Shown here: positions 1 through 64,000 of the stretch, in pieces | Position numbering within the stretch: position 1 is the stretch's first letter | Layout of the letters: every line of letters starts with the position of its first letter | IMG/VR virus record: IMGVR_UViG_3300044719_000253 | Coordinates: 1 to 64,000 of that record | Length of the DNA stretch: 64,000 nucleotides | From: a virus | Lineage: Duplodnaviria; Caudoviricetes | Direction: 5' to 3' (one strand) | Position numbers and translations under genes: made by a program | Notes under the pieces: model-generated | Database searches by the model: none | Seen by the model: only the letters and a program-made list of their open reading frames with translations | Told to the model about the DNA's origin: nothing

Positions 1-153
1 CTCTTTGATTTTGGTGCCGTAGTCACGTCGACATTCGGCAATGTAGTTCAGGCCTTCCAAACCACGTTCGCGAATCACGTTATGCATTTGCGCAGCGTTG
101 TCGAACCACGGCTGGGGTGGAATGTAAAAAAGATTGACGTGTTCTGCTTTCAT
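1..153 (-). CDS. hypothetical protein, partial (runs off left edge)
   Basis: ATG at 153 preceded by the AAGGATATC RBS motif and ATAACCAATAA leader; frame open to window edge. Confidence 0.7.
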   Translation of the reverse strand, partial: MKAEHVNLFYIPPQPWFDNAAQMHNVIRERGLEGLNYIAECRRDYGTKIKE

Positions 154-178
154 GGGTGATATCCTTCGTTATTATTGG

Positions 179-451
179 TTATTTCGATTGGTCCGAATGA
201 ATGAACTCGACATGTAGCTGATGCGCTACCCAGTCCCAGTAACCCAGCAGCAGATTATTGTCCCGGAAGAGTTCTTCACGCCATGCGTCACGGGTGTGCT
301 TCGGGTGTTCGCCGTTCCCGGTCGGGCTGTAACGTGCTGCCAATTGATCAGCGTTCAGCCTGTGGTCTGGGGTTTGTTCTTCCACGAGGATTTTACTTAC
401 CGCGTTGGTGAGACGTTGGATCTTGGTGAGTTTTTCTTGGTTAGTTGTCAT
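179..451 (-). CDS. hypothetical protein
   Basis: ORF with AAGGATATCATC-ATG RBS. Confidence 0.75.
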   Translation of the reverse strand: MTTNQEKLTKIQRLTNAVSKILVEEQTPDHRLNADQLAARYSPTGNGEHPKHTRDAWREELFRDNNLLLGYWDWVAHQLHVEFIHSDQSK

Positions 452-472
452 GATGATATCCTTAATTGTTAG

Positions 473-850
473 TTAGCCAATCGGGTAAATGTCACAGTAC
501 CCGAACACTGTTTGGCGATACGTGGGTTTGCCGCCTGTGAGCTTGGCGACCCGCCGGGCTTCCTGGTAATGCTCTTCCGTGGTATAGAGCACAATCCAGG
601 CGGCAGCCCATTGTTTCAGTCCTTCGACTTTGAGGCGCACATCTCCTTCCTGCTGAGGTTTGGTGCGGTGCCGAAACTTGATCAAGCCCAGCTCATTCTC
701 AGTGAAGGGTCGATCCGGACACTGGGATTGCATATACTCGCGCAGGGCGGCGAGAGTGGCCGGAATCGAACGGGTGGATTGAAACGAGGAATGCAGGTTG
801 CCGGTTTCCCGACGAATACGCATCATCGGGGCTTTACGTACAGTTACCAC
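473..850 (-). CDS. hypothetical protein
   Basis: ORF with AGGA SD, in tandem minus-strand array. Confidence 0.7.
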   Translation of the reverse strand: MVTVRKAPMMRIRRETGNLHSSFQSTRSIPATLAALREYMQSQCPDRPFTENELGLIKFRHRTKPQQEGDVRLKVEGLKQWAAAWIVLYTTEEHYQEARRVAKLTGGKPTYRQTVFGYCDIYPIG

Positions 851-864
851 TGATACATCCTTTC

Positions 865-2256
865 CTAAATGTTGATTTGCTGGAAGATTTGCTGGAACGC
901 TTCCGCAGGCTGTTCTACTGCTGCGCGATCTGCACCGATCACGGGCGCAAACAACGCGTTGGCGAATGTGGGTGAAGCATACGGTTCTGGTTCCTGACCA
1001 TCGATCCCCAACGTGAACAGACTACTGGCAAACAAATCGAAGGACCCTTCCAAATGGAAGGGGGTGTGATAGAGCGCGGTGATGTTATCGACCACACGCG
1101 TCTTCAGATCACGCTTGAATATCGCCAGTGTTTCCGTGCCGATACTGCCGGCGATGCCCACCGCACCGGTGATCGTGTCGGCCCCAGCATCGTCGATCGT
1201 CAACTGAACTTGACGGATACCATGCATGGCCATCGTGGCTGGTACGCTATGCGTCAGATGGTTTGCAACGCGAGTTCGCGGGCCCTTATGCTGCCACCCC
1301 ATGTAGTCAGTCTCCGAGTCCGGCACAGGCGCCGGGGCGAACTTCACGTTCTGGCATCCGACTGGATCGAGGCGACTGAGGGCGCCATAAGGAAAACCAC
1401 CCGCTGCCGTCCCGTCGACCACGTTAGCAATCCCCATCATGAAAGCATGCGCCATGTGGTGCTTGTCACGCGTGAAACGCACGGATTGCATCGCACGACG
1501 TCTCACGCTATTCCCCATCATTTCCATCTCGGCTTGCACGTGCCGGGAATACCACGTAAACATCTTTTCTGCCCATACCGTTGGATCGATTTGGGTGTAC
1601 TGCGAGAAACATGGCGTGACTGAACGCATGGTGCGTGTATCTGTAAAAGTCAAACTGCCCGACTTCAATATCGGATCATTCAAGATCTCGATCCTGGAAA
1701 AGACATCCGATGGGCGCAATAACTGCTTATTGTCCCCGTCTACGGAAAGAAAGTACGGATCGAATAACACTTGGTTTCCTTCGACTCGGATTTGGTCGCC
1801 ATAGTGCTGGGCATCGAACACGGAATTGATAAACAAGGTCGTGTTCGGGTCGATCGATTGACAATCCTTGGGGATAGGGCGATCGGTGTAGCCGGCGACA
1901 TACGACTTAGTGGGTGGCCAGCCCGGATGAGTAATTTCCAATTCGATTACAAAGCTCGATACATCGGCCCACCACCCCAATCCATTTTCTGCCGGGAACT
2001 TCACCGGTACCTCTTCGTGAAGATCAAAATCGTGGGACACCATCCCGATGGCAAGAGGCGGCGTGTCGTTCGTGGGACTTGGAGACACCGAATAGTTTTG
2101 CTCGGCGGACTGATATTTTGCCAACTCGGCGGCTTTGTGCATCACTGTTTCGTCGACCTCGACGACGAAAGGGTGCAAGTATTGCTTTGCGTGTTTCCCG
2201 GCCGGATAAAAATTGATCCCGCAGATACTGATTTTGTCTTGCGAACTACGACGCAT
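865..2256 (-). CDS. phiKZ gp68-like non-virion RNA polymerase specificity subunit homolog (probable divergent paralog)
   Basis: Motif order QYLHPF ... NGLGWW..SSFVIELE ... YVAGYTD ... IDPNTTLFINS matches my recollection of the gp68-family N-terminus (QY.RPY, NGW..R..F..EVE, YI.GYTD, IDP.M.FYINS); not database-verified. Confidence 0.6.
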   Translation of the reverse strand: MRRSSQDKISICGINFYPAGKHAKQYLHPFVVEVDETVMHKAAELAKYQSAEQNYSVSPSPTNDTPPLAIGMVSHDFDLHEEVPVKFPAENGLGWWADVSSFVIELEITHPGWPPTKSYVAGYTDRPIPKDCQSIDPNTTLFINSVFDAQHYGDQIRVEGNQVLFDPYFLSVDGDNKQLLRPSDVFSRIEILNDPILKSGSLTFTDTRTMRSVTPCFSQYTQIDPTVWAEKMFTWYSRHVQAEMEMMGNSVRRRAMQSVRFTRDKHHMAHAFMMGIANVVDGTAAGGFPYGALSRLDPVGCQNVKFAPAPVPDSETDYMGWQHKGPRTRVANHLTHSVPATMAMHGIRQVQLTIDDAGADTITGAVGIAGSIGTETLAIFKRDLKTRVVDNITALYHTPFHLEGSFDLFASSLFTLGIDGQEPEPYASPTFANALFAPVIGADRAAVEQPAEAFQQIFQQINI

Positions 2257-2290
2257 GATGATATCCTTTCTTGTTGGTTATGTTGCTAGG

Positions 2291-2659
2291 TTACGGGTGA
2301 TATGCGATTTGATACAGGGTCTTACCCGCATCTTGTCCATAATGCGAATGAATCACAGTCCGCATCTCTTCCAACGAATACAACTTACCCGCCATCGCAC
2401 ATTCGAATGGCTCCGGGTTTTTCGTGTAGATGGGTAGCTCGCGGTAGAACCGATGGTCGAGATAATTACCGTGTCGATCACAGTGCGCGACATAAGCGGC
2501 GCGTACCAAACTGTTTTCAAACAACGCGTCGGATTCTTCATCCCGCCAAGAGCCATTCGATCCGAACCAGTCGCACCATTTAGGGATGTCATAACCCATG
2601 AGTTTTTCATGCGCACGTTTCAAAGCTTCTTCGCGCTTTTGTTGTTTAGACTTAGCCAT
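2291..2659 (-). CDS. hypothetical protein
   Basis: ORF with SD. Confidence 0.7.
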   Translation of the reverse strand: MAKSKQQKREEALKRAHEKLMGYDIPKWCDWFGSNGSWRDEESDALFENSLVRAAYVAHCDRHGNYLDHRFYRELPIYTKNPEPFECAMAGKLYSLEEMRTVIHSHYGQDAGKTLYQIAYHP

Positions 2660-2667
2660 GACACCCC

Positions 2668-2973
2668 TTAATGGGTAAGTTCTCGTTCGCGCTCTTGGGC
2701 TTTCGGCGATTCAGGATCATCGTCGAGGACGAGCAACCAGTCTTCTGGACAGTGGCACTGAGTCATGTCCGGCAGGATCCCGTCGTTAGGGGTACGATCG
2801 AAAGGCACTCCGTCGACGTCTTCCACCACCCAGACTTCACCCCACAGTGTGTGCGGGGCACCCGTTTGAATATACCGCGCCGTCACGATACGGCCAACAG
2901 ATTTCCCATTGGGCCCATTTGCGGAACCGATGATGCGACAGCGGGCGCCAGGATATACTTCTTTCTTTGCCAT
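2668..2973 (-). CDS. hypothetical protein (possible SH3-like beta fold)
   Basis: PGARCRIIG..VGRIVT pattern; abuts neighbouring ORF. Confidence 0.65.
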   Translation of the reverse strand: MAKKEVYPGARCRIIGSANGPNGKSVGRIVTARYIQTGAPHTLWGEVWVVEDVDGVPFDRTPNDGILPDMTQCHCPEDWLLVLDDDPESPKAQERERELTH

Positions 2974-3224
2974 TACTGTTTCTCCATTGCTTTAATTTGC
3001 GAGATACGCGCTTCAGACAAACTGTATTTGCGCGCCACATCTTTACCCGAAACCCCATGAGTGAGTTCATACTGCACCATGCTGTTTCTGAGATTGGTAA
3101 TCTGGTTGGCCATGTCGTTCAGCATCTGAGCTTCGCCATTGGTGAGCAGATAACCGGAGGCAATCTCCTTTTGCACAGCGTCGATTTTGAGCTGAGCTTC
3201 TGTCAAGGCTTTATGAAGATCCAT
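2973..3224 (-). CDS. small coiled-coil protein with C-terminal HTH-like segment
   Basis: SGKDVARKYSLSEARISQI is HTH-like. Confidence 0.6.
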   Translation of the reverse strand: MDLHKALTEAQLKIDAVQKEIASGYLLTNGEAQMLNDMANQITNLRNSMVQYELTHGVSGKDVARKYSLSEARISQIKAMEKQ

Positions 3225-3234
3225 GTCGGAACTC

Positions 3235-3429
3235 CTATCGAATCATTGCTTGGGTGTAAACGATAACCTGTTGCGGGGGGAGATGACGATCCCGCGGATC
3301 CAGGCATTCTTTAACGCAGGTCGCGACACCACCCCACAATTCCCAGCCACCGTTCACAGCTGTCAGCACTTCGTTACGAAAATCTTCTGGATCATCCGCT
3401 TCGACAATCTTGTAATCATTCGGTCGCAT
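3235..3429 (-). CDS. DUF1737-like small protein
   Basis: YKIV...V...GWELWGG...YTQAM pattern. Confidence 0.6.
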   Translation of the reverse strand: MRPNDYKIVEADDPEDFRNEVLTAVNGGWELWGGVATCVKECLDPRDRHLPPQQVIVYTQAMIR

Positions 3430-3432
3430 TGT

Positions 3433-4173
3433 TTATCCTTCCGTTTTCTTGACCAGTTTCTTCAGCAAGCCACTGGGTTTGATATCCTTGATATACTGCG
3501 GGCCATTGCGATCACCATGCTTAACCGGGCCATTCGCTTTCAGGACCCGGATCTCGATGGGGTCAACTTTGTTTTTCTTCTTACGCCGTTCTGCACGATT
3601 AACGAACGGGTCGTAGTGAAACGGCACTATGTGAAATTTTGACGAAGTGTCCTGAAACGTACTGGTCAGCATTGCCAGCAACATGGACGTCTTGCCGCTA
3701 ATATTCGAATGACGCCCATGGATGTCGCCCAAAAGCAGTGGCTTAACTGCCGGTACGTCAACCACGAATTTCTTGACTTCCTTCGAAGAATCGCTAATGC
3801 TGCACCCCACCACAGCTGGGGTTGGGGTAACCAACAGCGAAGTTGGGTCCGTGTGGTTCGGTGGGATACCGAGGTATTCCAGCATGAACCGGTAATCATC
3901 CGATGCCGTCTCACCTTGTGTCTGGGCCCGTGCAATAGCGTCTTTGATATGTTGCACGTTCGGCGCTTGACTATAATGGCCAGAGGTCAAGGTATTGAAC
4001 CTGGCTTCACGGCACAGCGGGCAGCGCTTTTCTTCCCCAGGCATATGTCCGGATATACAAGCGTTGCGAATCTTGCGGGAGGTCGCGATATCGGCTTCGA
4101 CATCAATAGCGACCCCGCCACCCCCGAGGGGTTGGATCGAAATCCCTTTTGTTTCCAATGTCATGATATCCAT
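3433..4173 (-). CDS. hypothetical protein
   Basis: ORF with leader motif and SD. Confidence 0.7.
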   Translation of the reverse strand: MDIMTLETKGISIQPLGGGGVAIDVEADIATSRKIRNACISGHMPGEEKRCPLCREARFNTLTSGHYSQAPNVQHIKDAIARAQTQGETASDDYRFMLEYLGIPPNHTDPTSLLVTPTPAVVGCSISDSSKEVKKFVVDVPAVKPLLLGDIHGRHSNISGKTSMLLAMLTSTFQDTSSKFHIVPFHYDPFVNRAERRKKKNKVDPIEIRVLKANGPVKHGDRNGPQYIKDIKPSGLLKKLVKKTEG

Positions 4174-4200
4174 CTCTGTTGTTGGTTATGAAAAAACAAA

Positions 4201-4392
4201 TTAGACGGACGAGCACCACGGATTGAGTCCAAGTACGTCGATCAGTTCCGGGTACAACCGATTCGGCTCCCACTGTATCTTAGGAATCTCTTTTGGAGCG
4301 TATTCTGTTTTCGGAATATCTACCTCGATAACGATCTGTTTCGGTTGTTGCTGGAGGTAATTCCCGTACATCTGTTTACGTGACCCGCACAT
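4201..4392 (-). CDS. hypothetical protein
   Basis: Start moved to ATG 4392 (AGGAG SD) to avoid overlap. Confidence 0.55.
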   Translation of the reverse strand: MCGSRKQMYGNYLQQQPKQIVIEVDIPKTEYAPKEIPKIQWEPNRLYPELIDVLGLNPWCSSV

Positions 4393-4426
4393 GGCTATTT
4401 CTCCTTTGCAATATGTTGAGATGGTA

Positions 4427-5014
4427 TTATGGATACTGCGCGATCTCGGCGACCGCTTGGTCGAACTCGCACATGAAGTCGTTGATGACTTGAGTGTTGC
4501 CGGTTTGCGCGCCCAGCAACACCACGTTGTAAAAGTCGGTATCGCCGTCATGCAGTTCTTCCACTCCGCCTTCCGTCGAGATCGGCCACACCCGCACGGT
4601 GTGCGTCAGGCGCAGGTTAGTGGGCAGTGACAATGGATTGGCGAACAGAAACTTGGCGACTTCGGCATGGTCTTTCCCCAGCTGTGCCACCAGTTCTTTA
4701 TAGACCAGGTGACGCCGGGTATAGCTGTCGATCAGGCGCTTTTGCAGGTTCAAATACAGCTGACTCAGAATCGCGAAGCCTTCTTCGGTGGCAGCGAAGA
4801 TGATGTAGAAATCCGACCGTTTGGTGCGTTTGGTTTCTACCTCGCGCACCACATGGCCTGTGCAACTATAGACCGGAGCGACATGTGGCAACCGGTTGAG
4901 GAGCGGCATGCTCACTTTGAACTTCTCATCGATACCCGGAAAGCCGTCTTGTTCCCAGTCGAGGGCACGTTGCTTGAGGGTCTCGACTTGTTCTGCGGTG
5001 GAGAATACGGTCAT
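4427..5014 (-). CDS. hypothetical protein with TYW3/Taw3-like N-terminal motif
   Basis: IDE.....LLN.LP.V....SCTGH resembles the D..I..L...LN...T..SCxGH motif; function unproven. Confidence 0.45.
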   Translation of the reverse strand: MTVFSTAEQVETLKQRALDWEQDGFPGIDEKFKVSMPLLNRLPHVAPVYSCTGHVVREVETKRTKRSDFYIIFAATEEGFAILSQLYLNLQKRLIDSYTRRHLVYKELVAQLGKDHAEVAKFLFANPLSLPTNLRLTHTVRVWPISTEGGVEELHDGDTDFYNVVLLGAQTGNTQVINDFMCEFDQAVAEIAQYP

Positions 5015-5026
5015 CGAAGATTCTTT

Positions 5027-5443
5027 CTATGGTTGAAATGGGTTGCGGTGAATGCGACGCACAGTGGTCTTGCCACGCACCATGAATTCGTAAATCGCCT
5101 GGGCGGCCCGATAGTGTTCGTCATGATACAATTCAATAACGGGCGCGTTTTCCAATGGTATCTGACCGCGTTTTTCATCGTACTGGGTGTTAGATTCCGT
5201 GCCTAACACGACATCGATTCCGTCGGTCACCGAGTTTTGCTTCACCCAAGCGTATCGGCGGAAAATATGGCCGTCCCTCACCCGGAAGCGATAAGCGGAA
5301 TCGCCACCCAGCGTGGCCGCTTCAGCGACAATCTCGATATTGCCGTGGGTGTCATCTGCTTCCTGATAACCTGGCGAGGAGAGCAGGATATTGAAAACAC
5401 ATTCACCCAGCAGAAGACCGTGGTCTTTATAGAAATTAAACAC
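5027..5443 (-). CDS. hypothetical protein
   Basis: ORF with AGGAG SD. Confidence 0.7.
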   Translation of the reverse strand: MFNFYKDHGLLLGECVFNILLSSPGYQEADDTHGNIEIVAEAATLGGDSAYRFRVRDGHIFRRYAWVKQNSVTDGIDVVLGTESNTQYDEKRGQIPLENAPVIELYHDEHYRAAQAIYEFMVRGKTTVRRIHRNPFQP

Positions 5444-5452
5444 AATAGCTCC

Positions 5453-6040
5453 TTATTGGTTATCCGGTTGCGGTGGCGGAAGTTCTTTGACTTCGCGGAG
5501 GTCTTGGTCGATGTCATTTTCATCGAGGATTGAACGAATGACATTGCGGAATGTGAATCTGGCTGGCCGGTTATGATCCCGTTCGCTAAGTGCATTTTCT
5601 GCGTCCAGCACATCCAGCCGGTTTTGATTAAAATCGTAGTTGACCTGAAACGATTCAGACTGACCGCGCCGAGACTTGCTGCGTTGTATTGTCAGACATT
5701 TGACACCGTCAACGGATTCCACACTGTGACTGGACGAGTAGCCGCCGATGACAAAATCAGTGGCGGGTGACTTAGCGGCTGCCTTGGGGGTAACGAAGAC
5801 GATGTCATTTCTCGGTTTAAAGCTTCTCAGGGCAGCCAGGATTTCGGGGATGGCGGGTTGATGGATGGGGATACGATCCAGATAACGATCCAGCACAGCG
5901 ATCGGGGTACGGAGCGTTGCTTTGATCTCTTGTTCCGACAAGTGTTTCCGGGTGATTTGTTCCTGATGAACCGGCACCGGGTACGGAGCATCGAACGGTT
6001 TGTACAGACATACTTCACGAATGGCGTCTTGCAGGTTCAT
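5453..6040 (-). CDS. hypothetical protein
   Basis: Start at ATG 6040 overlapping upstream stop. Confidence 0.65.
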   Translation of the reverse strand: MNLQDAIREVCLYKPFDAPYPVPVHQEQITRKHLSEQEIKATLRTPIAVLDRYLDRIPIHQPAIPEILAALRSFKPRNDIVFVTPKAAAKSPATDFVIGGYSSSHSVESVDGVKCLTIQRSKSRRGQSESFQVNYDFNQNRLDVLDAENALSERDHNRPARFTFRNVIRSILDENDIDQDLREVKELPPPQPDNQ

Positions 6041-6564
6041 AATGCTTTTCCTTCCGACATGGCGCGATCCATTTCCAGGATTCGTTGTTGAGCCTGATCT
6101 AACCGGGCTTTCTTGACTAAGCCGGTGAGGTGGCGATACTGCTCGATGTAACTGACCGGCCACGATACGTTAGTAAATGGCCCCAGCGCGTGGATGGTTT
6201 TGGCCACCGATTCTGCTCGGCTCAAGGATTGGTCTGTCGCGGTGTCAACTTCCACGACATCGCTACCGGGGTGTTGCACGATGTAAGTCCGCCGTTCAGT
6301 CAACAGTTCCATCAATTCCTCACGCGTGGCGCAGTACACCCCGAGGATCTTGGCCACTGCGCACAGAAACACCACCTCATTCAGGTTGTAATTCTTGTGC
6401 GTGTTGGCCGGATCGAACACCGTGGAAACACGTCCATGGTCGATATCCATCAGAAAGTTTTCTTTCACCACCGCCAACACTACGGCTTTGGCATCCTGCG
6501 GTTTGGTCGGGGTGTAATGAAAGTTAGGCAAACCACCGAAGGTGACTTTGATATTGGATTTCAT
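6037..6564 (-). CDS. hypothetical protein
   Basis: Start at ATG 6564 with AAGGA SD. Confidence 0.65.
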   Translation of the reverse strand: MKSNIKVTFGGLPNFHYTPTKPQDAKAVVLAVVKENFLMDIDHGRVSTVFDPANTHKNYNLNEVVFLCAVAKILGVYCATREELMELLTERRTYIVQHPGSDVVEVDTATDQSLSRAESVAKTIHALGPFTNVSWPVSYIEQYRHLTGLVKKARLDQAQQRILEMDRAMSEGKAL

Positions 6565-6574
6565 GAAGGTTCCT

Positions 6575-6778
6575 TTAGCAAGCGCCGAGGGCCGGGAACT
6601 CACCGGAGTCCGAGTCTTTGAAGACGCGGATGGCGGGGTGTGGTTCGAGCTCGAACATCAGCTTGTCGACCGGATGGGTTTTCAGATGTTGCAGTTGTGC
6701 ATCTGTCAGCACGTAGACGTCTTGCATCGGGGCAGGCATCTCAGCAAACAGCACTTCGGGGCAGTAATCGTTAAACAT
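6575..6778 (-). CDS. hypothetical protein
   Basis: AAGGA SD and AACTAACAA leader. Confidence 0.65.
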   Translation of the reverse strand: MFNDYCPEVLFAEMPAPMQDVYVLTDAQLQHLKTHPVDKLMFELEPHPAIRVFKDSDSGEFPALGAC

Positions 6779-6847
6779 GTTGCTTTCCTTTAATTGTTAG
6801 TTATGAGTTTTAGCCATAGCTTAAATGGCTTGGGTGATTTTCTATTA

Positions 6848-6885
6848 ACGGCATAACCTCCCCTACCCGATGGGTAGGGGAGGGG
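6848..6885 (-). terminator. GC hairpin followed by TTATGCCGT
   Basis: ctcccctaccc / gggtaggg inverted repeat adjacent to acggcata on + strand. Confidence 0.7.
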
Positions 6886-6887
6886 AT

Positions 6888-7229
6888 TCATGCAGCGCGC
6901 AACTGGTGTGGCGGATAGATGACTTCTTTACGTTGTCCGTGGTGGTTTTCCGGGGACTTCCATTTCTGGAGCAATCCGCGGATGATGAAATTGCTGCCCA
7001 CCAACATCGACATGATCTTTTTGGATGGATTGGGATCTTTGCGCAGTTCCGCCAAGAACTTCATCTTGGCCAAATGGTCGAGCGACATCTCCAGCGCCAC
7101 GATATCGTCCTGCGTCCACACGGGTGGATGTACTACCGCAGTAAACTGACGCGGCTCCACCAGCGTATGCTCGGTCGTTTTGCAGTCAACCCACACGAAC
7201 ATGGTCACTTCATAACCTGGCACGCACAT
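6888..7229 (-). CDS. hypothetical protein
   Basis: ORF between hairpin and upstream gene. Confidence 0.6.
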   Translation of the reverse strand: MCVPGYEVTMFVWVDCKTTEHTLVEPRQFTAVVHPPVWTQDDIVALEMSLDHLAKMKFLAELRKDPNPSKKIMSMLVGSNFIIRGLLQKWKSPENHHGQRKEVIYPPHQLRAA

Positions 7230-7522
7230 TACGCAGTCTCCAATTCTTTGTTAGTTTTGAACATTGCCATAATTTTTTGTTCGCCCTTAGGAGAGTCTTT
7301 GGGTCGTAAGTCACCCGCTAGTGCAATAATACGGTTACCGGGATCATGCGGATAATTTGGATCATAGGTATCGGTGAGCCATCCCGTAAATCGCTTGCCA
7401 TCAAGTTTGTGAATGAAATCCCATGGCCCAGCCAGCACCGTGGTTTCTTGATCATTCAAGAACGCATCTTCCCCCACTTGGTTCTGCCAAATGTACACCT
7501 TACCAACTTCATACACGATCAT
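7229..7522 (-). CDS. hypothetical protein
   Basis: Start moved to ATG 7522 with AAGGAAGG SD. Confidence 0.6.
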   Translation of the reverse strand: MIVYEVGKVYIWQNQVGEDAFLNDQETTVLAGPWDFIHKLDGKRFTGWLTDTYDPNYPHDPGNRIIALAGDLRPKDSPKGEQKIMAMFKTNKELETA

Positions 7523-7994
7523 TCCCTTCCTTGGCTTGGACGGCTTGAAATTCCGTGGCCAGTTCGCTGAGCGCTTTTTGGCGTTCATAGTAGAGATCAC
7601 TGGCTTTCTTATTTTCTGCCACCAGATGGTCGAGCCACCAGGAGGCTTTGTTATAGGCGTCACGCACTTCTTCAGTGCGCATGTTGCGCAGCAACCGATC
7701 GATGAGTTCCAACCCATTTTGCACGAACAGATGTTCTGATGGGCGCATGCCAAACCCATCGATGCCGATACAGTGCGTACGCACCATGATGAGATGCAAC
7801 GACGCGATGGCGTTGTTCAACGTTTGCCCAATCCCGTCATCCGGTTTGAAGTAATCGTTGTATGCCACCGAACCTGCATACATGCGGTGCATGAGCTTGT
7901 TCCAGTCATCGAAGTTGCCGACTTGACGGACGATGTTGTCCAAGCAATGACGCGCGAGATCGCTGGACTTTTTAATGAAGCTGTTGGGGTTCAT
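7509..7994 (-). CDS. hypothetical protein
   Basis: Helical ORF; likely start MNPNSF at 7994. Confidence 0.65.
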   Translation of the reverse strand: MNPNSFIKKSSDLARHCLDNIVRQVGNFDDWNKLMHRMYAGSVAYNDYFKPDDGIGQTLNNAIASLHLIMVRTHCIGIDGFGMRPSEHLFVQNGLELIDRLLRNMRTEEVRDAYNKASWWLDHLVAENKKASDLYYERQKALSELATEFQAVQAKEGNDRV

Positions 7995-8158
7995 AAAATC
8001 CCCGACCACAAGTGTCGGCCGAGGGAACGCTGCTGTCACCCGACTGGAAGTCAAGGTAGGGCGGGTCGCGGGAAAGGAAGATTTACGAGAGTTACGGGCC
8101 ATGGTTGTTGTTAGTTGTGAAATGATTAAAGAGGGTGATCCTAGTTAGGCTCAATGGA

Positions 8159-8177
8159 GTGATATAGTCACAAAATT
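8159..8177 (-). promoter_or_regulatory. putative early promoter (TTTT-N-CTATATCAC)
   Basis: gtgatatag on + strand in intergenic DNA directly downstream (in transcription sense) of a terminator-like hairpin; motif recurs at least 6 times. Confidence 0.6.
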
Positions 8178-8227
8178 ACCTAGGGCCATGCTCTGTCAAC
8201 ATGATAGAGGTTGCCATAAAAAAGAAT

Positions 8228-8266
8228 ACGGCATACCACCTCACTCAGCCATGCGGCTGAGTGAGG
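8228..8266 (-). terminator. hairpin plus TATGCCGT
   Basis: cctcactcagcc atgc ggctgagtgagg 12-bp stem. Confidence 0.75.
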
Positions 8267-8271
8267 GGTGA

Positions 8272-8637
8272 TTAGTGGTTGGTCTGGGGTGGTTGGTCGG
8301 TAACCGATTCGCTATCGCTGTCGATCAGCCACAGGCCGAGGTTGAGATTGGTCTTGAGCAGTTCAACGTCCGGTTTGCTGCCGTCAACGAAACGCAACTT
8401 TTGGCAGTACGCGTCTTCGATCGCGATGTCGCGGTTGCTATGGGTGTGTACGGTGACCTCACCCGACAGTTCCGGGTACGTGTCCACCGGCTGGTCAGTA
8501 TCCGCATTGAGGACTTTGGCGGTCCATTTGAGGGTGACCGGTTCGTCGTGAGTGGTGGGAGCTGTGCCGGCAACCACTTGACCTTTGATGTTAAGCCAAG
8601 TGCGATGGGGGTGGTGCAAAACGACGGGTTGATGCAT
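8272..8637 (-). CDS. hypothetical protein
   Basis: ORF with GAGG SD. Confidence 0.65.
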   Translation of the reverse strand: MHQPVVLHHPHRTWLNIKGQVVAGTAPTTHDEPVTLKWTAKVLNADTDQPVDTYPELSGEVTVHTHSNRDIAIEDAYCQKLRFVDGSKPDVELLKTNLNLGLWLIDSDSESVTDQPPQTNH

Positions 8638-8681
8638 GTTAACCTCACGGTAAGGGCTAAGTGGGGTACTTTACTTCGTAC

Positions 8682-9203
8682 TTAATAGGGGAGAACATCG
8701 GTGGGGCGGGGCGTCAAAGGCCAACCGCTGTAATACGGATCACGGATGTTGTTATAGGGGTGAAACACTCGACTCGGGCGCGGATCAACCGGTTCACCGC
8801 CCACAATCGCGGACACCGCGTCGGGGTAGTGGCGTAAATGGGTATAAGGAATTAACAACGGCACTAGCGGCATATGCCAGCCACCGAAGGTGTAACCCAG
8901 ATAACTGTCCGCGCCATACAACCCACTCTCTTTAAATAGCCGGTGCATCTGGCGAATGTAGTGAACGATGGCGGCGTAGATGCGTTGTTTGTTGTAAGGG
9001 GTCGGCAGGTACTTGCAGAATGTATTGACTTGAATCGACATCGCCTCGATTGCTTCGCTTTCGTTATCGGCGATATTGAGAAAATTGATGGTCAGGATAA
9101 AGATTTCTTTTTCGGTTAACAGACCCCCACCATCGCGGTAGTCGAGGTCACAATAGTCTTCTAAGACCCGCATGAAACCACCCAAGGGTTCATAGAGATC
9201 CAT
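8682..9203 (-). CDS. hypothetical protein (phiKZ-like Tyr-rich type)
   Basis: ORF; start uncertain (9203 or 9254). Confidence 0.65.
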   Translation of the reverse strand: MDLYEPLGGFMRVLEDYCDLDYRDGGGLLTEKEIFILTINFLNIADNESEAIEAMSIQVNTFCKYLPTPYNKQRIYAAIVHYIRQMHRLFKESGLYGADSYLGYTFGGWHMPLVPLLIPYTHLRHYPDAVSAIVGGEPVDPRPSRVFHPYNNIRDPYYSGWPLTPRPTDVLPY

Positions 9204-9222
9204 GAGAAACACCCGATGGGGG

Positions 9223-9654
9223 CTAGGGGCGGTGGGCTTCATACAGGGCACCATTCCAAGTCAACTGGGGGATGCTGATCAATACGACATCATCAAAATG
9301 TGGATCTGGATGGGGGCTATAGGTGTACATCAATAACCCCTCTCGGTTGTACAGATGTAAAGATTCGGCTTGGAAGTAAATCTCCAGCGCCAAGCGTTTG
9401 AGGGCGTTGACCAACTGGGCTTTGCAATTCACCCATACGCCAACATTAGTGTCAAAGTTCTTCACCATCGCCACGATGTGTTCCATTGCTTTGTCACGAT
9501 AACGGACGGCTTCGATCACCACATACAGGATCTCATGAAAGGCTTGGTCAACGTCAGGAGTTAAATTCGGTAACAGAAAACGAAATTGTGTCACCCAACC
9601 TTCGGTATTGATAATCAAGCGCCGATGCGGTTGGATGCATGACTTGCTTTGCAT
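9223..9654 (-). CDS. hypothetical protein
   Basis: AGGAGG SD. Confidence 0.7.
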   Translation of the reverse strand: MQSKSCIQPHRRLIINTEGWVTQFRFLLPNLTPDVDQAFHEILYVVIEAVRYRDKAMEHIVAMVKNFDTNVGVWVNCKAQLVNALKRLALEIYFQAESLHLYNREGLLMYTYSPHPDPHFDDVVLISIPQLTWNGALYEAHRP

Positions 9655-9762
9655 TAACGCCCTCCTTTCTCAAGGGATAGGATGTACAGATAAAAGGATA
9701 CCGTAAAGTTTCCTGTGAAGAATGTCATTTTGATATCATTGACTTTACGGGGGTTCCTTTTA

Positions 9763-9782
9763 GTGATATAGAACCAAAAAAA
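9763..9782 (-). promoter_or_regulatory. putative early promoter (CTATATCAC)
   Basis: gtgatatag followed by an A-run on + strand. Confidence 0.6.
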
Positions 9783-9788
9783 GATAAC

Positions 9789-9825
9789 ACGGCATAAAGG
9801 CTGACGGGGGATTCCCCCGTCAGCC
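9789..9825 (-). terminator. hairpin plus TTTATGCCGT
   Basis: ggctgacggggg att cccccgtcagcc 12-bp stem right after the glycosyltransferase stop. Confidence 0.75.
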
Positions 9826-9827
9826 CC

Positions 9828-10832
9828 TTAGCCACGTGCTCGCTGTTGACCCGCCGTGAGCATATAGCTCAGGTGGCTGCGCATACTGCTGGCAAACAAC
9901 TTCATCAAAGTCGTGAGTGTCGACCCTTTACGCTCTGGGATGGTTTCAAACAACAGCTTGGCCCAGTTGGCAGCGCATTGACGGGTGGTGACTTCTTGTG
10001 CACGTTGATGTGCACGTTCCACCATGGCTTGGTACAACACAGGATCGTTTTTCAATCGCAGAATCGCTTCACGCGCTTCAGCTTCGGATTTGACTTCGAT
10101 GTAATCCAACTCATCGCGCTTGAGTTCCCGGAACGCTTGTTCCGGCCCCAGGATCGCCGGCACACCTGCCAACCAGGCGTTGATGAGTTTGCTGGCCGGC
10201 TTGTTGGCGTACAGACGCGAGGTATCTTTGCGCATAGCCACCACCACATCCACATCGCGATAGTCGTGCCAATTGACTTGATATGCGGTGTTGTTACCCG
10301 TGAACGTCACTGCATCCGTCCGCCATTCCATACCTTGCTCCCGCAGTGACTCCGCCCATTCCGGCGTGGTCAAGCCTTGGGCCATTTCCCCCACTGCGCC
10401 TTTGAACGCCACATTCTCGACTTTGCAATCCCGTGCCGGATCGCGCGCGATCAAACCGGGTTGCGGCCAGTGCTGAATGTGGAACGTTTTGTTGTTACCC
10501 GCTGAGTGGGCGTTTTGCACGATCTCGAAATCAGCATTAGCGCGATGCGGACGATCAGCCCGCACCACCACCAAGGTGAGGTCAGACAGCAGACTGCGGC
10601 CGCGCAACACATCGCTAACATGGTCAGCGTGTACCACGGCGATGCCCGAGGTCGGGACTTTATGGCTGAGTATAACCGGCAGACCCATCTGTTTCAGGCG
10701 CAGATAGGTTTGACCGATCCAGACTTGTACGCCGGTGCCAAACAATTGAAAATCCCGATCCGGATCGGCCTTGATGAGACTAGCGACTTGTTCAGCATCC
10801 GGGATGAAAAACGTAACAGCTTGATGTGCCAT
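9828..10832 (-). CDS. glycosyltransferase (GT-B, CgeB/Glyco_trans_1-like)
   Basis: KPASKLINAWLAGVPAILG..AF.EL...YI......AILRL...P.LY..M is the donor-binding C-terminal signature. Confidence 0.7.
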   Translation of the reverse strand: MAHQAVTFFIPDAEQVASLIKADPDRDFQLFGTGVQVWIGQTYLRLKQMGLPVILSHKVPTSGIAVVHADHVSDVLRGRSLLSDLTLVVVRADRPHRANADFEIVQNAHSAGNNKTFHIQHWPQPGLIARDPARDCKVENVAFKGAVGEMAQGLTTPEWAESLREQGMEWRTDAVTFTGNNTAYQVNWHDYRDVDVVVAMRKDTSRLYANKPASKLINAWLAGVPAILGPEQAFRELKRDELDYIEVKSEAEAREAILRLKNDPVLYQAMVERAHQRAQEVTTRQCAANWAKLLFETIPERKGSTLTTLMKLFASSMRSHLSYMLTAGQQRARG

Positions 10833-11050
10833 GATATTCTCCCTAATAGATAAAAGAGGCAAAGATACTTCTGTATCCTTATTCGCTAGTAGGATATAGA
10901 CTTGAAAAAATCTAGCGCCTTATAATCCCACGCTCAACAACTCGCTGATTTTATTTCACACAACTAATAAAGAAAATTGATAAAACGATACCAAAAAGTT
11001 GCCTAACAAAAAAAAGGCGGCATAACCAGGGGATTAACCCCCGGTATGTG

Positions 11051-11551
11051 TTATTTGATTTCACCACAATGACGGGGTGCGGCATAGATCGGATTACCCA
11101 AATCGCCGTAGATTCGCAGCGCCAGTTCTTCTGCACTCTGGGCGATTTGGCGGATATAGCCACCCAGTGTGACATCACGACTCGGGTCGCTCCAATACGC
11201 GACATACGTCATGACAATATCTTTGGGCAAAGCGATCCGCGCCGCTTCATTGGCCACCGCTTGCACGAACACCGCATCCCCGATACAACGAATCAACGTA
11301 CCCGCTTCAGCCAGTTCCCTGACTTTCTCCATTCCCATTTTGGTATTCTCACCGGTGTTATACGGCGGCACGCTCACCTCGCCTGCGCCGTTGCAGTGTG
11401 GACAGGTATTGTTCACCATCGCAATGGCCAGGTCTTCGGCTTCTTGGGATAATTGATTGGCGTGGTCGAGGATGAGTACCGTTTTGCGAGTAGCGACGGT
11501 TTTCTTACCTTTACACAGTGGGCAGGTTTGTTTCTTGGATTGATACAGCAT
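11051..11551 (-). CDS. protein with DnaJ-type zinc-finger motifs
   Basis: CPLCKGKK and CPHCNGAG (CxxCxGxG). Confidence 0.65.
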   Translation of the reverse strand: MLYQSKKQTCPLCKGKKTVATRKTVLILDHANQLSQEAEDLAIAMVNNTCPHCNGAGEVSVPPYNTGENTKMGMEKVRELAEAGTLIRCIGDAVFVQAVANEAARIALPKDIVMTYVAYWSDPSRDVTLGGYIRQIAQSAEELALRIYGDLGNPIYAAPRHCGEIK

Positions 11552-11643
11552 GGGGTTTCCTTTCTGTTGTTGGTTATCGACACACCATCGTTAGCGAGGA
11601 TATTTTTACGACGGCATAGCGAGAGGGCAAACGCCCCCTCGGC

Positions 11644-12135
11644 TTATGCTTTCTTGAGCAATACGGCGTGCAGCAACTCCAGTTCACGTTTGGTGACTTG
11701 ATAGACGGTTTCACCAGCCCGACCATAAGCACCCGGATCTTCCGAGATGATCGCTTCGAAGAGGTCCACGAATTCTTCTTTGGTGGCGGGCAGTGCTGTT
11801 TCGCGGGGTGATTCGCCAGTATTTGCGATGTAGGCGTCTACCGCCTTTTGGGCATAGAGCAGCGTCTGTGCCTTCGTGTAATAACCCACTTTCACGATCA
11901 GGCTCATCAGGATAGCTGGGCGGCCGAGTTCCGGATAGTGCGCCGCCATGGTGTCTTCGATGGCTTTGGTCATCTGCTCGGTCGCATTTGCGTGCGCCAT
12001 CCTAGCGATGTCCATGATGCACTTCCTGAAATCCCGGCTATCCAAGCCGAAGAGTTCTTTCATGATGCGCTTGGTCGAATCGTATTGATAATCCGTCAAG
12101 AAGTACGGGTTGGTATGTGGTGCTCTGTCGGTCAT
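11644..12135 (-). CDS. hypothetical protein
   Basis: ORF ending at a hairpin. Confidence 0.7.
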   Translation of the reverse strand: MTDRAPHTNPYFLTDYQYDSTKRIMKELFGLDSRDFRKCIMDIARMAHANATEQMTKAIEDTMAAHYPELGRPAILMSLIVKVGYYTKAQTLLYAQKAVDAYIANTGESPRETALPATKEEFVDLFEAIISEDPGAYGRAGETVYQVTKRELELLHAVLLKKA

Positions 12136-12202
12136 GACTTAACTTTCTTCTTCGGTACGTTACCCATGGCGATACAGTGAGGACAGGTGCAGCTACACTT
12201 TT

Positions 12203-12562
12203 TCATGTTGTTTCCTTTTTAAACGGGGTAAGAAAACGGGCGAGCCAGTCTTCACCAAATTCCGCCAATGTGATGTTTTCGAAGAACCATTCTTTTGTGG
12301 GCTGAATTCCTTCGCTGGCGCGCTGGCGGATATAGACCGAGAACGCTTGCGCGGATGGGTTGACTTCGATATCGCAGTAATGCGTGCCGTTGTCCCAGTA
12401 CAGACAGATCTCACCATCTTCGTTATGCCCGCCGTGCATGATGGGGATATAATCCGCCTGTAGCACTTTGGCCAACGCCAAAAAGGCGCGTTGGTATTTC
12501 CGCCGGGTGGGGCTTTTCTTGATGTCCGCCACCAGACGTTTGTAATCGTAACTGCGCCGCAT
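12203..12562 (-). CDS. hypothetical protein
   Basis: ORF with AGGA SD. Confidence 0.65.
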   Translation of the reverse strand: MRRSYDYKRLVADIKKSPTRRKYQRAFLALAKVLQADYIPIMHGGHNEDGEICLYWDNGTHYCDIEVNPSAQAFSVYIRQRASEGIQPTKEWFFENITLAEFGEDWLARFLTPFKKETT

Positions 12563-12625
12563 GTCCTATCCTTATTTTCAGACAGCATAAGAGGAGGGAC
12601 CGCAGCCCCTCCAACTCATACCACG

Positions 12626-13042
12626 TTAGTGTCCCATCGCGCGAGTTAACCACCACTCGTGCTCTGGCTTGATCTCCATGAAGTCTACCGTCTCGCTGTA
12701 ATACCCGTTGCTAGAGCCATGCCAACGAATATCCACATACCCCTTGATCGTGGCGAATTTGTAGAACGTCCAGGTGTTGCTTCCATCCTCCCAGTCAACC
12801 TCGATAGAGTTCTCAGGGCGGTCTTGGCTAACCGCTTCTTCTGCAAGCAGAATCGGCGATCCGATCAGATCATTGAAGTCTCCGACGATTGATTCGATTT
12901 CCACTGTCTCACAACAGTTTTGGTCGTGGTGCAGGGCGTATCGCACCCCTTCATCTGTCGTAAACAGGATCGCGTCTTTCATGCCGTTGACTTCGATCTT
13001 CACCAACGTTTTTCCCAACAGTGCAACAACTTCCATTTTCAT
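12626..13042 (-). CDS. conserved phage protein (H.Q.CCE.V ... TWTFYK.AT.KG.V.IRW.G.SNGYYSE family)
   Basis: Recognisable widespread phage family motif; function unknown. Confidence 0.75.
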
Positions 13043-13107
13043 ATCCTTGAGTTAGCTCGCCAATTGCGAAGCCTGCGCTTAGACGACTAACGCTTGAATA
13101 TGATTTA

Positions 13108-13311
13108 CTACTCAACCACTTCAACCCAAACACGCTTACGCCACAGATAGCAATTGGGTTTCTCGCCATCCGTGTAAACCACATAACCTTCACTGGTGCG
13201 CCATGCGCTGACGATCTTGCCTTTGTTGAGTTTATCCAGCGCGCGTAACTGTTTGTTCGACAGTTCATACGCGTGGATCGCCCGAGGGCGCATCGCTAGT
13301 TCTTCACACAT
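13108..13311 (-). CDS. hypothetical protein
   Basis: AGGAAGG SD. Confidence 0.55.
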   Translation of the reverse strand: MCEELAMRPRAIHAYELSNKQLRALDKLNKGKIVSAWRTSEGYVVYTDGEKPNCYLWRKRVWVEVVE

Positions 13312-13328
13312 AACGCCTTCCTATAAAG

Positions 13329-13413
13329 CGTGGAGGGGAGGAGTCGAACCTCGCCAGCGAACTGGACCTCCGCCACACAAGAGTGCCTCATAACCGATCG
13401 GCTAACCCTCCAC
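13329..13413 (-). tRNA. tRNA-like gene with 8-bp acceptor and 4-bp T stem (allo-tRNA-like), class II variable arm, possible GUG anticodon
   Basis: GTGGAGGG/CCCTCCAC acceptor, GCC/GGC D stem with GG, CCAG-TTCG-CTGG variable arm, GAGG-TTCGACT-CCTC T arm, G discriminator, no encoded CCA, irregular anticodon arm. Confidence 0.7.
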
Positions 13414-13420
13414 ATAAAAC

Positions 13421-13849
13421 TTACCGCACCAGCGTCATCCGCACGGCCCAGACCGATTTTTTCACTGGTGGGAGGTGCACCCACGGGGCCGGGTGATCGA
13501 CGACAGGACGGAAATAGGTAAATTTCCTCGACGCATCCGTCCCCCAGAGGTCGCAGTCTTTAAGGAGAACATTTTTCGGGACAACGATTCGATTCTTGGG
13601 GAAAATCGAAGCCGACTCGATGGTCATACTCAAGTTATCTTTGACCAAGTCCCAATGGTCGATCAGCTTGTTGTACGAGATGTTCCTGAAAGACGCCTCG
13701 GGACTGAACCGCACACGAATGTGAATCGGGTCGTGCGGATGCAGTTCCCGGTGCCTTTTGATCCACGCATCGCATTCTTCGAGGGTGTGAAAGTTAACAT
13801 CCTTGCCGGCACCGATTATTACTTCGATGCCTTCGTCTTGCTTTTCCAT
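13421..13849 (-). CDS. hypothetical protein
   Basis: ORF; start MEKQ at 13849. Confidence 0.65.
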   Translation of the reverse strand: MEKQDEGIEVIIGAGKDVNFHTLEECDAWIKRHRELHPHDPIHIRVRFSPEASFRNISYNKLIDHWDLVKDNLSMTIESASIFPKNRIVVPKNVLLKDCDLWGTDASRKFTYFRPVVDHPAPWVHLPPVKKSVWAVRMTLVR

Positions 13850-13872
13850 GTTACTTTTCTTTCTTCGAATGG

Positions 13873-14040
13873 TTACCACATCAATGTCATGCGGATCGCC
13901 ATGACCAACGGTTTGAGCTTAGGGCGCCACCATTGGCGAGGATTGAGGGGTGTGGTGCTCACCCACGTCGGAATCCCTTCGGTGCTACCGCGCCGCCACA
14001 CCTGGCCGTTTTCGATCTTGATATCAGGGTCATTCATCAT
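13873..14040 (-). CDS. small hypothetical protein
   Basis: Fills gap; start overlaps upstream stop region. Confidence 0.4.
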   Translation of the reverse strand: MMNDPDIKIENGQVWRRGSTEGIPTWVSTTPLNPRQWWRPKLKPLVMAIRMTLMW

Positions 14041-14329
14041 TGATTCGAATGCTCCAGTGCTCGAAGGCGTCGTCGGTTTTTCTCCATCGGTTATTTTCCC
14101 ACACGTGAGTGGGTCGATCACTCTCGGTGAATGAGATACCCACATTACCAGCCCATGATCCGACCCACACTTTGGTGATGCGTCCAATCAGGGCTGCGCG
14201 ATAATACTGGAGAACATTGAGGTCCTTGATTTCACCACATTCAAAGACACCGATCATGTTGGCCGAAAGGTTGGATTGAATAGAAATACTTTTACCGAGT
14301 GACCGGCCTTTTTGAATGATGACGTTCAT
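14030..14329 (-). CDS. hypothetical protein
   Basis: ATGA-coupled to upstream ORF. Confidence 0.6.
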   Translation of the reverse strand: MNVIIQKGRSLGKSISIQSNLSANMIGVFECGEIKDLNVLQYYRAALIGRITKVWVGSWAGNVGISFTESDRPTHVWENNRWRKTDDAFEHWSIRINDE

Positions 14330-14523
14330 GGGTGTTGTTTATCGATTTGTTGAAGCAACGCAAACGTCGACAGGCCGGTGAAACGCATATCGTCGCGCAT
14401 GCGGTTGCTGATCTCCACCGGCTTACCGTTTTTCATGATCACGACTTTGTGCAAGGGCGTGCGATTGATCGCGTCGATCTCCGCTTGCAACTCCCGCACC
14501 CGTTCCAGAGAAATTTCGTTCAT
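14326..14523 (-). CDS. hypothetical protein
   Basis: ORF in tandem array. Confidence 0.6.
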   Translation of the reverse strand: MNEISLERVRELQAEIDAINRTPLHKVVIMKNGKPVEISNRMRDDMRFTGLSTFALLQQIDKQHP

Positions 14524-14529
14524 GATTAA

Positions 14530-14877
14530 TTACACCCGAGGTTGATCTTTCTTGGGTTTGGGGCAAAGTGAGACAGCTTGCGCCCGACCAGGTTGCCACC
14601 ATGAGATTTTTTGCCAACCTTTCACGTCAGCTTCTTTTTCGAACCACGTTCTAACGTCTTGGTTGATCTCATTAACAACCGTCCTAGTTGCCAAGCAATA
14701 GCAATTCAACACGTCCAACAATGACATCGAATAGCCAATCGACGGTTCTCTATCAGAAGATTCCAACGCGGTTACCGATGGTATATAATCAAAATGAACA
14801 CCTTCCGGTCTGTGATAATTAAAACCAGGTATTTGAATCGCCGCGGTTTTCTTAACAGATGTTTTTCTGGTCGTCAT
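14530..14877 (-). CDS. hypothetical protein (AT-richer than neighbours)
   Basis: ORF in tandem array. Confidence 0.6.
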   Translation of the reverse strand: MTTRKTSVKKTAAIQIPGFNYHRPEGVHFDYIPSVTALESSDREPSIGYSMSLLDVLNCYCLATRTVVNEINQDVRTWFEKEADVKGWQKISWWQPGRAQAVSLCPKPKKDQPRV

Positions 14878-14879
14878 GA

Positions 14880-15554
14880 TTAATCCCAGTTAGAGGAAGC
14901 ACCGCCACCATCGAAAGTTCCGCCAGCGCCATCATAGTTGGGGGTGGTATCCGTAGCACTGGAAAAGTCCATCACCGCATTTACCGCATTGACGATTGCC
15001 AGCGAGTCGTCGAAATCGTTATTACGGCGCCGACGCGCCTCATCGTTTTCAGCTTCAATCCGTCGCAGACTGGCCAAAGCATCTTGTTCTTGTTGTCGGG
15101 CGGCCAGCAACGCTTGCTGTGCGTTCAGGCCATGGTGGTTGCTGACGGCCGGGGTGTTTTTAGCTTGCGCTAACGCGGCTTTGCGCATTGTATCCACCCC
15201 ACGTTGGGTTTTCTGAAAGCGTTCCACTTCCGGAGTGAGACCCAGATCCTTGGTCGTGATCGCGTGCGGATTACTGCGGTGCATCTGTTCCAGTTTCTCT
15301 AGCCACTGTTGCTTCGACTTGGCGTCATGGAGACGTTGTCGTGTGTCCGACTCATAAAACCCAGCAGTTGCGCGAGTACCAAGTTCTTCTAACGAACGCT
15401 GTTGCACTTCATGCAGATCCTTCGAAATACGGCGGATCGCTTCCGGATGCGATACGGACCGAGTCGTCTCGACACGAATCACTTGCGTGGTACTTTCAGC
15501 TTGAGTTGGTTGCTTCGTTTTGCCGCCAAACAGTTTCTTGAAAAAGTTCCACAT
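14880..15554 (-). CDS. hypothetical protein with Gly-rich C-terminal tail (GGTFDGGGASSNW)
   Basis: True start likely MWNFF at 15554 (GGAG SD); the upstream in-frame extension crosses a terminator motif. Confidence 0.7.
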   Translation of the reverse strand: MWNFFKKLFGGKTKQPTQAESTTQVIRVETTRSVSHPEAIRRISKDLHEVQQRSLEELGTRATAGFYESDTRQRLHDAKSKQQWLEKLEQMHRSNPHAITTKDLGLTPEVERFQKTQRGVDTMRKAALAQAKNTPAVSNHHGLNAQQALLAARQQEQDALASLRRIEAENDEARRRRNNDFDDSLAIVNAVNAVMDFSSATDTTPNYDGAGGTFDGGGASSNWD

Positions 15555-15572
15555 AAGCACTCCAAAAATTTG

Positions 15573-15941
15573 ACGGCATAACAAAAGGGTCAAGGGGTGA
15601 GACGCGGGGATGAGCATCGCGGTTACGCGCCACACCCACCCCCGTTCTCGATGACTCCAACAGCATCTGCCCGTCGTGGCCACAACGAACAAACCCATCA
15701 AAGGCTGCGCTCCCATGAAAGGGCCAACATCTTCCAAGCTCCGCTTTCGGTTACAAGGTCGAATCAGACAAAGCACAACTTGCCAACCGTCCGCCACGGT
15801 CCCTTGACAGGGGAACGCGCCAACGCACTGGCCGTACAGTTTCAGCACTCGTGTCAGGAATGCCACTAGACTCCCATCCAATCCCCTACCCTGTGGTCTG
15901 GGGGACGAGAGCAACGGCTACCACTGTTAAGTCCGTTGGTA
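15573..15941 (-). ncRNA. candidate ~370-nt structured ncRNA between hammerhead cleavage site and terminator
   Basis: Many short stems (15786-15800, 15800-15814, 15741-15750, 15594-15643); ends in hairpin plus TTATGCCGT; no SD-linked ORF. Confidence 0.5.
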
Positions 15942-16034
15942 TACATCCCACGCTGGAAATGTCGTGAGATGTTTCGAAGGGTTTGCAACCTTGCCTGTTA
16001 TCCAGGGGCCGACTTCCACGGCTCGTCAGTACCA
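15937..16034 (-). ncRNA. type I hammerhead ribozyme, variant with expanded stem II region
   Basis: Minus strand: TGGTA-CTGACGA-G...C-GAAAC-ATCTCACG-loop-CGTGGGAT-GT-A-TACCA; 5-bp stem I, 10-bp stem III, complete core, GUA cleavage site at 15942. Confidence 0.75.
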
Positions 16035-16262
16035 TTATTTAAAAGGGTGGGTTTACTAAGGTGACCTTAAAGTCTAAACAAGAGCTTTCTTGATACGATG
16101 ATCACTGAATGGACAATGCGACCCGCGGTCGATCCAGAGCAAACCCATTGGACGGATAAACGCAACAGGAGGAACCCAAATCTTAGTTGTAGAGTGTCAA
16201 CAACACAACCCCAGTAAAGTTAAGATAACTCTACTAGACTTAGATTCCTTCTGTCGTATTCA

Positions 16263-16337
16263 TGGTGCCGATAGAGTGAATCAAACACTCGACCTTACGC
16301 TTACAAGGCGTCTGCTCTGTCACTGAGCTATATCGGC
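16263..16337 (-). tRNA. trnT: tRNA-Thr(UGU)
   Basis: 7-bp acceptor GCCGATA/TATCGGC, anticodon loop CT-TGT-AA, encoded CCA; T loop reads TTTGATT. Confidence 0.9.
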
Positions 16338-16351
16338 ATGTTGTTTGCAAA

Positions 16352-16468
16352 ACGCGTACTGTTACGTCAAAGGAGATTCGAACTGCCATCTACTATTTCC
16401 CCGCGGACCAACACGGTCAACGCTTCGCTCCACTCATTAAGGATGGCTGCTTCTAAGCCAACCACATA
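16352..16468 (-). ncRNA. 23S rRNA H43-H44 (L11/GTPase-associated centre) mimic with internal insertion
   Basis: GGTTGGCTTAGAAGCAGCCATCCTTAATGAGT, then a ~60-nt insert, then GACGTAACAGTAC; matches recalled 23S GTTGGCTTAGAAGCAGCCATC..TTAAAGAGTGCGTAATAGC. Confidence 0.7.
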
Positions 16469-16485
16469 ATGCAAACAAAAAGTTG

Positions 16486-16794
16486 TTACAGCCAATAGTC
16501 CCGAGGGGCTTTGGCTTCGAGCATGACTTCGAATTCTTCACCACGCACATAACGATACAGTTGTGCTTTCGCTTTGCGGCGTTGTGGACGTTCGGTGGTG
16601 AGGTTACGGAACCAAGCCGGGCCGGGTTCTTTCCAAGTCATGGTCTTATCAGCGCGTTGTTTGGCTAAACGTTTTCGTCCTTCCTTGGATTTCGGATCGA
16701 TGCGGATACGGTCGCCATTGGCGTTGTAATCGTGCAAGACCCAGTCCCGGGTGTAGAAAAAGTTATGGCCTTTATCGCGGTAGGTACGAGACAT
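16486..16794 (-). CDS. basic Arg/Lys/Trp-rich small protein (MSRTYR-type) of phage tRNA regions
   Basis: GGAG SD; highly basic, suggests RNA or ribosome binding. Confidence 0.7.
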   Translation of the reverse strand: MSRTYRDKGHNFFYTRDWVLHDYNANGDRIRIDPKSKEGRKRLAKQRADKTMTWKEPGPAWFRNLTTERPQRRKAKAQLYRYVRGEEFEVMLEAKAPRDYWL

Positions 16795-16818
16795 CTCAGC
16801 TCCATGTGGTAGTTAAAC

Positions 16819-16827
16819 CTATTTCAT
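16819..16827 (-). other. minigene ATG-AAA-TAG with strong SD
   Basis: AGGAGG (16833-16838) 5 nt upstream of ATGAAATAG. Confidence 0.55.
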
Positions 16828-16892
16828 GGTAGCCTCCTATCAATAAAGGGCCCTAATCCCATCGGGGGTTAGGGAGGATGTATGCTGCTTAC

Positions 16893-16968
16893 AAAAAAAG
16901 AAGGCTTCATTGGCTGACTCGGGTTTGCAACCGTGTCGCCATGACGTTTTTTGTCAACCAATGAAGCC
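16893..16968 (-). terminator. intrinsic terminator with large loop
   Basis: GGCTTCATTGG/CCAATGAAGCC 11-bp stem followed by TTCTTTTTTT. Confidence 0.7.
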
Positions 16969-17062
16969 AGAGGGGTGCGCTAGAACCTCGGCACTAACTG
17001 AGGAGGAAGTACGTTGAAAGGTCCAGCTTTCTTAAGGTCCTAGCGCGAACGGGCGCCCGTGT
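16969..17062 (-). ncRNA. structured RNA with preQ1-I-like hairpin and competing 12-bp stem
   Basis: GAGG-TTCTAGCGCACC-CCTC at 16969-16990; alternative GCGCTAGGACCT/AGGTTCTAGCGC stem (17035-17046 with 16977-16988). Confidence 0.4.
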
Positions 17063-17165
17063 CAGCTTCTTGGAATTCACTTTTTAGCCTGATAGCGCCA
17101 TCTTTCATAATGACGACATCGGGTTAATCGGGAATAACTGACGTGGGCATTGATCGGGAGAAGAC

Positions 17166-17630
17166 TTACGCCTTCAAAAATTCTGATGCATACTGAACTG
17201 CCTTGATGGCGTCAGCGTTACCGCCTTTCAACATATTAGCCAAGAATTCGCCGCTGGCTTGAACAACCAAAGGGTTCTTTTGGCTGGCCCGGGTGAGCGC
17301 ATCGACAACGTTATCGAAACCCAGCGCGGTCAGAGCGGCTGTAGCGACATCTTCATCGTTAAGTTCTTGGCTGGGTTCCAGCGAGCACGGAACGTTGGTG
17401 GCACGCGAAGCGATGGTTTTACCTGCATCGCTCAGCACATACACGTTACCGTGCATGAGATATTCTTCTGGATCGTGTTCCGGACTGTGAATGATGCAGG
17501 TATCCAGACCCTGCTCATTGCGTTTGAACTCGACCTTCCCGCCATCTGGCAAACTGATCAGCTGGAAAGCTTTGAATGGGCTCGAATCCGGCATGTCTTC
17601 ATTCGACATGAGTTTGACAAAACCTGCCAT
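17166..17630 (-). CDS. hypothetical protein
   Basis: AAGGAG SD. Confidence 0.7.
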   Translation of the reverse strand: MAGFVKLMSNEDMPDSSPFKAFQLISLPDGGKVEFKRNEQGLDTCIIHSPEHDPEEYLMHGNVYVLSDAGKTIASRATNVPCSLEPSQELNDEDVATAALTALGFDNVVDALTRASQKNPLVVQASGEFLANMLKGGNADAIKAVQYASEFLKA

Positions 17631-17712
17631 GGTACATTCTCCTTGTAGCTAGTAAGTGGTATCTCTACCGTGATGATTTTACTCTGTTCATCAAACAGTC
17701 CTACGAAAAACT

Positions 17713-17831
17713 TGATGGAAAATGGAGAGATTCGAACTCTCGGTAGGTAGCTAGGATCACCCTTTGCCACTAGCCCCCACATCTATCATCCCACGATGAT
17801 CGATCGCCTTCAGCCACTCAGCCACACTTCC
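17713..17831 (-). ncRNA. tRNA-Ser-like RNA with aberrant anticodon arm and very long variable arm
   Basis: D arm GCTGAGTGGCTGAAGGC, T arm GAGAG-TTCGAAT-CTCTC, anticodon arm replaced by a 9-bp stem with 4-nt loop; no CCA. Confidence 0.65.
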
Positions 17832-17834
17832 GAC

Positions 17835-17975
17835 TCCCCGAATAGGAGTTCCGTTAATCCGAACGCATCGGATCACCTCATATCCCATCGACCTCGAAAG
17901 TCGACACGGCACGAGAGGATGCCATGAAGATCCACTAACGTGGTGAAGTCATGGAACGGGTTTGTGCTCTTTACT
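17835..17975 (-). ncRNA. unclassified multi-hairpin RNA between tRNA-like genes
   Basis: Stems CATGGCA/TGCCGTG, TCGAC/GTCGA, ATCCGA/TCGGAT, CCAC/GTGG, ACTCC/GGAGT. Confidence 0.4.
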
Positions 17976-17988
17976 ACAACAATGCGGT

Positions 17989-18145
17989 AGGTCGAGAGAG
18001 GGAATCGAACCCCCGTTCTACTACAACAGTTTATCTGGATACCCGCCCCGACCATTGGCCCGGTAGATACCCTACTGTTGGTTCAAATACTGATCACTTA
18101 ACCCAGGGAGCAATCAGCTGCGTCTTCCACTTCGCCATCTCGACC
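17989..18145 (-). ncRNA. expanded tRNA-like RNA (8-bp acceptor, 18-nt anticodon loop, ~75-nt variable region)
   Basis: GGTCGAGA/TCTCGACC acceptor, GCG-AAGTGGAAGA-CGC D arm, GGGGG-TTCGATT-CCCTC T arm. Confidence 0.7.
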
Positions 18146-18154
18146 ATTGAAACT

Positions 18155-18229
18155 TGGGCTTGGAGGGGAGATTCGAACTCCCGACCTCTGTCTTGGTTAT
18201 ATGCGCTCTAACCGACTGAGCTACCAGCG
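18155..18229 (-). pseudogene. degenerate tRNA-like element (D and T arms intact)
   Basis: TAGCTCAGTCGGTTAGAGC and GGGAG-TTCGAAT-CTCCC; anticodon and acceptor stems do not pair. Confidence 0.6.
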
Positions 18230-18240
18230 AGTATCTTCAT

Positions 18241-18307
18241 ACTCCCCAGGCTGGACTCGAACCAGGGACCTCAAACGACAGTGCTCTACCGCTGAGCTAC
18301 TCCGCGC
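18241..18307 (-). pseudogene. degenerate tRNA-like element (D and T arms intact, anticodon arm truncated)
   Basis: TAGCTCAGCGGTAGAGC and CTGG-TTCGAGT-CCAG; only about 10 nt where the anticodon arm should be. Confidence 0.6.
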
Positions 18308-18314
18308 ATTGACC

Positions 18315-18605
18315 CTATTCACACTGGTAGAACAAGTCTTCTTTCTGCAAGCTGAGTCGCTTCAGCGTGTCGACTTCTTCGTTCCATTGCTGGATGTTCA
18401 GATACACCAGGCTGAGGTACGGGGGCAGTTCAGCCGGGATGGTGGCACGCTCGACCGAGATGAAACGCCAGAGATTGAGGATCGTCTCGGGTACAGCGCG
18501 TTGGTATTCGATCCCCAGTTCGGCCATCTGTACTTGGGGATTCACGTCTTTCGGGGCGTTGAGAAGATCGTAAATGATGTTAACGCCAGTCGGAGTAGCT
18601 GCCAT
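18315..18605 (-). CDS. hypothetical protein
   Basis: ORF directly upstream of tRNA-like array. Confidence 0.65.
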   Translation of the reverse strand: MAATPTGVNIIYDLLNAPKDVNPQVQMAELGIEYQRAVPETILNLWRFISVERATIPAELPPYLSLVYLNIQQWNEEVDTLKRLSLQKEDLFYQCE

Positions 18606-18610
18606 GGTGT

Positions 18611-19111
18611 TTAGTCCTGACCGAGCTCAGCCTTCAGTTCTTTGGTGAACTGCGCGGAGGTGCCCGGTGCATGTTTAGGGGCATCGACCACGATGCCTTG
18701 GTTGGGGAGAACTTGGAACGCGCGATCGTCATAGAGTTCACGCATTGCCATGTCTTTGATGTTGGTGACTTCGAAGACTTGCCCGATGTGTTCTTGGCAC
18801 CAGGCTTCGATTGCTTGCCGTACCGCGGCGTTGATGCGATCGTCCGCATACGAAACCCGCGCGGTGAAGATCTTAACCCGCATCTCTTTGGCTTTCGCTT
18901 GGATGCGTTCGATCATGGCGGGGATCGGAGCCCCGATGTGCAAACAACCTTTCCATTCCTCGTGGATAGCGAGGGTTTTGTCAAGATCGAATCCACACCA
19001 CGGTTCCAGATATGGTTGTTGCTTGGCCAGCGCTTCGATGTAAGCCGGCGAATCGTTTTCTGCGCCTTCAGGCGTCTCCGACTCAGTGGCCAGATGTCGT
19101 TGCAGTTTCAT
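18611..19111 (-). CDS. HAD-family phosphatase (polynucleotide kinase 3'-phosphatase-like)
   Basis: Motif I FDLDKTLA, motif II IFTAR, C-terminal LYDDRA. Confidence 0.75.
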   Translation of the reverse strand: MKLQRHLATESETPEGAENDSPAYIEALAKQQPYLEPWCGFDLDKTLAIHEEWKGCLHIGAPIPAMIERIQAKAKEMRVKIFTARVSYADDRINAAVRQAIEAWCQEHIGQVFEVTNIKDMAMRELYDDRAFQVLPNQGIVVDAPKHAPGTSAQFTKELKAELGQD

Positions 19112-19144
19112 GGTATCTCTTTCAGTGGATATACATGCCAAGAC

Positions 19145-19658
19145 ACACTCAGGCGTCCCTAAATGTGACTCAGGCTATACACCAACGTGTACGACTTGCT
19201 CCACCATCATGGTCGACTCCCGTCGCGAAAAGATGGAACCCATAAGTGCTTTTGGGAATGAAGTCTCTTTAGAGGTCACTAAGGAGATCGATAGACCGGA
19301 GCCCATCCCACAGGCCACCTTAACGAAGCGTCGTCAAAGTACCTGTAGGCTATGCTCAGGCGTTCGTGGGAGTTTCTCCACAACACGTTTCTCACGTGAC
19401 ACGAACATGAAGATGCTGACTGGGAATTGGTCAGTCGCATCGCGGGCATTAACACGAGTCCTTACGCACGCTGACGCCTGCCAGCGAACGCCGAAAGCGG
19501 CACCATAGGCCGCCTGTTGGCGATACAGCCCCGGAAGCCTCCGAGGTTCTCGTATTAGCCCGACCACTTGCCCTCCCAAGTGGCGATGTTGGCCTGTGTG
19601 TTTTACGTGCGGACGTTGACACCCGCTCTTTTCAACACGTTTACTCCCCGGATCGGGG
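19145..19658 (-). ncRNA. candidate ~500-nt large ornate ncRNA
   Basis: No credible ORF; dense stems (19564-19583, 19529-19546, 19412-19441, 19384-19398, 19366-19381, 19177-19192); CCTGAG repeated three times. Confidence 0.55.
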
Positions 19659-19659
19659 G

Positions 19660-19725
19660 AGGCATAACTTGCTGTAGCTTTTTCACCGGACCCCTGATAG
19701 GGCGTTCTCCTCGGTGGGCTACAGC
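19660..19725 (-). terminator. branched hairpin plus TTATGCCT
   Basis: GCTGTAGC/GCTACAGC 8-bp stem followed by AAGTTATGCCT, just after the 19751 stop. Confidence 0.5.
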
Positions 19726-19750
19726 CAGGATACCGATTGCTCGGTATATG

Positions 19751-20113
19751 TTAGTCTGGGGCTTGGACGAATGTCACGTAATACTTGGCCCCGACTTTGA
19801 GTTGCTCGTTGACGTGTGGGTTCAGAATCGAACCTTTGAACTCCGCATAGGGCGTCCAATGGCCGAAGATGGCGTTTTCGGAAGCTTGTTGCTTTTCCGT
19901 CGAGCCTTCCCACACTGCACCGAAGTGAACCGTCTGACCCGGCAGTTCTTGGTTGGTAGCGCTGAAACCTTTCATTGGGTTCGCGCTGTGCAGTTGTAGC
20001 TTGCACACCATTACGGCACCTGGCACACCCGCATCGGCGAATTCGTCGACACCGGCTGCGTCCATTTCAGCCAGCTGGGCCAGCAACCACTTACGCGTGA
20101 TATTCAACTTCAT
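19751..20113 (-). CDS. conserved phage protein (AV...SEN..F...TP...I.NP...G..YY family)
   Basis: Recognisable motif; AGGAG SD. Confidence 0.7.
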   Translation of the reverse strand: MKLNITRKWLLAQLAEMDAAGVDEFADAGVPGAVMVCKLQLHSANPMKGFSATNQELPGQTVHFGAVWEGSTEKQQASENAIFGHWTPYAEFKGSILNPHVNEQLKVGAKYYVTFVQAPD

Positions 20114-20449
20114 TTACTGCTCCTAGTTTCTCTGGATAGGGAAACAGGGGGTTGTCTTACAGTCTTGCGCCCTGCGAAATGGGGGAAGGTCACGGCTCCT
20201 TCCAATCGGTTTCTCATCTACTCAAGTTTCGATTTGCCGATCGGTTTAGTCTCAGTTATCAAAGAACGCGTCAATGAAACTGGATGCGTTGTGATCCAGT
20301 AAGTAAGTTCGCCTGAACTTGAGTCTAGTTCGTCCAAACCAGACCATTCCAACCCGCTCCATCTGTCTGATCGGTGCGAAGCTGGAAGTGCGAAAATTTA
20401 TCTCGCACAGCATAAGCAGCGGTATGTAAATTAATACCGTCAGGCAATA

Positions 20450-20710
20450 TTACAATTTTGCAAAATACTGCGCCGCAATGGCCGGTATCTGTGCGCGATT
20501 AATACGCGGGCCACCTGGGTCCATGTACCAATCATGACCACTGAACTGACCCGGCTCATACGCCCACATCGCGAATCCGTGTACCAAATCTTGATTCGGC
20601 ACCAGTATCTTCTTTTCTGGTACCACAATCTTCATTAGGCTCTCGGCCCTGACGAATGCTGGTGCGGCAGCGGCAGCGAACATCGCTGAGAGGAATCCCC
20701 TACGATTCAT
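20450..20710 (-). CDS. small protein with twin-arginine (Tat)-type signal
   Basis: MNRRGFLSAMFAAAAAPAFVRA. Confidence 0.7.
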   Translation of the reverse strand: MNRRGFLSAMFAAAAAPAFVRAESLMKIVVPEKKILVPNQDLVHGFAMWAYEPGQFSGHDWYMDPGGPRINRAQIPAIAAQYFAKL

Positions 20711-20724
20711 GTCTTACCCTCCGC

Positions 20725-20994
20725 TTAACGGTAACGAACGCAATATGCGCCGGTGGCTTGATGGGTGAATCGCGCAAGCGCCATGCCGAGCTGGGCTTCT
20801 GATTCAGTGTAATGTTCGAGCAGAACTTGGTAAATGGAAACGCCACGTCTCTCCGCTTCTTTGGGGGCAATGCAGTAGTCGTATTGACTCGTATCAGGAT
20901 ACCATCCGTTGAAGCAGCGTTTCTCCAACCAAGCCTTATAAACCATCTCAAACTTCTGTTTTAAGACTTCTTCATCATCTTCCGCGGCGCTCAT
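20725..20994 (-). CDS. hypothetical protein
   Basis: ORF in array. Confidence 0.6.
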   Translation of the reverse strand: MSAAEDDEEVLKQKFEMVYKAWLEKRCFNGWYPDTSQYDYCIAPKEAERRGVSIYQVLLEHYTESEAQLGMALARFTHQATGAYCVRYR

Positions 20995-21012
20995 CGTTAC
21001 CCCTATTAATTA

Positions 21013-21549
21013 TTACCAACTCAGCCAGCTGAAGGAGTTGCTTTCCTTGTTGATCACTTTCAGTTGCACTTGGATCGGTGGCAGTAAAATCACTTCGTGC
21101 TGGGTCTTGATGTCTTTCAAATTACTCAGTTCGTGCACGATGACATTCAATTCATCGGTGATCACCAAACATGGCGTACGCTGCGGCTGAATCACGGTAG
21201 ATACCACCACATTGCCAAACGCATGGGCGATCGATTCTTCGGTACTGAACGACAGCGATCGATCCTCACTCTGGTAAGGGACGATTTGCCCGATATGGGC
21301 ATCTTCGCTGATTCCTAGGCTGTCTTGAAACGACCCCAGTCGAAAACCGCGGTACAGCTTCAGTTCAGTCGGGAGATCGTACATGTCGCGCACGAGTTGA
21401 CCCAATGCCGCCATCTGTGGAATCAAACGCCGGTCGGCAAACTTCACCCACTCCTTTAAGGCATCCATGAGTTGCGGATGTTGTTTGAAACGACGGATTT
21501 TCTCTTCCGAGATATTGTCCAAAGAAAGCGGAACAGCGGCATCGGTCAT
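21013..21549 (-). CDS. putative ADP-ribosyltransferase (R-S-E class)
   Basis: LYRG ... SLSFST ... QHEVILL in the canonical order. Confidence 0.6.
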   Translation of the reverse strand: MTDAAVPLSLDNISEEKIRRFKQHPQLMDALKEWVKFADRRLIPQMAALGQLVRDMYDLPTELKLYRGFRLGSFQDSLGISEDAHIGQIVPYQSEDRSLSFSTEESIAHAFGNVVVSTVIQPQRTPCLVITDELNVIVHELSNLKDIKTQHEVILLPPIQVQLKVINKESNSFSWLSW

Positions 21550-21609
21550 GGCGGGCCTCGATTGAAAGTTAAGGCCGCACAAAACGGCCACTATACAATC
21601 TACTTTCGA

Positions 21610-21981
21610 TCACACGTTGACGAAGGTATGCCCGGCAACACGCATTATTTCGTAGTAATCATAACCCGTGGGGTGATGGTCATGCAGCATTTTAATGTTA
21701 CGTGCCACACGTTCGAGCGTTTCCTTGTCGTACAACGGAATAACACGGTCATACATGCAATTGATGTCCATGTCGCCGATATGCGCACCATATCGAGCAT
21801 TACGATGTAGTTTATCGAGATACACTTTACTGAGTTCACCGCCAAATTGAGTTGGTGTGGGTCGACCGAAAAGAATGATCTCCTGTTTCGGCACCACGAT
21901 TTTCATCAAGTGCTCGGCTTTGACCACAGCCGGTGCCGCCATGGCGCCCAACATCACACCTAAGAATCCACGTCGCTTCAT
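21610..21981 (-). CDS. protein with twin-arginine (Tat)-type signal, paralog of 20450
   Basis: MKRRGFLGVMLGAMAAPAVVKAEHLMKIVVP. Confidence 0.7.
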   Translation of the reverse strand: MKRRGFLGVMLGAMAAPAVVKAEHLMKIVVPKQEIILFGRPTPTQFGGELSKVYLDKLHRNARYGAHIGDMDINCMYDRVIPLYDKETLERVARNIKMLHDHHPTGYDYYEIMRVAGHTFVNV

Positions 21982-21999
21982 AATGGTTCCTTTTGCTAG

Positions 22000-22419
22000 T
22001 TATTGGTTAAAAGCGTTACTGACGTGTTTGAGAATACCGTTTTCGAACGTCAGCGTGTATTCTACATAACGCCACACCGGAACGTCTTTGGTCGGTTCGG
22101 GGATGGAGTGAATGTATTTGTTGGGGTAACCGTATTCGCCCGGTTGCGGAATACCGGTATCGATATCGATCGTCCCCGTATACGCCACAAATGTGGGGAT
22201 ACAAGGATTTGTGTCGGTGTAACGGCCCGCTTTATAACGCATCAAACGGTTATTCTCGTCCACGGTATACACATCCGATTCACAGTCCAGACACTTGGTT
22301 TGAAACAACGCTGCGTCGGGTAATGACCGTAGTGACGACACGGATTCTCCATCCGGGACTTTCATCTGAAATCCATCCGGGGTTTTCCGATCAAAGTAGA
22401 AGCTATCGAAACAGCCCAT
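22000..22419 (-). CDS. hypothetical protein (MG.FD ... QTK..DC ... F..G family)
   Basis: AGGAG SD. Confidence 0.7.
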   Translation of the reverse strand: MGCFDSFYFDRKTPDGFQMKVPDGESVSSLRSLPDAALFQTKCLDCESDVYTVDENNRLMRYKAGRYTDTNPCIPTFVAYTGTIDIDTGIPQPGEYGYPNKYIHSIPEPTKDVPVWRYVEYTLTFENGILKHVSNAFNQ

Positions 22420-22442
22420 TTAAAACTCCTTATTATTGGTTA

Positions 22443-22805
22443 TTAAGCCAGCCTGAATTGGCGCTCGACTTGGGTGACTTCCATGAGCCGTAGATGGGTG
22501 CCATGCCCGAAGCAATTGCATGAACCTTCGACATTATCCCAATCGATTTCGTTTGCCTTCAGTGCATTGCACCATTCGAGTGGGCCACCTTTACGGAAGG
22601 TTTTGCTGTACATCTTCTTGCCCCCTTCGTAAAGACAAAGGCCTTCGTCGTTATAGGGTTCTACCTTTTCACCGTCATAAAACGCTTTGAGGGTGGCGAG
22701 GTCATGATAAGGACCAAACGACATGCTACCTTCGATCGGACCCATCATGGAGTTAAGGACCAACATGTAACCGTATTCGGCAATTCCTGTGATTTGATAG
22801 CGCAT
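22443..22805 (-). CDS. hypothetical protein
   Basis: Start at 22805 next to upstream stop. Confidence 0.65.
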   Translation of the reverse strand: MRYQITGIAEYGYMLVLNSMMGPIEGSMSFGPYHDLATLKAFYDGEKVEPYNDEGLCLYEGGKKMYSKTFRKGGPLEWCNALKANEIDWDNVEGSCNCFGHGTHLRLMEVTQVERQFRLA

Positions 22806-22807
22806 CT

Positions 22808-22966
22808 TTATTTCACCCAATGAGGACGTTTCCATGGATCGGTCGAGCGAGCGCAGAAGAAGGCTTCGGTGCGCTCCACAGCGCCGGGTTCACGGTTGTA
22901 GCGATCCCGGTACATTTGCAGATAAATACGGTAAGAGGAACCTTGAATTTCCGTCATTTGAATCAC
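22808..22966 (-). CDS. small hypothetical protein (52 aa, not in ORF track)
   Basis: GTG start with AAGGAG SD: MIQMTEIQGSSYRIYLQMYRDRYNREPGAVERTEAFFCARSTDPWKRPHWVK. Confidence 0.55.
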   Translation of the reverse strand: MIQMTEIQGSSYRIYLQMYRDRYNREPGAVERTEAFFCARSTDPWKRPHWVK

Positions 22967-23019
22967 AATGACTCCTTTATCAAAAAGAAAGCCCGGCGGT
23001 TAAGCCGGGCCTTATGTCG

Positions 23020-24684
23020 TTAGCCCATCAGAGCATCGTTGATGAGGTCATGCGTGATGGTGGGACGAGTTTGTTTCACCCCCATCATTTCGAACCGCAC
23101 CGGACCATGGTCCATCAACCCTTGCAACACTTGCATGAACCCGGCGGACAGGGTCAGGCGTGCAGCAGCATTGTGGTAGGTGATGGTGGTCTGGGCCAAC
23201 TGCTCTTGCGTTTTGGCACGGAACGAATCGTGTTCGGCGCGCTGCATTGGCGACGTGGCATAACCACGACTTTTCATCTGCGGAGCGAACTGACTGTCTT
23301 GATAACGGTTGGCATCGTCCACCGTTAAGTGACTGTGATTCAGCGCTGCGAGGAAATCAATCTCGCGGGTATCATGCTTGACGGCCTTGTCATCCTCGGT
23401 TTCCTGGAACGTGCCGATTTGGACGAGGGTGTTCGACAATGAGCCAATGCGCCATGGTTTCTGCATGAACGAAGCCCGGGTGAATTCCGCACCCATGTTG
23501 CCGTTCAACATCAACGATGCGCAATCCACGATCAGCGTAGTCACTTCGTGTTTTCCTTTCGCCGCTTCTGCCCACATCGAAAGCGTGTCATTGACGGTCG
23601 GGTTCATCAACATATCGAACGAGATCAAATGGCCACGGCCGATCATTTCGTTCAGCGTCTGAGCAAACCCCGGGGCACTAGGGTAGTCACCTTTAATGCG
23701 CTGCAATGCCGCAAAATCACTCCAAGTCTGCGTGCCATACATCGACTCGAACTTCTTACTCCAGAGCCCAGCCCGCATGAATGACGACACCATCAGTGCC
23801 GCTAGAGTCGGTGGCACCAATACCGTCCCGCACTGAATGACGTAGCGGATATCTGTCACCACGAATTCAGGGATGTAGTACGGCGTATCAGGCACCCACG
23901 GACGATCCGGCGCGGATTGTTCCGGCATATAGCGAAAATCGATATAACCGGAAACCGTGATGAGTTCGACCGGATCGAGCATCATGCTCAATGTGGATTG
24001 CCGACTACTGTGCGGGATCGATGACAACGTCAGCGTGATGTCGTTGCGCACCGGTTGACCAAAAACATCCGCGATGGGTGCCGCATCAAACGTATAATCG
24101 ACTTTGAACTCATTCCCAACACGTTCCGCTTCGACGAAATCGGGCAACATCTTCTTCACATCGGCGGCCTCTTTCGCGCTATGAATCCGCTCGAATTCCG
24201 CCCGGTTGTCTGCCGCATTCAACAGATGGTTGATGATCTCGCGGCACCTGGACAGATCGTTGTAATCGATCGGAAAAGGCTCGACTAACCCCAACGCGAT
24301 CGTCGATTTGGTATCCGACGCTTCCCCGAAGGCTTGGGCGATAATCGGCTGATTGTTGGGATGGTTCAGGTACTGGTAAATCGAATTGCCGAGGTTGACG
24401 TGTTTGATGATGACTTCGCTCTTATACGGCAGATACACCGACACGTACACCTTGCCAGTTTCCGGATCTGGGTAGCGCAGCAACAGCACCTTTTTCGGCG
24501 AGGGGACGTTGTGGTGGAAATCCAGTTCCAAGGTGGCGATCGCTACCTGGAAAGCGTTCTGGTATTCAGCGGCGAACCGTTGCGCCACCTCGAACAACAC
24601 GTTCAGGTCAGACGAGGCTTCATTGGATGACGTCGAGCCATAACGACGGAAATTGCGGTCAGCGCCAAAGAAATTGTTTTGCAT
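23020..24684 (-). CDS. phiKZ major capsid protein (gp120)-like divergent paralog
   Basis: DVFGQPVRNDI, VSGYIDF, YIPEFVVTDI, IVD.A..M.NG, DTREIDFLAALN match my recollection of phiKZ-like MCP motifs; shorter than the ~750-aa MCP. Confidence 0.5.
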   Translation of the reverse strand: MQNNFFGADRNFRRYGSTSSNEASSDLNVLFEVAQRFAAEYQNAFQVAIATLELDFHHNVPSPKKVLLLRYPDPETGKVYVSVYLPYKSEVIIKHVNLGNSIYQYLNHPNNQPIIAQAFGEASDTKSTIALGLVEPFPIDYNDLSRCREIINHLLNAADNRAEFERIHSAKEAADVKKMLPDFVEAERVGNEFKVDYTFDAAPIADVFGQPVRNDITLTLSSIPHSSRQSTLSMMLDPVELITVSGYIDFRYMPEQSAPDRPWVPDTPYYIPEFVVTDIRYVIQCGTVLVPPTLAALMVSSFMRAGLWSKKFESMYGTQTWSDFAALQRIKGDYPSAPGFAQTLNEMIGRGHLISFDMLMNPTVNDTLSMWAEAAKGKHEVTTLIVDCASLMLNGNMGAEFTRASFMQKPWRIGSLSNTLVQIGTFQETEDDKAVKHDTREIDFLAALNHSHLTVDDANRYQDSQFAPQMKSRGYATSPMQRAEHDSFRAKTQEQLAQTTITYHNAAARLTLSAGFMQVLQGLMDHGPVRFEMMGVKQTRPTITHDLINDALMG

Positions 24685-24712
24685 GATGATATCCTTAAGT
24701 AATTATTAGTTA

Positions 24713-25780
24713 TTAGAAGCCGATCTTGCGGCCGAAACGGTTGATGGTTTGGCGGGCTGCGTTCTCGGTAGACAGTGCTTCGGCCAATGCCCATTGCGGC
24801 TTTGAACTGAAATCACGCACTGGCAAACCGACATCTTCACGCGCTTTTGCCGCTTGAGCTTGATCGAGCAACTCGAACTTCAAGATGTCGAAACAGCGAC
24901 CCGCACGCAACAGCGCTTCGTCGATACGGTCGATTGTGGGGAGATTGGTGACGAAGACGATCTTCTTACCACTACGCTTCACCAAACCATCCGCGGCATT
25001 CAGTAACGTCGACATCAACAGGTTATCGTTTTCGCGGCGTCCCAAATGACGATCGATGTCTTCATACGCCAGGATCTTGGCCTTACGGCTACGATGATAA
25101 GCGTTGATCAGGCTGGGAGATTCGATCACTTCCTTGGTGTAAGCGAGCATGGCATTGTAGTTGCCTGAGGCGATCATGGAACGCAGGAACGTGGTTTTAC
25201 CAGTGCCGGGTGGCCCAAACATCATCAGCACGTTTTCATCGGAATCCATGAACATCTCGGTGTATTCTTTGATCGACACACCGAGCCATGGATAAAAGCT
25301 TGCATGGGCAACTTGGGCTTGGGTTTCCGGAATGAACGATCGCTCCCAGACCGGCTGTTTGCGTTCATCCATCTCAATGGCAGTGTTAATCGTGCTGCCC
25401 CGCATGGCGAAGACCTCATCAAACCAATCGACACATGCCTTGCATTCCGCCTGATCGCCCGCCATAACGAGTCGGACGTTGTGGTTCTCCGAAAACCCGA
25501 GATCGATTTCCGCGAGGGCGGTCCAGCACTCTTCATCATCACGCAGCAAAAGGGCTTCGAACCCATTCACACCCCTGATGATGATGTAACCCCGCGCTTC
25601 GAAGAAATCTCGTGCCTTCTTGAGTGTATCGTCGCTGTTAGCGGAATAGCGGGTGCGTGACCACGAATCAGTAGACTTCCTTGCTTCGGTGCGCGACAAC
25701 CGCAACGTGGACATCATATCCACGCCACGACGTTGACCACAGAGTTGATCCAGCAATTTTTCAATGGGAATGTTTTTCAT
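24713..25780 (-). CDS. AAA+ ATPase
   Basis: Walker A GPPGTGKT, Walker B LAYEDID, sensor TN, arginine finger ALLRAGR. Confidence 0.85.
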   Translation of the reverse strand: MKNIPIEKLLDQLCGQRRGVDMMSTLRLSRTEARKSTDSWSRTRYSANSDDTLKKARDFFEARGYIIIRGVNGFEALLLRDDEECWTALAEIDLGFSENHNVRLVMAGDQAECKACVDWFDEVFAMRGSTINTAIEMDERKQPVWERSFIPETQAQVAHASFYPWLGVSIKEYTEMFMDSDENVLMMFGPPGTGKTTFLRSMIASGNYNAMLAYTKEVIESPSLINAYHRSRKAKILAYEDIDRHLGRRENDNLLMSTLLNAADGLVKRSGKKIVFVTNLPTIDRIDEALLRAGRCFDILKFELLDQAQAAKAREDVGLPVRDFSSKPQWALAEALSTENAARQTINRFGRKIGF

Positions 25781-25823
25781 GGCGATATCCTTTTGTTGGT
25801 TATTTAGGTAACAGCTCAGGGTA

Positions 25824-25832
25824 GTGATATAG
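25824..25832 (-). promoter_or_regulatory. putative early promoter (CTATATCAC)
   Basis: Motif between terminator hairpin (25851-25890) and AAA gene. Confidence 0.55.
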
Positions 25833-25850
25833 TTGTGTTTTTTTCTACAG

Positions 25851-25890
25851 ACAGCATAACAACCTAGACTCCCAGGATAGGGAGTCTAGG
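25851..25890 (-). terminator. hairpin plus TTATGCTGT
   Basis: cctagactccc / gggagtctagg 11-bp stem. Confidence 0.75.
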
Positions 25891-25910
25891 TATTTTTACG
25901 TCATTGTATT

Positions 25911-26312
25911 TTACTTCGCGTACGTGCCTTCGACCTGACGAGCCATCCGGTCCAGCGTGCGTTGATTCAGCGAAGCGAGCGCGCCTTGAATATGTTCCAG
26001 AGCACGGGCGTTATACTCGCTGGCGAACTTACCCGATTGCAGTTCGGTCAAGCGATGCCCGCAGATGGCCAGCAAATGCTCGATCGTCACGCCGTTATGA
26101 CCGACTTCGGGAATTGGGCCATGCTGGAACAGGACGTCGACCGTGTTACGGATCTCGGTAGGGAAACCGAAATGTGGATGGTTGCTCATATCCAGATTGG
26201 TGATCTGGAACCACGAGTGATCCGACCCCACACCGAGTTCACCTTCAGCGGTGATCACGACTGGGGTAACCGGCAGGTCCGGGTGTTGGTGTAAGGTGAC
26301 CGTGGTGTTCAT
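25911..26312 (-). CDS. tad1: Tad1-like anti-Thoeris/anti-CBASS signal sponge
   Basis: FQHGP..E.G.NGVT.E.LL.I...RL..LQSG.F.S..NA.AL.H...AL..LN.R..DR..R.VEGT matches recalled Tad1 (FQKG..[58 protein letters not shown]). Confidence 0.8.
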   Translation of the reverse strand: MNTTVTLHQHPDLPVTPVVITAEGELGVGSDHSWFQITNLDMSNHPHFGFPTEIRNTVDVLFQHGPIPEVGHNGVTIEHLLAICGHRLTELQSGKFASEYNARALEHIQGALASLNQRTLDRMARQVEGTYAK

Positions 26313-26923
26313 GCGTGTTCCATGTAAGGGCATTTGCCCGGTTGGCGGTTCATGTCGAAGCGATACGCGCGCAGTGTATAGCCGATCGGCCGGATCTCGA
26401 AGTTATCCGTGACGGCATCGATCTGCACGATGCCGGTTTGCAGATTGACTGTCCCCATCACACGGATGGTCACGGTCGGATCAGCAAAGAAGAACTTGTA
26501 GGTCTTGTCGACCAGCTTGCTCAGCCAGGATTTGGCTTCACCGAACTTGTTCACCTTCACCGCCATGTCGAGTTGCCATTCCATGCGGTTACCCTTGACC
26601 TGGTCGAACTGCACATGGTAAAGCGAATCCGCCAGCTGGATGTAGCTGACATCGCCGTACTTGGTGCGATAGTACAGCCGATCGATCGACATATCCGGAT
26701 CGAGCACGTCGGTGATCGACATCTCGCCCATTACGTACAGATCGTCGTCCGCACTCAGGCTGAGCAGATCGAACTGAGCACCGAACTTCAGGGCCGAAGT
26801 CACGTACTTCGAGTCACCGATACGCCACGGATCGACGGCATCCGGGTGGACAAAGTACTGCGACGTTTCAGAGCAGAGGATAGGAAGCGCACGCTTCTTC
26901 CCAGGCAAAGGACCAAACCGCAT
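26309..26923 (-). CDS. hypothetical protein, weakly like phiKZ-type virion proteins
   Basis: TDVLDP...I..LY segment; start MRFG at 26923. Confidence 0.55.
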   Translation of the reverse strand: MRFGPLPGKKRALPILCSETSQYFVHPDAVDPWRIGDSKYVTSALKFGAQFDLLSLSADDDLYVMGEMSITDVLDPDMSIDRLYYRTKYGDVSYIQLADSLYHVQFDQVKGNRMEWQLDMAVKVNKFGEAKSWLSKLVDKTYKFFFADPTVTIRVMGTVNLQTGIVQIDAVTDNFEIRPIGYTLRAYRFDMNRQPGKCPYMEHA

Positions 26924-26936
26924 GTTATTTTCCTTG

Positions 26937-27218
26937 TTAGAGTTTTTTTGGTAATGGCATGGCGATCGGTGGCACAATCCCTTCAGGGGCTTGGACTGAA
27001 CCGACCACCACCGCTTTGACAACGAGTTGCTCCGGGCGCTTCAAACTCAAATGGGTCAAACCCAAATGCGGAATCATCGCCGAGATTTGAAACACTTCTT
27101 GACCTTCAGGTGGATCGATCAATACGGCATCACCTTCTGGTTCCGGGATCGAGATTACAATCCCGTCTGCGAAAGCTTCAGCAATTAGCCGCATCATCCG
27201 ATCACCATATTCTTCCAT
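26937..27218 (-). CDS. hypothetical protein
   Basis: GAGG SD before 27218. Confidence 0.55.
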   Translation of the reverse strand: MEEYGDRMMRLIAEAFADGIVISIPEPEGDAVLIDPPEGQEVFQISAMIPHLGLTHLSLKRPEQLVVKAVVVGSVQAPEGIVPPIAMPLPKKL

Positions 27219-27237
27219 CCGACCTCGGATCGGATTC

Positions 27238-27462
27238 TTACCCGCCATATTTCTGCCCCGTGGTAGATGGTTCCGGCGCCATCAAGGTCGGACCTTGGCC
27301 GCTATACGGGGCAACGATCACGAAATCTTTCGACTTGCTCGCCTTTTGTTGTTTGGCGGTGTTCATGCAGATCAACAGCACACTGCCGATCTTCGCTGCC
27401 CGCACCATCAACCGCTTAGCATCCGCCATGATGGATTCCGGTGTATCAATTTGGTCCGACAT
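27238..27462 (-). CDS. hypothetical protein
   Basis: AAAGGA SD. Confidence 0.6.
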   Translation of the reverse strand: MSDQIDTPESIMADAKRLMVRAAKIGSVLLICMNTAKQQKASKSKDFVIVAPYSGQGPTLMAPEPSTTGQKYGG

Positions 27463-27601
27463 GGTGTTCCTTTTTCAATACGGGGATGCCGGCATTGGTG
27501 AGCAACCGCTGCGCATCGTCGCGGGTGAGTTCACCTTTGACGACACGCTCAACAGTTACCTCTACCAACGTGCGTTGCTCGTCAGTAAAGACTTGGTCCA
27601 T

Positions 27602-28819
27602 TTACTCCACCTTATCGACTTCCGCCGAGAGCGACACCGCATTGGTGACGGCCAGGCCGGCTTGGACTTCATCCACCTTCAGTTCGACCGCGTTGACCGG
27701 ACTGCCTTGGATGGCGTTATTCCAGTCGACGTTGTTGGTCCAGTCGGCCGGGATGGTGGAGACGCCGGCCGGGATGGTATCCCCTTTGCCGATCAGGGTG
27801 TTGACGTCGATCGCGCTACCCAGCGCGGCTTCTTCCGACACCGGTGCCTGGGCCGACAGGGCATCGAGCGAAGTTTCCAGCGCAGCTTGGTGTTCAGCCG
27901 ACGGCGGTGGCACCAGTTCACCGATGTTGAGGGCTTGGACGACGGTCTCGACATCCGCTTCGCCGACTTTCACGCCACCGTGATCGATCGACAGGATTTT
28001 CGGTTTCGCCACGTGATCCAGATAGAAACGAGTCCAGTTTTCCGGATTGAAGTCAGCGCTGTCCAGCATCTGTTCGGCCGTCATCGGCGGCAGTTTCGCC
28101 AGTTCGTCTTCCGACGCTTCCAGGTGCCACCCTTGCGGGACGTCGAAGTGCATGACGATGCCCAGGTGTAGTTCGCCGACATCATTGGAATCGTCGACGA
28201 TGAACAGGTCACCGAAGCCGATGCATAACTGATAATGCACCGGGTCCGTGATTTTGAAACCACCACGATCGAGCAATGTGAATTCCTCCATCGCTTCGCG
28301 CAGGGCCGATTTCAGAATCGTTTCTTGCAGATCGATCACCGACTTGGTCGAGACCACGTCTTCCAGATCGATGTGGCCGCCGTAGCCGAGCGAGCCATTA
28401 CCGGCCAGGCGCGATTCGCCGACCTTCTGGGTGCGGCGGTACGGGAAGTACAGGTAGGTGCCGTCGTCTTGCAGTTGGCGCGCGATCATGTACGGCAGCA
28501 GTTGCTTGTAGCGCGGATCACCCTTCTTGTTTTCGCCCTTGGCGTTCTTGATCATCTTGACTTCGGTACGGGCGTCGGTGACCGATTCGATCGTGTACGA
28601 GGTCGATTCGTCCAGGTACTCGCGTTCACGGATGGTCAGATAGCTTTGCGCACCAGCGAGGAAGAGATCATGCGGGAAGTGGTTGATCGGACGACCGAAA
28701 GCATCTTCGGTCTTACCACTCGTGACCACCCGTTCGGTGCGGTAATACGCCGCATCCACAGCGAGGATGAATTGCGGTTTGCCTTTGTTGAGGTTGTCGG
28801 TGATGAAATGACGAGTCAT
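27602..28819 (-). CDS. Nudix-fold phosphoesterase (YmaB/COG4112-like) with acidic C-terminal extension
   Basis: SLGYGGHID ... ALREAMEEF ... DDSNDVGELHLGIV. Confidence 0.7.
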   Translation of the reverse strand: MTRHFITDNLNKGKPQFILAVDAAYYRTERVVTSGKTEDAFGRPINHFPHDLFLAGAQSYLTIREREYLDESTSYTIESVTDARTEVKMIKNAKGENKKGDPRYKQLLPYMIARQLQDDGTYLYFPYRRTQKVGESRLAGNGSLGYGGHIDLEDVVSTKSVIDLQETILKSALREAMEEFTLLDRGGFKITDPVHYQLCIGFGDLFIVDDSNDVGELHLGIVMHFDVPQGWHLEASEDELAKLPPMTAEQMLDSADFNPENWTRFYLDHVAKPKILSIDHGGVKVGEADVETVVQALNIGELVPPPSAEHQAALETSLDALSAQAPVSEEAALGSAIDVNTLIGKGDTIPAGVSTIPADWTNNVDWNNAIQGSPVNAVELKVDEVQAGLAVTNAVSLSAEVDKVE

Positions 28820-28836
28820 GTTGATTTCCTTATTGG

Positions 28837-29802
28837 TTATTGGTTGATGTTGACGATATCGTGGGTCGCTTCGGCTTCGAACACGAGGTTCATATCCACA
28901 GTCGCCCCCGATGAATTGTAATGGCCTTTGCCGCCCAATCGTGCAGCAATCTGCGACACGTTGGCCCCGCCATCCCGGCGGCTGCGGAACGAGTACTTGC
29001 GGCTCTTGTACTTGTAGTTATCCTCGAACAACACCACGAACGGTGCATCGGGATAACGGGTGTAGATGATCTCGCCTGCTTGGTTGACGAGTTCGGCCGG
29101 CATCATGCACACCGGGATGTTCTCGTAATCGAGGAACTTGGTGAAATGCAGGCCACGTCGGATCAGCGATTCCGCCATGGTCTTTTCTTGCTGTTGAATC
29201 ACCGACCCCACCAGCTTCAGTTCTTCGATGACGGTGGCGTCGGAAGTCAGCAAGAAGTTCGCCAGTTCCGCCAGCTTGGCTTCGTGAGGTGGGAATTTGA
29301 ATCGCAAAGCGCTCTGAACTTCGTCGGTCATGGGCAGACGTTTGGTCCACAGATCGTATTCCTGCGCATATTCTACCAGTTTGGGTAGCTTCGGGATCTG
29401 TGCGCCACCGCTTGATTTCAAAGAAAAGAATTCCCAGACCAAACTCGCGCCTGACCGTTCATTGTTAAATAACACGGTCAGCTCAGGAAATTCACCCAGA
29501 ATTGACGATCCCAGCCAGGGCTTCATGGCATCCGCATGGTGGTCGATGATCGTGAGTGACTTCATCGATCCGATGTGGTCCTGCAACACTTCCACCGGGT
29601 AAGTGAAGTCCACCAGGTAAACGTGTTTATCTTTCATCAGTTCCAGAGGCGGGACTTCGTTGTAGCGTACGGCCACACACTCGACTTTACCCTCGAAATG
29701 ATGATGCACGATCGCTGCCGCGATGAGTCCATCCATGCAATTGGCATGGTAACAGCAAACCACATCGTGGGGCGTGGTAGTCAGTTGCTCTTTCTTGGAC
29801 AT
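28837..29802 (-). CDS. DHH/DHHA1 phosphoesterase
   Basis: YHANCMDG, VDF, IIDHH, YDLW, GGKGH. Confidence 0.85.
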   Translation of the reverse strand: MSKKEQLTTTPHDVVCCYHANCMDGLIAAAIVHHHFEGKVECVAVRYNEVPPLELMKDKHVYLVDFTYPVEVLQDHIGSMKSLTIIDHHADAMKPWLGSSILGEFPELTVLFNNERSGASLVWEFFSLKSSGGAQIPKLPKLVEYAQEYDLWTKRLPMTDEVQSALRFKFPPHEAKLAELANFLLTSDATVIEELKLVGSVIQQQEKTMAESLIRRGLHFTKFLDYENIPVCMMPAELVNQAGEIIYTRYPDAPFVVLFEDNYKYKSRKYSFRSRRDGGANVSQIAARLGGKGHYNSSGATVDMNLVFEAEATHDIVNINQ

Positions 29803-29814
29803 GGTTGTTTTTAG

Positions 29815-30450
29815 TTATTTCGATGGTGGGTTGAGTTCTTTGGCATAGACTTTACCATCACCCCACGACCACAGACGAATCATGGGAGCAGGGGATTTAA
29901 AGCCTTCACCGCGCTTTCTCGATGGCCAGCGTACACTGCTATCGAAGTAAATACTGGAGACGCCATTTTCACTTGCGGTGAATTTGATGTCGAGAATTGC
30001 CGGGGGTTCGTTGTACCGATCCCGCAAGGGCCAGCCACCCAACGTCACCCCGAATGGGCCTTTCTCCAAGGGCCGCACCACGGTATGGCGCTGCACTAAG
30101 GGTCCCGCGGGGTTGTACATCACGTGGCCAATCCCTTTGGGTTCATGCACATGGGTGGGCCAATACGGGGCTTTGCGCATTGCCGAACAAACTGGGCACA
30201 AGTCCAGCGCGGCGGTGCCTTTTGCTTGGCTCGGGTCCTGGTACTTCTCCAGACCAGTCCACCCCAACCGCATCGCGTCTTCGACGATCTGTTGACGATC
30301 GATACTGCGGTACCCATTGGGTTGATACGGACCACCGCGGTCTTCATGGTTACCGCCGATATAGGTGTCACCACATTCATCGCATTCGAGACTATGGCCA
30401 CGCGCAGTAGCAAACAGCTCAATGCCCTCTACTTTAACAATGTGCGCCAT
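29815..30450 (-). CDS. hypothetical protein with Cys pairs
   Basis: CDEC and CPVC. Confidence 0.65.
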   Translation of the reverse strand: MAHIVKVEGIELFATARGHSLECDECGDTYIGGNHEDRGGPYQPNGYRSIDRQQIVEDAMRLGWTGLEKYQDPSQAKGTAALDLCPVCSAMRKAPYWPTHVHEPKGIGHVMYNPAGPLVQRHTVVRPLEKGPFGVTLGGWPLRDRYNEPPAILDIKFTASENGVSSIYFDSSVRWPSRKRGEGFKSPAPMIRLWSWGDGKVYAKELNPPSK

Positions 30451-30451
30451 G

Positions 30452-30607
30452 TCATCTTTTCCAAATCAATACACCCGCCCATATCAGGGCGTAACTGGCA
30501 CCCAAGGCGATCAGACCCAACACCATTGCAACGAATGCCAAGGCACCAGGAACCACACATAGGACCAACAGAATGAACAGTGCGAGATACCGCAGCATTT
30601 CTTTCAT
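30452..30607 (-). CDS. small hydrophobic membrane protein (51 aa, not in ORF track)
   Basis: MKEMLRYLALFILLVLCVVPGALAFVAMVLGLIALGASYALIWAGVLIWKR; abuts next start. Confidence 0.6.
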   Translation of the reverse strand: MKEMLRYLALFILLVLCVVPGALAFVAMVLGLIALGASYALIWAGVLIWKR

Positions 30608-30630
30608 AGACTTTCCCCTAAGAATACTTT

Positions 30631-30837
30631 TTAATTAGAAACAACTTTTCGGTGCCGTGGAATCCAATCGCACGCCAAGGCAATGCCGGTAAGTGCGCAT
30701 CCGGCGAACACGCCGACCCAAAGAAACTTCATCCAGGGCGCCCACACCCACATGGGCCAGTACAGTTGAAGCGCGAGCAATGTAAAATGCATCACGATCG
30801 CGACACCCAAACAAGTTTGCTGAATGTAATAGCGCAT
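30631..30837 (-). CDS. small membrane protein
   Basis: Two hydrophobic segments. Confidence 0.55.
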   Translation of the reverse strand: MRYYIQQTCLGVAIVMHFTLLALQLYWPMWVWAPWMKFLWVGVFAGCALTGIALACDWIPRHRKVVSN

Positions 30838-30915
30838 GATAAGTTTCCGAACAAGCAAAAAAAAAATAGACAGCAAAATAAATAGCCCCGGGTCATCCCC
30901 GGGGCTACCTATGCC

Positions 30916-31185
30916 TTAAACTACGTAACGCTCGGTTTGATCGGTATAGTGAAACAGCCAACGCAACTCTTTAAAGAGCGTGACCGGAAACCATACGAAA
31001 TGCGGAATGATGACCAAAGCGAACAACGCCGCGATGACGAAACGGCTGATGGAGTGCGGGAGCGCAAGGAATTGATAACCCCACCACCACACCAGCTTAA
31101 CGACTGCGGCTTCCCAGAATGCAGCACTGACCAGGTACACCAACCCGCACAGTACAAAGAAACCGACCTCTTTGCCCTTATGCAT
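30916..31185 (-). CDS. small membrane protein
   Basis: Two to three hydrophobic segments. Confidence 0.6.
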   Translation of the reverse strand: MHKGKEVGFFVLCGLVYLVSAAFWEAAVVKLVWWWGYQFLALPHSISRFVIAALFALVIIPHFVWFPVTLFKELRWLFHYTDQTERYVV

Positions 31186-31417
31186 CAGTATTCTCCTTCT
31201 TCAGTAAGTCATAATTTACTAACCCGTGTTCGCGTTCGAACGCCACCTTGTCATGCATTTGCATCAGGCGTCGGTCGAGTTCTTTCACGAGTCGTTCAAG
31301 AATGATCTTCGGAAGGTGTTGCGGGGCCACCTTCAACGCCGCAATGATCTCGACGTTGTTGGGGTCCCAGTACAACTGAGTGCTTTTCAGGAGCGGGCTG
31401 TTGTCGTCCTTATTCAT
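31178..31417 (-). CDS. hypothetical protein
   Basis: Overlap-coupled ORF. Confidence 0.6.
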   Translation of the reverse strand: MNKDDNSPLLKSTQLYWDPNNVEIIAALKVAPQHLPKIILERLVKELDRRLMQMHDKVAFEREHGLVNYDLLKKENTDA

Positions 31418-31784
31418 CGCGCCGCAGCGGTTCGAGTGCGGGTACCGGAGAGGCGGCCGCGCCGTGTTTCTTCAGATTAGCATCATAGGCCGCAGCTTCC
31501 GTCATCTTCGCTCGAACCGCCTTGTAGACCGGTCGGGTGATGATGTGCGGAATATAGCCACCCATGCCTTTGGCCGGATCACGGTGCTTGCTGATCTCGA
31601 CATCGAGGCCGGATGCGGCAGCTTGTGCCAGCAGCGTCGTCAACTTCACTTCGAGTGCTTCTTGGCTGATCGGATTCGCTACGGTAAACATCGGGTAGAT
31701 GTCATCCATTGTCACCACTTCCGCCTTGTGTGGACCCGTGAAACTTTGACTGGTGATCCGGACCATCGGATTTTGCGTACTCAT
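31410..31784 (-). CDS. hypothetical protein
   Basis: AAAGG SD. Confidence 0.65.
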   Translation of the reverse strand: MSTQNPMVRITSQSFTGPHKAEVVTMDDIYPMFTVANPISQEALEVKLTTLLAQAAASGLDVEISKHRDPAKGMGGYIPHIITRPVYKAVRAKMTEAAAYDANLKKHGAAASPVPALEPLRRDE

Positions 31785-31800
31785 GGTTTACCTTTCTGAA

Positions 31801-33132
31801 TTAACCGTTGGTGCCGTAAGACGGGTTACCATTCGAGGGATTCTTTACTGCTCCAGCTGGAACCCCCGACACGCCAAGCCCGTACATGTTGGGCAAATGC
31901 GCTAAGGCTGCTGAAGGGCGTTTCTGATAGAGACCAGGACGAGGATTCACCTCCGTAGACTTTCCCATGGAGGATTCCTCCTCGACTTCACGGTGGAGAG
32001 TCGTGATACCGTCTCCCTTGCGGTAGCTGAGGTGGTACGTCACCCCGTCTTTCTCGAAGATGAGCGTGTCGTAAGTGTCGCCAAAGCCGACGAAGTTTTC
32101 CTGCGTCAACTTCACTTTCACGTCTTTGAACGATGGACTATATGAGTTTTCACATTCTTCTTCCGTACGGGGCACTTTGATCATGAATGAGATCGCCATC
32201 TCGTCCTCCCCGATATAAGGGCCGGAATGATCCGCCATCGCCACGGCGCGATGTTTCTTTTCGCCGTTTTCGAAGCCAGTGATTTCGTAGAATGCCCAGC
32301 TATTCAGTCCCGTTTCCCCCATGACACTGAGCGTCTCGCGCACATCGCCGCCGAACTGATTCATTTCTTTCACGAACTCCACCATCGAGTCGAAGTTCAT
32401 GCCGGACGATTGTCGGGCGTCACACAGCGCCAGGTGGATGAAGGCCCGAAGATGGTTCTCCGTGCAATTCTTAAGGTTGCTCTGCACGTAATCGATCACG
32501 GTCGGAATTTCGAGGCGCTTGAACGGTAACACGTAACGGATCCGGCTCGGGCGGCCGAACATGTACTGCGACACACCATCTTTGTAATTGACCGTGAAGC
32601 AATACATTTTCTTAGTGCCGGTGTTGGTACCGTCAAGCAACCGCAGGATCGCGGTCTGTTCGTCCTTATCGTCGTAGGTCTTTTCGAACTCATCGAAGCA
32701 GACCAGGATTTGTTGGGTGATCGTCGACATGAACCAGTTCAGCAGCGAACCCGGAATCTTTTCGTCGATGAGGATCACCGGCAACCCCATCTCGATGACT
32801 TTGGCCGACAGAGCTTTGAGCAACATCGTTTTGCCCGAACCCTTCTCACCGATGAGGGCGATGCCGAGGTTCTTGTCATTGATCTCGTACGACTTGATGA
32901 AGCGCTCGACGTAACCATTGATCTTGCCACCCCCGTAAATCCGTTCCGGGAGTTTGAAGTTGCTTTCAGGGCGCAGGAACACCGACGGCGACAGTCCACC
33001 TTCCAACACCAGCGAATACACGCCAGGCGGGATTTCGGCAATGGCGCTGCCGCGCACCATCGCGTGCGGGGTGAGATTGCCGTCCGGGGCAACGTGGAAG
33101 ACGTATTTGGTTTCTTCTTTCTTGTGGTTCAT
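31801..33132 (-). CDS. AAA+ ATPase
   Basis: Walker A GEKGSGKT, Walker B VCFDEFEK, RPSRIRY finger. Confidence 0.85.
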   Translation of the reverse strand: MNHKKEETKYVFHVAPDGNLTPHAMVRGSAIAEIPPGVYSLVLEGGLSPSVFLRPESNFKLPERIYGGGKINGYVERFIKSYEINDKNLGIALIGEKGSGKTMLLKALSAKVIEMGLPVILIDEKIPGSLLNWFMSTITQQILVCFDEFEKTYDDKDEQTAILRLLDGTNTGTKKMYCFTVNYKDGVSQYMFGRPSRIRYVLPFKRLEIPTVIDYVQSNLKNCTENHLRAFIHLALCDARQSSGMNFDSMVEFVKEMNQFGGDVRETLSVMGETGLNSWAFYEITGFENGEKKHRAVAMADHSGPYIGEDEMAISFMIKVPRTEEECENSYSPSFKDVKVKLTQENFVGFGDTYDTLIFEKDGVTYHLSYRKGDGITTLHREVEEESSMGKSTEVNPRPGLYQKRPSAALAHLPNMYGLGVSGVPAGAVKNPSNGNPSYGTNG

Positions 33133-33190
33133 GGTGATATCCTTAGTTAGTTGTTGATTATGGTTGTACTACTTTTTGGGTGATGCCGGG

Positions 33191-33898
33191 TTAAGCTTTG
33201 CCCGGTAGCGGGTTCTCGCCTTGGGGTTTGCGCTGTGACAAGACGATACCGACTATCCCAGGCCGTTCACCGTTCTCGGCGGAATTGCGTACGATAACTT
33301 CACCCCAACCGGCTTTCGTATAAGCTTCGATCACGAGCTCTTTGTCACCTTTAGTGGCCAAACCTTCGACGGTAAAGGTGAACGTCGGGTTGGTATCGAT
33401 GCCGGTGACGTTATTACGCATCCAGCGTGCATCGTTGAGGTGCTCGTCGATATATACAATCGCTTTCTGCGACCAGTCCGACGCGCTTTGCATGGTGGCA
33501 ATGGCTTCAATAGCACTAACGGGCATACAAATTTCCTTTCTGTTGTTGGTTATGATTCTTCTGTCTGATGACCAAGACAGTGCTTTTTTGTAAAGATTGA
33601 TAAAGTGCGCCCAATCCCCTTTGTCTTTCAGGAACTCGCGGGGGGAAGATTGAGTACGGTAACGTGTGAAATCGAGTTCTGGTCGCGTTTCACGGAAATG
33701 ATGATACAGCCGCCGCACGAATCGCCGTAAGGTGTTGTACACATGCGCTTTCGTCATGCCGTATTTCACGACTAACTCAGCAACCGGCACACCCGCCAAC
33801 ACATCTTCGAACAGATCAATGTCATGGAAGATCCTAGGCGAAAGTTTATTGTCGTTCTTCATTGGTCCGCCCCATGAGTTTCTGAAGATAATCATCAC
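33191..33898 (-). CDS. HTH-containing ORF fused in frame to a second ORF with its own start at 33526
   Basis: GVPVAELVVKYGMTKAHVYNTLRR is HTH-like; leader ATAACCAAC and AAAGGA SD lie inside the frame before ATG 33526. Confidence 0.6.
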   Translation of the reverse strand: MMIIFRNSWGGPMKNDNKLSPRIFHDIDLFEDVLAGVPVAELVVKYGMTKAHVYNTLRRFVRRLYHHFRETRPELDFTRYRTQSSPREFLKDKGDWAHFINLYKKALSWSSDRRIITNNRKEICMPVSAIEAIATMQSASDWSQKAIVYIDEHLNDARWMRNNVTGIDTNPTFTFTVEGLATKGDKELVIEAYTKAGWGEVIVRNSAENGERPGIVGIVLSQRKPQGENPLPGKA

Positions 33899-34346
33899 CC
33901 ACAGTCACGCCGAGCTCCCGCAGCGCCCCGAGCAAACGCTCGATATGCTCGTTTTCTTCCTTCAAGACTTTGGTGTCGCCGGCACTGATTAATGTTTTGC
34001 ATTCTTCGAGGCTGACCAATTCCTCATTGATGGCAGCCAGAAATACGTCGAGATACTGGTCTGGCAACAACTGATCGTTAACTTTGACTTCCACGGCGGC
34101 GTTGTAAGATACCCGCGGCATGGCGAATACATCGGACATCACTTCCATTCCGTCCATGAAGCTCAGTAAAACGAACGCTGTAGCACGTTGCTGAAGGTTA
34201 TGCAGTGCATTGTCATGTTCTTCATCGGACGAACCGTTGGGATACAATCGACTATCGATGAAGTCACGGAGGGCATTCATGATGTCCTCGATAACTACGG
34301 AGGATTGCGAAACGTTGCAAATCGTAATAGTAGTACGGATGCTCAT
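33846..34346 (-). CDS. hypothetical protein
   Basis: Leader motif and SD. Confidence 0.65.
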   Translation of the reverse strand: MSIRTTITICNVSQSSVVIEDIMNALRDFIDSRLYPNGSSDEEHDNALHNLQQRATAFVLLSFMDGMEVMSDVFAMPRVSYNAAVEVKVNDQLLPDQYLDVFLAAINEELVSLEECKTLISAGDTKVLKEENEHIERLLGALRELGVTVGDDYLQKLMGRTNEERQ

Positions 34347-34479
34347 GGCGAACCTATGTTGTTGGTTATAAAGGGCATTTACAAATCATGGGTAAGGCTG
34401 GTGATTTTTTCTTGAAACGACATACATCCCCTATCCCCGGAGGGATAGGGGTGTGATGACCGCCGAAGGGTTCACTACA

Positions 34480-34488
34480 GTGATATGG
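34480..34488 (-). promoter_or_regulatory. putative early promoter variant (CCATATCAC)
   Basis: One mismatch to the recurring motif; intergenic. Confidence 0.4.
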
Positions 34489-34509
34489 ATGTCAAATCCA
34501 TTAGCGCCA

Positions 34510-34881
34510 TTATGGGGCTTTGTTTTGGCAACGGCAATGTGTGTGCACGTAATTGCATCCAGGACAAGGATGAGCTCCTTGGAGAATGACGTGTTTTAAA
34601 ATTGTGTCTTGAATAATCGCAGTTTCTTCCGGCGTATTACCGGGTAAATCCAATGTCATTCGATTGACGCGACACACATCTGGTTCGGGTTCAGCGGGTT
34701 TGGGTTTACCTGGCACATATTCCGGCATCGGTAGACCATTGAAGTGACACCGAATGGCTTCCTTCAACCACCCCTGATGGTCCTCGTCGCCGTGTTTGAT
34801 GGCATCGAACAAGGTCGCGATCCGGCGCAGCATTACGGCTGGATTGGCGAGTTCTTTGGTGCAGTCAAGTTCGTGGTCCAT
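34510..34881 (-). CDS. hypothetical protein with C-terminal Cys/His cluster
   Basis: HPCPGCNYVHTHCRC. Confidence 0.65.
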   Translation of the reverse strand: MDHELDCTKELANPAVMLRRIATLFDAIKHGDEDHQGWLKEAIRCHFNGLPMPEYVPGKPKPAEPEPDVCRVNRMTLDLPGNTPEETAIIQDTILKHVILQGAHPCPGCNYVHTHCRCQNKAP

Positions 34882-35142
34882 TTAGAAGCGCCCGTGTTTT
34901 TGCCAGACGCTGACCCAGGACGCGACCAGGCCATCGAGATTTTTCTTCGACACGCCGACAAAGGCGTTGCCGCGAAAAATCCGGACGATCTCTTCGAGCC
35001 GTAGGCCGCGCCCTGCACTGAGGTTGGTGATGGTGGTACCGGTTGCTTGACGGATACGCTCGTCCTGCCCTTCCAGCATCTTGGCGGGCAGGGACTTGAT
35101 GGTGATCCCATCGATGATGAGAATGCTTGGTGTGGTGGTCAT
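34882..35142 (-). CDS. hypothetical protein
   Basis: ATGA-coupled start at 35142. Confidence 0.55.
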   Translation of the reverse strand: MTTTPSILIIDGITIKSLPAKMLEGQDERIRQATGTTITNLSAGRGLRLEEIVRIFRGNAFVGVSKKNLDGLVASWVSVWQKHGRF

Positions 35143-35414
35143 GATTGATTGGCTTGGGCGGCGAGTTGGGCTTCGAGCGTTGGGACTGGGCGCCAATCCG
35201 ACAGGGTTGAACCATCCCGGGCGGTGGCCACCCACAGTTGCTCGAAACTCGACTGGTTGACTTCTTCCCCGGCTTTCGGCAGGGCGATGCGGATCTGGGG
35301 GGTGAGGGTGTAGGCCGTCACCGGTTCCTTGGCCTGCAACTCGTTGTATTGTTGCAGGGTGGGGAGCGTGTCACGGGTGATCACGTCTTCCAAAGGGGTC
35401 AATGTATCCATCAC
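35139..35414 (-). CDS. hypothetical protein
   Basis: AGGAG SD. Confidence 0.6.
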   Translation of the reverse strand: MMDTLTPLEDVITRDTLPTLQQYNELQAKEPVTAYTLTPQIRIALPKAGEEVNQSSFEQLWVATARDGSTLSDWRPVPTLEAQLAAQANQS

Positions 35415-35424
35415 AAACTCCTGA

Positions 35425-35913
35425 TTAACTGTACTCGAAACGGCGCTCGAACATTTTCGTCGCTTTCTCTACCGTGAGATTCGAATTGATCTTGGACGGG
35501 CAGGGGAAGTCCGGATCCTTTAACAGTTCCGGATCATCTCGCAGAAACCAGCAATCAAACAACAAACACAGCCGGGCGGCCCGGTTCGACGGCATCTGGA
35601 TCAAGCTCTGACCACTTTGCGCATGGATCCAAAACTCGTTGTTGTGTCCCGGGTACAGATTGCACCCGTCTTCTTGCAGAAGACGCAACGCTTCTTCCAA
35701 GTAGCTGTCTTTTGTGTCTTCCCACTCATCCACATGGCGATGTATGCCTTTGGCCAAATCGATCCGAAAGTTCTGGGCAGCCGCATGGACCGAGGCCAAG
35801 TCAAAAGGTAAATAAACCCGACGGTCGATCGAAAGTTTCTCATTGCCACTTTCAATGGTGCTGAGGCGACGGCCGGAAGCTTTCACAACGCGTTTCGTGC
35901 GATAAGTGCTCAT
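35425..35913 (-). CDS. hypothetical protein
   Basis: ORF downstream of DHFR. Confidence 0.65.
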   Translation of the reverse strand: MSTYRTKRVVKASGRRLSTIESGNEKLSIDRRVYLPFDLASVHAAAQNFRIDLAKGIHRHVDEWEDTKDSYLEEALRLLQEDGCNLYPGHNNEFWIHAQSGQSLIQMPSNRAARLCLLFDCWFLRDDPELLKDPDFPCPSKINSNLTVEKATKMFERRFEYS

Positions 35914-35918
35914 TGGGA

Positions 35919-36596
35919 CTATTCTTTCAGAGGTACGTTTTCCAACAAACGCAGACGCCAGTACTCGTAGCGCATGCTGAGGCCGCCACTGAGCTGATGG
36001 GTACTGTGGACCGGCGGGAACCAGTCCCGCTCATTGAATGTGGGGAAACGCGTATCGCACAACGCGTTATGTTGAATCCGGGTCAGGATCATGTCATGCG
36101 CCAGATTGAGGTCCAGCGCCTGGCGGTAAATCTCGCCGCCACCGATAATGAAGATCTGCTCATCAGCGGTAGCATCGAGGGCGTCCTCCAGACTCGGCAA
36201 TGCCACTAGATCGGTGTGGTTGTACTTGGCGTAGAACCCCGGGATATCCCGGGTGATGACAATGTTGACCCGATCCGGCAGGCACTTGCCATTGAGGGAC
36301 TCGAACGTCTTACGCCCCATGATCACCGTGTGGCCAGTCGTCAGGCGTTTGAATTGCTGCATGTCGGGACTGATCGCCCACGGGATTTGGTTGTCTTTGC
36401 CAATCCCGTTCTCGCTGTCCATGGCCGCGATGATGGTGATGTTCTTACCACCCGGGTTCGACACCGGAATCACATTACCGTGGGTGTTGAACCCGAAACG
36501 TGGTTTACGAATCAGCGCGCGCTTGAGTGCGTCCGTCCATTCCCGTTTGGAACGGCAATTGTTCAGTGTTGCGGTGAGGGCTTTGTCGAAATGCAT
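35919..36596 (-). CDS. folA: dihydrofolate reductase with N-terminal extension
   Basis: IAAM..NGIGKDNQIPW..S.DM..FK..T.G..VIMGRKTFESL..LP.R.NIVITR ... IIGGGEIY ... DT.FP. Confidence 0.95.
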   Translation of the reverse strand: MHFDKALTATLNNCRSKREWTDALKRALIRKPRFGFNTHGNVIPVSNPGGKNITIIAAMDSENGIGKDNQIPWAISPDMQQFKRLTTGHTVIMGRKTFESLNGKCLPDRVNIVITRDIPGFYAKYNHTDLVALPSLEDALDATADEQIFIIGGGEIYRQALDLNLAHDMILTRIQHNALCDTRFPTFNERDWFPPVHSTHQLSGGLSMRYEYWRLRLLENVPLKE

Positions 36597-36599
36597 GGG

Positions 36600-37346
36600 T
36601 TAACCTTTATATCGAAGGTGATCGGGGGTGTCCCAGAGGTCTTCCGAGAACAGATCCCGTTCGTGATCGGTGCGTTTGACTTGACCGGTGTGGAGAGCCA
36701 GCTCGCGGCCAGCTTCCCGACCGATAAAGCGATACTGGTTGGTCAAGAACCCTTGGGTATGTGGACGATGATTCGCGTCATACTGCGCCATGAACCAGAT
36801 ACAATGATGATGGCGGCCCGGTTTCTCGACACACCACATCGTGCCGGTATCATCCAGAATCGCCGACGCGATAATCAGTTCTTTCTTGCGCGGGCGCTTC
36901 TCGTAATACAACCCGTGGTATTCTTGCTGAGTCGGGGTAATTCGAAATGCCCGATAGCCGAAGGCCGCGTGAATCACTTCGTAGTCACCATAGAACCGGG
37001 CGGCATACAGCGTCGCGCTTACCAATACCAGCAATGCTGGATATGCACTGGCAAACAATACCCAGGCAGTCAGATACACTGCCGGAATGATGTTCTTTTC
37101 GAGCAGCATCGTATTCACGTCCACGAGCCAGGGTTGCAACAACGCGGTGATGATAATCCCGAACAACAACCCTTCGAGGATTTCGTAGGCGTCTTTGTAT
37201 TTCTTGATCAGTTTAGTTTGGACATACTGCTTAAAGGCGGTATAGAACACCGTCGCTCCTGTTATTAGAATTAAAACACTATTTCCGCTTGTAAGATCCG
37301 GCGCACTTCCATCCAGATCTCCCCCAAAAGATTCGTACCTCGCCAT
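36600..37346 (-). CDS. membrane protein with C-terminal conserved phage domain (GRH...QGF.T...R...A...GQ...LFSEDLW)
   Basis: Three hydrophobic helices in an AT-rich 5' half; start uncertain because of overlap with NADAR. Confidence 0.6.
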   Translation of the reverse strand: MARYESFGGDLDGSAPDLTSGNSVLILITGATVFYTAFKQYVQTKLIKKYKDAYEILEGLLFGIIITALLQPWLVDVNTMLLEKNIIPAVYLTAWVLFASAYPALLVLVSATLYAARFYGDYEVIHAAFGYRAFRITPTQQEYHGLYYEKRPRKKELIIASAILDDTGTMWCVEKPGRHHHCIWFMAQYDANHRPHTQGFLTNQYRFIGREAGRELALHTGQVKRTDHERDLFSEDLWDTPDHLRYKG

Positions 37347-38176
37347 TCCCGCATATCGTAGATGCGGGGATCCTCTTTGGCAATCCCCACCCCCCAGATC
37401 ACATCCCGCTCACTGGCTTCCACCAACACCGCGTTGCCGGTCGAGAGTAAATATTCCCGTATCTCTGTATGCTCACGGGCTTTCTGCAGACACCCGGTCA
37501 ACATGTAACGGCGCCGCTTAGCGGCCCATAGATTCTCATCGAATGGGCGTACGCCCCGCCCCAGCACTTTACAACCCTGGGGATTGGGTTCCGCTAGAAT
37601 CCGCCCGGCCTGGAGTTTGTCGTTAAACAACATGGCTTTCACGTACATCAAGAACTGTTCGCCATGTGCAAATGTCACTCCTTTGACGGTGAAACCAGAA
37701 GGATGGTGATTCGATAACACATCGTGTTTGCTGTAAAATGGCACGATATCTTGGATCAACGGAATTGACACCACGGCTTTGGGAATCTCTTTGTAATACT
37801 GAGGGCCATTGATCTCCCCTTTGAGTTCCACGGTATGGCCACGACTCTCCAAGTAATCCTTGAACTCATGAACGATCAAATGGCGGTGACAGAACTTGCC
37901 TGGCGTACAATAGCAGAGCGCTGCTATTTTTTCATGCTCTTCGAGTTTCTTCCAGACCGTCGGATTATCACGACGCGAATCGCGCATCATCCGTAAGTAC
38001 TGGTCGGTGTATTGCTCATCCGACAGGCGTTGTTCCTTGTGGGCCATCACCATATCCCAGCGGGGCGCAAACGCCTTCACACCAGATTTCACCGTGGTAT
38101 CGAGTACATGGATACCTTTGTCTTGCAAACCACGGCTGCGGGACATCTGGACAGTGTAGAGTTGATAGGTACCCAT
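37271..38176 (-). CDS. DUF488-like domain fused to NADAR (YbiA) ADP-ribosylhydrolase
   Basis: N-term FAP.W ... LCYC..GKFCHRH; C-term LSN.H.S.F ... EQF.M..KA ... K.LGR ... LVEAS..D.IWG.G ... G.NLLG.I.ME.R. Confidence 0.85.
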   Translation of the reverse strand: MGTYQLYTVQMSRSRGLQDKGIHVLDTTVKSGVKAFAPRWDMVMAHKEQRLSDEQYTDQYLRMMRDSRRDNPTVWKKLEEHEKIAALCYCTPGKFCHRHLIVHEFKDYLESRGHTVELKGEINGPQYYKEIPKAVVSIPLIQDIVPFYSKHDVLSNHHPSGFTVKGVTFAHGEQFLMYVKAMLFNDKLQAGRILAEPNPQGCKVLGRGVRPFDENLWAAKRRRYMLTGCLQKAREHTEIREYLLSTGNAVLVEASERDVIWGVGIAKEDPRIYDMREWRGTNLLGEIWMEVRRILQAEIVF

Positions 38177-38187
38177 GTTGACCTCGA

Positions 38188-38391
38188 TTAGATTAGTACA
38201 CGTTGTTCTGGTTTGGCTTCACGGCAATCTTGCCAGCCAAGTTTCCATTCCGCACTTGCCCGGTCGTCGTACGGTAGATTATTCACCCGCGCATTCCAAC
38301 CTTGACTGTAATGAGTTTTCTCGCCTTCAGCAGAGCGAGGCGTCAGTGAGATATCACCCATGATGATCCTTGTTATTTTGGTTAGCCTCAC
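38188..38391 (-). CDS. small protein with Rmf-like motif
   Basis: YSQGWNA...PY....SAEW..GW. Confidence 0.5.
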   Translation of the reverse strand: MRLTKITRIIMGDISLTPRSAEGEKTHYSQGWNARVNNLPYDDRASAEWKLGWQDCREAKPEQRVLI

Positions 38392-38529
38392 GCGAAGCTT
38401 TATCCACCACCAGGGCTTCTTGAATCACTTCGCGTGCCTGTTCGGCATTGCCGATACCGTAGATGTACTGGGCCTTCTCAAGCACTTGTTCAGCTACGGT
38501 GCGCAACACAGCATTGGCTTGGTCAGCGT

Positions 38530-39150
38530 TCATCCGTGACGACGCTCCTTACGGTTGACCGCCGGCGGCACTTCCCACGGGTTGTCTTGCTGTTCACGCC
38601 GGCGTTGGCTGAGAAGCTGATCGACCCCGGGCTGACAACGTCGACAACACTTCCGACTCTTCTTACCGAAGAAACTGCGCTGACACGTGTGGCACTTGTG
38701 CTGCGAGGTGTTCTTCTTCCCCATGTCTTCCAGCCAATCCAACGCGCGCTGTTCTTCAGCTGCTTTTAACCGTGTAGCGGCTTCCGCTTCGGTTTGGGCA
38801 CCTTGAAGGATATCACGCAGATTCGCCTTGAACTTTTCCACCCAGCCCATGTCAGCATGTTCAGGATCGAACTCGACATGGATGTTGCCGTTGTAGGTGG
38901 TCAGATCCCAGTTGGCCATATTGCCACAGGTCGGACAGACGAACCCATTCTCGATACGGCGCATACGTTGCATCGGCGTACAGGGGCCACAGTACGGCAC
39001 GTAATCCGGATCCTGCAGCTTCTTGGTCATGAAGTCATCACCGGGTACAATCACGCCCCGCGGATGGGCTACAGTGGCTTTCGGAATGCGATGGCGGGCG
39101 GCAAGTTCTGCCGCCAGCTGTTGCTCGTATGGAGTCAGTTCGCGCATCAT
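38530..39150 (-). CDS. zinc-binding hypothetical protein
   Basis: CGPC, CPTC, CHTC, CCRRC clusters. Confidence 0.7.
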   Translation of the reverse strand: MMRELTPYEQQLAAELAARHRIPKATVAHPRGVIVPGDDFMTKKLQDPDYVPYCGPCTPMQRMRRIENGFVCPTCGNMANWDLTTYNGNIHVEFDPEHADMGWVEKFKANLRDILQGAQTEAEAATRLKAAEEQRALDWLEDMGKKNTSQHKCHTCQRSFFGKKSRKCCRRCQPGVDQLLSQRRREQQDNPWEVPPAVNRKERRHG

Positions 39151-39156
39151 CGTCCC

Positions 39157-39306
39157 TTAAGCCGTGGTCAAGACTTCTTGTTCCACCGCCTGGGCGTGAA
39201 GCCAACCGTTTTGCCATTCCTGGGGCTGTGACGGATCGCACGGCAGGCCACGGCAAAACGCTTCAAAGCCGATTTCGAACGTCGTTTTTGCTTTCGGGAG
39301 TTTCAT
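39157..39306 (-). CDS. small protein with Rmf-like motif (49 aa, not in ORF track)
   Basis: MKLPKAKTTFEIGFEAFCRGLPCDPSQPQEWQNGWLHAQAVEQEVLTTA; AAGGA SD. Confidence 0.55.
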   Translation of the reverse strand: MKLPKAKTTFEIGFEAFCRGLPCDPSQPQEWQNGWLHAQAVEQEVLTTA

Positions 39307-39367
39307 AATTTTTCCTTGTCATACGATCCTCCTACCCTTGGGGTGGAGGATCGCGGGGTTTGTGAGG

Positions 39368-39949
39368 TTACTGCACTTGTTGGGTGTTGAGCTGATCCAC
39401 GAGCTGGCTCAGCTGTTCAAAACCGTTCGCGCGCAGCATCATGGCATACGGTTCTTCACCATCGCGGAAGAAGATCCGGACGTAGTCGCCAGTCACGTCG
39501 ACTGCGGATGCATGCGGGGCGATCCGTGCCACGACTTCGCGCAGCGAGAAATACGATGCGATCGAGAAGGCCGGCAGGGTTTTGCGGGATGCGGCGAATG
39601 CCAGGTCGTACAAACGGATTACTGTCGACGGGTCTTGCAGGGCGGCGCCGGGTGCGATTTCCATCGGCTCGGCGATTTTCTGGAAGAACACCGACGCATG
39701 GTCCGATTGATACGCCTGGTAACGTTTGACGGTCTGCCCGTCTTTCACCTCGGCCTTCAGCTTGTAGTCGAACGTGATCTTCGGGTTCGAGGCACCCGAC
39801 ATGGCCCAGCAGCGCAACGCGTCATCGATTGCGGTGATCAGTTGGCTGCGCTCGCCGCTGAACTGGCGATGGATCAGTTCGACTTCACGGGCGTTGAAAT
39901 CGAAATTGGTCAGGGTGAAATCGACGGTGCTGGTTTTCGTGGTTTGCAT
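39368..39949 (-). CDS. hypothetical protein
   Basis: AAGGA SD and AACTAACAA leader. Confidence 0.7.
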   Translation of the reverse strand: MQTTKTSTVDFTLTNFDFNAREVELIHRQFSGERSQLITAIDDALRCWAMSGASNPKITFDYKLKAEVKDGQTVKRYQAYQSDHASVFFQKIAEPMEIAPGAALQDPSTVIRLYDLAFAASRKTLPAFSIASYFSLREVVARIAPHASAVDVTGDYVRIFFRDGEEPYAMMLRANGFEQLSQLVDQLNTQQVQ

Positions 39950-40022
39950 GACTTTCCTTGGTTGTTAGTTGTGAGGTTGCTACGCGACAACTCCTACACT
40001 AATAAGAGCATCGCGTGAAAAT

Positions 40023-40283
40023 TTAATCTTTGATATTTTTAGTAAGATTCTTCAAAAACGCTGGCACATCCTTCGGTGCTTGCGCGTGGATCTTGGTTTT
40101 CTTGTGGCGTTTGGTTTGCACCGCAGCGCGTTGGTTACGGGCTTCGACTTCCAGCGCATGGCGGTCGATCTCATTTTGCCGCCGACGTTCGTTCTGAACG
40201 ATGCGATGCTGCCGATTGGTTTCAGCTGCGAGACCGAACGCTTTGTCGAAGTTAAAACCTGGGACGTAATAGAGCACCATCAT
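40023..40283 (-). CDS. hypothetical basic protein
   Basis: GGAG SD before 40283. Confidence 0.6.
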   Translation of the reverse strand: MMVLYYVPGFNFDKAFGLAAETNRQHRIVQNERRRQNEIDRHALEVEARNQRAAVQTKRHKKTKIHAQAPKDVPAFLKNLTKNIKD

Positions 40284-40342
40284 GAGATTCTCCAATTAAC
40301 AGACGCCTTGGCTCCTTAGGGGTCAGGGCGTCGGCCGGATAA

Positions 40343-40996
40343 TTACTTTTTGTAGGACGGAGCTTTGTAACCGTAACTCGGCGACGGTTTCGGGGCTGGC
40401 AGGGCGATGGGCTTGGCCAGGGAAACCCGGGGTGCCGGTTGCTTGTATGCCACCGCAGTATAGGCCGATGGTTTGTAATTCGCGGCCGGTGTGGGTGACG
40501 TGGGTATGGTCACGGTTTTCGGGGCGGTCAATGCCGAGGCAGTCATGGTGGGTGTCGGGCTGACTGTACCGGGCGCAGCATAGCTCGGCTTTACGGCTGC
40601 AGGGGCCGGCGTCAGCGGTGTCGGAGCGGGAGCAGAGGCCGGGGTAGCAGCAGCCGGCGGGGTGGTCTTGGCATCGGCAGCGTGGTTATTAACGATCACC
40701 GTCTTGTTGACTTGCGTCACGTGGGTCACGTTCTGCTGCACGGTCGGACGGTTGTCGTAGACCGGATGGGCGCCGCGATCGCGATCGGTGAGGGCCATGG
40801 TAGCGACCGCGCCAAGGGCGGCGCCGGCGACCAGTGCGGTACCGGTGTTGTCCGATTGCTGTACGACCACGGGAGCTTGGGCGGGAGCCGGGGCTTGTTG
40901 GACGACTGGGGGTTGTTGGTATTGGACTTGAGGAGGCTGATCGTTACCGCACGCGACGAGGGTGAGCAACGCCAGAATGGTGAAGAGCTTTTTCAT
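40343..40996 (-). CDS. lipoprotein with Pro/Ala-rich tail
   Basis: MKK-hydrophobic-LVAC lipobox; PAPA/PTPA low-complexity repeats. Confidence 0.75.
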   Translation of the reverse strand: MKKLFTILALLTLVACGNDQPPQVQYQQPPVVQQAPAPAQAPVVVQQSDNTGTALVAGAALGAVATMALTDRDRGAHPVYDNRPTVQQNVTHVTQVNKTVIVNNHAADAKTTPPAAATPASAPAPTPLTPAPAAVKPSYAAPGTVSPTPTMTASALTAPKTVTIPTSPTPAANYKPSAYTAVAYKQPAPRVSLAKPIALPAPKPSPSYGYKAPSYKK

Positions 40997-41062
40997 GTTA
41001 TTCCTTATGGATGTAGTTATGGCATAAAGACCCTAGCCCCTTCGGGCTAGGGCTTCATGATG

Positions 41063-42610
41063 TTACGCTACTGCGGCGACAGCATCGACCGATTGCGCGA
41101 ACGCCAAACGATTCGCCGCTTTGTCGATAGCACCTTTCTGCGCATTGGCGCGGGTGTCATCGAACGATTGACGCCAGTCACGATAGCCCTTGTCGAGCCA
41201 GCGACGGTGTCCAGGACCCGGCACGAACATCTCGTAGAGACTGTTCGATACCAGGGCGTCGAAGGTTTCGAGTTCACCGTTGTCGTTTTCACGATTACGG
41301 ATCAACCCCGACAGCGACTTCTTACCCAGGTCCGACTTCGGTTCCTTGAGCACGCGTTCCCACGATTCGCAGCGTTTCGCGATCGTCTTCATGCTGAAGC
41401 TCAGTTTGTCACGGGAACCTTCGTTGGTGATGCCGGCACCCATGCCGAGCAGGAAGTTATTGGTGGAGAACTTGTGGTCCACCACCGCTGCCCGCACGAC
41501 GGGTTCGAAAGTGCTGACGTTCATGCCGTCACCATACAGTGCCCCGATGCATGGGGGCAGGTCTTGGTAACCAGCCGCGTTCACGGTTGTGCCGAAGATG
41601 TCCTTCAGCCAGCCGAGCACTTGTGGCAACTTCTTCTTGGGGATGCCCGAATCCGGACGGATGACCAAACGGCCACCCGAGTTTTCGATTTCCACCTTGA
41701 AGCCAGCGACGTACACCGTGACGAAACGTTCATCGTCGTAGGTATCAGGCACCGTCGAGATCACCGGGATACCGATGCCGCGTTTGCTACGCTCGACCAC
41801 CGCGTTCAAGCGCCGCATCACCATCTGCATGCCGCCGAAATCGTCACGCGTTGCCGCGTCCGAGTTCAGGCAGACCGTCGTGTGTTCCGTGGCTTCCACC
41901 GAGCTGGTGTAGGCCTTGGGCGTGTTGTAGAGCGTCTTGATGTAACGATTGGCGCGACCACAATCACTGCCCAGGAACAGCATCGCGTGTGCAATGCCTT
42001 TCAGGACGGGGGTTTCATCTGGACCATCTGCACCACGATCACCGAAGTTGTGGATCAGATATTCCAGCATGTTGATGTTACCACCGGACAGGAGTACGTA
42101 GTACGCCATAGTGGTGAACATGTAGCGGCAGATGGTGGCCGTATAGGTCATCGACCACGACACCGACTGGATCACTGGCTCGAAGTACGGGACCAACCAC
42201 GCAGTGTGGTCATCGTCTTCGTTGGTCACCAGCAGAATCGGCGTCTGGGGCTTAACCACACGACCTTCTTCAACCCCGAACATGGTCAGAGGAATCCGAC
42301 CGCCGTAGGTGCGAAGGATGTACTCCCAGCCTTCGCGGTTGAAGTGATAGCCCTGCTCGGTAATTTCGACTTCTGCTTCGTCGATCATCCATTGTTCGAG
42401 ACGCGCCGTGGCGAACACGTGAGCGATGAACGTTTGTCCGGCGGCCACGATGTCGTCCGTGATCAGCGCGCCGTTGTCGTCGAACAGCGGTTTACGCGGC
42501 ACCACAGCTGAAACCAGCTGCTTCACACCAAAGGGAATTTCTTCCCAGTGGGCAAATTTGTAGGTGTCGCACCAGAGGATGATGTTGAAGGGTTTTACGA
42601 GTTCCAGCAT
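41063..42610 (-). CDS. nadV: nicotinamide phosphoribosyltransferase (Nampt)
   Basis: DTYKFAH, HNFGDRG, SVEATEH, VPDTYD, RPDSG, YGDG, GMGAG, FSMK, KKSLSG. Confidence 0.92.
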   Translation of the reverse strand: MLELVKPFNIILWCDTYKFAHWEEIPFGVKQLVSAVVPRKPLFDDNGALITDDIVAAGQTFIAHVFATARLEQWMIDEAEVEITEQGYHFNREGWEYILRTYGGRIPLTMFGVEEGRVVKPQTPILLVTNEDDDHTAWLVPYFEPVIQSVSWSMTYTATICRYMFTTMAYYVLLSGGNINMLEYLIHNFGDRGADGPDETPVLKGIAHAMLFLGSDCGRANRYIKTLYNTPKAYTSSVEATEHTTVCLNSDAATRDDFGGMQMVMRRLNAVVERSKRGIGIPVISTVPDTYDDERFVTVYVAGFKVEIENSGGRLVIRPDSGIPKKKLPQVLGWLKDIFGTTVNAAGYQDLPPCIGALYGDGMNVSTFEPVVRAAVVDHKFSTNNFLLGMGAGITNEGSRDKLSFSMKTIAKRCESWERVLKEPKSDLGKKSLSGLIRNRENDNGELETFDALVSNSLYEMFVPGPGHRRWLDKGYRDWRQSFDDTRANAQKGAIDKAANRLAFAQSVDAVAAVA

Positions 42611-42698
42611 GATAATTGGCTCCCAATTATTTACTTCACCGGTAAGGGACCGGCAACCCTCATGGCATCTGCCACTAATCTGTACTGCTGCTTGTTAC

Positions 42699-43826
42699 TT
42701 ACGCCGTGAAGAAATCCACGATGTCGTTGTGGTCGTCCCACATCTTGACACGACCGCTGATGATGTCGTACTTAGGGATCCAGCGGATCCCGCCATTCGG
42801 CAACGTCGGATGGGCGGCATCGTCACCACCGTTGGCACGGGGGAACTTACCGTCACGCGCTTCGATCTTGATGTACACGCCCAGCGTCGACTTCGGTACC
42901 GAAGACAAAGTCCGGCCCGGGTGATCGAACAGATGGGTTTGTTGGACGCAGTTACGGATTGTTTGTTCCGGCACCCGCAAGTTGGTCTCTTCGAACAGTT
43001 CCCGAATGGCGGTGTTAAACGCCGTTTCGTTCGTGTTCTTGTGACCACCTGGCAAAGCGACTTGCCCATAACCGAGTTCCCCGGCCCGGGTCACGGTCAG
43101 GATATGGCCGGCGCATTCCACGATAGCGTCACCGCACATGACATTCAACGCTTCCGGGTACGGATAGTTCTTGAACTTCTCCGGTTCCGTGTGCGTCAAA
43201 TAGTACCAGTCACGCTGCAACGGCTCGTTGAACTGGTGACCGTCGCGCAGGTAGTCGTACATCTCGGGGACCAAATGGTCTTGGAGACGCAGACCGCCCG
43301 GTGCAGTTTGCGAATGACGGAACCACAGCTCGCGCAGCCGTGTCGCATCGATGTCTTCGACCTTCCCCACGTCCTTGGTCTTCCACTGCGGGAAGGAGTT
43401 CATGTAGTAGGTCGATTCATCCTTGTCGGTACCGTACAGCGTGATCCGATCGGGATGGATACCGACTTGCTCGGCGTAGACTTCAGCATTCTGGTACACC
43501 CGCATCTTCCACCGTTCCTCGTTGTAGAGGGTGTCGTTCAGTGGCACGACCATGAATTGCCCATTCGGTTTGATCCGTTCGAGCACCTTAGTCATGAGCA
43601 TGGCACGGATGGCGTACTCGTGCGGGTTTTTCTTGGACACGCAACGATTCGCCGAACCGATCATGACCAGCAGATAGTCATTCTCAGCGGCCATGATGCG
43701 CAGGGTACGTTCATGCTGACGATGGATGAACGAGAAACGCCCGATCATCACACCCAACTTGGGCTTGGAAACAAATACTTCTGGTGCAGCGTGTTGCATT
43801 TTTCGACTCCCGAAAAATAAGCGCAT
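42699..43826 (-). CDS. nadM: bifunctional NMN adenylyltransferase / ADP-ribose pyrophosphatase (NadM-Nudix)
   Basis: IGRF..IH..H, IGSAN...KNP; Nudix box ALPGGH..NET..TAIRELFEET; GGDDA; DDH. Confidence 0.9.
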   Translation of the reverse strand: MRLFFGSRKMQHAAPEVFVSKPKLGVMIGRFSFIHRQHERTLRIMAAENDYLLVMIGSANRCVSKKNPHEYAIRAMLMTKVLERIKPNGQFMVVPLNDTLYNEERWKMRVYQNAEVYAEQVGIHPDRITLYGTDKDESTYYMNSFPQWKTKDVGKVEDIDATRLRELWFRHSQTAPGGLRLQDHLVPEMYDYLRDGHQFNEPLQRDWYYLTHTEPEKFKNYPYPEALNVMCGDAIVECAGHILTVTRAGELGYGQVALPGGHKNTNETAFNTAIRELFEETNLRVPEQTIRNCVQQTHLFDHPGRTLSSVPKSTLGVYIKIEARDGKFPRANGGDDAAHPTLPNGGIRWIPKYDIISGRVKMWDDHNDIVDFFTA

Positions 43827-43929
43827 CTTTCCTAGGTGCTAGTGGGCGGCGCGGTTCCCATTGGTTCAGAGCATGTTACGCATCAATAAAAAATTCCTGA
43901 TAAGCAACATCGAATTTCTGCTCACCTGA

Positions 43930-43948
43930 GTGATATAGACGCAAAAAA
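43930..43948 (-). promoter_or_regulatory. putative early promoter (TTTTTT-N4-CTATATCAC) for the NAD operon
   Basis: Exact motif upstream of nadM-nadV. Confidence 0.6.
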
Positions 43949-43955
43949 TAATAGA

Positions 43956-43991
43956 ACGGTATAGCCCCTAGCCACCTGTAGGTGGCTAGGG
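43956..43991 (-). terminator. hairpin plus TATACCGT
   Basis: ccctagccacc tgta ggtggctaggg 11-bp stem. Confidence 0.7.
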
Positions 43992-43997
43992 TAAATA

Positions 43998-44285
43998 TTA
44001 CAGCTTGACGCAGGACAGAGAAACCGGCTTCTCGTAACTGATACCACCGTAAGGCGAAACAGCGCTACATTGCACACCGTTGTAAATCCAGGTACTTACA
44101 TGGAATGTTTGACTGGTCGCATTGGTGTACTTGAACTCACTCACCGGCGGAGCAATAGCGCCCGCTTGTGCCGAATGGGCAAAGAACACTTGGTTCGTCA
44201 ACCATCCCACTACGAAGGCGAGAAACACCCACTTGAACAGCTCACTGCTCAATTCTTTCCATGCTTTCTTTTGATCGTAGGTCAT
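43998..44285 (-). CDS. small exported/membrane protein with Cys pair
   Basis: N-terminal TM segment, two C-terminal Cys. Confidence 0.6.
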   Translation of the reverse strand: MTYDQKKAWKELSSELFKWVFLAFVVGWLTNQVFFAHSAQAGAIAPPVSEFKYTNATSQTFHVSTWIYNGVQCSAVSPYGGISYEKPVSLSCVKL

Positions 44286-44288
44286 GGG

Positions 44289-45359
44289 TTACTCCCAGTC
44301 CAACGTGGTGGACACTTTGTTTTCGACAGGGGCCGAGGTGACTTGACGGCTTTCTTGCAGACCAAGCGCGTGTGCCATCCACGGGAACGGGTTGGCTTGC
44401 GGTTGGAAGATCGTACCCAGGCCGAGCTTGCTCGCCATGCGATTCGCCACGTGTTGCAGCAAATAGCTGTACTGGTGCGCCGGCACAGTGTCTTCGGGCA
44501 ACGCCGTAGCGATAGCGTGGGCCGCTTCCAGCGATACAGCTTCCTTAAACCTCAGTCTGATCAAATCAACCAGCTCCGTGGTCCAGATCTGCGGGTTCTC
44601 GTTCCTGATCGCTTGGATCACTTCGAGACCGAATTCGACTTGGGTTTGCTGATCACGCAGCATCAGCGAGAATTGCTGGACCAGATCCGGAAGTTCGTTT
44701 TGCAGACCATGCGCGAGAATGCGGGTAAAGTCGACAATCGAGAACAAACCCTTCATCGCGCAAGTGTACGTGACCAGCTCAAGTACGAACACGCCCGCAT
44801 CCACCGAAGTGTCGGTACGGAACTTTGGATCGCCCAACACATTTGCAGTCAGCTGCGCGTAGCGTTGTTTGTCATGGAACGATGTCGGTTGGTTAGCCGG
44901 ATCGAGCAACACGTCTTCGTTCAGCTTGAGCCGTTCGACGATATGAGCATAAGCGTGCGGTACGAGCGCTTCTTCGAAGCCCTGCCGCAGGATATACTGA
45001 CGTGCTTCCGGCGCCGTGATATGACGATAGATATTCATGGCCAAACTGCCGGCGGCGCCAACGGTTTGCACCATCGCGCCCACGGTCCGTTCGATACGTT
45101 TCAGTTCGAACGGCGTGATCATACCAGCCTCGATCTGCGCCGCGTCGGTATCCATCTTGTACTCTTGCGGCATCCAGTGGTTGTTGCAGCTGTCATTGTA
45201 CATCTGCCAGGCCCACTTGTACTTGAACGGCACTAACTGGTTAACGTCGGTGGTCGCATTGATCATGCGCTTGTCCGACGCATTCACACGCTGCGAGGTG
45301 TCGACATTCGGATCGACCGGTTGGACTGATACTGCTTCTTCATCAAAATTCAACTGCAT
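44289..45359 (-). CDS. nrdB: ribonucleotide reductase beta subunit homolog lacking most metal ligands
   Basis: DVNQLVPFKYKWAW, NHWMPQE, YRHITAPE.RQY.LRQ.FEEA and NPFPWM are clear NrdB; ligand motifs are degenerate (see findings). Confidence 0.9.
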   Translation of the reverse strand: MQLNFDEEAVSVQPVDPNVDTSQRVNASDKRMINATTDVNQLVPFKYKWAWQMYNDSCNNHWMPQEYKMDTDAAQIEAGMITPFELKRIERTVGAMVQTVGAAGSLAMNIYRHITAPEARQYILRQGFEEALVPHAYAHIVERLKLNEDVLLDPANQPTSFHDKQRYAQLTANVLGDPKFRTDTSVDAGVFVLELVTYTCAMKGLFSIVDFTRILAHGLQNELPDLVQQFSLMLRDQQTQVEFGLEVIQAIRNENPQIWTTELVDLIRLRFKEAVSLEAAHAIATALPEDTVPAHQYSYLLQHVANRMASKLGLGTIFQPQANPFPWMAHALGLQESRQVTSAPVENKVSTTLDWE

Positions 45360-45367
45360 GATATTCC

Positions 45368-45583
45368 CTAGTTTTTAATAAACAGATCGATGTCTTTTTC
45401 TTCCCATAAGCCATTGTCGCATTGATACCAAGGGTTGTCACGATAGGTATCGACTCGCGTACATTGGTGGCTTAAAATGAAGGTGGCTTTTCTTTTATCT
45501 TGCGTGTAATTTCGATAAATTGTAAACACAATGAGCAGTACGCTAACGGCAGCGCACCATTTAGCTACCTGTTTATCTTTCAT
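45368..45583 (-). CDS. small membrane-anchored protein, HxC...YxCxxG paralog 1
   Basis: TM segment plus HQC...YQCDNG. Confidence 0.65.
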   Translation of the reverse strand: MKDKQVAKWCAAVSVLLIVFTIYRNYTQDKRKATFILSHQCTRVDTYRDNPWYQCDNGLWEEKDIDLFIKN

Positions 45584-45831
45584 GAACCCGTTTCCTTTCG
45601 CAGATCGTTTTCCAGATGCAGACCATTGTCACACCGGTACACGGATTGGGATGGTTGACCAACCCGTCCCAACTCACGGCAGTGGTGTTGATCCAGATAC
45701 TGAATCAGATTGCGATCTTGATAGAGATGATGCTGGTAAAAACCATACACTACTCCACCAAAGAACGCAATCAAAATCCACTGAATGACCAAGTCACGGT
45801 AATTGAACCAAAAACGTCGAAAGAGATTCAT
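45580..45831 (-). CDS. small membrane-anchored protein, paralog 2
   Basis: TM segment plus HHC...YRCDNG. Confidence 0.65.
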   Translation of the reverse strand: MNLFRRFWFNYRDLVIQWILIAFFGGVVYGFYQHHLYQDRNLIQYLDQHHCRELGRVGQPSQSVYRCDNGLHLENDLRKETGS

Positions 45832-46130
45832 TTCAGTGCTTTCTCACGCAGTTCGAAGTCGAGCATCCGCCCGTCAGCGCACTGGTACACCGCACGCTTC
45901 TTGCGATCGCCACCCATGAAACTGTCGATCTTGCATTGGTGCCCATCGATATACGTCAACACTTTTCGGTCGTCTTCTTTACCGACTTTGTTGGACCAGA
46001 CGACGAGCCCCAGCACAACCACCAGAATGATCAAGAGAACCACCGCTCCAGCTGGAGTGAGGCTATCAGAACCGCTGGAGCTGCCGGCAAAGAAGAAATC
46101 ACTGCTGTCACTATCATTATCCCAGGACAT
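45828..46130 (-). CDS. small membrane-anchored protein, paralog 3
   Basis: TM segment plus HQC...YQCADG. Confidence 0.65.
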   Translation of the reverse strand: MSWDNDSDSSDFFFAGSSSGSDSLTPAGAVVLLIILVVVLGLVVWSNKVGKEDDRKVLTYIDGHQCKIDSFMGGDRKKRAVYQCADGRMLDFELREKALK

Positions 46131-46148
46131 ATCAACCTTTCTTTTTTG

Positions 46149-47216
46149 TTAAACCACCATTGGCGGAACAGGTGTTTTCAGAATGTGGGGATCATATCCT
46201 TCAAGCTTGAAGTCGTTGGGTTCCACCCACTTGAGCCAATTGACGGCTTCCTCCGTCGCTTTGTCTTTACCGACACGAATGACCAGTTCCTCATAAGTCG
46301 GTACACGGGGGTCGATATGAAGCGTCGGCGCTTCCTTGGCCTCGTTCGATAACAGCTCGGTTAGGTACTCTACTTGATTTTCATAAACGTGGGCGTCACC
46401 GATGAAATACGAAAGCTTCTTCGGTTTATAACCGGTCAGGTGGCCGACGATATGCATGAACAGCGCAGCTTCCGCCATGTTGAACGGTGCGCCGAGGCCC
46501 AGATCATTGCTGCGGATGTAGAGCACCATGTTCAGTTCTTTGGTGTAGCTGTCGGGCAGGAACTGATACAACAGGTGGCAAGACGGCAGCGCGACTTGAT
46601 CCAGCAAAGCCGGGTCCCATCCGTGGAACAGAATACGGCGGGAATCTGGGTTGTTGATGATGGTCCGCACGCAGTCGCCGAGCTGGTCGATTGATTTGTG
46701 AAAAATCACCCCTTGTGGTTTGCCATCTTCCTCGAAAGTGTGACCGATAGGGAACCAGCCATCCGCATTAATTTTGGCGACGATAGCAGTATAACGGTCA
46801 AACTCCTCCGTCGCAGCATCCATCGCCGGAGATTGGATGACCTTGTAACCATCCCACTCGCGCCAGGGTTTACCGTACACCGGACCGACATCGTCGACGC
46901 CTTTACGGAAAGGATTCGACAGCCATGCGTTCGGCGTGACGCCATGTTCATTGGCGTTTTGATCCCACACTTTGCAGTTGAGGGCGCGGAAGTCTGCTGC
47001 GCTGGTCAGAGCACGCAGAAAACCACAGGCTTCACCCTTAACTGGCATGAACGCCAGTTTCTTGAGGGTAGTAGCCGGAAATGCTTTTGACACGTCGGGG
47101 AACACCATGAATTCCCCAGTGGTTTTGTAAGCGTTAACACCCGTGCGATTGGGGCGCAAGTTATCCGGCACCATCACACGCTGGAGTAATGCTTTGTATT
47201 GATCAGGTTGGTTCAT
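46149..47216 (-). CDS. thyA: thymidylate synthase
   Basis: RTGV, GPVYG..WR.W, DQL, SRR, ALPSCH, RSNDLGLGAPFN, GDAHVYENQ; Asn in PFN indicates dUMP specificity. Confidence 0.95.
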   Translation of the reverse strand: MNQPDQYKALLQRVMVPDNLRPNRTGVNAYKTTGEFMVFPDVSKAFPATTLKKLAFMPVKGEACGFLRALTSAADFRALNCKVWDQNANEHGVTPNAWLSNPFRKGVDDVGPVYGKPWREWDGYKVIQSPAMDAATEEFDRYTAIVAKINADGWFPIGHTFEEDGKPQGVIFHKSIDQLGDCVRTIINNPDSRRILFHGWDPALLDQVALPSCHLLYQFLPDSYTKELNMVLYIRSNDLGLGAPFNMAEAALFMHIVGHLTGYKPKKLSYFIGDAHVYENQVEYLTELLSNEAKEAPTLHIDPRVPTYEELVIRVGKDKATEEAVNWLKWVEPNDFKLEGYDPHILKTPVPPMVV

Positions 47217-47261
47217 CGTTGATTTCCTTATTGGTTATTTGTTAATTGACTTGAATGTAGT

Positions 47262-47501
47262 TCATAGCACACCTGGGATCCTGACTGCATCCAACCCAAC
47301 ATCACTCGCCGTGGCGTCGCGCCATACTCGCCGCGTGTCACGCGCACGGTCGATGTGTTCGCGTAGATTGGTCGGTGGGCGTACGACGGTTTGTTCGACT
47401 TCGACTTGTAGGATGATTTTACCAAACCATCCTTTACGAACCCGTTTGTTACCGGTAAGTGCGCCGGCGTCCCACATGGGTATTGGCATGACCATGACCA
47501 T
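47262..47501 (-). CDS. hypothetical protein (R.R...FGK.ILQVE ... WRDAT family)
   Basis: Recognisable short phage family motif. Confidence 0.6.
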   Translation of the reverse strand: MVMVMPIPMWDAGALTGNKRVRKGWFGKIILQVEVEQTVVRPPTNLREHIDRARDTRRVWRDATASDVGLDAVRIPGVL

Positions 47502-47504
47502 CTC

Positions 47505-47729
47505 CTATTTCACGCAATCGGTGTACATGTCCCCTTCCGCATCCGGATGGGTGATACAGACTTTGGCATCCGCAGGAATTGAATGCATTCGCACCACGGG
47601 CTTCACGACATAACCCACTGGCACCACTTGGGTGGGTTCATGCAAAACAATCGCGGTCACGATCACCCCCGACAACACGCCACCCAAAAAGAATGCGACA
47701 TTGGCCAGAGATAAGACGTAATCTTTCAT
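47505..47729 (-). CDS. small membrane protein with Cys pair
   Basis: N-terminal TM segment. Confidence 0.6.
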   Translation of the reverse strand: MKDYVLSLANVAFFLGGVLSGVIVTAIVLHEPTQVVPVGYVVKPVVRMHSIPADAKVCITHPDAEGDMYTDCVK

Positions 47730-48010
47730 TCGGATGACCTCGACCGCAGAGCGTATTCGAATGCAGCCACCACGACGATTACCAAGATCACCCCCACCCC
47801 GAGGGTCCAGGCACCTTGGCGGGCGTAATCATCATTCACCGTGCTGGGGTCTTCTTTCTTTTTTTCGACCGTACCCACTTGGCTAGACGTGCTCGCCTCG
47901 GGGACGTGGGTGATGATGATACGGGGGGTGGCGGGGTTGAGCGAATGTGCTTCACCGGCGTGCGTGGCAGTAACGTGCCCGCTGGCCGCGTGGCCTGCTG
48001 TTGTAACCAT
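47726..48010 (-). CDS. small protein with C-terminal TM segment
   Basis: Hydrophobic C-terminus. Confidence 0.55.
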   Translation of the reverse strand: MVTTAGHAASGHVTATHAGEAHSLNPATPRIIITHVPEASTSSQVGTVEKKKEDPSTVNDDYARQGAWTLGVGVILVIVVVAAFEYALRSRSSE

Positions 48011-48118
48011 AATTGTTCCTTTTGTTCTTGGTTAAAGTCGCTGTGAATATTGTACTCGCACGTGCCCGGAAAACATACGTCGCCTTCGAGATCTTCCCGA
48101 AGGCATTTCCCGGGACAA

Positions 48119-48412
48119 TCATGCTCCTGGAGCAGATGCAGCGGCTTGGCCATGATTACCCGCCTTGGTGCGTGCTTCCCAGTTGCGTTTGAACTGCTCA
48201 ACTTGCTGCAAGCGCTGCATGAGTTTCTTGCCCTTCGCCATCAGCTCGGCGGCCTTGGCTTGCGAGATGTTACCCTGTATCGCCCGTTCGATAGACTTCA
48301 CTTCACCCAACAACGCCAGCGCGACTTTGTTAAGTTGCATGTCGTCCATCTTCTCGATACCGCGGTACATCACGCCACCGATCAACATGTTAATGTTTTG
48401 CTTCTTTTTCAT
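48119..48412 (-). CDS. basic coiled-coil hypothetical protein
   Basis: ATGA-coupled ORF. Confidence 0.6.
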   Translation of the reverse strand: MKKKQNINMLIGGVMYRGIEKMDDMQLNKVALALLGEVKSIERAIQGNISQAKAAELMAKGKKLMQRLQQVEQFKRNWEARTKAGNHGQAAASAPGA

Positions 48413-48840
48413 TTTGGATCTTCGGCGGGTTGGAGTTGATCGCGGTATTTGGGTTTCTGGGATTGCTTGTAGCGAATCTTGTCCAGGTTCTCCCAGCAGA
48501 ACTGCAAGTCATCGATTGCAGCTTTGCCCAGATCGATCTTGTGCAGATTGCACAGCGTGGCCAGACAGTTCAAGGTACCCGCGGCTTCTTGAGCCGACTC
48601 ACCCTTTTCCCGTCCGTAGACGTAACCCAGCATGAACATGACTTCGTCTTTGGTCATACCGACGGCCTGCATCAACTCGAAGGCTTCTTCAGCGAACCGC
48701 AACCGGGCTTCTTGTGGATCATTGATGACATTCTGCGGATAGCATTGATTCATCCAGTAAGCCCATTGTACTTGAAACAATTGCATGGACTCAACAAAAG
48801 CGGCTTGATCGAACGGGACTGGATAACTGTTGAGAATCAT
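48409..48840 (-). CDS. MazG-like (all-alpha) NTP pyrophosphohydrolase
   Basis: RFAEEAFELMQA ... QEAAG ... I..KQ..KP. Confidence 0.6.
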   Translation of the reverse strand: MILNSYPVPFDQAAFVESMQLFQVQWAYWMNQCYPQNVINDPQEARLRFAEEAFELMQAVGMTKDEVMFMLGYVYGREKGESAQEAAGTLNCLATLCNLHKIDLGKAAIDDLQFCWENLDKIRYKQSQKPKYRDQLQPAEDPK

Positions 48841-48851
48841 TACGCGTTTCC

Positions 48852-49508
48852 TTAGTTCAGATTTTCGAAGTTGGCATTGGCCCAGGCACGTACGCTGTCC
48901 GCCACAACGTCCGGTTCGGGCAACGCGTTGATGCGGTGTATTTCACGATAAGGTTCGTCATCGGCCATGTTGAAATTATTGACGAGCCGATCCTGGTAAC
49001 AATCATACACCTTGCGTCGGAACGTTTCTTCTTCTTGATCGAAGCGATCTTGTTTCTCGCTGCGTAGTTTCAAACGCCGCGTGGATTCTTCAAACGGGAT
49101 ATCGAAAAACAATGTGATGTGCGGCATACGACCACCGTACACATATTTGCCGAGATTTTGCAATTCCAGATTCATACCACGACCGTAGCCTTGGTAGGCC
49201 CAGGTCGAATCGTGGAACCTGTCACACAGCACAATGTATCCCTGTTCGAGGTGCGGAAGGATTTTCTTTTGCATGTGTTCGTTACGGGAGGCGAGAAACA
49301 ACATCAGCTCCGTAACTGGGTCCATCTTTTCATGCAACAGAATATCGCGAATCTTTTCACCCACGACGTTCCCGCCTGGCTCACGCGTGGTCAAGACCTT
49401 GTAACCACGTGAGCGCAGATGCTCAGCCAGGATCGCGACGTTAGTGGTCTTCCCGCTGCCGTCCACGCCCTCGATCGAGATAAACATGCCTTTCTTTTTA
49501 GAATTCAT
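48852..49508 (-). CDS. tmk: thymidylate kinase
   Basis: FISIEGVDGSGKTT, TREPGG, ELMLFLASR, LCDRFHDSTWAYQG, DRFD. Confidence 0.95.
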   Translation of the reverse strand: MNSKKKGMFISIEGVDGSGKTTNVAILAEHLRSRGYKVLTTREPGGNVVGEKIRDILLHEKMDPVTELMLFLASRNEHMQKKILPHLEQGYIVLCDRFHDSTWAYQGYGRGMNLELQNLGKYVYGGRMPHITLFFDIPFEESTRRLKLRSEKQDRFDQEEETFRRKVYDCYQDRLVNNFNMADDEPYREIHRINALPEPDVVADSVRAWANANFENLN

Positions 49509-50454
49509 ATTTCGGTTCCGGAAAATTGTTAACGACGAGTGAGAGTGCGGTTTTCTTCGGCTCGGGGGCGGGGTTCGTGACACGATCCAGTTCTTGTCGC
49601 ACCAGCTGGTAAACTTCTTCGGTAAACGGTGTATACATGATCCAAGTCAACGGTACCGACACGCGTAGGTTTCGCACCGCGATGGTCAAGGCCACGTGGA
49701 AGTAATACTCCACCAGCGGTTCGTTCATCGGAATTCGCAGTTGTGTCAGCGACCCATACACCACCCCGCGCAGCGAGGGTAACAGTTCATGCTGGGTAAT
49801 ACGAAACAGCAGCAACTCTTCCAGATGTGCTTCGCATTTGTGATAGAACTTCACCGCGTCTTGCACGTCAGGATGTGGAGGATCGCTGTTCTCGTAGGCC
49901 ATGGTGATGGTCTTGCTGGTGTTCTCGAAAAAGACCGGTTCAGCCCGCAGCCATTCATCGAACGTCAACCGTTCGCTAGAAGTATTGAAATGGCGCGCAC
50001 AATACTGTCGAGTCAACTCGTCAAGCAATACCATCTCGGCCGGAATCAGATAACCGAAATAGGCAGAGCCAATCGTGAGACCGCGGCGGTGATCGGCGAG
50101 ATAGGCTTCACGCTGTTGCGGGTCGGTGATCTGGCACCACTCAGGATTAACCTTCGCGATCCAGGCCCGCTCGTTGATCGGTAACGGAAACAAGGATTGG
50201 GCGACAATTGGCGGGATCATCACCGCCACGGTTTTATGGTAAGTCTGGTTGTAGGTTTGAAACACTTCAGCATTTACTCGCACCCAACCATTGTTACGGT
50301 GCCGATACAGCACCGGCCGATTGGCATTCGGATCAGGATAAGTGATGGTCGGGGTAGTATTGCGGGATGGTTTTAACCACGACCAGGTCACCCATACCAA
50401 CCCCACTAAGGCGGTGAAGGGTAGTATCCAGAAATAGAAGACGTATTGGAACAT
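49498..50454 (-). CDS. hypothetical protein with N-terminal TM segment
   Basis: Long ORF in array. Confidence 0.7.
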   Translation of the reverse strand: MFQYVFYFWILPFTALVGLVWVTWSWLKPSRNTTPTITYPDPNANRPVLYRHRNNGWVRVNAEVFQTYNQTYHKTVAVMIPPIVAQSLFPLPINERAWIAKVNPEWCQITDPQQREAYLADHRRGLTIGSAYFGYLIPAEMVLLDELTRQYCARHFNTSSERLTFDEWLRAEPVFFENTSKTITMAYENSDPPHPDVQDAVKFYHKCEAHLEELLLFRITQHELLPSLRGVVYGSLTQLRIPMNEPLVEYYFHVALTIAVRNLRVSVPLTWIMYTPFTEEVYQLVRQELDRVTNPAPEPKKTALSLVVNNFPEPKYEF

Positions 50455-50486
50455 GGCTGTCCAAACAAAAAAGAAAAGAAAGTAAA

Positions 50487-50518
50487 CCCCTCGCTCACTG
50501 AGCGAGGGGCTATGCCGT
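50487..50518. terminator. bidirectional hairpin: U-tract on minus side, TATGCCGT on plus side
   Basis: cccctcgctca c tgagcgagggg 11-bp stem. Confidence 0.7.
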
Positions 50519-50871
50519 CACAAGGGTTGCTTGAGTAACAGATCGAACGTGGGCAATTCGTACACCTGACGCAAGGTCGAACCAACGATATCGATCCGTG
50601 CAGGCGTACAAATCGCCGTACGTTTCGGTAACGTCTTATCGAGCAACATGATCTGCTTGGCGACTGAATCGGCGAGTTGCTTCGGGTTCTGCGCCAGCAA
50701 CTCGACATCGTCCACCAGAAAGTCACGCCGCTGCAACCCAAACCCGTCGACGTTGAACCAGACACTACCGTGGCGCTGGGTCACGGGTAAGTCAGGATTC
50801 AACGCCACCCGGATCGGCGCCCGGAGCGCTTGGCGCAGCGGATCTTGCGCTTTACGCTTTAGGAACTGCAT
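50518..50871 (-). CDS. hypothetical protein
   Basis: ORF in array. Confidence 0.6.
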   Translation of the reverse strand: MQFLKRKAQDPLRQALRAPIRVALNPDLPVTQRHGSVWFNVDGFGLQRRDFLVDDVELLAQNPKQLADSVAKQIMLLDKTLPKRTAICTPARIDIVGSTLRQVYELPTFDLLLKQPL

Positions 50872-51262
50872 GGTTCTCTGCCGGACGACGCAGGGTACGC
50901 GAGACCGGTGTCCGGTTCTGGGATTGGTCCCACGGACGCGGGGTCAGCACCGGCTTCGGTTCGTCTTCTTTCGGACGCAGCACCGGTGCCGGTTGCACCG
51001 CCAACACCGTGGCGTAGCTGCGCAAGCTGTGAACGATATAACCCTGGCGTTCAGCTTGATCCCAGACATGGGCCAAGACTTCCGGCGTCAGTTTGGGTGG
51101 ATCGATGCTGGCAAACGCGAAGCGCACCGGTTCGTTCTTCAGGCCGAGTTGGACGTTGTCGGCGAAGATGCTGCCGTGCAGCGGACGGATGTTGGAATCT
51201 TTGTGGAACAGCACCTTGTCGGTGATGGTGGTCTTGGGTTTCTTTTTGCCGAATTGGAACAT
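50852..51262 (-). CDS. hypothetical protein
   Basis: AAGGA SD. Confidence 0.65.
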   Translation of the reverse strand: MFQFGKKKPKTTITDKVLFHKDSNIRPLHGSIFADNVQLGLKNEPVRFAFASIDPPKLTPEVLAHVWDQAERQGYIVHSLRSYATVLAVQPAPVLRPKEDEPKPVLTPRPWDQSQNRTPVSRTLRRPAENHAVPKA

Positions 51263-51292
51263 GATGGGGTTTCCTTAAAATGATGTTATTGG

Positions 51293-51682
51293 TTATGCAG
51301 ACTGCGGTTCGAATACCGCGATCTGTTTGACGATAACGTTTTCCGCTTTGGGTTTGGCGATAAAGCGACGAACGATATGGGGTTGTTGCAAGCCATTATA
51401 AATGGCCGTGTGGTAATCAGGCGTGACAAAGTCGACAGCGCCAAACGGGAGCAAATCGAAGATCTCTTTACTAACCACGTACGGCCCACCTTTCGGATCA
51501 TCTTCCCACTGCGGGAAGATGACTTGGCGATAAGGTTGTCGGATGATATCCAGACTTCCGAGATGGCCGATCAGATTCTCTTCAATAACTTCTACGACCG
51601 GAGGATGCTCGCACGGTAACAACGTCGCACGTGTGCCGTCAGACCGGATGAAAACAATCGTTTCTCGTGTTAAGTTCTTCAT
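51293..51682 (-). CDS. hypothetical protein
   Basis: Preceded by ATAACCAACAACAACC leader. Confidence 0.65.
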   Translation of the reverse strand: MKNLTRETIVFIRSDGTRATLLPCEHPPVVEVIEENLIGHLGSLDIIRQPYRQVIFPQWEDDPKGGPYVVSKEIFDLLPFGAVDFVTPDYHTAIYNGLQQPHIVRRFIAKPKAENVIVKQIAVFEPQSA

Positions 51683-51755
51683 GGTTGTTGTTGGTTATCG
51701 AAGTGTTATAGGGTCTATAGAGGATACGTTGCTGGTAAATTTCTTACCGGTAAGA

Positions 51756-51950
51756 CTACTTACTTGATTTCGACTCAGCCATCTTCATTCCGACCAGACG
51801 GTTCAGAGTTTCGGCTGCTTGGCTGGCGAACTTGGCGGCGCTCTTGAGTTCTTGCAAGTCGGGTGATTCTTTTTCGAGGTTGTCGGTGATGCTGCTGGCT
51901 TGACGCAAGCTTTCTTTAGCTTGCAAGACATTACGGCGGATAACACTCAT
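51756..51950 (-). CDS. small coiled-coil protein
   Basis: AAGGAG SD. Confidence 0.65.
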   Translation of the reverse strand: MSVIRRNVLQAKESLRQASSITDNLEKESPDLQELKSAAKFASQAAETLNRLVGMKMAESKSSK

Positions 51951-52270
51951 GCTTAACTCCTTGTTGTTAGTTGTCTGTTAATATGTGCTATTCCTCGGCA
52001 CATAGTGGTTATATGTGTTTATTTTTACGTAGCGCCATTACCTTTTGAGTGAAATACTCCCTACTGGCCTCACGGCTGGTAGAGGTTTCACTTGCTACCC
52101 TTCCAACCCTCCATTCCCCTACCCACCCCTTTGCTCTCTATTATAGCTAGTAGCATAATGCTACTAGCTCACTTCCTTCTCTCCTCTCTACCATTAAGCT
52201 TCTCTGATCTCTCTGGATGTAATCTAAAAGGGATAAGAGAAGAGAGTCCGTCAGAGACTCTCCTGCTCAA

Positions 52271-52852
52271 TTATTCGACAATAGGGAAGAATGCTTTAAC
52301 AAGCTCATGGGTGCGAGGGTCTTGAGGGCGCTTGACGCTCACCGGACATTCAAGGTGACCCAGCGGGCCGCCGCGGGTGTCTTTTTCACGCCAGACAAAT
52401 TCCAGTACACCGTCCTTAATCAGACCGTATACCATCTTTTCATTATTGGTGAGAAGGTGAGGAAGATGCCCTTTGTACAAAAAGGCGGTTGCTAATCTGG
52501 TCAGGATCTTTTGTTCCCGCGTTTTCATTTCCTGAAGTTCAACGTCCACAGGCGCAACCGCGCTGGCTTCTGCTCGTGCCATCATGGCGGTATAACGGGC
52601 ATCGGCTTCCTTGAGGGCGAGGGCTTCTTGAGCTTGGGCTTTAGCAATCGCGCGGTCAAACGCGGCGCGTAAGTCGTCCGGGTAGATATTATCGACGAAC
52701 AGGGTGCGGATCTCTTTGAGCTGGGCGCTGGAGACTTCCGGCAGGTAATCCAGGGCGGTGAAGCTCTCGGCGCCATCGATATAAATACACCAGCCGAACA
52801 GCGGGTTGAGATTGGCGTAGACTTGGTTATTCACACCGTAGTAAATATGCAT
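52271..52852 (-). CDS. hypothetical protein
   Basis: Leader, SD and upstream promoter motif. Confidence 0.7.
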   Translation of the reverse strand: MHIYYGVNNQVYANLNPLFGWCIYIDGAESFTALDYLPEVSSAQLKEIRTLFVDNIYPDDLRAAFDRAIAKAQAQEALALKEADARYTAMMARAEASAVAPVDVELQEMKTREQKILTRLATAFLYKGHLPHLLTNNEKMVYGLIKDGVLEFVWREKDTRGGPLGHLECPVSVKRPQDPRTHELVKAFFPIVE

Positions 52853-52896
52853 GATTGTCCTTTGTATTGTTGGTTATCCTGGTAATCCTCGCTGTA

Positions 52897-52915
52897 GTGA
52901 TATAGGCGTTAAAAT
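52897..52915 (-). promoter_or_regulatory. putative early promoter (ATTTT-N5-CTATATCAC)
   Basis: Exact motif at the boundary after the tail gene terminator. Confidence 0.6.
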
Positions 52916-52923
52916 CTTTAGTA

Positions 52924-52968
52924 CGACATCATAATCTCCCCTACCCCGGAGGGTAGGGGAGCTATGTC
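52924..52968 (-). terminator. hairpin ending the tail fibre block
   Basis: ctcccctacc ccgga gggtagggga with TATG-type flanks on both sides. Confidence 0.7.
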
Positions 52969-52974
52969 ATTCAG

Positions 52975-55900
52975 TTACCACGACCGAGGCATTTTGAAAA
53001 CACCTCGGTAATTGATCACCTTGAATGAGTTACTGGTGACAGTAACAGCTGGTTGGTTATTCGCCGTACCGACAGCGCGCACCACGAAAGCACCGCTCAG
53101 GCCGGTGAACTGCGCCGACCAGCGCTTGCCCACGATGTTGGCGGTCCACGGACCCAGCGATGCTTTGGTCGAATCCGCGAAGTCCACATACACCTTGATC
53201 GAGCAGTTCGGATCACCTTGGGTATCGACCGTACCACCGATGTTGAAAGTGTTGTTGTCGAAACCACTACGGTTATCGAACGTGATCACCGGAGCATTGC
53301 CTTGCGAGGGCGAAGCTTCTGCTGCGATGATCGCCCCCGAGACCGGAATGATGCTAATGGCTTCACCACCCGACTGCGTACGGTTGTAACCACTGGGGTT
53401 GGTCAACGTCACCAACGGGGTTTGATAATTCCCCGGTGGCACGTTATCCCACTGTACGCTAAATGCACCCGCGGACAACACCACGGGGGTCGGCCCTTGT
53501 TGCACCGCGCCATTCGGGTTGTTTGCATCCGGGAACAACGTTGCCACACCCGAGGTCGGGGTGTAACGCGTGGTACCCGTGATCACAATCCGCTGGCAGT
53601 TCACGTCTTGCCCCGAGATGGTCACCACCGGCAGCACGTTCACGACCGTACCTTGGATAGCACCCACGTCCGGTGTACCACCACGACCAACACTGTACAG
53701 GTCGAGCATGTCGATCGCCGTATCCGACGCATGACCGATCAACGCACCCGCATCGTCCGGGCGGAAGTCATTGGTGGTGTTGCGCACCAAGTTCGTCCCC
53801 GAACCAGCCAGCACCGTCGTAAACCCGGTACTCGCCACCGCCATGGCATTGTCCGTATAGTTGTTATATACGTTAGCTGGGGCGATGAGGTTCAGGTTAT
53901 TGACTGGTGTGTTCCCGGCGTTGATGAATGCGTTATTGGCGATGATGCTGCCCATCGACGGTGTTTGATTCGGACCGTATGTGATCGGGAAACCCGACGC
54001 GCTACCGCGACGCACAAACGTGTTACGTTTGAACAGAGCCGTGGCCAACTGGCCACTCAAGCCATTGCTGGAGCTACCATCTTCCAGAATGAACAAGCAG
54101 TCCGTTACCGTACCCGTGCCGTTGTACTGCCCCGTGTAAATTGCGGTGGGGGCCGTGCCAGCGGCTTTCACACGATTACGCCGGAACGTCGTGATCATCG
54201 CCGTGCTGCCAGAACCCATGGCGATGCAACCCGACGATCCGGTGATATTGAACTTGAAATCTTGCAACACCGTACCTGCACTTACTAGCCATTGGTTGGT
54301 GATCGTGAGTTCGATACCTTCGGTACCATAGTCGGTCGGGTAACCTTTATCCAGGTAATTGGCGCTCGTACCAGGCACCGGTTGCAGCGTGACATTGAAC
54401 TGCGTGGTCGGGTTCTTCGCAGTAAACGAAGATTGCGCTGACACAGTTGAGCTCTCGTACACTTCACCCAGCAGCGATTGCTGATTTGCGGTCAAATCAA
54501 ACGTGGCTGCAAAATCGGTAAACGCTTTGATCGTTGCGAAGTCTTTACCGGTACCGATCGATTTCACCACCAGGGTCGGGGTGCTCGGGGTCGGATTGGG
54601 TACGATCGGCGGTTTTTCCGTAATCGACACCGAGTTGTTGGCCAGACTCGAATCGTTGGTGGTGGTGATGGTCTTCACCCCAGCCGATGCACCCGTATAG
54701 GTGAAGTTGGCCGACGGAGTGTTACTATCGAGCATGACGAACACCGGCGTGAACGTACCACCGTCACCATTGTCATTCGGGATCACCTTCACCGCCGATG
54801 CCACGTAACCGTCCAGCGCCACCGTGAAGTTCGTGCTTTGTACCCCGGCACGGGCCAAACTCGGACCGGTTAACGTGACGTGCGTAGCCGGCAACACCGA
54901 GTTATACGTGACCGCGGACGGGTTGGTCAGCGAGCCGTTGTTACTGATACTGATGCTGATGTTACCGGTCTGCGACGGCGTATAGGTGAATGTCACCGAG
55001 GGGCTCACGCCCGTCATCGTGAACGACGATGGGGTGAAGGTACCCCCCTTACCGCCGTCACTCGGCGTCACCGTCACCGACCCGCTGACTTGACCATTGG
55101 CCGACACCGTGAAGTTGGTCGAGGCTTGATTGACCTGACCCAGTGTCGGACCCGTCATCGCCAACGCGGTGGCGGGGACGATCGACGCATACGCACCGAT
55201 GTCCCACGAAGCCTGACGAGTGGTACCGATAATGTCAGTCACCTGGTAAGTGGCCTGCAGATTGATACCCTTCGCGATCAGATCACTGCCGGTTTTCAGA
55301 CGGAAGTCACTGGTCGTGCTGACGAACTGATTCGCGTACACCAGGTTCAGCAGGTTATGCGACGCCGCCGTACCACCCGGTGCTTGACTCCAGTCCGAAG
55401 CGTTGTAGTCCGACGCACTGAAGTTGTTCGGCACCATGTCGTTGTTTGCAAAACCGAACAACGCGCAGTTTTTCACTACGTTGGTATTGTAGTTAAGATA
55501 GATCGCTTGCGATTTTTCGCTTGCGCCCAGCGAGAACTGCGATGGTTTGGCGATCGTGCAGTTAATCAAGGTGGCGCCCGTGACTTTCACGCCCGAGCAG
55601 GCACCCGACTGCGTGCACAACACCAAGCAGTCCTGCATCGTGGCACCGCCCGCGACGTTGACCAGACCGTACGAGGGGGCGTTCGGGCCATAACCGGCGA
55701 AGATACAGTTCTTGACCATCACACCGGTCGCATTCGCCGTGATCGCAGTCGAACTGGTACCCGTGGCGTTGACCTGAAAACCATCGATCACCGTGTACGG
55801 TACTGTACAGTTAATCGCGGTGGCGCTGTTGGTGGTGGTATGAATCGCCACGCCATTCGCCTGGTTATACCACAGCGCGTTATTAGCGCGGTTGGGATTG

Positions 55901-56136
55901 GTACTGAATGATTGTCCCGGTCCACACATCAGCGTGATGAAGTGGGACGAGTCGGTGTTCTTGCTGGCGATATTGACTTTACCAGTAGTGTCGTTGAACT
56001 CCGAATCATTGTAAACCAAGCCCGTATAAGAAAACCCAGCCGCCACCAAGTCAGCTGGGATTGAATCGATAAACGCCTGGATCGTCGAATAATCGCGACC
56101 CGCAGCGCTACCGATAGTCTTAGTGATAGTTGCCAT
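52975..56136 (-). CDS. tail fibre/adhesin with two right-handed beta-helix modules and Ig-like repeats
   Basis: Duplicated start motif TIGSAAGRDYSTIQAF / SIGTGKDFATIKAF, each ending in DFR...G.D...DIGA / DVGA; two T..TGP...STNFTV...FTYT repeats. Confidence 0.75.
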   Translation of the reverse strand: MATITKTIGSAAGRDYSTIQAFIDSIPADLVAAGFSYTGLVYNDSEFNDTTGKVNIASKNTDSSHFITLMCGPGQSFSTNPNRANNALWYNQANGVAIHTTTNSATAINCTVPYTVIDGFQVNATGTSSTAITANATGVMVKNCIFAGYGPNAPSYGLVNVAGGATMQDCLVLCTQSGACSGVKVTGATLINCTIAKPSQFSLGASEKSQAIYLNYNTNVVKNCALFGFANNDMVPNNFSASDYNASDWSQAPGGTAASHNLLNLVYANQFVSTTSDFRLKTGSDLIAKGINLQATYQVTDIIGTTRQASWDIGAYASIVPATALAMTGPTLGQVNQASTNFTVSANGQVSGSVTVTPSDGGKGGTFTPSSFTMTGVSPSVTFTYTPSQTGNISISISNNGSLTNPSAVTYNSVLPATHVTLTGPSLARAGVQSTNFTVALDGYVASAVKVIPNDNGDGGTFTPVFVMLDSNTPSANFTYTGASAGVKTITTTNDSSLANNSVSITEKPPIVPNPTPSTPTLVVKSIGTGKDFATIKAFTDFAATFDLTANQQSLLGEVYESSTVSAQSSFTAKNPTTQFNVTLQPVPGTSANYLDKGYPTDYGTEGIELTITNQWLVSAGTVLQDFKFNITGSSGCIAMGSGSTAMITTFRRNRVKAAGTAPTAIYTGQYNGTGTVTDCLFILEDGSSSNGLSGQLATALFKRNTFVRRGSASGFPITYGPNQTPSMGSIIANNAFINAGNTPVNNLNLIAPANVYNNYTDNAMAVASTGFTTVLAGSGTNLVRNTTNDFRPDDAGALIGHASDTAIDMLDLYSVGRGGTPDVGAIQGTVVNVLPVVTISGQDVNCQRIVITGTTRYTPTSGVATLFPDANNPNGAVQQGPTPVVLSAGAFSVQWDNVPPGNYQTPLVTLTNPSGYNRTQSGGEAISIIPVSGAIIAAEASPSQGNAPVITFDNRSGFDNNTFNIGGTVDTQGDPNCSIKVYVDFADSTKASLGPWTANIVGKRWSAQFTGLSGAFVVRAVGTANNQPAVTVTSNSFKVINYRGVFKMPRSW

Positions 56137-56150
56137 GTTTCTTTAACCCT

Positions 56151-58850
56151 TTAGATAGGAGTCAGTGTTGCCGGAGCTTTGATGATACCGAGCTGTGGCC
56201 AGGCATACTGCATATCGGCGCCGGATTGCGAGTACGGTGCCGAGATAGCTTTGACTTTGGTGTCGAGGGTGTCCATCCAGCCTTGCACCATAGCACACGT
56301 AGCGGTGACGATATTGGTGCCATTGTCCATTGGGGCCGGAATATCCGAGAAGAAATCACGGCGGACGAAAGCCCACTGGAAGCGTGCGGTAGTAACAGCA
56401 TCCAGATTGGCGCACGTGATATTGCCATTCACGTCCGTCATCAACGTCTCTTGGCCGTTTTGTGGATTGTTCGTCACCCATTCCGGCCATCCCGAATACA
56501 TCGGCGGGTCCGGCAGACCAGCGGCCGCATCAGAGACGGCGTCACCATTCGAGGCAATGCGATTCGAGTATACGAAGTTCTTCTCGTACCGACCTTTGGT
56601 GTAGTACAACGACAGCAAGCTGTCTTGGTCCATACGGTCGATGATGAAACGGATCGCGATATCGCACTTGGATGAACGTGCGCGCATGGCAGCCATGCAG
56701 CCAGTTTGACGCATCACCGCCAGCACGGCGGCGAAATAACCCGACTTGGAGTCGCTCAGACCACGGTACCACTTATAGCCCTGGAAGCCGTCGACACTGG
56801 TGCCGTATTGCACCGACACCGGTTGACCGAAGGTACGGATACCGATCATGGTCGGATCCATCGAGTTGTTGACCATGGCCGGTACATAAACCTGGTCGTA
56901 CACCGTTTCCAGTTCGACTTGCAGACGACGCTCGATGGTTTCCCGATCGATACCCGAAGCGTGGGTCGTTGCAGTTTTCCATGCGACCACTAATTGCCAC
57001 ACACGCCACGCATGCACGCGCGACAGGAACAGACCCGGCATGCAAGACGTCGGGTAAGCATCCCCCAACTGACCGCAGATGTGGGCGAACAGACGCATGT
57101 TGCCGCTGATCGTGTGCGCTGGGCTATTGCAGAAAATCGTCGCCAGACCCGGCGCCACATACGAGTGGTGTTGATCGACTTCCCAACCATGCCAGAAGCC
57201 TTTATGACCATCGCGCACCGGCGCCGGCCAGTTACTTTGGTTCGGCAGTGTCTTCAGCGCCACCGTGCGCGGCAGGCCACCCGCCGAATACGTGTTGTTC
57301 GAACCGTAATACGCGAAGCCGAATGAAATCGTACCGTCACGCATCCACTCTTTCGGCGGCATCAGCAGCTTTTGCACGTCCACCGTGAACATGTGGTGCG
57401 AGTGGTGGAAATACCCGTGGTTATATGCGTCCAGCATCGTGCGGTTTGGCACGTTACCTTTGAGGCGGAACCCGTTCGGTCGTGTGAAGTAACGTACGAA
57501 TGGCGTATGCAGCGCACCGCGGTCAGCGCGTGGTCCACCCGGGCCGATGTACCAGTCATGACCACTGATGGAGCCCGGCTCGACATCCCAGCCAGTGATA
57601 CCACCGTGGTGACCTTCATAACCGTGATAGGTCTTGACATCGTACAGATACGGGTCGTCGTAAGTTTCACCCGCATGCGGGTTGCCGTCGGTGTAATACT
57701 CCGTCGGCCACTGGGGCAGGCCGTACCATTGCAGCGTCGAGTTCCACTGGCCACCGTACGCCAGCGGGATGTTGCCGTTGGTGGAGGCACCAGCTTTGGC
57801 GATCGAGTCGCGCATGTAGTGGTCGGTCACGCCTGGGAAATACTTCAGCGCATTTGAGCTGTACTTCAGCTTGGCCGATTGCCAGAAGTGCCATTGACCG
57901 CATTGGAAGTGTGGCCGCATCGGCAATGGGTAACCCGGACCCCATCCTTGCGACAGGCTCGGATCGTTGATCGCCAAACCGTCACGCATCTCGAACGTCT
58001 TGAGAATTGTGCCGTCGGCTTTGCGCACTTTGATTTTGTACGGTTTCGGGAACGTGGTATCGCGATCGACGCGGAACGTGTCCGAGAACGGGTACGAGGC
58101 CCAGGTACCGTACGGCTTGTGCGAGATGATGATCTGGTGCACCGGTGTACCGGGACTTTCCAGATTCAGGCCACCGTGTACCGACAACATCGTGACGCCG
58201 AACTCGAACTTACCATACACGATGGTCTGCGAGCTTTGGGTCATGCGCACATCGCCGATTTCTGCCGCCAGTTCTGAGTCTTGGTAGACGAAGTCGTCGT
58301 TGCGGGTATCCAGATTGATCGACTTCACCAATTTGGGCGACGATGGATTCGACCAGTCTTCCAGTTCCACCGACCACGGCGCGTTAGCGTCAAGCGACGG
58401 TGCTACCGGACCGGTACCCGACGGCATACTGCGCGGGGCGGCGATGCTGATCGTGCCGAAGGCCATACCGGTTTTGGCGGTCGGGCTTTGGGTGACCTTA
58501 AAGTCGGCCGAGCTGTTGCTCAATCCCAGCGTACCTTGGATCCAGTGACCATTGCCTTCGATGCGCAACACGCTGGCGCCCGAGCTCAAGTCCTGCGCCA
58601 TGCGGATGGTCGCGTTCTGGATGTTGCCGAATTTAGCAATCTGACCGCCGCTCATACCCAGAGCACTCGCGATCGTCGCGCTGAAGAATTCCGTACCGGT
58701 ATCGAATACGGTGGTGGATGCGGGGTCCGCACTGCGTTTGCAGCGAATGGTCAGGGCACTCCCCAGCTGTGTGAGCAGAGTATTGCACCAGTCGACCTTG
58801 CTCACGGCTGCTGCCAGAGCAGATTGCAAACCAGAATCAAAAGTAAGCAT
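56151..58850 (-). CDS. large virion-associated / receptor-binding protein of unknown fold
   Basis: 899 aa, aromatic-rich; N-terminal domain resembles the C-terminal domain of the 58915 protein. Confidence 0.65.
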   Translation of the reverse strand: MLTFDSGLQSALAAAVSKVDWCNTLLTQLGSALTIRCKRSADPASTTVFDTGTEFFSATIASALGMSGGQIAKFGNIQNATIRMAQDLSSGASVLRIEGNGHWIQGTLGLSNSSADFKVTQSPTAKTGMAFGTISIAAPRSMPSGTGPVAPSLDANAPWSVELEDWSNPSSPKLVKSINLDTRNDDFVYQDSELAAEIGDVRMTQSSQTIVYGKFEFGVTMLSVHGGLNLESPGTPVHQIIISHKPYGTWASYPFSDTFRVDRDTTFPKPYKIKVRKADGTILKTFEMRDGLAINDPSLSQGWGPGYPLPMRPHFQCGQWHFWQSAKLKYSSNALKYFPGVTDHYMRDSIAKAGASTNGNIPLAYGGQWNSTLQWYGLPQWPTEYYTDGNPHAGETYDDPYLYDVKTYHGYEGHHGGITGWDVEPGSISGHDWYIGPGGPRADRGALHTPFVRYFTRPNGFRLKGNVPNRTMLDAYNHGYFHHSHHMFTVDVQKLLMPPKEWMRDGTISFGFAYYGSNNTYSAGGLPRTVALKTLPNQSNWPAPVRDGHKGFWHGWEVDQHHSYVAPGLATIFCNSPAHTISGNMRLFAHICGQLGDAYPTSCMPGLFLSRVHAWRVWQLVVAWKTATTHASGIDRETIERRLQVELETVYDQVYVPAMVNNSMDPTMIGIRTFGQPVSVQYGTSVDGFQGYKWYRGLSDSKSGYFAAVLAVMRQTGCMAAMRARSSKCDIAIRFIIDRMDQDSLLSLYYTKGRYEKNFVYSNRIASNGDAVSDAAAGLPDPPMYSGWPEWVTNNPQNGQETLMTDVNGNITCANLDAVTTARFQWAFVRRDFFSDIPAPMDNGTNIVTATCAMVQGWMDTLDTKVKAISAPYSQSGADMQYAWPQLGIIKAPATLTPI

Positions 58851-58914
58851 GTCTTATCCTAGTTGAGTAACCCCGGGAGGTTTTCCTCCCGGGGAGTTGA
58901 ACTACGTGGTTCGA

Positions 58915-61900
58915 TTAGCTCAAACCATCGATGGAACGATCCAGCGTCATCGAGAAGCTGATGCTCACGCCCGTACCCGGTGCCGGGTTATCGTTGATTT
59001 CAATCATCTTGCCCGACCCGGTCGGACCGACACTGCCCTTGATCGAGCGACTGTAATCAGCTGCGCCTTGCAGCTCAAAGTGCCAGGTACCAGAGGTGAT
59101 ATCTGCTGCGACCAGTGGATCAGTCGGGTCTGGGGTACCGGTGTTCACCGTGACATTGGTGCCGTCATCATTCGCCACCATTGGGGTCGAGAAGGTCATC
59201 GGCACCACCAGGGTATTTTCCTGGTAAATGTACAGACGGTACGGCGCAAATGCACTCACGATCGCGTTGGCACCCGCCATCCGCTTACCCGGCGACGTAG
59301 CAGCCGAAATCGCCGCATTGAATTCTGACGTGGTTTGGCTATCCATCGAGAACGGGTACACGGTCGGGTCCGGCATCACATTCACCACCACTTGCACTGG
59401 GGCGCTGGTGGTTTGGTTACCGGCGGCATCCATCGCCACAGCCGTGAATGTCAGTGTGCCGTTGTCCGAACTGCTCAACGTAACGGTGCACGTATAGGGA
59501 GCAACAGTCGAGCTACCGATTTTGAGACCATCGCGGTAGAAGTCCACCTCGGCCACGCCAACATTGTCCGATGCATTCGCGGTCAGCGTAATATTGCCGC
59601 TGGAGGAAACGGTGGCGGCAGAAGAGGCCAGCGACACGGCCGGGGGCGTCGTATCCGGTCCAGCACTTTCCGGGCGCACCGACGGGGTCGAGGTCGAACC
59701 CGTGGGCGGGAACGAATTGAGCGTCGGGTCAGGACCGTAGATGATCGTCGGCTGCAGGTTATCTGCCCAGATGCTGTTACCGCCCGACGTGTTGTAGGTA
59801 CCACGTTTCGGAATGATACCGCCTTTGGATTGATCCCAACCTTCCGGACCAATCGGACCACCAGTGTAGACCAGCTGGAACGGCGTGTCCATGATACAGT
59901 GATTGGGCGAAGCGGTCAGGAATACGCAGTCAATGAAATACACCGTGACACTGGTGCTCATCTGTTGCACGAACGTTTCACTGAAATTACCGCCCGAGTC
60001 GTTTTGTAACAGGCAGTTACGGAAGATGTATTCTTGCTGGGTGTTGGCGCCATCCTTGGAGATTTCGTGTCCAATACCGATCAGGTTGTTCTGACCAACC
60101 TTCGCATTCATGATGAAATACGAGTTCACCGCATGGAACACACCACCATCCGGGATGTCGACTTCCCGGCTTCCCGCGCCACTGCAATAGCAACGATCCA
60201 TCAACACATAGTCCGCACGGGTCTTGAAGTCGTGACCGTACTGAGAGTTGGTGAAGCGCGAACGCAGCGCATATACCCGATTGTAGTGTTGCAGGTAGAT
60301 GTTGTGCGATTGGCCGTCGGTACCGGCGCCATTGTGATCCAGCACGCAGTCCACCAGTTCAATGGTGTAGCCGTTGCTGATCCGGTTAGCCGGATCGAGC
60401 GTCGCCGACAGTACGCCATCCTGGCAATCATTGATGACCAGACGTTCCATGCGCAGATACTGCACACCCGGGTTGTGACGGATAGCGGCACCACTCAAGT
60501 CGAACGTCCAAGCCCCCACGAAACGCATGTCGCGCACCAGTACGTGACCCGCTTCGACGTTGATGATACCCTTGCCCCAAGCCAAGTGCACGGTGTTGTC
60601 CACCTTGAGGGTCGGCACCCCCGCCACGGCGGGATCGCCTGCGATGGTGTAGTAACCCGGATTGAGCATCGGCACCGTACATTCGCTCATCTGGCCCGAA
60701 CGGGTGACGTAAATCAAATCACCATCTTTGGCGGCCGCGCCGGCCAGCGCCATGGTGTCGTATTTGGTGTTACCGATACGTGCGATACCGGTGATCGTAA
60801 AGCCATTGTAATAACGGCTGTAGAAAAAGCCGGTCGACGAGTAAGTTGCTTCCAGCAGGTCAATCGCCGAACCCGCCGTCGAAGGAATCGGATCGACGTT
60901 ATTGCCGAATTTGTACAGACGGTCTTTGGTGACCTTATGGTTACCCGCCATGTCTTGCATCAGCACGATCAGGTAAGTCTGGCCCGAAATACCATTGACG
61001 ATCGGCGGAATGGTAAAGTCTGCGGTGAGTTTGATCGTAAAGACATTGGCGCGGGAACCATCCAGCGAGGTTGGGGTGATGGTGGTGGAGTCCGTGAAGA
61101 TCATTTCCGATGCACCCACACCACTACCATTGCCACTGCCCGAACCAGCGGGACCCGTGTCACCTTTTGGTCCTTTCAGGCTGGCCAGCCAATCGATCGC
61201 GGTGCCGGAAAAGCCATTGTCCACTGCCAGCTGATAGGCGCTCTTACCCGTCGCACCATTGGCGCCGTCAATGCCGTTGTTACCCGCCGGACCGGTATCG
61301 CCCTTGGCGCCTTTCAGGCTAGTCAGCCAGGCTTGCTCGTCACCAACGAAGCCATTGTCCACCGCGATTTGGTAAGCCGAACGACCGTTCGCGCCAGCAA
61401 CACCCAGGAACTGACCGGCGTTAAACCAACCACTGTCACCCTTGACCCAAATATCACCACTGATGACATACGCATCCCCGGTGGTGCCTGCCGGCAAACT
61501 GGCTTGATCGGTCAGCGTGCCGCGGATGGTAAAGCTGTGGCCGTCTTGGCCTTTGAGCGAATCCAACCAATCATTGGTGGTGCCGATATAGCCATTGTCA
61601 GTGGCAATTTGATAGGCGGATTTACCATCAAGACCGTTCTGGCCTTTCAGGCTGGCGAGCCAATCCGCTTCAGTGCCCGTGAACCCATTGTCGAGTGCGT
61701 GTTGGTAAGCGGACTTGCCATCGACGCCATTGAGACCGTCGTGACCATTGAGACCGGCCACACCTTGATCACCCTTGGCACCCTTCAAACTGGCCAGCCA
61801 CGCTTGTTCGCTGTCACCGTACCCGTTTTGTTGGGCGACCTCGTAAGCGCTTTTACCGCGCACACCCTGGAGACCATCAGCCCCATCCCGACCATTCGTC

Positions 61901-62385
61901 CCTTTCAGGCTGTTGAGCCACTCGACTTTTGAGCCTTGGAAACCGAGGTTGAGGACCGCATCTTCATACGCGCTGGCGCCGGTGCGCCCGGATGGGCCCG
62001 ATACCGTGACGACCCAACCTGTATCCGTGCCGGTACCGACGGTGTTGACCACATTCACCAGCAGCAGGGTGTCTTGGTAACTGACCACCGGACCGAACAT
62101 GACCTTGTCGCCGCCGCTATTGGCGACGGTGATGTACTGGCCTGGTTGGAAAGATTTGTCATTGGGGATGGTCAGCGATTGCAAACCCATGCCCACCGTG
62201 AGGGTGGAGGTGCTCTCGGCACCCAGCGTGTCGAGGATCTTACCGTAGATGCCGCCGATGGTTTTGGCCACGGTCGGCACCAGCCCGCCATCCGTGGTGA
62301 CCGAGGTATTGGCATCGCCGTGCAGAATTTGATGGAGCTTACCAAAATCGGCGATACCTTGATTAATCGCGTCATTGAGTGACAT
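58915..62385 (-). CDS. tail fibre with collagen-like repeats, beta-helix and Ig-like domains
   Basis: About 6 repeats of G.SAY..A..NG..G....WL.SLKG..G; GAAIRHN..DCQDG..GQSHNIY beta-helix; DTTPPAVSL..ASDNVGV..V.FY Ig domain. Confidence 0.8.
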   Translation of the reverse strand: MSLNDAINQGIADFGKLHQILHGDANTSVTTDGGLVPTVAKTIGGIYGKILDTLGAESTSTLTVGMGLQSLTIPNDKSFQPGQYITVANSGGDKVMFGPVVSYQDTLLLVNVVNTVGTGTDTGWVVTVSGPSGRTGASAYEDAVLNLGFQGSKVEWLNSLKGTNGRDGADGLQGVRGKSAYEVAQQNGYGDSEQAWLASLKGAKGDQGVAGLNGHDGLNGVDGKSAYQHALDNGFTGTEADWLASLKGQNGLDGKSAYQIATDNGYIGTTNDWLDSLKGQDGHSFTIRGTLTDQASLPAGTTGDAYVISGDIWVKGDSGWFNAGQFLGVAGANGRSAYQIAVDNGFVGDEQAWLTSLKGAKGDTGPAGNNGIDGANGATGKSAYQLAVDNGFSGTAIDWLASLKGPKGDTGPAGSGSGNGSGVGASEMIFTDSTTITPTSLDGSRANVFTIKLTADFTIPPIVNGISGQTYLIVLMQDMAGNHKVTKDRLYKFGNNVDPIPSTAGSAIDLLEATYSSTGFFYSRYYNGFTITGIARIGNTKYDTMALAGAAAKDGDLIYVTRSGQMSECTVPMLNPGYYTIAGDPAVAGVPTLKVDNTVHLAWGKGIINVEAGHVLVRDMRFVGAWTFDLSGAAIRHNPGVQYLRMERLVINDCQDGVLSATLDPANRISNGYTIELVDCVLDHNGAGTDGQSHNIYLQHYNRVYALRSRFTNSQYGHDFKTRADYVLMDRCYCSGAGSREVDIPDGGVFHAVNSYFIMNAKVGQNNLIGIGHEISKDGANTQQEYIFRNCLLQNDSGGNFSETFVQQMSTSVTVYFIDCVFLTASPNHCIMDTPFQLVYTGGPIGPEGWDQSKGGIIPKRGTYNTSGGNSIWADNLQPTIIYGPDPTLNSFPPTGSTSTPSVRPESAGPDTTPPAVSLASSAATVSSSGNITLTANASDNVGVAEVDFYRDGLKIGSSTVAPYTCTVTLSSSDNGTLTFTAVAMDAAGNQTTSAPVQVVVNVMPDPTVYPFSMDSQTTSEFNAAISAATSPGKRMAGANAIVSAFAPYRLYIYQENTLVVPMTFSTPMVANDDGTNVTVNTGTPDPTDPLVAADITSGTWHFELQGAADYSRSIKGSVGPTGSGKMIEINDNPAPGTGVSISFSMTLDRSIDGLS
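61100..62000 (-). repeat. coding tandem repeats (collagen / SAY-WL motif)
   Basis: Imperfect repeats within the tail fibre CDS. Confidence 0.8.
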
Positions 62386-62409
62386 GTGAAATCCTTTGCA
62401 AATGCAAGG

Positions 62410-62916
62410 TTATAAATAGCCCTGGGACGGGAGAGTGATATTAACCAGTTCGCTCAGTAACGCCAGTTCGGGCGGCAGGTTAAAGGTATAATCCGCCGTG
62501 GTTTGCCCGTACCACTTGATCGCGGTCGGTTTAGCCACCAAAGCAATTTGACCTACGGTACCGATTTCCAAGACCGGCACGATGAAGGGTTCAAATTCTT
62601 CTGCCAGCAGATCAATCCCTTTGTTGGTACTGATCATGGCCAGAAACTCATCCGGGGTGATGGCGTCAGCGCTGACCACCCCGATATACCCCAAACCCGA
62701 CACCGCCAAGCGGTTATAGAACACGTTCATATTGCCACTGAACGAGCTATTCGGATTGGCACTCACTGTGACTTGGGTATTGCGACCCTGGTAGTCAACC
62801 ATGGTGGGGGCAGAAAACGTGACATCATCCACCGTCAAGGTGGTGTGATTGTCATGGTTAATCAAGTCGATCAATTCTTGCTTGGCCGTGATCGTCGGCG
62901 TGGAGGTAGTGGTCAT
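62410..62916 (-). CDS. phiKZ-like tail-fibre-associated virion structural protein
   Basis: ELIDLIN.DN...L....V.F..P....RNT.V.V.A...G...V.Y.RL motif typical of phiKZ-like virion proteins. Confidence 0.65.
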   Translation of the reverse strand: MTTTSTPTITAKQELIDLINHDNHTTLTVDDVTFSAPTMVDYQGRNTQVTVSANPNSSFSGNMNVFYNRLAVSGLGYIGVVSADAITPDEFLAMISTNKGIDLLAEEFEPFIVPVLEIGTVGQIALVAKPTAIKWYGQTTADYTFNLPPELALLSELVNITLPSQGYL

Positions 62917-62990
62917 GAAACCCTCAAATAAATATTAATTTACCTCATGGACATACCATAATTCACCGCCCAAAGGTGACATATGCACAA

Positions 62991-63028
62991 CGGGTCAGGC
63001 GGAGATCCGCCTGACCCGACTATGCTGT
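62991..63028. terminator. hairpin flanked by TATG motifs
   Basis: cgggtcaggcgga ga tccgcctgacccg 13-bp stem followed by actatgctgt. Confidence 0.65.
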
Positions 63029-63039
63029 CATTCCGAGGG

Positions 63040-63531
63040 TTATGCTGCCGCCCAGTCCGTTACCGGCAACTGCGCGATGGTTTGGCGCTGCAAACTGCTG
63101 GCCAGCCACTGGACGGCTTGGTACAACGTGCCAGGGTCGAACCGCCATGAATTCGGCAAGCCGAGGGCGGCACCGACCGCTTCCGAACAGAACCATTTGC
63201 GCTTGTCATCCCCCACCACGCTGAACAGGAAGTGGATATTCCCGAGCAGGTCGTAGGGTTGGCCCAGATGGTCTTGGAACCACTGGCGCGCTTTGGCTTC
63301 GAACAGCTCGGCTGGCAGTTCGATACAATCCCAATGAGTGGGATCGAATTCGATTTGGGCAAAGCGCACCCCTTTATCGATGAATGACGAGGAAGCTGCC
63401 ATGCCATCACTAAATTGGATTTCGCAGTGCGAGTAAATCGATTTAGTCACCAGGCGCACCCCGTGGCTATAAATACCAGCCAGGCCGGGACGGATAGCCT
63501 TGTAAAAATACACTCGAATCGTTTTGGACAT
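63040..63531 (-). CDS. permuted papain-like (YiiX/NlpC-P60-related) amidase
   Basis: YSHCEI...S...GVR ... G.PYD..G ... WFCSE.V. Confidence 0.7.
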   Translation of the reverse strand: MSKTIRVYFYKAIRPGLAGIYSHGVRLVTKSIYSHCEIQFSDGMAASSSFIDKGVRFAQIEFDPTHWDCIELPAELFEAKARQWFQDHLGQPYDLLGNIHFLFSVVGDDKRKWFCSEAVGAALGLPNSWRFDPGTLYQAVQWLASSLQRQTIAQLPVTDWAAA

Positions 63532-63560
63532 GTTAGACCTTTTTTGATTATGCGTGCAGA

Positions 63561-64000
63561 TTAAAGCGTGTCGGCGTAGGTCACCGGCCAGCCTGTGGTG
63601 TAGTCATAGGTTTCAGGGGTATTGGAGGCCATCACCGCGTCCGCATGGGTCTTGGCGTTATTGAAGACGGCGGTTTCGTTGGCAAAGCCCGCACTGATCA
63701 CCGCGTGCAGGGTCCCGACCGTGAAGGGTACGTAATCCCCCGACATGGTTTTCCAACCCGCTTCCAGTACGTAATCGGCCGGCAACGCATTGCGGATGGC
63801 GATGCCGTCCATCAGTGCGTATTGCGCACGGCTGGCATCGTCAGTGTGGAACCAGTATGGGATTCCGCCCACCGGCACCTTCACGCCCCCGGCTTTGCGT
63901 TTATCGCGAATTTCCTTGATGCGCAGGCACTGGTTGATACGCTGCTGTGCCAGCGACAGCGGCGGGAATGGATTGACCAGCATTTGAGCAAAATCGACAC
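63561..64000 (-). CDS. tail fibre assembly protein (DUF4376-like), 5' partial
   Basis: IRD.R..GG..V.G.WFHTD..SR.Q ... WKTM.G.YV; frame open to the right edge. Confidence 0.7.
   Translation of the reverse strand, partial: VDFAQMLVNPFPPLSLAQQRINQCLRIKEIRDKRKAGGVKVPVGGIPYWFHTDDASRAQYALMDGIAIRNALPADYVLEAGWKTMSGDYVPFTVGTLHAVISAGFANETAVFNNAKTHADAVMASNTPETYDYTTGWPVTYADTL

Follow-up and report, generated by a model that had tools for sequence, protein, structure and literature searches.

Results and Discussion

Organisation of the Locus

The DNA analysed here, which will be referred to as the window, extends from position 1 to 64,000 of an IMG/VR virus record of 226 kb that is estimated to be 83% complete. 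A gap of 109 nt between two minus-strand ORFs of the window is occupied by an 85-nt element that is very probably derived from a tRNA (Table 1). Genes are arranged in the order 99 aa, 55 aa, 142 aa, element, 67 aa, DUF7448 and 119 aa, and the AGGAAGG ribosome-binding site of the 67-aa ORF is left intact by the element. Neither a sigma-70-type promoter nor an intrinsic terminator was found beside the element, and searches for direct or inverted flanking repeats defining a mobile cassette were equally negative. The flanking ORFs yielded no homing-endonuclease or toxin-antitoxin family, and the AlphaFold model obtained for the 142-aa protein was poor (pLDDT 43).

Table 1: Coordinates in the window of the element, its parts and the two flanking ORFs. 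Positions in brackets are counted from the 5′ end of the element.
Feature	Window position	Strand	Remarks
Upstream ORF, 142 aa	13421..13849	-	no family match; stop 7 nt before the element
Element, 85 nt, probably tRNA-derived	13329..13413	-	5′ G at 13413, discriminator G at 13329
Acceptor stem, 5′ strand (1-8)	13406..13413	-	8 Watson-Crick pairs with 13330-13337; pair probabilities 0.93-1.0
D region (10-29)	13385..13404	-	two alternative folds
Anticodon-arm region, 17 nt (31-47)	13367..13383	-	GUG triplet at 13376..13374
Variable arm (49-60)	13354..13365	-	stem CCAG/CUGG, loop UUCG
T arm (62-76)	13338..13352	-	4-bp stem GAGG/CCUC, loop UUCGACU
Acceptor stem, 3′ strand (77-84)	13330..13337	-	followed by G, then CUU; no CCA
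Downstream ORF, 67 aa	13108..13311	-	conserved in relatives; ATG 18 nt past the element

Architecture of the Element

Read on the minus strand, the element forms an acceptor of G1-G8 with C77-C84 in which all eight pairs are Watson-Crick, and a T stem of G62-G65 with C73-C76 (4/4 Watson-Crick) directly abuts it, resulting in a 12-bp branch split 8/4. A fifth T-stem pair is impossible, because C61 would face C77. This bears out the preliminary description, which had proposed a perfect 8-bp acceptor and 4-bp T stem with 12 coaxial base pairs, and the drawing made by ARAGORN at 90% of its threshold agrees with it. The G discriminator and the UUCG-capped variable arm put forward in the same description were likewise recovered: G85 follows the last acceptor pair directly, and the long variable arm consists of a 4-bp stem closed by UUCG, which is in competition with another hairpin in the ensemble (probability 0.2). 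The T loop is canonical, and the D loop contains the conserved GG.

Two folds are available to the D region. Fold A, a 5-bp stem with a GAUC tetraloop of the Sec/allo type, was predicted with a probability of 0.72-0.84, and fold B, with a 3-bp GCC/GGC stem and a 12-nt loop carrying the GG, is of the canonical class-II type and very similar to E. coli serT. Compared with the serT D arm GCCGAGCGGTTGAAGGCA, the D region of the element differs by three substitutions and one inserted base. The region also contains the palindrome CCGATCGG (window 13391-13404), including a GATC site, and it is this palindrome that makes the alternative tetraloop hairpin possible. Outside the anticodon arm, 19 of 19 pairs are Watson-Crick (acceptor 8, T 4, variable 4, canonical D 3).

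The Anticodon Arm and Competing Folds

The anticodon-arm region allows two readings, both of which had been pointed out before and are indeed present in the sequence. In the GUG register a 7-nt loop, G-U-GUG-G-C, is closed by the five stem positions C-G, U.G, C.A, U.G and U.G, that is, one Watson-Crick pair, three G.U pairs and one C.A mismatch. The alternative register places an 8-nt loop on a 4-bp stem composed of C-G, U-A, C-G and U.G. Evaluation with ViennaRNA gave -24.8 kcal/mol for the ARAGORN cloverleaf with the GUG register, with anticodon-stem pair probabilities of 0-0.03, compared to -27.5 kcal/mol for the same cloverleaf minus the anticodon stem; forming the GUG stem thus costs +2.7 kcal/mol. 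Shifting the stem by one, which creates the 8-nt loop, resulted in -31.2 kcal/mol, and the minimum-energy fold was a five-stem junction of -34.7 kcal/mol in which U37-G38-U39 are paired. These energy models leave out modifications and tertiary contacts.

The ARAGORN register spaces U33, GUG and purine 37 canonically, but it is the register predicted not to form. The possible GUG His anticodon of the preliminary description is drawn by ARAGORN at 90% of its threshold, whereas the stem that would present it is predicted to be absent. The well-paired longer anticodon stem with a 7-nt loop that serves as a criterion for allo-tRNAs was not found in the element. Position 15 is a U, in contrast to a purine in 18/18 tRNAs fetched with the D-arm pattern. 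Judged by the folding models, the element has no credible 5-bp/7-nt anticodon arm. Loops of 8 nt are able to decode, as known for the yeast mitochondrial tRNA-Thr(UAG) (PMC7609411).

Detection by tRNA Finders and Chance Expectation

At its default setting ARAGORN did not call the element, and its sole call in the 226-kb genome was a tRNA-Thr(UGU) at 16263-16337. At 90% of the threshold the element was drawn as an 8/4 cloverleaf (8-bp acceptor, 4-bp T stem) and labelled tRNA-His(gtg); since this setting also returned about 10 other doubtful, probably false, calls in the 226 kb, the call proves little by itself. The check suggested at the outset, ARAGORN combined with a manual fold, gave an 8/4 cloverleaf at the 90% threshold but no default call and a destabilising anticodon stem.

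The top match in Rfam was tRNA-Sec (RF01852) with 29.2 bits against a gathering score of 47, corresponding to an E-value of 6e-4 in 351 nt and of 0.02 in 12 kb. No match to the general tRNA model RF00005 was obtained at its gathering score (29 bits). Apart from its low score, the element departs from tRNA-Sec in having an 8/4 and not the bacterial 8/5 branch, and UCA occurs in neither loop reading.

A strict scan for the 8/4 architecture, in which a TTCRANY loop on a 4-bp T stem had to be stacked directly on a perfect 8-bp acceptor in a span of 68-95 nt, detected a single site in the 226-kb genome, which is the element, compared to 0.017 sites expected per first-order Markov genome. The folding z-score of the whole molecule was -1.5. 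The unique 8/4 site, the T loop, the GG of the D loop, the serT-like D region, the tRNA-Sec match and the intergenic fit argue for derivation from a tRNA, and on these sequence features we consider such an origin, as opposed to chance, highly probable. Sub-threshold scores appear to be normal for the 8/4 class, as the phage tRNA-Ser gene at L074:442-525 described below was also uncalled by default ARAGORN and gave no Rfam match at E <= 1. Standard tRNA finders hence overlook the 8/4 class: both tools missed a phage tRNA-Ser that looks clearly functional.

Comparison with Related Phages

The element was found on three further contigs, which match the window at 100% identity over 3.6-6.4 kb. As these copies represent the same genome, they are silent on constraint and covariation. 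Close relatives of the flanking proteins were found in IMG/VR on one 272-kb contig only. This closest relative (L082) is a complete genome with terminal repeats showing 76% protein identity in a nearby gene. Its gene order around the 67-aa gene is 92 aa, 71 aa, 122 aa, 208 aa (an RLIG1-type RNA ligase) and 128 aa, the 122-aa gene being a distant homologue of the 142-aa ORF. At the syntenic locus the element is missing, with merely 21 nt at its place. A covariance model built from the element (R1) had no match elsewhere in the 272-kb genome and none in an unrelated complete 222-kb phage genome that had been fetched via the DUF7448 neighbour.

The element is also missing from L084 and L099, in which an ATP-grasp gene adjoins the 67-aa homologue. 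In L085 the corresponding position (L085:1-176, plus strand) is taken by a tRNA-Leu(UAA), cut by the contig end, and a tRNA-Leu(CAA), both of class II and with encoded CCA; the pair ends 19 nt before the ATG of the 67-aa homologue, in the same slot as the element. Because its contents differ among lineages, the site just upstream of the 67-aa gene is a variable slot in which tRNA genes can reside. The 142-aa ORF has distant homologues (16-30% identity) of about 122 aa in L082 (7260-7628) and L085 (402-773), and as these lie downstream of the 67-aa gene, the element is located at a local rearrangement of gene order. Judging from the sequences compared, the element is private to one lineage and arrived with, or was left beside, the rearranged 142-aa gene. 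The DUF7448 neighbour gene (12626-13042) is widespread but not syntenic, and no homologue of the element was present in 80 DUF7448 loci.

A few genes downstream of the 67-aa gene, both relatives encode an RLIG1-type RNA ligase (L082:7656-8282 and L085:2037-2600, both on the plus strand; Pfam PF17720, E 4e-7 in L082). The 226 kb of this phage yielded no such ligase, and its place is taken by the DUF7448 gene.

Sequence Relatives of the Element

Megablast and blastn searches with the locus and with the element against cultured phages returned chance-level matches only, the element had no match in E. coli genomes, and an exact 21-mer of its 3′ half was absent from IMG/VR. A pattern made of the acceptor and T arm retrieved only two bacterial tRNA-Tyr genes from metagenome and genome contigs, a likeness that is forced by the pattern. 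A tRNA-Tyr(GUA) within a bacterial Thr-Tyr-Gly-Thr operon (L089:4240-4323, minus strand) is identical to the element in its acceptor and T-arm sequence. This tRNA-Tyr can be drawn as 7/5 or 8/4, and its 3′ end lacks the usual 5+7 nt followed by A73-CCA.

Searching with R1 picked out two phage 8/4 tRNA-Ser(UGA) genes, L074:442-525 (plus strand) and L095:8777-8860 (minus strand). They share with the element the 8-bp acceptor, the 4-bp T stem, the UCGAC core of the T loop, the 4-bp UUCG-capped variable arm and G73. Unlike the element, they possess a clean anticodon stem of 4-5 bp with a CUUGAAA loop as well as a 6-7-bp D stem with a CGGC tetraloop; moreover, they are located in tRNA arrays, and the L074 copy encodes CCA. 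Close to the latter, ARAGORN reported a tRNA-Trp(cca) at L074:336-417 (plus strand) whose best Rfam match, with 31.7 bits, is to tRNA-Sec instead of the general tRNA model, and which therefore probably represents a further non-canonical phage tRNA.

Phage tRNA-His(GUG) genes were found in the large tRNA arrays of 127-133-kb contigs (L101, L105, L109, L111, L112 and L114) and on a 46-kb contig (L117). With R1 they scored 37-40 bits, the best among the tRNAs retrieved, compared to 24-30 bits for tRNA-Ser; as the pattern used to fetch them had come from the D arm and T loop of the element, this likeness is partly forced. Like the element, they begin with GUG, allow an 8-bp acceptor with a 4-bp T stem, contain the same D-arm words and the same T loop, and combine a GGCAC-U entry into the anticodon stem with a UUGUG(A/G)C loop. 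In contrast to the element, they belong to class I; their variable loop measures 5 nt, their 5-bp anticodon stem is perfect and their acceptor is followed by CC. They can also be drawn as 7/5. On the Rfam tRNA model the L111 tRNA-His scores 51.7 bits, whereas the element stays below gathering. Three likenesses are not forced by the pattern, namely the compatibility with 8/4, the 5′ GUG and a loop UGUGGC that is identical to that of L111.

These comparisons bear on the ‘Ser-type body’ that had been assigned to the element. G73 and the variable arm are indeed those of the phage tRNA-Ser genes, but the highest scores, partly owing to the search pattern, belong to tRNA-His(GUG). The unforced likenesses suggest a possible tRNA-His descent of the anticodon half and a Ser-type body that may be confined to the variable hairpin and G73. 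A pairwise ranking against 290 tRNAs was dominated by pattern-fetched sequences and leaves the ancestry between His, Ser and Tyr unsettled.

Identity Elements and 3′ End

AlaRS identity is conferred by the G3:U70 wobble pair. This mark is missing from the element, in which G3 pairs with C82. The identity of bacterial tRNA-His resides in a G-1:C73 pair with CCA directly after it; G1:C84 is present in the element, but the next bases are G-C-U instead of CCA, so that the HisRS mark is missing as well. Given the 12-bp branch, G85 is an ordinary unpaired discriminator. SerRS relies on a G73 or U73 discriminator and on a long variable arm, and by sequence the G73 and variable arm of the element would in principle fit this enzyme. 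No CCA is encoded after the element, whereas it is present in the tRNA-Thr gene of the same phage and in the tRNA-Leu genes of its relative L085. A gene for a CCA-adding enzyme was not found in the 226 kb of the phage.

Relation to Published 8/4 tRNAs

Serine and histidine tRNAs with the 8/4 branch, (8/4) tRNA-Ser and tRNA-His, and allo-tRNAs are known from both bacteria and phages (Mukai et al. 2017, Nucleic Acids Res 45:2776, PMC5389517; review PMC7609411). The allo-tRNAs were discovered as false positives of the Rfam tRNA-Sec covariance model; those with non-Ser anticodons insert Ser in E. coli, and the group includes inactive species with destabilised stems and five-stem junctions (PMC5389517). 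The allo-tRNA-type architecture claimed for the element stands up well in this comparison, as its 8/4 branch, G73 and long variable arm match the published group (PMC5389517) and the tRNA-Ser genes of L074 and L095. Further features in common with the (8/4) allo-tRNAs are the 12-bp length of the branch, a possible long-stem/tetraloop D arm, a sub-threshold tRNA-Sec match and the occurrence in a phage. In contrast to the element, the group has a well-paired longer anticodon stem. The element also deviates from the group in its spacing: with the canonical D fold, 3 nt separate the acceptor from the D stem, and with the tetraloop fold the D arm is followed by 7 unpaired nt. A tRNA shape with a non-standard anticodon region in a large phage is likewise typical of the tRNA look-alikes or ‘stable RNAs’ of phage tRNA clusters, including those encoded by this phage itself. 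The element is best filed as an irregular example of the already published 8/4 kind; it has the branch, the variable arm and the discriminator of that kind and fails in the anticodon stem.

Possible Roles of the Element

We favour, with a probability of roughly 0.5, the interpretation that the element is a non-decoding but processing-competent tRNA look-alike or relic and not a working mistranslating tRNA. It would have retained an intact ‘top half’, that is, the acceptor-T minihelix, the T loop, the D region and the variable hairpin, without a credible anticodon arm. Since promoter and terminator signals of its own were not found, the element is likely to be transcribed within a minus-strand operon together with the 142-aa and 67-aa genes. 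Host RNase P might recognise it in the transcript and cut before G13413, 3′ nucleases would trim after G13329, and a CCA-adding enzyme could complete the 3′ end. A stable RNA of about 85-88 nt would thereby be set free, and the two cistrons would be parted with the ribosome-binding site of the downstream one left untouched. The product may become serylated via G73 and the variable arm, though efficient decoding is not to be expected. As a lineage-specific filler of a slot that holds ordinary tRNA-Leu genes in a relative, the element appears to be a young and irregular look-alike, either a relic or an accessory mimic. Against the look-alike interpretation, every helix is well formed in the folding models when the 8-nt-loop register is adopted. 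In addition, the anticodon arm might have been shaped on purpose, as neutral decay would not be expected to spare 19 other Watson-Crick pairs.

The preliminary description had gone further and proposed that the element mistranslates His to Ser, promotes frameshifting or acts as a decoy. We found no support for these functions: the GUG stem is not predicted, CCA is lacking, the element is lineage-specific and the AlaRS and HisRS marks are missing. An actively decoding 8/4 tRNA, charged by host SerRS and reading CAY codons with GUG in a 7- or 8-nt loop (His-to-Ser), or else reading four bases with the 8-nt loop and so shifting the frame, is unlikely in our view, even though several features point in this direction. 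The element shares its branch, G73 and 4-bp UUCG variable arm with the phage tRNA-Ser genes of L074 and L095, and the ARAGORN fold provides canonically spaced U33, GUG and purine 37 within a loop identical to that of the L111 tRNA-His. Serine insertion by allo-tRNAs with non-Ser anticodons (PMC5389517) and decoding by 8-nt loops (PMC7609411) have precedents. However, the 7-nt register is predicted not to form, both ARAGORN and Rfam score the element below threshold, CCA is absent in contrast to the real tRNA of the phage, and none of the related lineages compared contains the element. A proteome-wide substitution of His by Ser would also hurt the phage itself, and published allo-tRNA-UAU species with similar defects were inactive (PMC5389517). 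The restriction of the defects to the anticodon arm, with 19 other pairs perfect, could instead indicate a purpose-built, non-decoding mimic whose disabled anticodon serves to bind or distract a host factor, such as an anticodon nuclease or other tRNA-targeting defence, a synthetase or a modification enzyme. Several tRNA look-alikes are located 2-5 kb away in the same phage, and there are known cases in which tRNAs of phages counteract tRNA-targeting defences (PMC10264068, PMC11555353). Nevertheless, on the sequence comparison this too seems improbable: in contrast to those look-alikes the element is not conserved in relatives, and no partner gene was identified, the flanking ORFs having no family match and the 142-aa protein its poor structural model.

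A deliberate chimera would unite several of these features. A tRNA-His-type anticodon loop and an 8-bp acceptor would be combined with a Ser-type variable hairpin and G73, and the weak arm would serve as a switch, with a ‘locked’ five-stem fold and an open fold as its two states, creating a conditional His-to-Ser mistranslator or quadruplet reader, or else a charged decoy for a synthetase or a defence nuclease; we regard this as quite improbable. Still less credit is given to a chance resemblance or a silent fragment without an RNA product, which we consider very unlikely. The element was missed at the default ARAGORN setting and at the Rfam gathering thresholds, the z-score of the whole molecule was modest, and the 90% setting of ARAGORN produced other doubtful calls, all of which would suit chance. 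On the other hand, the strict 8/4 motif is expected far less than once per genome, the element also has the D loop of a tRNA and a variable hairpin and fits the intergenic gap exactly, and a genuine phage 8/4 tRNA-Ser (L074) was missed by the same tools.

Should the RNA be made and processed, the element would be a jumbo-phage addition to the small set of 8/4 tRNAs, and it would show that such genes come and go in a variable ‘tRNA slot’ among closely related phages. Its main value is as a caution, since an anticodon read off such a gene should count in favour of recoding only if there is support for the anticodon arm.

Other tRNA-Like Sequences in the Window

The element had been called solitary. 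This has to be qualified with regard to a 5-kb island of tRNA look-alikes (15.6-20.4 kb in the window) that lies 2.2 kb away. The RNAs of this island, but not the element, are kept in the 272-kb relative L082. Within the island, on the minus strand at 18165-18301, two tRNA-core modules without an acceptor stem were detected, which match the Rfam tRNA model only from model positions 6-7 to 64-65. These modules overlap a weak match to YrlA, a Y-RNA-like RNA (22 bits compared to a gathering score of 69).

What the first reader, a model, noticed from the sequence alone, without database searches (positions are those of the whole stretch)
15573..15941. ~370-nt RNA whose 5' end would be set by ribozyme cleavage
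From the predicted cleavage site (after 15942) to the TTATGCCGT terminator the sequence is G-rich and stem-dense, with no SD-linked ORF. Hammerhead cleavage would give it a precise 5'-OH end, which resists RNase E and is a substrate for RtcB-type ligation. I recognise no known family.
Basis: partly seen in the sequence, partly recalled or inferred. Interest (0 to 1): 0.65.

Follow-up and report, generated by a model that had tools for sequence, protein, structure and literature searches.

The report
Ribozyme-released structured RNA of giant phages
A giant bacterial virus encodes a self-cutting RNA that trims the front of a roughly 350-base, intricately folded non-coding RNA found only in related giant phages; the RNA matches no catalogued family and its job is unknown, though its shape suggests copies stick together as in other large phage RNAs.

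Summary
Confirmed and extended. The window is a 226-kb nucleus-forming jumbo phage. On the minus strand a type I hammerhead (16034-15937) is predicted to cut after A15942, three bases before the first helix of a conserved RNA. Three related phages keep hammerhead plus RNA. The fold is supported by covariation (95.5% of cells paired, 24 of 67 pairs with double changes, four sequences). It has two pseudoknots, a variable domain, a long hairpin with a palindromic loop and a terminal hairpin. Cultured Burkholderia phage FLC9 and one relative carry a divergent version behind a tRNA, with no hammerhead. There the kissing loops have different but still complementary sequences and the loop stays palindromic. 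The 120-codon in-frame extension is closed in all three homologs. No Rfam, rRNA or group I match. RtcB ligation is unsupported, and TTATGCCGT may be a late promoter rather than the terminator. Best reading: a free-standing ornate RNA that self-associates like OLE, ROOL and GOLLD. Function, expression and cleavage are untested. This scan reported the same family earlier from another genome (e1-5409590).

The parts
15937..16034 (-). Type I hammerhead ribozyme; stem II is one G-C pair plus a 45-nt three-hairpin insertion; predicted cut between 15942 and 15941
   Evidence: core kept in G004, G002 and L120, with a compensatory stem I change, four different stem III sequences and a GUA or GUC triplet
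15573..15941 (-). Conserved structured non-coding RNA (3' cleavage product); 3' end somewhere between 15599 and 15573
15912..15938 (-). P0 hairpin (15938-15933 with 15917-15912); its loop holds the invariant GACU and ACAGU
   Evidence: different 6-bp stem around the same loop motifs in FLC9 and L142
15836..15927 (-). Pseudoknot 1: ACAGU (15927-15923) with ACUGU (15840-15836), enclosing hairpins P2 and P3
   Evidence: invariant in four close homologs; ACGGU with ACCGU in FLC9 and L142
15805..15856 (-). Kissing loops: UGACA (15856-15852, loop of P3) with UGUCA (15809-15805, loop of P4)
   Evidence: three different complementary sequence sets of 5-6 Watson-Crick pairs across six homologs
15704..15781 (-). 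AA plus helix P5 (15779-15773 with 15710-15704) enclosing a variable domain; whole element 67-85 nt in close homologs, 198 and 293 nt in FLC9 type
15655..15703 (-). Long hairpin P6 capped by the palindrome UGGCCA (15682-15677); candidate intermolecular kissing loop
   Evidence: 8 of 13 pairs with double changes; loop GGCC in five homologs, CCGG in FLC9
15599..15649 (-). Terminal GC-rich hairpin, candidate terminator or 3' stabiliser
15573..15581 (-). TTATGCCGT motif: genome-wide post-hairpin element, terminator tail and/or late promoter of the next gene
   Evidence: 15 TTATGCCG sites; 9 have a preceding 45-mer folding at -15 kcal/mol or better, against 15% of random sites; TATG late promoter
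14880..15554 (-). Downstream 224-aa gene of unknown function with its own Shine-Dalgarno; context, not part of the RNA
16263..16337 (-). tRNA-Thr(UGU), upstream in the same RNA island; context

Best explanation
It is a free-standing, ornate non-coding RNA that closes the tRNA/ncRNA operon of a group of Burkholderia-phage-FLC9-related nucleus-forming phages. It is transcribed in a long precursor (inferred). In this lineage the hammerhead cuts it free and leaves a 5'-OH end three bases before the first helix (inferred from conserved core and position). In the FLC9 lineage, which has no hammerhead here, tRNA 3' processing probably does the job. It folds into a compact 5' domain locked by two pseudoknots, carries a variable domain and a long hairpin, and ends at a hairpin (fold supported by covariation). 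The palindromic loop most likely pairs with the same loop of a second copy, giving dimers or larger assemblies as in OLE and GOLLD (inferred). The most likely role is a stable scaffold or decoy that binds phage or host factors during infection (inferred from context only; partner unknown).
For: Covariation: 95.5% of cells paired, 24 of 67 pairs with double changes, 0 of 500 shuffles reach it, slid controls 36-44% paired; RNAalifold recovers the nested helices on its own. Kissing loops stay complementary in three different sequence sets. Loop palindrome switches GGCC to CCGG, the signature used for intermolecular bridges in OLE and GOLLD (bioRxiv 10.1101/2024.12.08.627333). Hammerhead stays attached to the RNA while the DNA upstream is rearranged: ~210-nt insert in G004, tRNA plus ORF in G002. 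Downstream gene is unrelated in FLC9 type, and a homologous downstream gene has a different 215 nt upstream in L119. Reading frame not conserved.
Against: Only six sequences in two clades; related sequences can beat the shuffle control, and the structure was derived from these sequences. FLC9-type homology is weak by model score alone (10-12 bits, E 0.15-0.31) and rests on motif order, position and features outside the model. All four hammerhead-bearing copies lie before related genes, so a leader role is not excluded. A 4-nt palindromic loop can also arise from a long self-complementary hairpin. The scaffold or decoy role has no direct evidence.
Confidence: 0.55

Rival explanations
1. It is a processed 5' leader that stays on the downstream mRNA by read-through and stabilises it or controls its translation.
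For: All four hammerhead-type copies precede related genes, and the Shine-Dalgarno lies 10 nt past TTATGCCGT. The U-tract after the terminal hairpin is short. Hammerheads flank genes in prophages and were proposed to cut transcripts into mRNAs (PMC3088659).
Against: A terminal hairpin plus the genome-wide motif separates RNA and gene in all six copies. The gene is unrelated in FLC9 type. L119 has the gene behind different sequence. No conserved pairing to the Shine-Dalgarno is seen.
Confidence: 0.15
2. It is a catalytic or ligand-binding RNA with a new fold; the invariant single-stranded bases around the double pseudoknot form the active site, loosely recalling group I intron P3, P4 and P7 strands in permuted order.
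For: Invariant GACU, AAAC, AAGUUGU and GCAGC across two clades while stems drift. GCAGC followed by a stacked hairpin resembles the group I Q element seen in this phage's own intron.
Against: No hit of RF00028 or other ribozyme families. Profiles of the RNA do not match the phage's two group I introns. The P7-like pairing is lost in L142, and there is no G-binding bulge, J8/7 motif or splice site.
Confidence: 0.15
3. It imitates a piece of the translation machinery (ribosomal RNA domain or tRNA-like shape) and acts as a decoy for host defence nucleases or translation factors.
For: It sits in an island with tRNAs and a 23S GTPase-centre look-alike at about 16350-16470, which my control search confirms (E 7.8e-6).
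Against: Four profiles of this RNA find nothing in E. coli 16S or 23S rRNA at E below 3, while the control is found. Shape mimicry without sequence likeness remains possible.
Confidence: 0.1
4. It is coding: a 120-codon N-terminal extension of the downstream protein, or otherwise unselected spacer.
For: Frame open for 121 codons in this genome, about 1% in shuffles.
Against: Closed by 3-7 stops in three homologs, with frame-breaking indels; no family match for the peptide; homologous proteins start at the same Met; strong covariation.
Confidence: 0.03

Closest known systems
ROOL and GOLLD RNAs (large ornate phage and prophage RNAs)
   Same: Phage-encoded, next to tRNA islands, multiple pseudoknots and kissing loops, variable inserted domains, unknown function.
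   Different: No Rfam match; smaller (336-369 nt here, about 480-600 in FLC9 type, against over 800 for many GOLLD); different fold; 5' end set by a hammerhead.
OLE RNA loop L9.3 and GOLLD loop L21a symmetric kissing loops
   Same: Hairpin loop whose sequence switches between palindromes (OLE or GOLLD: GGCC to GAUC or AGCU; here GGCC to CCGG).
   Different: Multimer formation is shown by cryo-EM there and only inferred here; OLE is a bacterial membrane-linked RNP with no sequence match.
Type I hammerhead ribozyme (closest model RAGATH-1-hammerhead, RF03152)
   Same: Full catalytic core, stems I and III, NUH triplet; one-pair stem II has an active precedent (PMC3088659).
   Different: 45-46-nt three-hairpin insertion in stem II; below gathering score; fixed to a large ncRNA.
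Theta ribozymes (HDV-like, phage tRNA-associated; PMC10879173)
   Same: Self-cleaving RNA used for RNA processing in a phage tRNA cluster (abstract only).
   Different: Different ribozyme class; they sit next to tRNAs, whereas this one defines the start of a large ncRNA.
Group I intron core (RF00028)
   Same: Short motif echoes of the P, Q and R elements.
   Different: Order permuted, no P7 G-site, no splice sites, no model or profile match.

Membership tests
Hammerhead ribozyme, type I | CUGANGA and GAAA core with NUH triplet | tested here: met
   present in four phages, triplet GUA or GUC
Hammerhead ribozyme, type I | Stems I and III pair, stem I open | tested here: met
   compensatory stem I change in G002; four different stem III sequences
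Hammerhead ribozyme, type I | Stem II closed by G10.1-C11.1 | tested here: inconclusive
   one G-C pair, then a three-hairpin insertion of 45-46 nt; active one-pair precedent
Hammerhead ribozyme, type I | Self-cleavage | not testable with these tools
   needs in vitro transcription
ROOL / GOLLD / OLE | Match to the family covariance model | tested here: not met
   no hit up to E 10 for the window, three homologs or FLC9
ROOL / GOLLD | Phage location beside tRNA genes | tested here: met
   tRNAs upstream in all six loci
ROOL / GOLLD / OLE | RNA-only homo-multimer | not testable with these tools
   palindromic loop is only a hint
Group I intron | Core in order P3-P4-P6-P7 with G-binding site and splice sites | tested here: not met
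   RF00028 finds the phage's real introns but not this locus; no profile match
tRNA / tmRNA | Cloverleaf or tmRNA ends with tag frame | tested here: not met
   ARAGORN and Rfam find none in 15573-15941
rRNA domain mimic | Sequence likeness to a 16S or 23S domain | tested here: not met
   no nhmmer hit at E below 3; positive control found

The most novel reading that the evidence does not exclude
A new class of functional phage RNA, with its own catalytic or binding core in a double pseudoknot, that assembles into multimers through a palindromic loop and whose release is gated by a hammerhead carrying a regulatory three-hairpin domain: an RNA-only maturation cascade in a nucleus-forming phage.
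Probability: 0.15. Interest if true: 0.85.

Novelty: new variant of a known kind. Interest (0 to 1): 0.58.

Why it matters
The biological roles of natural hammerheads in phages and of large ornate phage RNAs are both open questions. Here a hammerhead has an evident substrate: it sets the 5' end of a conserved RNA, and a sister lineage appears to reach the same end through tRNA processing. The RNA is small enough for in vitro work and cryo-EM, and a cultured phage (Burkholderia phage FLC9, LC667451.1, about 127660-128140) carries a homolog, so expression, ends, partners and knock-down phenotype can be tested.

Tried and rejected
BLAST of the region and two homologs against cultured phages: only tRNA or chance hits. 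Direct locus searches with the neighbouring proteins: nothing; relatives were reached through the RNA polymerase subunit. Metagenome pattern scan: 72 chance hits and one duplicate of G002. Bacterial and archaeal genomes: no exact match to either lineage's pattern. Model R1 found nothing in RP12, Xoo-sp14, pEa_SNUABM_37 or RSF1, but the same fast search also missed the FLC9 copy, so absence there is not shown. The E 0.84 hit at FLC9 305.6 kb lies in a CDS and was rejected. The FLC9 hammerhead at 182.5 kb is a separate type III-like element. Idea that the FLC9 3' domain equals the element upstream of the hammerhead (permuted RNA): no profile match either way. Pairing of the 5' end with TTATGCCGT, seen in the single-sequence fold: rejected, since it competes with conserved P0, is weak in G002 and uses a genome-wide motif. 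Permuted group I core and rRNA mimicry: no support. No paper naming the TTATGCCGT motif or this RNA was found.

Full report
Setting. The window is the first 64 kb of a 226-kb virus record that encodes a nuclear shell protein, PhuZ, a tail sheath and phiKZ-type RNA polymerase. The nearest cultured relative by RNA polymerase subunit is Burkholderia phage FLC9 at 54.6%. The finding lies on the minus strand at the downstream end of an RNA island that includes tRNA-Thr at 16337-16263.

The ribozyme. A type I hammerhead spans 16034-15937, with full core, a 5-bp stem I, a long stem III and a GUA triplet, so the cut falls after A15942. It is the only such match in the genome. Rfam scores it below threshold, probably because stem II is one G-C pair followed by 45 nt in three hairpins. 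Three related phages keep it: G004, G002 and L120. Stem I shows a compensatory change, stem III has four different sequences, and the triplet is GUA or GUC. This points to selection on the fold. A one-pair stem II has an active precedent (PMC3088659). Activity was not tested.

The downstream RNA is real as a conserved fold. The single sequence folds only modestly better than shuffles (z -2.12). The four-sequence alignment is far more telling. RNAalifold recovers P0, P2, P3, P4, P5 and P6. With two pseudoknots added, 95.5% of cells pair and 24 of 67 pairs have changes on both sides; slid controls pair 36-44%. Caveats: four related sequences, and the structure was derived from them. From the 5' end: hairpin P0 begins three bases after the cut; its loop pairs with ACUGU at 15840-15836; the loop of P3 kisses the loop of P4; AA and helix P5 enclose a variable domain; a long hairpin carries UGGCCA; a GC-rich hairpin ends the RNA.

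A second lineage. Burkholderia phage FLC9 has an unannotated gap behind its last tRNA, and IMG/VR contig L142 has the same element behind a tRNA. Model R1 scores them weakly (10-12 bits), so homology rests on other evidence. The motifs come in the same order, and that chain occurs once in the 226-kb genome and once in each locus (pattern loosened after seeing FLC9). Pseudoknot 1 shows a double change. The kissing loops have wholly different sequences yet keep six Watson-Crick pairs. Beyond the span of the model lie GCAGC and a long hairpin with a palindromic loop, CCGG in FLC9 and GGCC in L142. These copies have no hammerhead, a larger variable domain, an extra conserved 3' domain and an unrelated downstream gene. 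So the RNA, not the ribozyme or the gene, is the constant.

Coding rival. The frame of the 224-aa downstream gene is open 121 codons upstream here, but has 5, 7 and 3 stops in the homologs, and homologous proteins start at the same Met. It is not a conserved extension.

Ends. The 5' end by hammerhead cleavage is inferred from position: the ribozyme stays fixed to the RNA while upstream DNA is rearranged. The 3' end is uncertain by about 25 nt. TTATGCCG occurs 15 times in the genome, 9 of them after a strong hairpin against 15% of random sites. It contains TATG, which is the phiKZ late-promoter consensus at the start site (PMC4666361), so the unit may be a terminator hairpin followed by the next promoter. 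RtcB was not found in this genome or in two complete relatives, and no 3' ribozyme exists to give a cyclic phosphate, so circularisation has no support. Host RtcB acting in trans is not excluded.

How it most likely works. Shown by comparison: conserved fold, conserved ribozyme, non-coding. Inferred: transcription in the tRNA operon, release by self-cleavage or by tRNA processing, stability from a 5'-OH end and a terminal hairpin, and self-association through the palindromic loop. A switch between palindromes in a loop is the signature reported for intermolecular bridges in OLE and GOLLD (bioRxiv 10.1101/2024.12.08.627333). A scaffold or decoy role during infection is my best guess (0.55); leader (0.15), catalytic or ligand-binding RNA (0.15) and translation-machinery mimic (0.10) remain open.

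Comparison. It works like ROOL and GOLLD in setting and style but is not a member: no Rfam model matches the window, three homologs or FLC9. It is not a group I intron and shows no rRNA likeness where a control does. Exact patterns are absent from 185,579 prokaryote genomes. I found no paper describing it.

Verdict. A real, uncatalogued structured RNA family of a small jumbo-phage group, with a ribozyme-defined 5' end in one lineage. New variant of a known kind; interest 0.58. The scan reported the same family before from another genome (e1-5409590).

Noticed in passing
window 16150-16045 (minus): A separate conserved ~110-nt element closed by a covarying 9-bp stem, with an internal GRGUC/GACUY pairing that covaries; in G002 a tRNA and an ORF separate it from the hammerhead, in L120 an ORF separates it from the tRNA trailer. 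No Rfam match.
   Followed up: partly
window 16022-15976 (minus): The hammerhead stem II insertion is three hairpins whose first and third loops are conserved and look like T-loops, giving a tRNA-like or interdigitated T-loop shape; the middle hairpin varies with covariation.
   Followed up: partly
window 19740-19145 (minus); L037 2320-2415; L038 near 4349: The other large RNA of this island also starts with a hairpin followed by a CAAGUU(G/A)UGC motif, and its G004 copy scored weakly against model R1 (E 0.03): possibly a shared module.
   Followed up: partly
window 16470-16350 (minus): Matches 23S rRNA 1057-1133 of E. coli (E 7.8e-6) yet Rfam E-value scans miss it, so Rfam negatives do not exclude rRNA-domain mimics.
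   Followed up: partly
window 23020-24684 (minus): A divergent second copy of the nuclear shell protein family (phrog_4795, E 4e-22), besides the main one at genome 117093-119246.
   Followed up: no
genome G000 162152-162477 (minus): A second group I intron-like match (RF00028, 43 bits) besides the one at 115413-115687.
   Followed up: no
L137 1570-1490 (minus; FLC9 about 182.5 kb): A compact type III-like hammerhead between gp221, which has a KxDG nucleotidyltransferase-like motif, and a hairpin-TTATGCCGT; not annotated and missed by Rfam. G004 has a similar gene near its RNA; none found in G000.
   Followed up: partly
L119 1-215: A close relative has a different structured sequence with a T-arm-like hairpin in the slot before the same downstream gene; no Rfam family. 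The contig is too short to see more.
   Followed up: partly
L139 5775-5690 (minus); L142 about 9010-8925 (minus): FLC9-type copies carry an extra, highly conserved ~85-nt 3' domain absent from the hammerhead lineage; it may be a separate RNA.
   Followed up: partly
window 18611-19141 (minus): HAD-like protein with a weak polynucleotide kinase family hit (E 0.002) inside the RNA island, kept in G004; could heal cleaved RNA ends.
   Followed up: no

Follow-up and report, generated by a model that had tools for sequence, protein, structure and literature searches.

A complete type I hammerhead ribozyme motif, in which three hairpins take the place of stem II, is present on the minus strand of the window, a 64,000-nucleotide stretch of DNA at the start of a viral record of 226 kb (Table 1). 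The core, the insert and 11 covarying base pairs are kept in five phages, which upholds the sequence-only reading of a hammerhead with stem II replaced by three hairpins. The motif is probably an active type I hammerhead with an undescribed architecture that is selectively maintained and sets the 5'-OH end of the RNA that follows it, termed block C. Catalysis is judged likely from the preserved sequence.

Among small ribozymes the hammerhead has been studied most, and its junction of three helices is regarded as fixed. To our knowledge no hammerhead carries a branch or a long insert between A9 and G12, and every permutation on record retains either a single helix II or a pseudoknot at that position. 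In the literature searched, no hammerhead has a stem II that branches.

Core, stems and predicted cut site

The ribozyme had been credited from the sequence with all core nucleotides, a 10-bp stem III and a 5-bp stem I, and every one of these elements lies at the coordinates assigned to it. The core segments follow each other in the type I order, stem III opens with the A15.1-U16.1 pair (A15972-U15943), and position 17 is an H and not a G. N7 is the sole position of the hammerhead core that is free to vary. It is a C in the window and a U in the other four copies, with the rest of the core invariant. The cleavage triplet is GUA in four of the five copies and GUC in the copy termed L009.

Table 1. 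Features of the ribozyme locus in the window; RNA strands are read 5' to 3' on the minus strand
Feature	Position	Strand	Sequence or remark
Complete type I hammerhead	16034-15937	minus	UGGUA-CUGACGA-G-three hairpins (45 nt)-C-GAAA-stem III-GUA-UACCA
Stem I, 5' strand	16034-16030	minus	UGGUA; partner 15941-15937
Core C3-A9	16029-16023	minus	CUGACGA; only N7 varies
Hairpin 1	16022-16008	minus	GCCG-UGGAAGU-CGGC; first G is G10.1; identical in 5/5
Hairpin 2	16006-15994	minus	CCUG-GAUAA-CAGG; stem covaries
Hairpin 3	15992-15977	minus	AAGG-UUGCAAAC-CCUU; identical in 5/5; drawing with a GCAA tetraloop also possible
C11.1	15976	minus	invariant in 5/5
Core G12 A13 A14	15975-15973	minus	invariant in 5/5
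Stem III	15972-15963 with 15952-15943	minus	ACAUCUCACG/CGUGGGAUGU; 10 bp, one U-G, 10-nt loop
Predicted cut	between A17 (15942) and U1.1 (15941)	minus	triplet GUA; from hammerhead core geometry
Stem I, 3' strand	15941-15937	minus	UACCA; would-be 5' end of the released RNA
5' tail	16035..16045	minus	CUUUUA (16045-16040) overlapping the A-rich linker AAAUAA (16040-16035)
Block B, structured	16048..16147	minus	closing helix UGGGUUUGC (16147-16139)/GUAAACCCA (16056-16048)
tRNA-Thr (UGU)	16263..16337	minus	Rfam tRNA model 64.5 bits; ARAGORN
Block C, conserved structured ncRNA	15580..15941	minus	about 360 nt, cut site to terminator-like hairpin
Hairpin abutting stem I	15914..15936	minus	ACGG-15-nt loop-CCGU; position kept, sequence differs
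Motif UUAUGCCGUCAAA	15581-15569	minus	UUAUGC(C/U)GU(C/A)AAA; just upstream of the ribosome-binding site of the MW..KKLFG gene
Downstream gene, 224 aa	14880..15554	minus	MWNFFKKLFGG...; homologous gene after the RNA module in L003 and L009

Homologues and covariation

The genes of the window are densely packed and nearly all lie on the minus strand, and a weak, sub-threshold match of one ORF to chimallin fits a jumbo phage. A second assembly of 269 kb from an independent sample is identical to the window over 2.8 kb around the ribozyme. No close kin of the window phage was found among GenBank phages or in the viral collection: blastn against the former matched only tRNA, scans of the latter with single proteins, encoded by the chimallin-like gene and both flanking genes, returned no relatives, and Pfam was uninformative for the neighbouring small proteins. 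Homologues of three neighbouring proteins led to L003, a complete 272-kb phage (G001) whose neighbour protein is 60% identical, to L006 (79% identical) and to L036 (62% identical); these three are unbiased as to the RNA because they were located via neighbouring proteins. L009, the same as L011 and L038, was obtained by a metagenome pattern scan. All four are contigs of related jumbo phages, and together with the window they provide five distinct ribozyme copies, so that all comparisons below rest on five sequences from a single phage clade.

A covariance model built from three of the copies scores the five at 130, 129.5, 119.6, 74.4 and 72.6 bits, and finds exactly one copy per genome in both genomes searched whole. 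The same model rejected five matches from a scan of genome contigs as chance, and L010, one of three metagenome pattern matches, is likewise a chance match. Patterns derived from the conserved blocks, the anchored loop, an unconstrained insert and block C retrieved nothing new from viral contigs, nor was a ribozyme copy found in contigs of more distant protein relatives (L007/G002, L008, L030-L032, L040, L041). G002 (L026, L007) is a complete 322-kb relative with a 70% identical neighbour protein that is without the ribozyme and without blocks B and C, the RNA blocks that flank it; nor was the downstream gene (224 aa) detected there. The ribozyme, the RNA blocks and the gene thus appear to behave as one accessory unit, judging from the one such genome in which this is testable.

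Compensatory changes affect three of the five pairs of stem I, six of the ten pairs of stem III and two pairs of hairpin 2, giving the 11 covarying pairs. The GGUA/UACC pairing of stem I becomes CUUA/UAAG in L036 and GCGUA/UAAGC in L009, and stem III ranges from 5 to about 10 bp across the homologues. In the five-copy alignment 95% of cells are paired, and none of 500 shuffles and no slid register approaches this covariation.

Fold energy, rarity and Rfam matches

The minimum-energy structure predicted by RNAfold is exactly the hammerhead fold (-30.8 kcal/mol), with an energy that is ordinary relative to shuffles (z = -1.18). In three homologues the RNAfold prediction shifts to a competing long-range pairing once the flanks are included. 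The fold was also expressed as a descriptor comprising five of five stem I pairs, CUGANGA-G, a gap of 2-60 nt, C-GAAA, a stem III of at least 6 bp and U-H. It has one match in both strands of the 226-kb genome and none in 200 first-order Markov genomes.

No ribozyme matches the locus in Rfam at the gathering level. In sensitive mode the window scores 28.9 bits with the RAGATH-1 hammerhead model, whose threshold is 56.3, and the alignment has 40 inserted nucleotides in the loop that stands in for helix II in RAGATH-1. This match is unique genome-wide (E = 8.6e-4), and the L003 copy scores 20.5 bits, also below 56.3. The other Rfam hammerhead models, Hammerhead_1 included, give no match at E <= 10.

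Pieces of the hammerhead consensus could in principle have met by chance in non-coding DNA, and such an origin would accommodate both a fold energy no better than that of shuffles and a sub-threshold Rfam score, the more so as weak RAGATH-1 matches at E <= 10 occur in 9 of 14 control genomes. It is opposed by the absence of descriptor matches from the simulated genomes and is refuted by the comparative data, namely the covariation and the frozen core in five homologues, which leave coincidence with a negligible probability.

The three-hairpin insert

Three hairpins had been proposed within about 50 nt between A9 and G12, and the strands of all three lie at that place. The interval measures 47 nt and holds three hairpins, rather than a single stem II, in all five homologues. 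Hairpins 1 and 3 (31 nt), G10.1 and C11.1 are letter-identical in every copy, and because there is no variation, and hence no covariation, the pairing of hairpins 1 and 3 and of G10.1 with C11.1 is predicted only. Hairpin 2 shows compensatory changes from C-G to G-C in L036 and from G-C to A-U in L009. Its loop differs in sequence and length in every phage, and the single-nucleotide linkers on either side of it vary as well (C/G/A and C/U). Third-codon identity to the window in the adjacent gene is down to 61% in L006 and 42% in L003, and the 31 frozen nucleotides therefore indicate strong sequence-specific selection on the insert. Both invariant loops contain GNRA-type sequences, GGAA in hairpin 1 and GCAA in hairpin 3.

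The insert can be drawn in two ways. The first possible model is a four-way junction closed by G16022-C15976, the G10.1-C11.1 pair. In the second, equally a model that is possible, G16022 pairs with C16008, so that hairpin 1 serves as stem II and 32 nt are inserted before G12. Neither model agrees with any hammerhead alignment described. Hairpin 1 is thus possibly the true stem II. An insert at the helix II position could also impair the hammerhead core.

The loop of hairpin 1, UGGAAGU (hairpin at 16008-16022), has a 7-bp complement, AUUUCCA, in the loop of stem III (15953-15962, minus strand). The complementarity extends over 6 bp in L006 and 5 bp in L003 and is lacking in L009 and L036. A kissing interaction of the two loops within the active fold was rejected on grounds of geometry, since stems II and III stack end to end, and because the stem III loops of L009 and L036 are tiny. 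The pairing could belong to an inactive alternative fold.

These properties bear on the possibility that the hammerhead is regulated, such that the three-hairpin domain binds a protein of phage or host, a small ligand or an RNA whose presence or absence controls cleavage and release. Hairpins 1 and 3 have the same stem and loop sequences in all five phages, whereas covariation is seen in each of the remaining helices, a pattern expected of a binding site or an aptamer core. The conserved competing pairing of three homologues would disrupt stem I and hairpin 1, and the pairing of the hairpin 1 loop with the stem III loop could, by reasoning, not coexist with the active fold. Furthermore, the module and the 224-aa gene are present together or absent together in the few genomes that can be tested. 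Against regulation, L009 is without the competing pairings, hairpin 1 does not recur as a motif in the genomes, and the insert matches no known aptamer or protein-binding RNA family, as an Rfam cmscan of the insert alone returned only noise (E above 2). We know of no natural allosteric hammerhead. Peripheral loops that do not vary are, moreover, a common feature of tertiary contacts with a purely structural role in hammerheads (PMC3088659, PMC11300833). Judged from sequence, the conservation of hairpins 1 and 3 reflects a sequence-specific constraint that tertiary folding would explain just as well as would gating by a ligand or protein. Overall, regulated cleavage is considered unlikely, and so, by a slightly wider measure, is a role of the three-hairpin domain as a sensor switched by a bound protein, metabolite or RNA. 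If such a sensor did exist, it would be the first in a natural hammerhead and would set the moment at which a structured RNA with a 5'-OH end is released in the course of jumbo-phage infection.

Two further ideas about the insert were discarded. Hairpin 1 is not supported as a repeated protein-binding motif, with other matches in two genomes staying at control level, and a reading of the insert as a tRNA-like cloverleaf or T-arm gained no support from ARAGORN or the tRNA model. Within a 220-nt insert of L003, GCCGUGGAAAUCGGU (9470-9486; G001 164417-164431) matches hairpin 1 at 13 of 15 positions. This near copy lies 72 nt before the real hairpin and looks like a local partial duplication. An intergenic sequence of the window, ACGGUUGCAAACCCGA (16919-16934, minus strand), has the GGUUGCAAACC core of hairpin 3 and may be a T-arm-like piece of an odd tRNA-like RNA.

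The 5' tail and block B

Directly 5' of stem I all five copies have an A-rich linker, AAAUAA or AAACAA. The hairpin 1 loop, UGGAA(G), can form 4-6 bp with an upstream YUYYA in the five phages. In this tail-loop pairing 87.5% of cells are paired and the changes are one-sided only (C or U opposite G). The inner four pairs are found in all four aligned homologues, and UUCA of L036 was judged by eye. The data are compatible with CUUUUA as a candidate pseudoknot partner of the hairpin 1 loop in this model.

Further upstream lies block B, which is conserved in the five phages and whose closing helix covaries, being UGGGUUUGG/CCAAACCCG in L009 and GGGUUUCUG/CAGAAACCC in L036. The 220-nt insert of L003 separates block B from the ribozyme, and L006 has an ORF between the last tRNA and block B. 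A AAGGUCACCUU hairpin about 25 nt upstream was considered as the helix IV of a pseudoknot hammerhead and rejected, as L003 has its 220-nt insert there, without the hairpin. No upstream hairpin occurs at a fixed position across the homologues, and the helix IV that characterises RF03152 is thus lacking.

The downstream RNA and gene

Block C begins at the predicted cut site and is about 290-420 nt long in the homologues, where it occupies positions 9643-9985 of L003, 7923-8262 of L006, 2466-2885 of L009 and about 9168-9460 of L036. RNAalifold on four homologues predicts 78 pairs, 30 of which have compensatory changes, and frozen motifs include UGACAC, AAACUGUACG, CUGUCAA, CAAGUUGU, GCAGCC and UGUGGCCA. 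A terminator-like hairpin and U-tract (about 15643-15580) close the RNA, and clear stem-plus-U-tract ends are also seen in L003 and L036. No Rfam family matches block C. The hairpin that abuts stem I has the form GCAGA/UCUGC in L009 and GUGCGAA/UUCGCCAC in L036. Its loop forms a 5' pseudoknot in which ACAGU (15927-15923) pairs with ACUGU (15840-15836) about 85 nt further on, and this pairing covaries, being ACGAU/AUCGU in L036.

The 120 open in-frame codons upstream of the ATG at 15554 are not protein-like. The motif UUAUGCCGUCAAA occurs once in the window and is present in three phages (also L003 9975-9990 and L009 about 3175). It may, judging from its sequence and position, be a promoter or operator.

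The ribozyme comes after the final tRNA of an array in each of the five phages. Among the homologues, about 200 to 540 nt separate this tRNA from the cut; in the window the distance is 321 nt from the 3' end of tRNA-Thr, close to the 320 nt estimated in the sequence-only reading. That reading had also argued that the ribozyme is not a simple trimmer of a tRNA trailer, and it holds: the distance between tRNA and cut changes, and the structured RNA that starts at the cut is constant. The attachment of the ribozyme to the downstream RNA, after the tRNA array, therefore fits the freeing of the 5' end of a discrete structured RNA.

The same context could suit a hammerhead-derived junction that does not cleave and is part of a larger ncRNA formed by blocks B and C, the core being kept as a three-dimensional junction. 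Conserved structured domains do flank the ribozyme on both sides, the hairpin that follows stem I takes part in the pseudoknot of the downstream RNA, and the insert is at a place where no active hammerhead is known to tolerate one. However, five phages retain every catalytic position, the A15.1-U16.1 pair and an NUH triplet that could be cleaved, and variation confined to N7 is the constraint pattern of active hammerheads. Nor does the ribozyme change in L003, where block B is 220 nt away, or in L006, where an ORF lies upstream of block B. A non-cleaving junction is accordingly rated improbable, a little below regulation.

A further conserved RNA, block D, follows block C in L009 (about 2900-3200) and L006 (8262-8376) and is absent from the window. 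It is complete in L009, and the L006 contig ends within it. In L009 its ends resemble a tRNA acceptor stem and T arm (CCGGGCUU ... GGUUCGAAUCC ... AAGUCCGG) around about 290 nt, so that by its sequence block D looks like a tmRNA or a giant tRNA-like RNA. It is called by neither ARAGORN nor Rfam.

Relation to known ribozymes

The closest known relative is the pseudoknot hammerhead (RF03152, RAGATH-1; Weinberg et al. 2015; crystal structure PMC11300833), which is also of type I, has a helix I of 5 bp preceded directly by an A-rich linker, and shows the canonical CUGAYGA and GAAA core. In both, a single possible G10.1-C11.1 pair closes the replacement of helix II and an upstream segment may pair with the loop on the helix II side. 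The A-rich linker of the pseudoknot hammerhead lies in the minor groove of helix IV (PMC11300833). In contrast to RF03152, the 7-nt loop is replaced here by a 45-nt insert with three hairpins, and no conserved upstream helix IV is present, L003 having a different hairpin there and block B 220 nt away. The candidate pseudoknot also differs, as it would join a single-stranded 5' tail to a hairpin loop, whereas the loop of RF03152 is closed by one base pair. Failing both the score threshold and helix IV, the ribozyme is outside the RAGATH-1 family.

Type I extended hammerheads of bacteria and phages (Hammerhead_1; Perreault et al. 2011, PMC3088659) share the core, the strand order and the short stems, as well as a phage origin and an intergenic position that is presumed to be a transcript-processing site. 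They often have pseudoknots between the stem II loop and a tail. Their single stem II, however, has one to a few base pairs; it goes down to one pair and is never branched, and neither extra hairpins before G12 nor a four-way junction is described (PMC3088659).

Engineered aptazymes (PMC12747935) likewise carry an extra folded domain at stem II, the position used to confer ligand dependence, but they are artificial and have a communication helix, and the insert described here matches no known aptamer family. Theta ribozymes, which are minimal HDV-like ribozymes, provide another self-cleaving class in phage tRNA regions with a presumed function in the processing of tRNA transcripts (PMC10879173). 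Besides belonging to a different class, theta ribozymes abut the tRNA 3' end, whereas the cut considered here is 200-540 nt past it and fixed to the downstream RNA.

Proposed mechanism and significance

According to the favoured explanation of an active hammerhead, the ribozyme RNA would be transcribed together with the upstream tRNA array. The core would then fold with one of the insert hairpins stacked on it as helix II. Stems I and II are probably held in contact by the A-rich 5' tail and by the invariant loops of two hairpins, 1 and 3. The candidate pairing of the hairpin 1 loop with this tail (4-6 bp) would create a pseudoknot like that of the pseudoknot hammerheads. The RNA would cut itself after A15942. 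Hammerhead chemistry leaves a 5'-OH on the downstream product and a 2',3'-cyclic phosphate on the upstream product. The upstream fragment would thus receive a 2',3'-cyclic phosphate end, and the downstream RNA would start with UACCA and a 5'-OH, extend for about 360 nt as a pseudoknotted molecule and end at the terminator-like hairpin.

A four-way junction or two hairpins beside G12, in a natural and conserved ribozyme, would widen the fold space of the hammerhead. The branched form would explain why the Rfam match remains below threshold and would supply a new search descriptor. It also offers a natural test case for the effect of a stem II-attached domain on catalysis, which is the basis of the engineered aptazymes. 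In addition, the arrangement points to ribozyme-defined 5' ends for a new structured RNA family, located in the islands of tRNAs and tRNA-like RNAs of jumbo phages of the nucleus-forming type.

tRNA islands of the phages

The tRNA arrays are rich in tRNA-like and Y-RNA-like sequences. Window positions 18165-18224 (minus strand) match the tRNA model at threshold (29.2 bits, model positions 7-64) without an ARAGORN call, and constitute one of several aberrant tRNA-like sequences in the tRNA island. YrlA (Y RNA-like) matches that stay below threshold, the best at 49.9 bits, occur in the islands of L003, L006, L007 and L009, and the related phage contig L040 encodes a TROVE/Ro60-like protein with a VWA domain (2728-4281). 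Taken together, the protein and the YrlA matches hint at a phage Ro-Y RNA system.

Follow-up and report, generated by a model that had tools for sequence, protein, structure and literature searches.

The stretch of DNA analysed here (the window, 64,000 nucleotides of a 226-kb virus record) carries on its minus strand, at 16341..16476, a non-coding element of ~135 nt that was delimited with two models, R1 and R2. Judged from its sequence, this element is a stand-alone RNA gene belonging to a very large family that is spread among large phages. The comparison of family members supports the view that it is a selected mimic of the GTPase-associated centre (GAC) of 23S rRNA, the domain bound by uL11, and not a piece of rRNA debris, because its members share one insertion site, change in a compensatory manner in their helices, and keep the residues of the tertiary fold invariant. 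Selection on the family is plainly strong. As to what the RNA does, we lean somewhat towards a free-standing GAC mimic that would act in trans, chiefly by binding the uL11 of the host.

Architecture of the element

The longest exact run that the element shares with a genuine bacterial 23S rRNA (locus L007, which matches RF02541, Rfam LSU_rRNA_bacteria, with 2619 bits) is 21 nt long, GTTGGCTTAGAAGCAGCCATC, and is read from 16462 to 16442 of the window (16442..16462, minus strand). It includes the 1067 loop, UUAGAAGC, and then reads TTAATGAGT. By simple arithmetic, the chance expectation for such a 21-mer in the 64-kb window is ~3e-8. The initial annotation had described an exact match of 21-25 nt to H43 with the A1067 loop, and alignment to genuine 23S rRNA puts its length at 21 nt.

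All features of the element lie on the minus strand. Its closing helix is formed by GUUUGCA (16470..16476) and UGCAAAC (16343..16349), the partner of 16476-16470; RNAfold adds two further pairs, out to 16478, and strong covariation is seen at the corresponding helix throughout the family. A 2x2 U/U internal loop separates this helix from three H42-like inner pairs, all canonical, between AUG (16465..16467) and CGU (16352-16354); reading the sequences side by side, the nearest relative, locus L341, has U:A where one of these pairs is A:U in the window. The H43-like hairpin (16441..16463) consists of two lower G:C pairs, an internal loop UU/AU, the upper stem GGCU/AGCC and the loop UAGAAGC (16455-16449), in which 16454 is the equivalent of A1067. 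UUAAU and GAGU (16432..16440) occupy the place of the UAA-triloop region, 1082-1086, and of G1087-A1088-G1089-U1090. The 5' strand of H44 is then opened between 1090 and 1091 by an insert of 60 nt (16372..16431), whose basal helix is GGAG (16431-16428) paired with CUCC (16375-16372), and the linker UUUG (16368..16371) joins this insert to the top of H44. There, the H44-like hairpin ACGUAACAGU (16358..16367) has the loop GUAACA, with 16363 as the equivalent of A1095, and the pairs A1091:U1100, a compensatory replacement of the usual G:C, and C1092:G1099. In A1101-C1102-G1103 (16355..16357), finally, the pairs U1090:A1101 and G1087:C1102 are possible and would form the base of H44.

Thus, the earlier description of a ~60-nt insertion closed by GGAG/CTCC and followed by an H44-like loop agrees with the layout found here, with the insert at 16431-16372, then UUUG and the hairpin. 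The placement of the feature at 16352-16468 had the right site, on the minus strand, and was slightly narrow, as the closing helix and the H42-like pairs fall to the ends of the element. All 24 of the 24 pairs in the GAC-like scheme are canonical in the window, and the order of parts is intact, from the closing helix through H43, the UAA loop, GAGU, the insert with its basal helix, UUUG and the H44 hairpin to the return strand. The departures are three, namely a 1081-1086 segment that is one nucleotide shorter than in most members, the change of G1091:C1100 to A:U, and the U/U internal loop in the closing helix.

The first of these departures is shared. A subgroup of 20 IMG/VR members, including the window, has the shortened 1081-1086 segment in the form ..CYUUAAUGAGU, and many members of the subgroup have G instead of A at 1103. 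In the window and its 19 relatives, UUAAU can provide at best a U.U closing pair, which is not Watson-Crick. L341 has 45 nucleotides identical with the window (16422-16466) and no DNA or protein similarity to it outside this segment; its element is located between tRNA-Val and tRNA-Leu.

The insert is 60 nt long in the window and 40-330 nt in relatives, and in an unbiased sample of the family most linkers read UUUG or UUUA. The commonest recognisable insert, type I, occurs in 22 of 100 members and is laid out as GGGACGAAG ... AGUA ... CACCCC-hairpin-GGUAAGG ... GAAUCUCCC. The window has a shortened type I insert that retains GGAGCGAAGC, AUAGUAG and GAAUCUCC and is without the small hairpin. 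Within it, GTTCGAATC (16383-16375) had been described as T-loop-like, a suggestion that we abandoned: neither ARAGORN nor the Rfam tRNA model finds anything in 16341-16476, and the bases flanking the motif, as read from the sequence, are not complementary and so give no T-arm. We assign GTTCGAATC to the 3' strand of the insert instead, since it aligns with the strand ...GAAUCUCC(C) of type I members.

A large family in phages of many hosts

Model R1 matches the window at 16341-16475 with 75.7 bits, and this is the sole copy in the 226-kb record. As a membership test with a model that contains the tested sequence would be circular, a second covariance model, R2, was built from 43 relatives with the window sequence left out; it matches 16342-16474(-) with 69.7 bits (E 3.6e-20), again as the single hit in the 64-kb window. 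In a blastn search against phage records, several unrelated phages in culture proved to have the H43 part in gaps of the annotation; they include the Pseudomonas phages UNO-G1W1, pf16 and Milchi, the Xanthomonas phages XbC2 and XacN1, Cronobacter phage GAP32, Erwinia phage Kaldavass and Aeromonas phage 4_4572. Every cultured-phage gap that was inspected contains the same architecture, with closing helix, H43, UAA loop, GAGU and an insert of variable length, and the 3' part in these phages reads UUUGG-CGUARNAGC-RCAC followed by the return strand. The hosts of the cultured carriers comprise Pseudomonas, Xanthomonas, Cronobacter, Erwinia, Serratia, Pectobacterium and Aeromonas.

Two pattern scans of IMG/VR, one for each half of the element, extended the family. 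The 3'-half pattern, which true 23S rRNA does not contain, was found in at least 120 contigs; 96 of the contigs listed have an H43-like 15-mer upstream, and model R1 confirms most of the remaining ones too, so that nearly all of those listed are confirmed. The 5'-half pattern, which placed no constraint on the loops or the 3' half, added at least 54 new loci, and 47 of those listed are full members with variant 3' halves. Taken together, the scans place the same architecture in well over 150 IMG/VR contigs, which is a lower bound. In bacterial and archaeal assemblies, ~19 of 100 matches to a short pattern are true members and the rest are mostly chance; these members come from MAGs and isolates of many phyla and probably represent prophages or phage contigs that were binned wrongly. 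Rfam 15 gave no match on the elements, either at the gathering threshold in the window and 18 related loci or at E <= 10 in 15800-18500; the Rfam matches obtained in the window and these 18 loci were to tRNA, tmRNA and a group I intron, none of them on an element.

Covariation and folding

In a MAFFT alignment of 44 sequences, RNAalifold predicts the closing (H42-like) helix, the lower and upper parts of H43, the H44 hairpin and, at the base of the insert, a helix of four pairs; 16 of the 24 pairs show compensatory changes. Such changes are present in every helix of the family. When 100 sequences were aligned to the model, standard pairs filled 92.6% of the cells, compared with 69.3% in shuffles, and both sides of a pair had changed in 594 cells, compared with 187 +/- 12 in shuffles; none of 500 shuffles attained the observed values of pairing or covariation. 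Sliding the partners by 1-3 columns lowered pairing to 25-59%. The 100-sequence alignment was fitted to the model and hence leans toward the structure, but the MAFFT alignment of 44 sequences, which was not fitted to it, has the same covariation. The support falls on the closing helix, the lower part of H43, the basal helix of the insert (GC, AU, UA and CG at all four pairs) and the GAC-specific pair 1082:1086, for which we counted U:A in 40, C:G in 22, A:U in 10 and non-pairs in 2 of 74 sequences. This pair closes the UAA triloop and is a hallmark of the GAC fold. RNAalifold does not include 1082:1086 in its prediction, although the pair covaries. The top pairs of H44 are compensatory as well, with A:U in the window and U:A in loci L264 and L303.

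The folding energy by itself does not favour the GAC-like fold, which has -28.0 kcal/mol in the window, compared with -41.6 kcal/mol for the minimum free energy structure (z-score -0.95), in which GAUGGC of the insert is paired to GCCAUC of H43. However, this is a weak argument against the fold, because the native 58-mer fails the same energy test (-4.8 versus -17.0), and because the GAC fold depends on tertiary contacts, ions and uL11 (PMC1802607).

These data bear directly on the reading that the element is neutral debris, that is, a fragment of host 23S rRNA gained by recombination and interrupted by a chance insertion. The 21-nt identity to 23S rRNA would fit such an origin, and genuine rRNA contamination does exist in some 'phage' records, as seen in L007 and in short blastn records. 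However, the element lies outside any 23S rRNA gene, flanked by an ORF and a tRNA, and no LSU rRNA match was found in the window with Rfam or in the whole 226-kb record at E <= 10, so that both are without other rRNA sequence. The insertion site, the linker and the closing helix are common to well over 150 phage contigs and come with compensatory changes. The core of the element is GAGU even in phages of gammaproteobacteria, whose own 23S rRNA presumably has GAAA at these positions. The debris reading is thus already contradicted by the family data, and we regard it as extremely improbable. The initial annotation had argued for a selected mimic from the single sequence, and had proposed a search for structure-preserving homologues; that search returned a large family with covariation, often beside tRNAs, in which the common insertion site, the compensatory changes and the invariant residues of the GAC fold bear the argument out.

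Genomic neighbourhood

The element is tightly placed between an ORF and a tRNA, all on the minus strand. Upstream, an ORF of 102 aa (16486..16794) has its stop codon ~10 nt before the element and is probably co-transcribed with it; its product has no relatives in IMG/VR and belongs to no Pfam or PHROG family. Downstream, tRNA-Thr(UGU) (16263..16337; ARAGORN; Rfam tRNA, 64.5 bits) starts 3 nt after the end of the element, and an RNase P cut at the 5' end of this tRNA would also create the 3' end of the element. A weak terminator-like hairpin follows the tRNA (16210..16238), and a promoter and terminator scan of the region gave counts no higher than in shuffles.

The family is similarly associated with tRNAs. 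A tRNA lies within 2.5 kb of the element at 54 of 94 unique elements, and no tRNA was present in the examined stretch at 36 of the 94 loci. The start of a same-strand tRNA lies within ~10 nt downstream in 23 of 140 elements, and the end of one within ~6 nt upstream in 26 of 140. Because tRNAs abut the elements so tightly, we suggest that RNase P and 3'-processing enzymes may set the ends of the RNA. No preference for any identity of the neighbouring tRNA was found across the family, and the copies in Mimasvirus are located between protein genes.

This arrangement raises the alternative that the element is a cis-acting module, which would serve the stability or processing of the neighbouring tRNA, or act in the 3' UTR of the upstream gene, without a role in trans. 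Its position, ~10 nt past a stop codon and with a tRNA starting 3 nt further on, speaks for this, as does the tight tRNA flanking in many relatives. Nevertheless, a module of this kind would gain nothing from reproducing the GAC base by base, residues of the tertiary fold included, and it accords poorly with the 36 loci that have no tRNA, with the unbiased identity of the neighbouring tRNAs and with the Mimasvirus copies. We therefore consider a purely cis-acting role very improbable.

The neighbouring proteins offer no constant companion of the RNA. In an all-versus-all blastp comparison of the ORFs within 3 kb of 100 elements, no protein was conserved, and the largest cluster covered 5 of the 100 loci. 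A uL11 homologue is absent from the window's own record and from five cultured carrier phages. As these six phage genomes have no uL11 gene and no neighbour is conserved, the partner protein, if there is one, would be that of the host. Among the genes of the window's phage is a chimallin-like one (phrog_4795, E 4e-22), and the source of the 226-kb record is a large and probably nucleus-forming phage. It was also seen to encode tail proteins and a nicotinamide phosphoribosyltransferase.

Conserved residues and candidate ligands

G1059, U1060, A1077, C1079, A1084, A1085, G1087, A1088, G1089 and U1090 are invariant in the 44-sequence alignment, although the search patterns made no demand on them; these residues build the GAC fold or touch uL11. 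U1060 and A1088, partners in the tertiary fold of the GAC, are included. The uL11 C-terminal domain contacts 1058-1060, 1062-1065, 1075-1083 and 1088 (PMC1802607), and the 58-nt rRNA domain folds alone and binds L11 (PMC2719339). These published contact nucleotides are present and conserved in the element, all in its uninterrupted 5' half, and the exit of the insert between 1090 and 1091 is outside the uL11 contact surface. L10 binding seems unlikely, given that H42 is represented by no more than a short helix whose sequence varies.

The loops behave differently from the fold. Position 1067 carries A in 82% of the family and G in 15%, and ~8% of members have a nucleotide other than A at 1095; U1066, C1072, G1093 and A1098 are fixed. 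A1067 and A1095 are thereby the least conserved loop positions, both being exposed adenines with which factors and thiopeptides interact. Variable loop positions alongside fixed fold positions fit selection for the fold and for uL11 binding, and an RNA that binds uL11 fits the data best, because selection keeps the whole fold and the uL11 surface and lets the exposed adenines vary. Against universal uL11 binding stands a second hairpin at 1077/1078, within the uL11 footprint, in 8 of 161 members.

A minority of the family carries a further ribosomal motif. In 3 of 161 unique members, the insert contains a hairpin, AGUA-C-GAGA-G-GAA, that copies the sarcin-ricin loop and whose flanking stems covary; chance alone would give 0.25 such matches. 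The window and its own genome have no such copy, the single near-match being inside an ORF and equal to the control count. Sarcin-ricin-loop copies would be superfluous for uL11 binding alone and point to GTPases or toxins as ligands, which brings two further explanations into play.

According to the first, the element mimics the whole factor-binding platform, so that the RNA, with or without uL11, would bind EF-G, EF-Tu, IF2, RF3 or RelA off the ribosome and trap or modulate them, for example to block the stringent response. Most members keep both factor-contacting loops (1067 and 1095), and the sarcin-ricin-loop copies of the three members supply the other half of the GTPase site. Munishkin and Wool are said to have found in 1997 that EF-G binds oligonucleotide mimics of both domains. 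However, the affinity of factors for isolated rRNA domains is low, among loop positions the factor-contacting adenines A1067 and A1095 are conserved least, no sarcin-ricin-loop copy occurs in the window or its genome, and trapping of elongation factors would hurt phage translation too. We consider this explanation unlikely.

The second explanation regards the element as a decoy or pseudo-substrate for agents that attack the GAC, such as rRNA-targeting toxins from defence systems or from competitors (ADP-ribosyltransferases like Tre23, or nucleases) or thiopeptides, and places it beside tRNAs that counter tRNA-targeting defences. Conservation of the H44 loop and of the overall domain shape agrees with such a role, as does the location of elements in tRNA arrays, and the added sarcin-ricin-loop copies imitate another classic toxin target. 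However, we know of no defence system that targets the GAC, and the neighbourhood shows no conserved gene of an antitoxin-like or toxin-like kind. Toxins are, moreover, catalytic, so a limited amount of decoy would protect poorly unless it bound them as an inhibitor. There is a precedent in the Tre23 toxin, which ADP-ribosylates the H44 loop of the GAC (1095-1098), that is, exactly the loop in question (PMC8661411). On the whole, we hold the decoy explanation to be quite unlikely.

Proposed mode of action and its significance

The preferred reading, a free-standing GAC mimic acting in trans on host uL11, could work as follows. One transcript would carry the upstream ORF, the element and tRNA-Thr, and tRNA processing would free the RNA. 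Its ends would join through the H42-like helix and allow the compact tertiary fold of the GAC to form from H43, the UAA triloop and H44, with the lineage-specific insert projecting between 1090 and 1091, away from the uL11 contact surface. The free RNA would then capture ligands that recognise the GAC, foremost the C-terminal domain of host uL11, and the resulting RNA-protein particle would draw uL11 off ribosomes or ribosome assembly, or serve as an off-ribosome docking platform for factors. For the host, this may mean that the RelA/stringent response is weakened, that translational GTPases are trapped or that toxins are decoyed. We infer these steps, from transcription and processing through the tertiary fold to uL11 binding and the host consequence, from sequence comparison. 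Some points tell against this reading: the insert interrupts H44, the shortened 1081-1086 segment leaves a U.U closing pair, and a phage that withdraws uL11 might slow its own translation as well.

A broader version may be offered tentatively, as a possibility that we would not favour at present. Many large-phage lineages might produce an off-ribosome 'GTPase-centre particle', built on the GAC-like fold and, in some, on a sarcin-ricin-loop copy as well, which would recruit host uL11 and compete with ribosomes for GTPases, RelA or GAC-directed toxins. If this were true, the family would represent a previously unrecognised class of phage RNA, devoted to host takeover or counter-defence by copying a ribosomal centre.

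Phage genomes are known to supply tRNAs and tmRNA, and also ribosomal proteins and translation factors. We found no description of a GAC-mimic family of phage RNAs, or of any free-standing copy of a functional rRNA centre, in the open literature or in Rfam 15, and the family appears to be undescribed. If binding of uL11 or of factors is true, the element would be a new viral way to tune or protect host translation, and possibly a natural tool for probing the GAC, the stringent response and the action of thiopeptides. Several carrier phages are in culture, which makes direct testing possible.

Comparison with known systems

The closest counterpart is the GAC of 23S rRNA itself (H42-H44, E. coli 1051-1108), with its 58-nt domain for uL11 and thiostrepton. 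Like it, the element has H43 with the 1067 loop (21 nt identical), U1060, A1077, the UAA triloop, GAGU with A1088, the H44 loop GUAAYA and a closing helix, and it covaries at the same pairs as rRNA. Unlike it, the element does not lie within an rRNA gene, its H44, a continuous stem (1087-1102) in rRNA, is split between 1090 and 1091 by the 60-nt insert and UUUG, and what remains of its H42 is a short helix without a fixed sequence, so that the L10 site is probably absent; in the window, the 1081-1086 segment is also one nucleotide shorter. A1067 and A1095 are more conserved in rRNA than in the phage elements.

The leaders of ribosomal-protein mRNAs (the L10 leader, RF00557, and the L1, S8 and S15 leaders) follow the same principle of mimicking an rRNA site off the ribosome for the binding of a ribosomal protein. 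However, they are cis-regulators of cellular operons with a loose likeness to rRNA, whereas the element reproduces the rRNA site almost exactly and sits in phage tRNA arrays, with no ribosomal-protein gene to regulate. A test of the element for an L10_leader-type RNA gave no Rfam match at E <= 10 (15800-18500), and the downstream gene is a tRNA and not a ribosomal-protein gene.

With regard to location and maturation, the element resembles ROOL, GOLLD and the stable RNAs 'species 1 and 2' from the tRNA cluster of T4, which are also structured phage RNAs, often in tRNA arrays, and probably matured, like the element, by tRNA-processing enzymes. To our knowledge, none of these RNAs resembles rRNA. 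ROOL and GOLLD are in Rfam and neither matched in the 18 loci scanned, and no T4 record is among the blastn matches listed (40 of 52 records).

As to the proposed mode of action, finally, 6S RNA, which mimics an open promoter, ToxI-type antitoxins and adenovirus VA RNA offer the nearest parallels. The targets that they imitate differ, and they have no kinship with the element in sequence or structure; the likeness lies in the way of working alone, in which a stable RNA occupies a protein.

Sequence variation among GAC-mimic RNAs

The nearest relative of the GAC-mimic RNA lies at locus L341, on a 113-kb IMG/VR contig, and the two share 45 identical nucleotides (L341:2616-2660 and window 16422-16466) running from H43 to the start of the insert, whereas no other DNA- or protein-level match to the window was detected in the rest of the fetched L341 locus. 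Such identity between otherwise unlike loci points either to very strong constraint or to a recent transfer of the element.

Elsewhere in the family, the inserts of three long members (L294:2313-2685, L051:7737-8120 and L070:3685-4068) contain a sarcin-ricin-loop-like hairpin about 257-283 nt into each element, with the sequence AGUA/GGUA-C-GAGA/GGGA-G-GAA, and the stems flanking it vary in sequence among the carriers while complementarity is kept. Only 0.25 matches would be expected by chance, against the three observed. A second inserted hairpin, placed in the H43 internal loop on its 3' strand (~1077/1078), occurs in 8 of the 161 unique members (L016, L044, L081, L082, L085, L106, L112 and L114 in alignment A2), at a position within the published uL11 footprint.

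In the window's element, the GAUGGC of the insert (16385-16390) is complementary to the GCCAUC of the H43 3' strand (16441-16446), both on the (-) strand. The MFE structure predicted for the element owes its form to these pairs and is an alternative that competes with GAC folding. The pairing is probably fortuitous, because it is not kept in relatives (e.g., L096), but the element may still adopt an alternative conformer through it.

Authentic 23S rRNA sequence was also found in a deposited phage genome, as the locus of Paenibacillus phage Pd_22F (MZ092003.1, record 82476-85508) that served as our 23S reference includes a genuine 23S rRNA gene of bacterial type over a length of at least 2.6 kb (RF02541, 2619 bits). 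This stretch is unannotated in the deposit and may stem from the host or from contamination of the assembly.

Genomic context

Three further tRNA genes called on the (-) strand of the window by ARAGORN with introns allowed carry intervening sequences, namely Leu-CAG (34 nt; 17717-17831), Asn-GUU (83 nt; 17989-18145) and Glu-UUC (77 nt; 18155-18306). The same sites gave Rfam tRNA-like matches with large insertions, scoring at or near the cut-off, and these calls may represent interrupted, degenerate or tandem partial tRNAs. Among the relatives, locus L029 has a permuted tmRNA (6723-6932 (-), 73 bits) and locus L117 a group I intron (2941-3164 (+), 70 bits), each no more than a few kb from the family member there.

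The window further encodes a nicotinamide phosphoribosyltransferase (41063-42610 (-); phrog_448, E 6e-93), an NAD-salvage gene of a kind linked with countering NAD-depleting defences.

A 554-aa protein (23020-24684 (-)) resembles the nuclear shell protein chimallin (PHROG 4795, E 4e-22), and this match suggests that the phage may build a nucleus-like compartment. If such a phage nucleus forms, the GAC-mimic RNA and the tRNAs would need to exit the compartment before acting.
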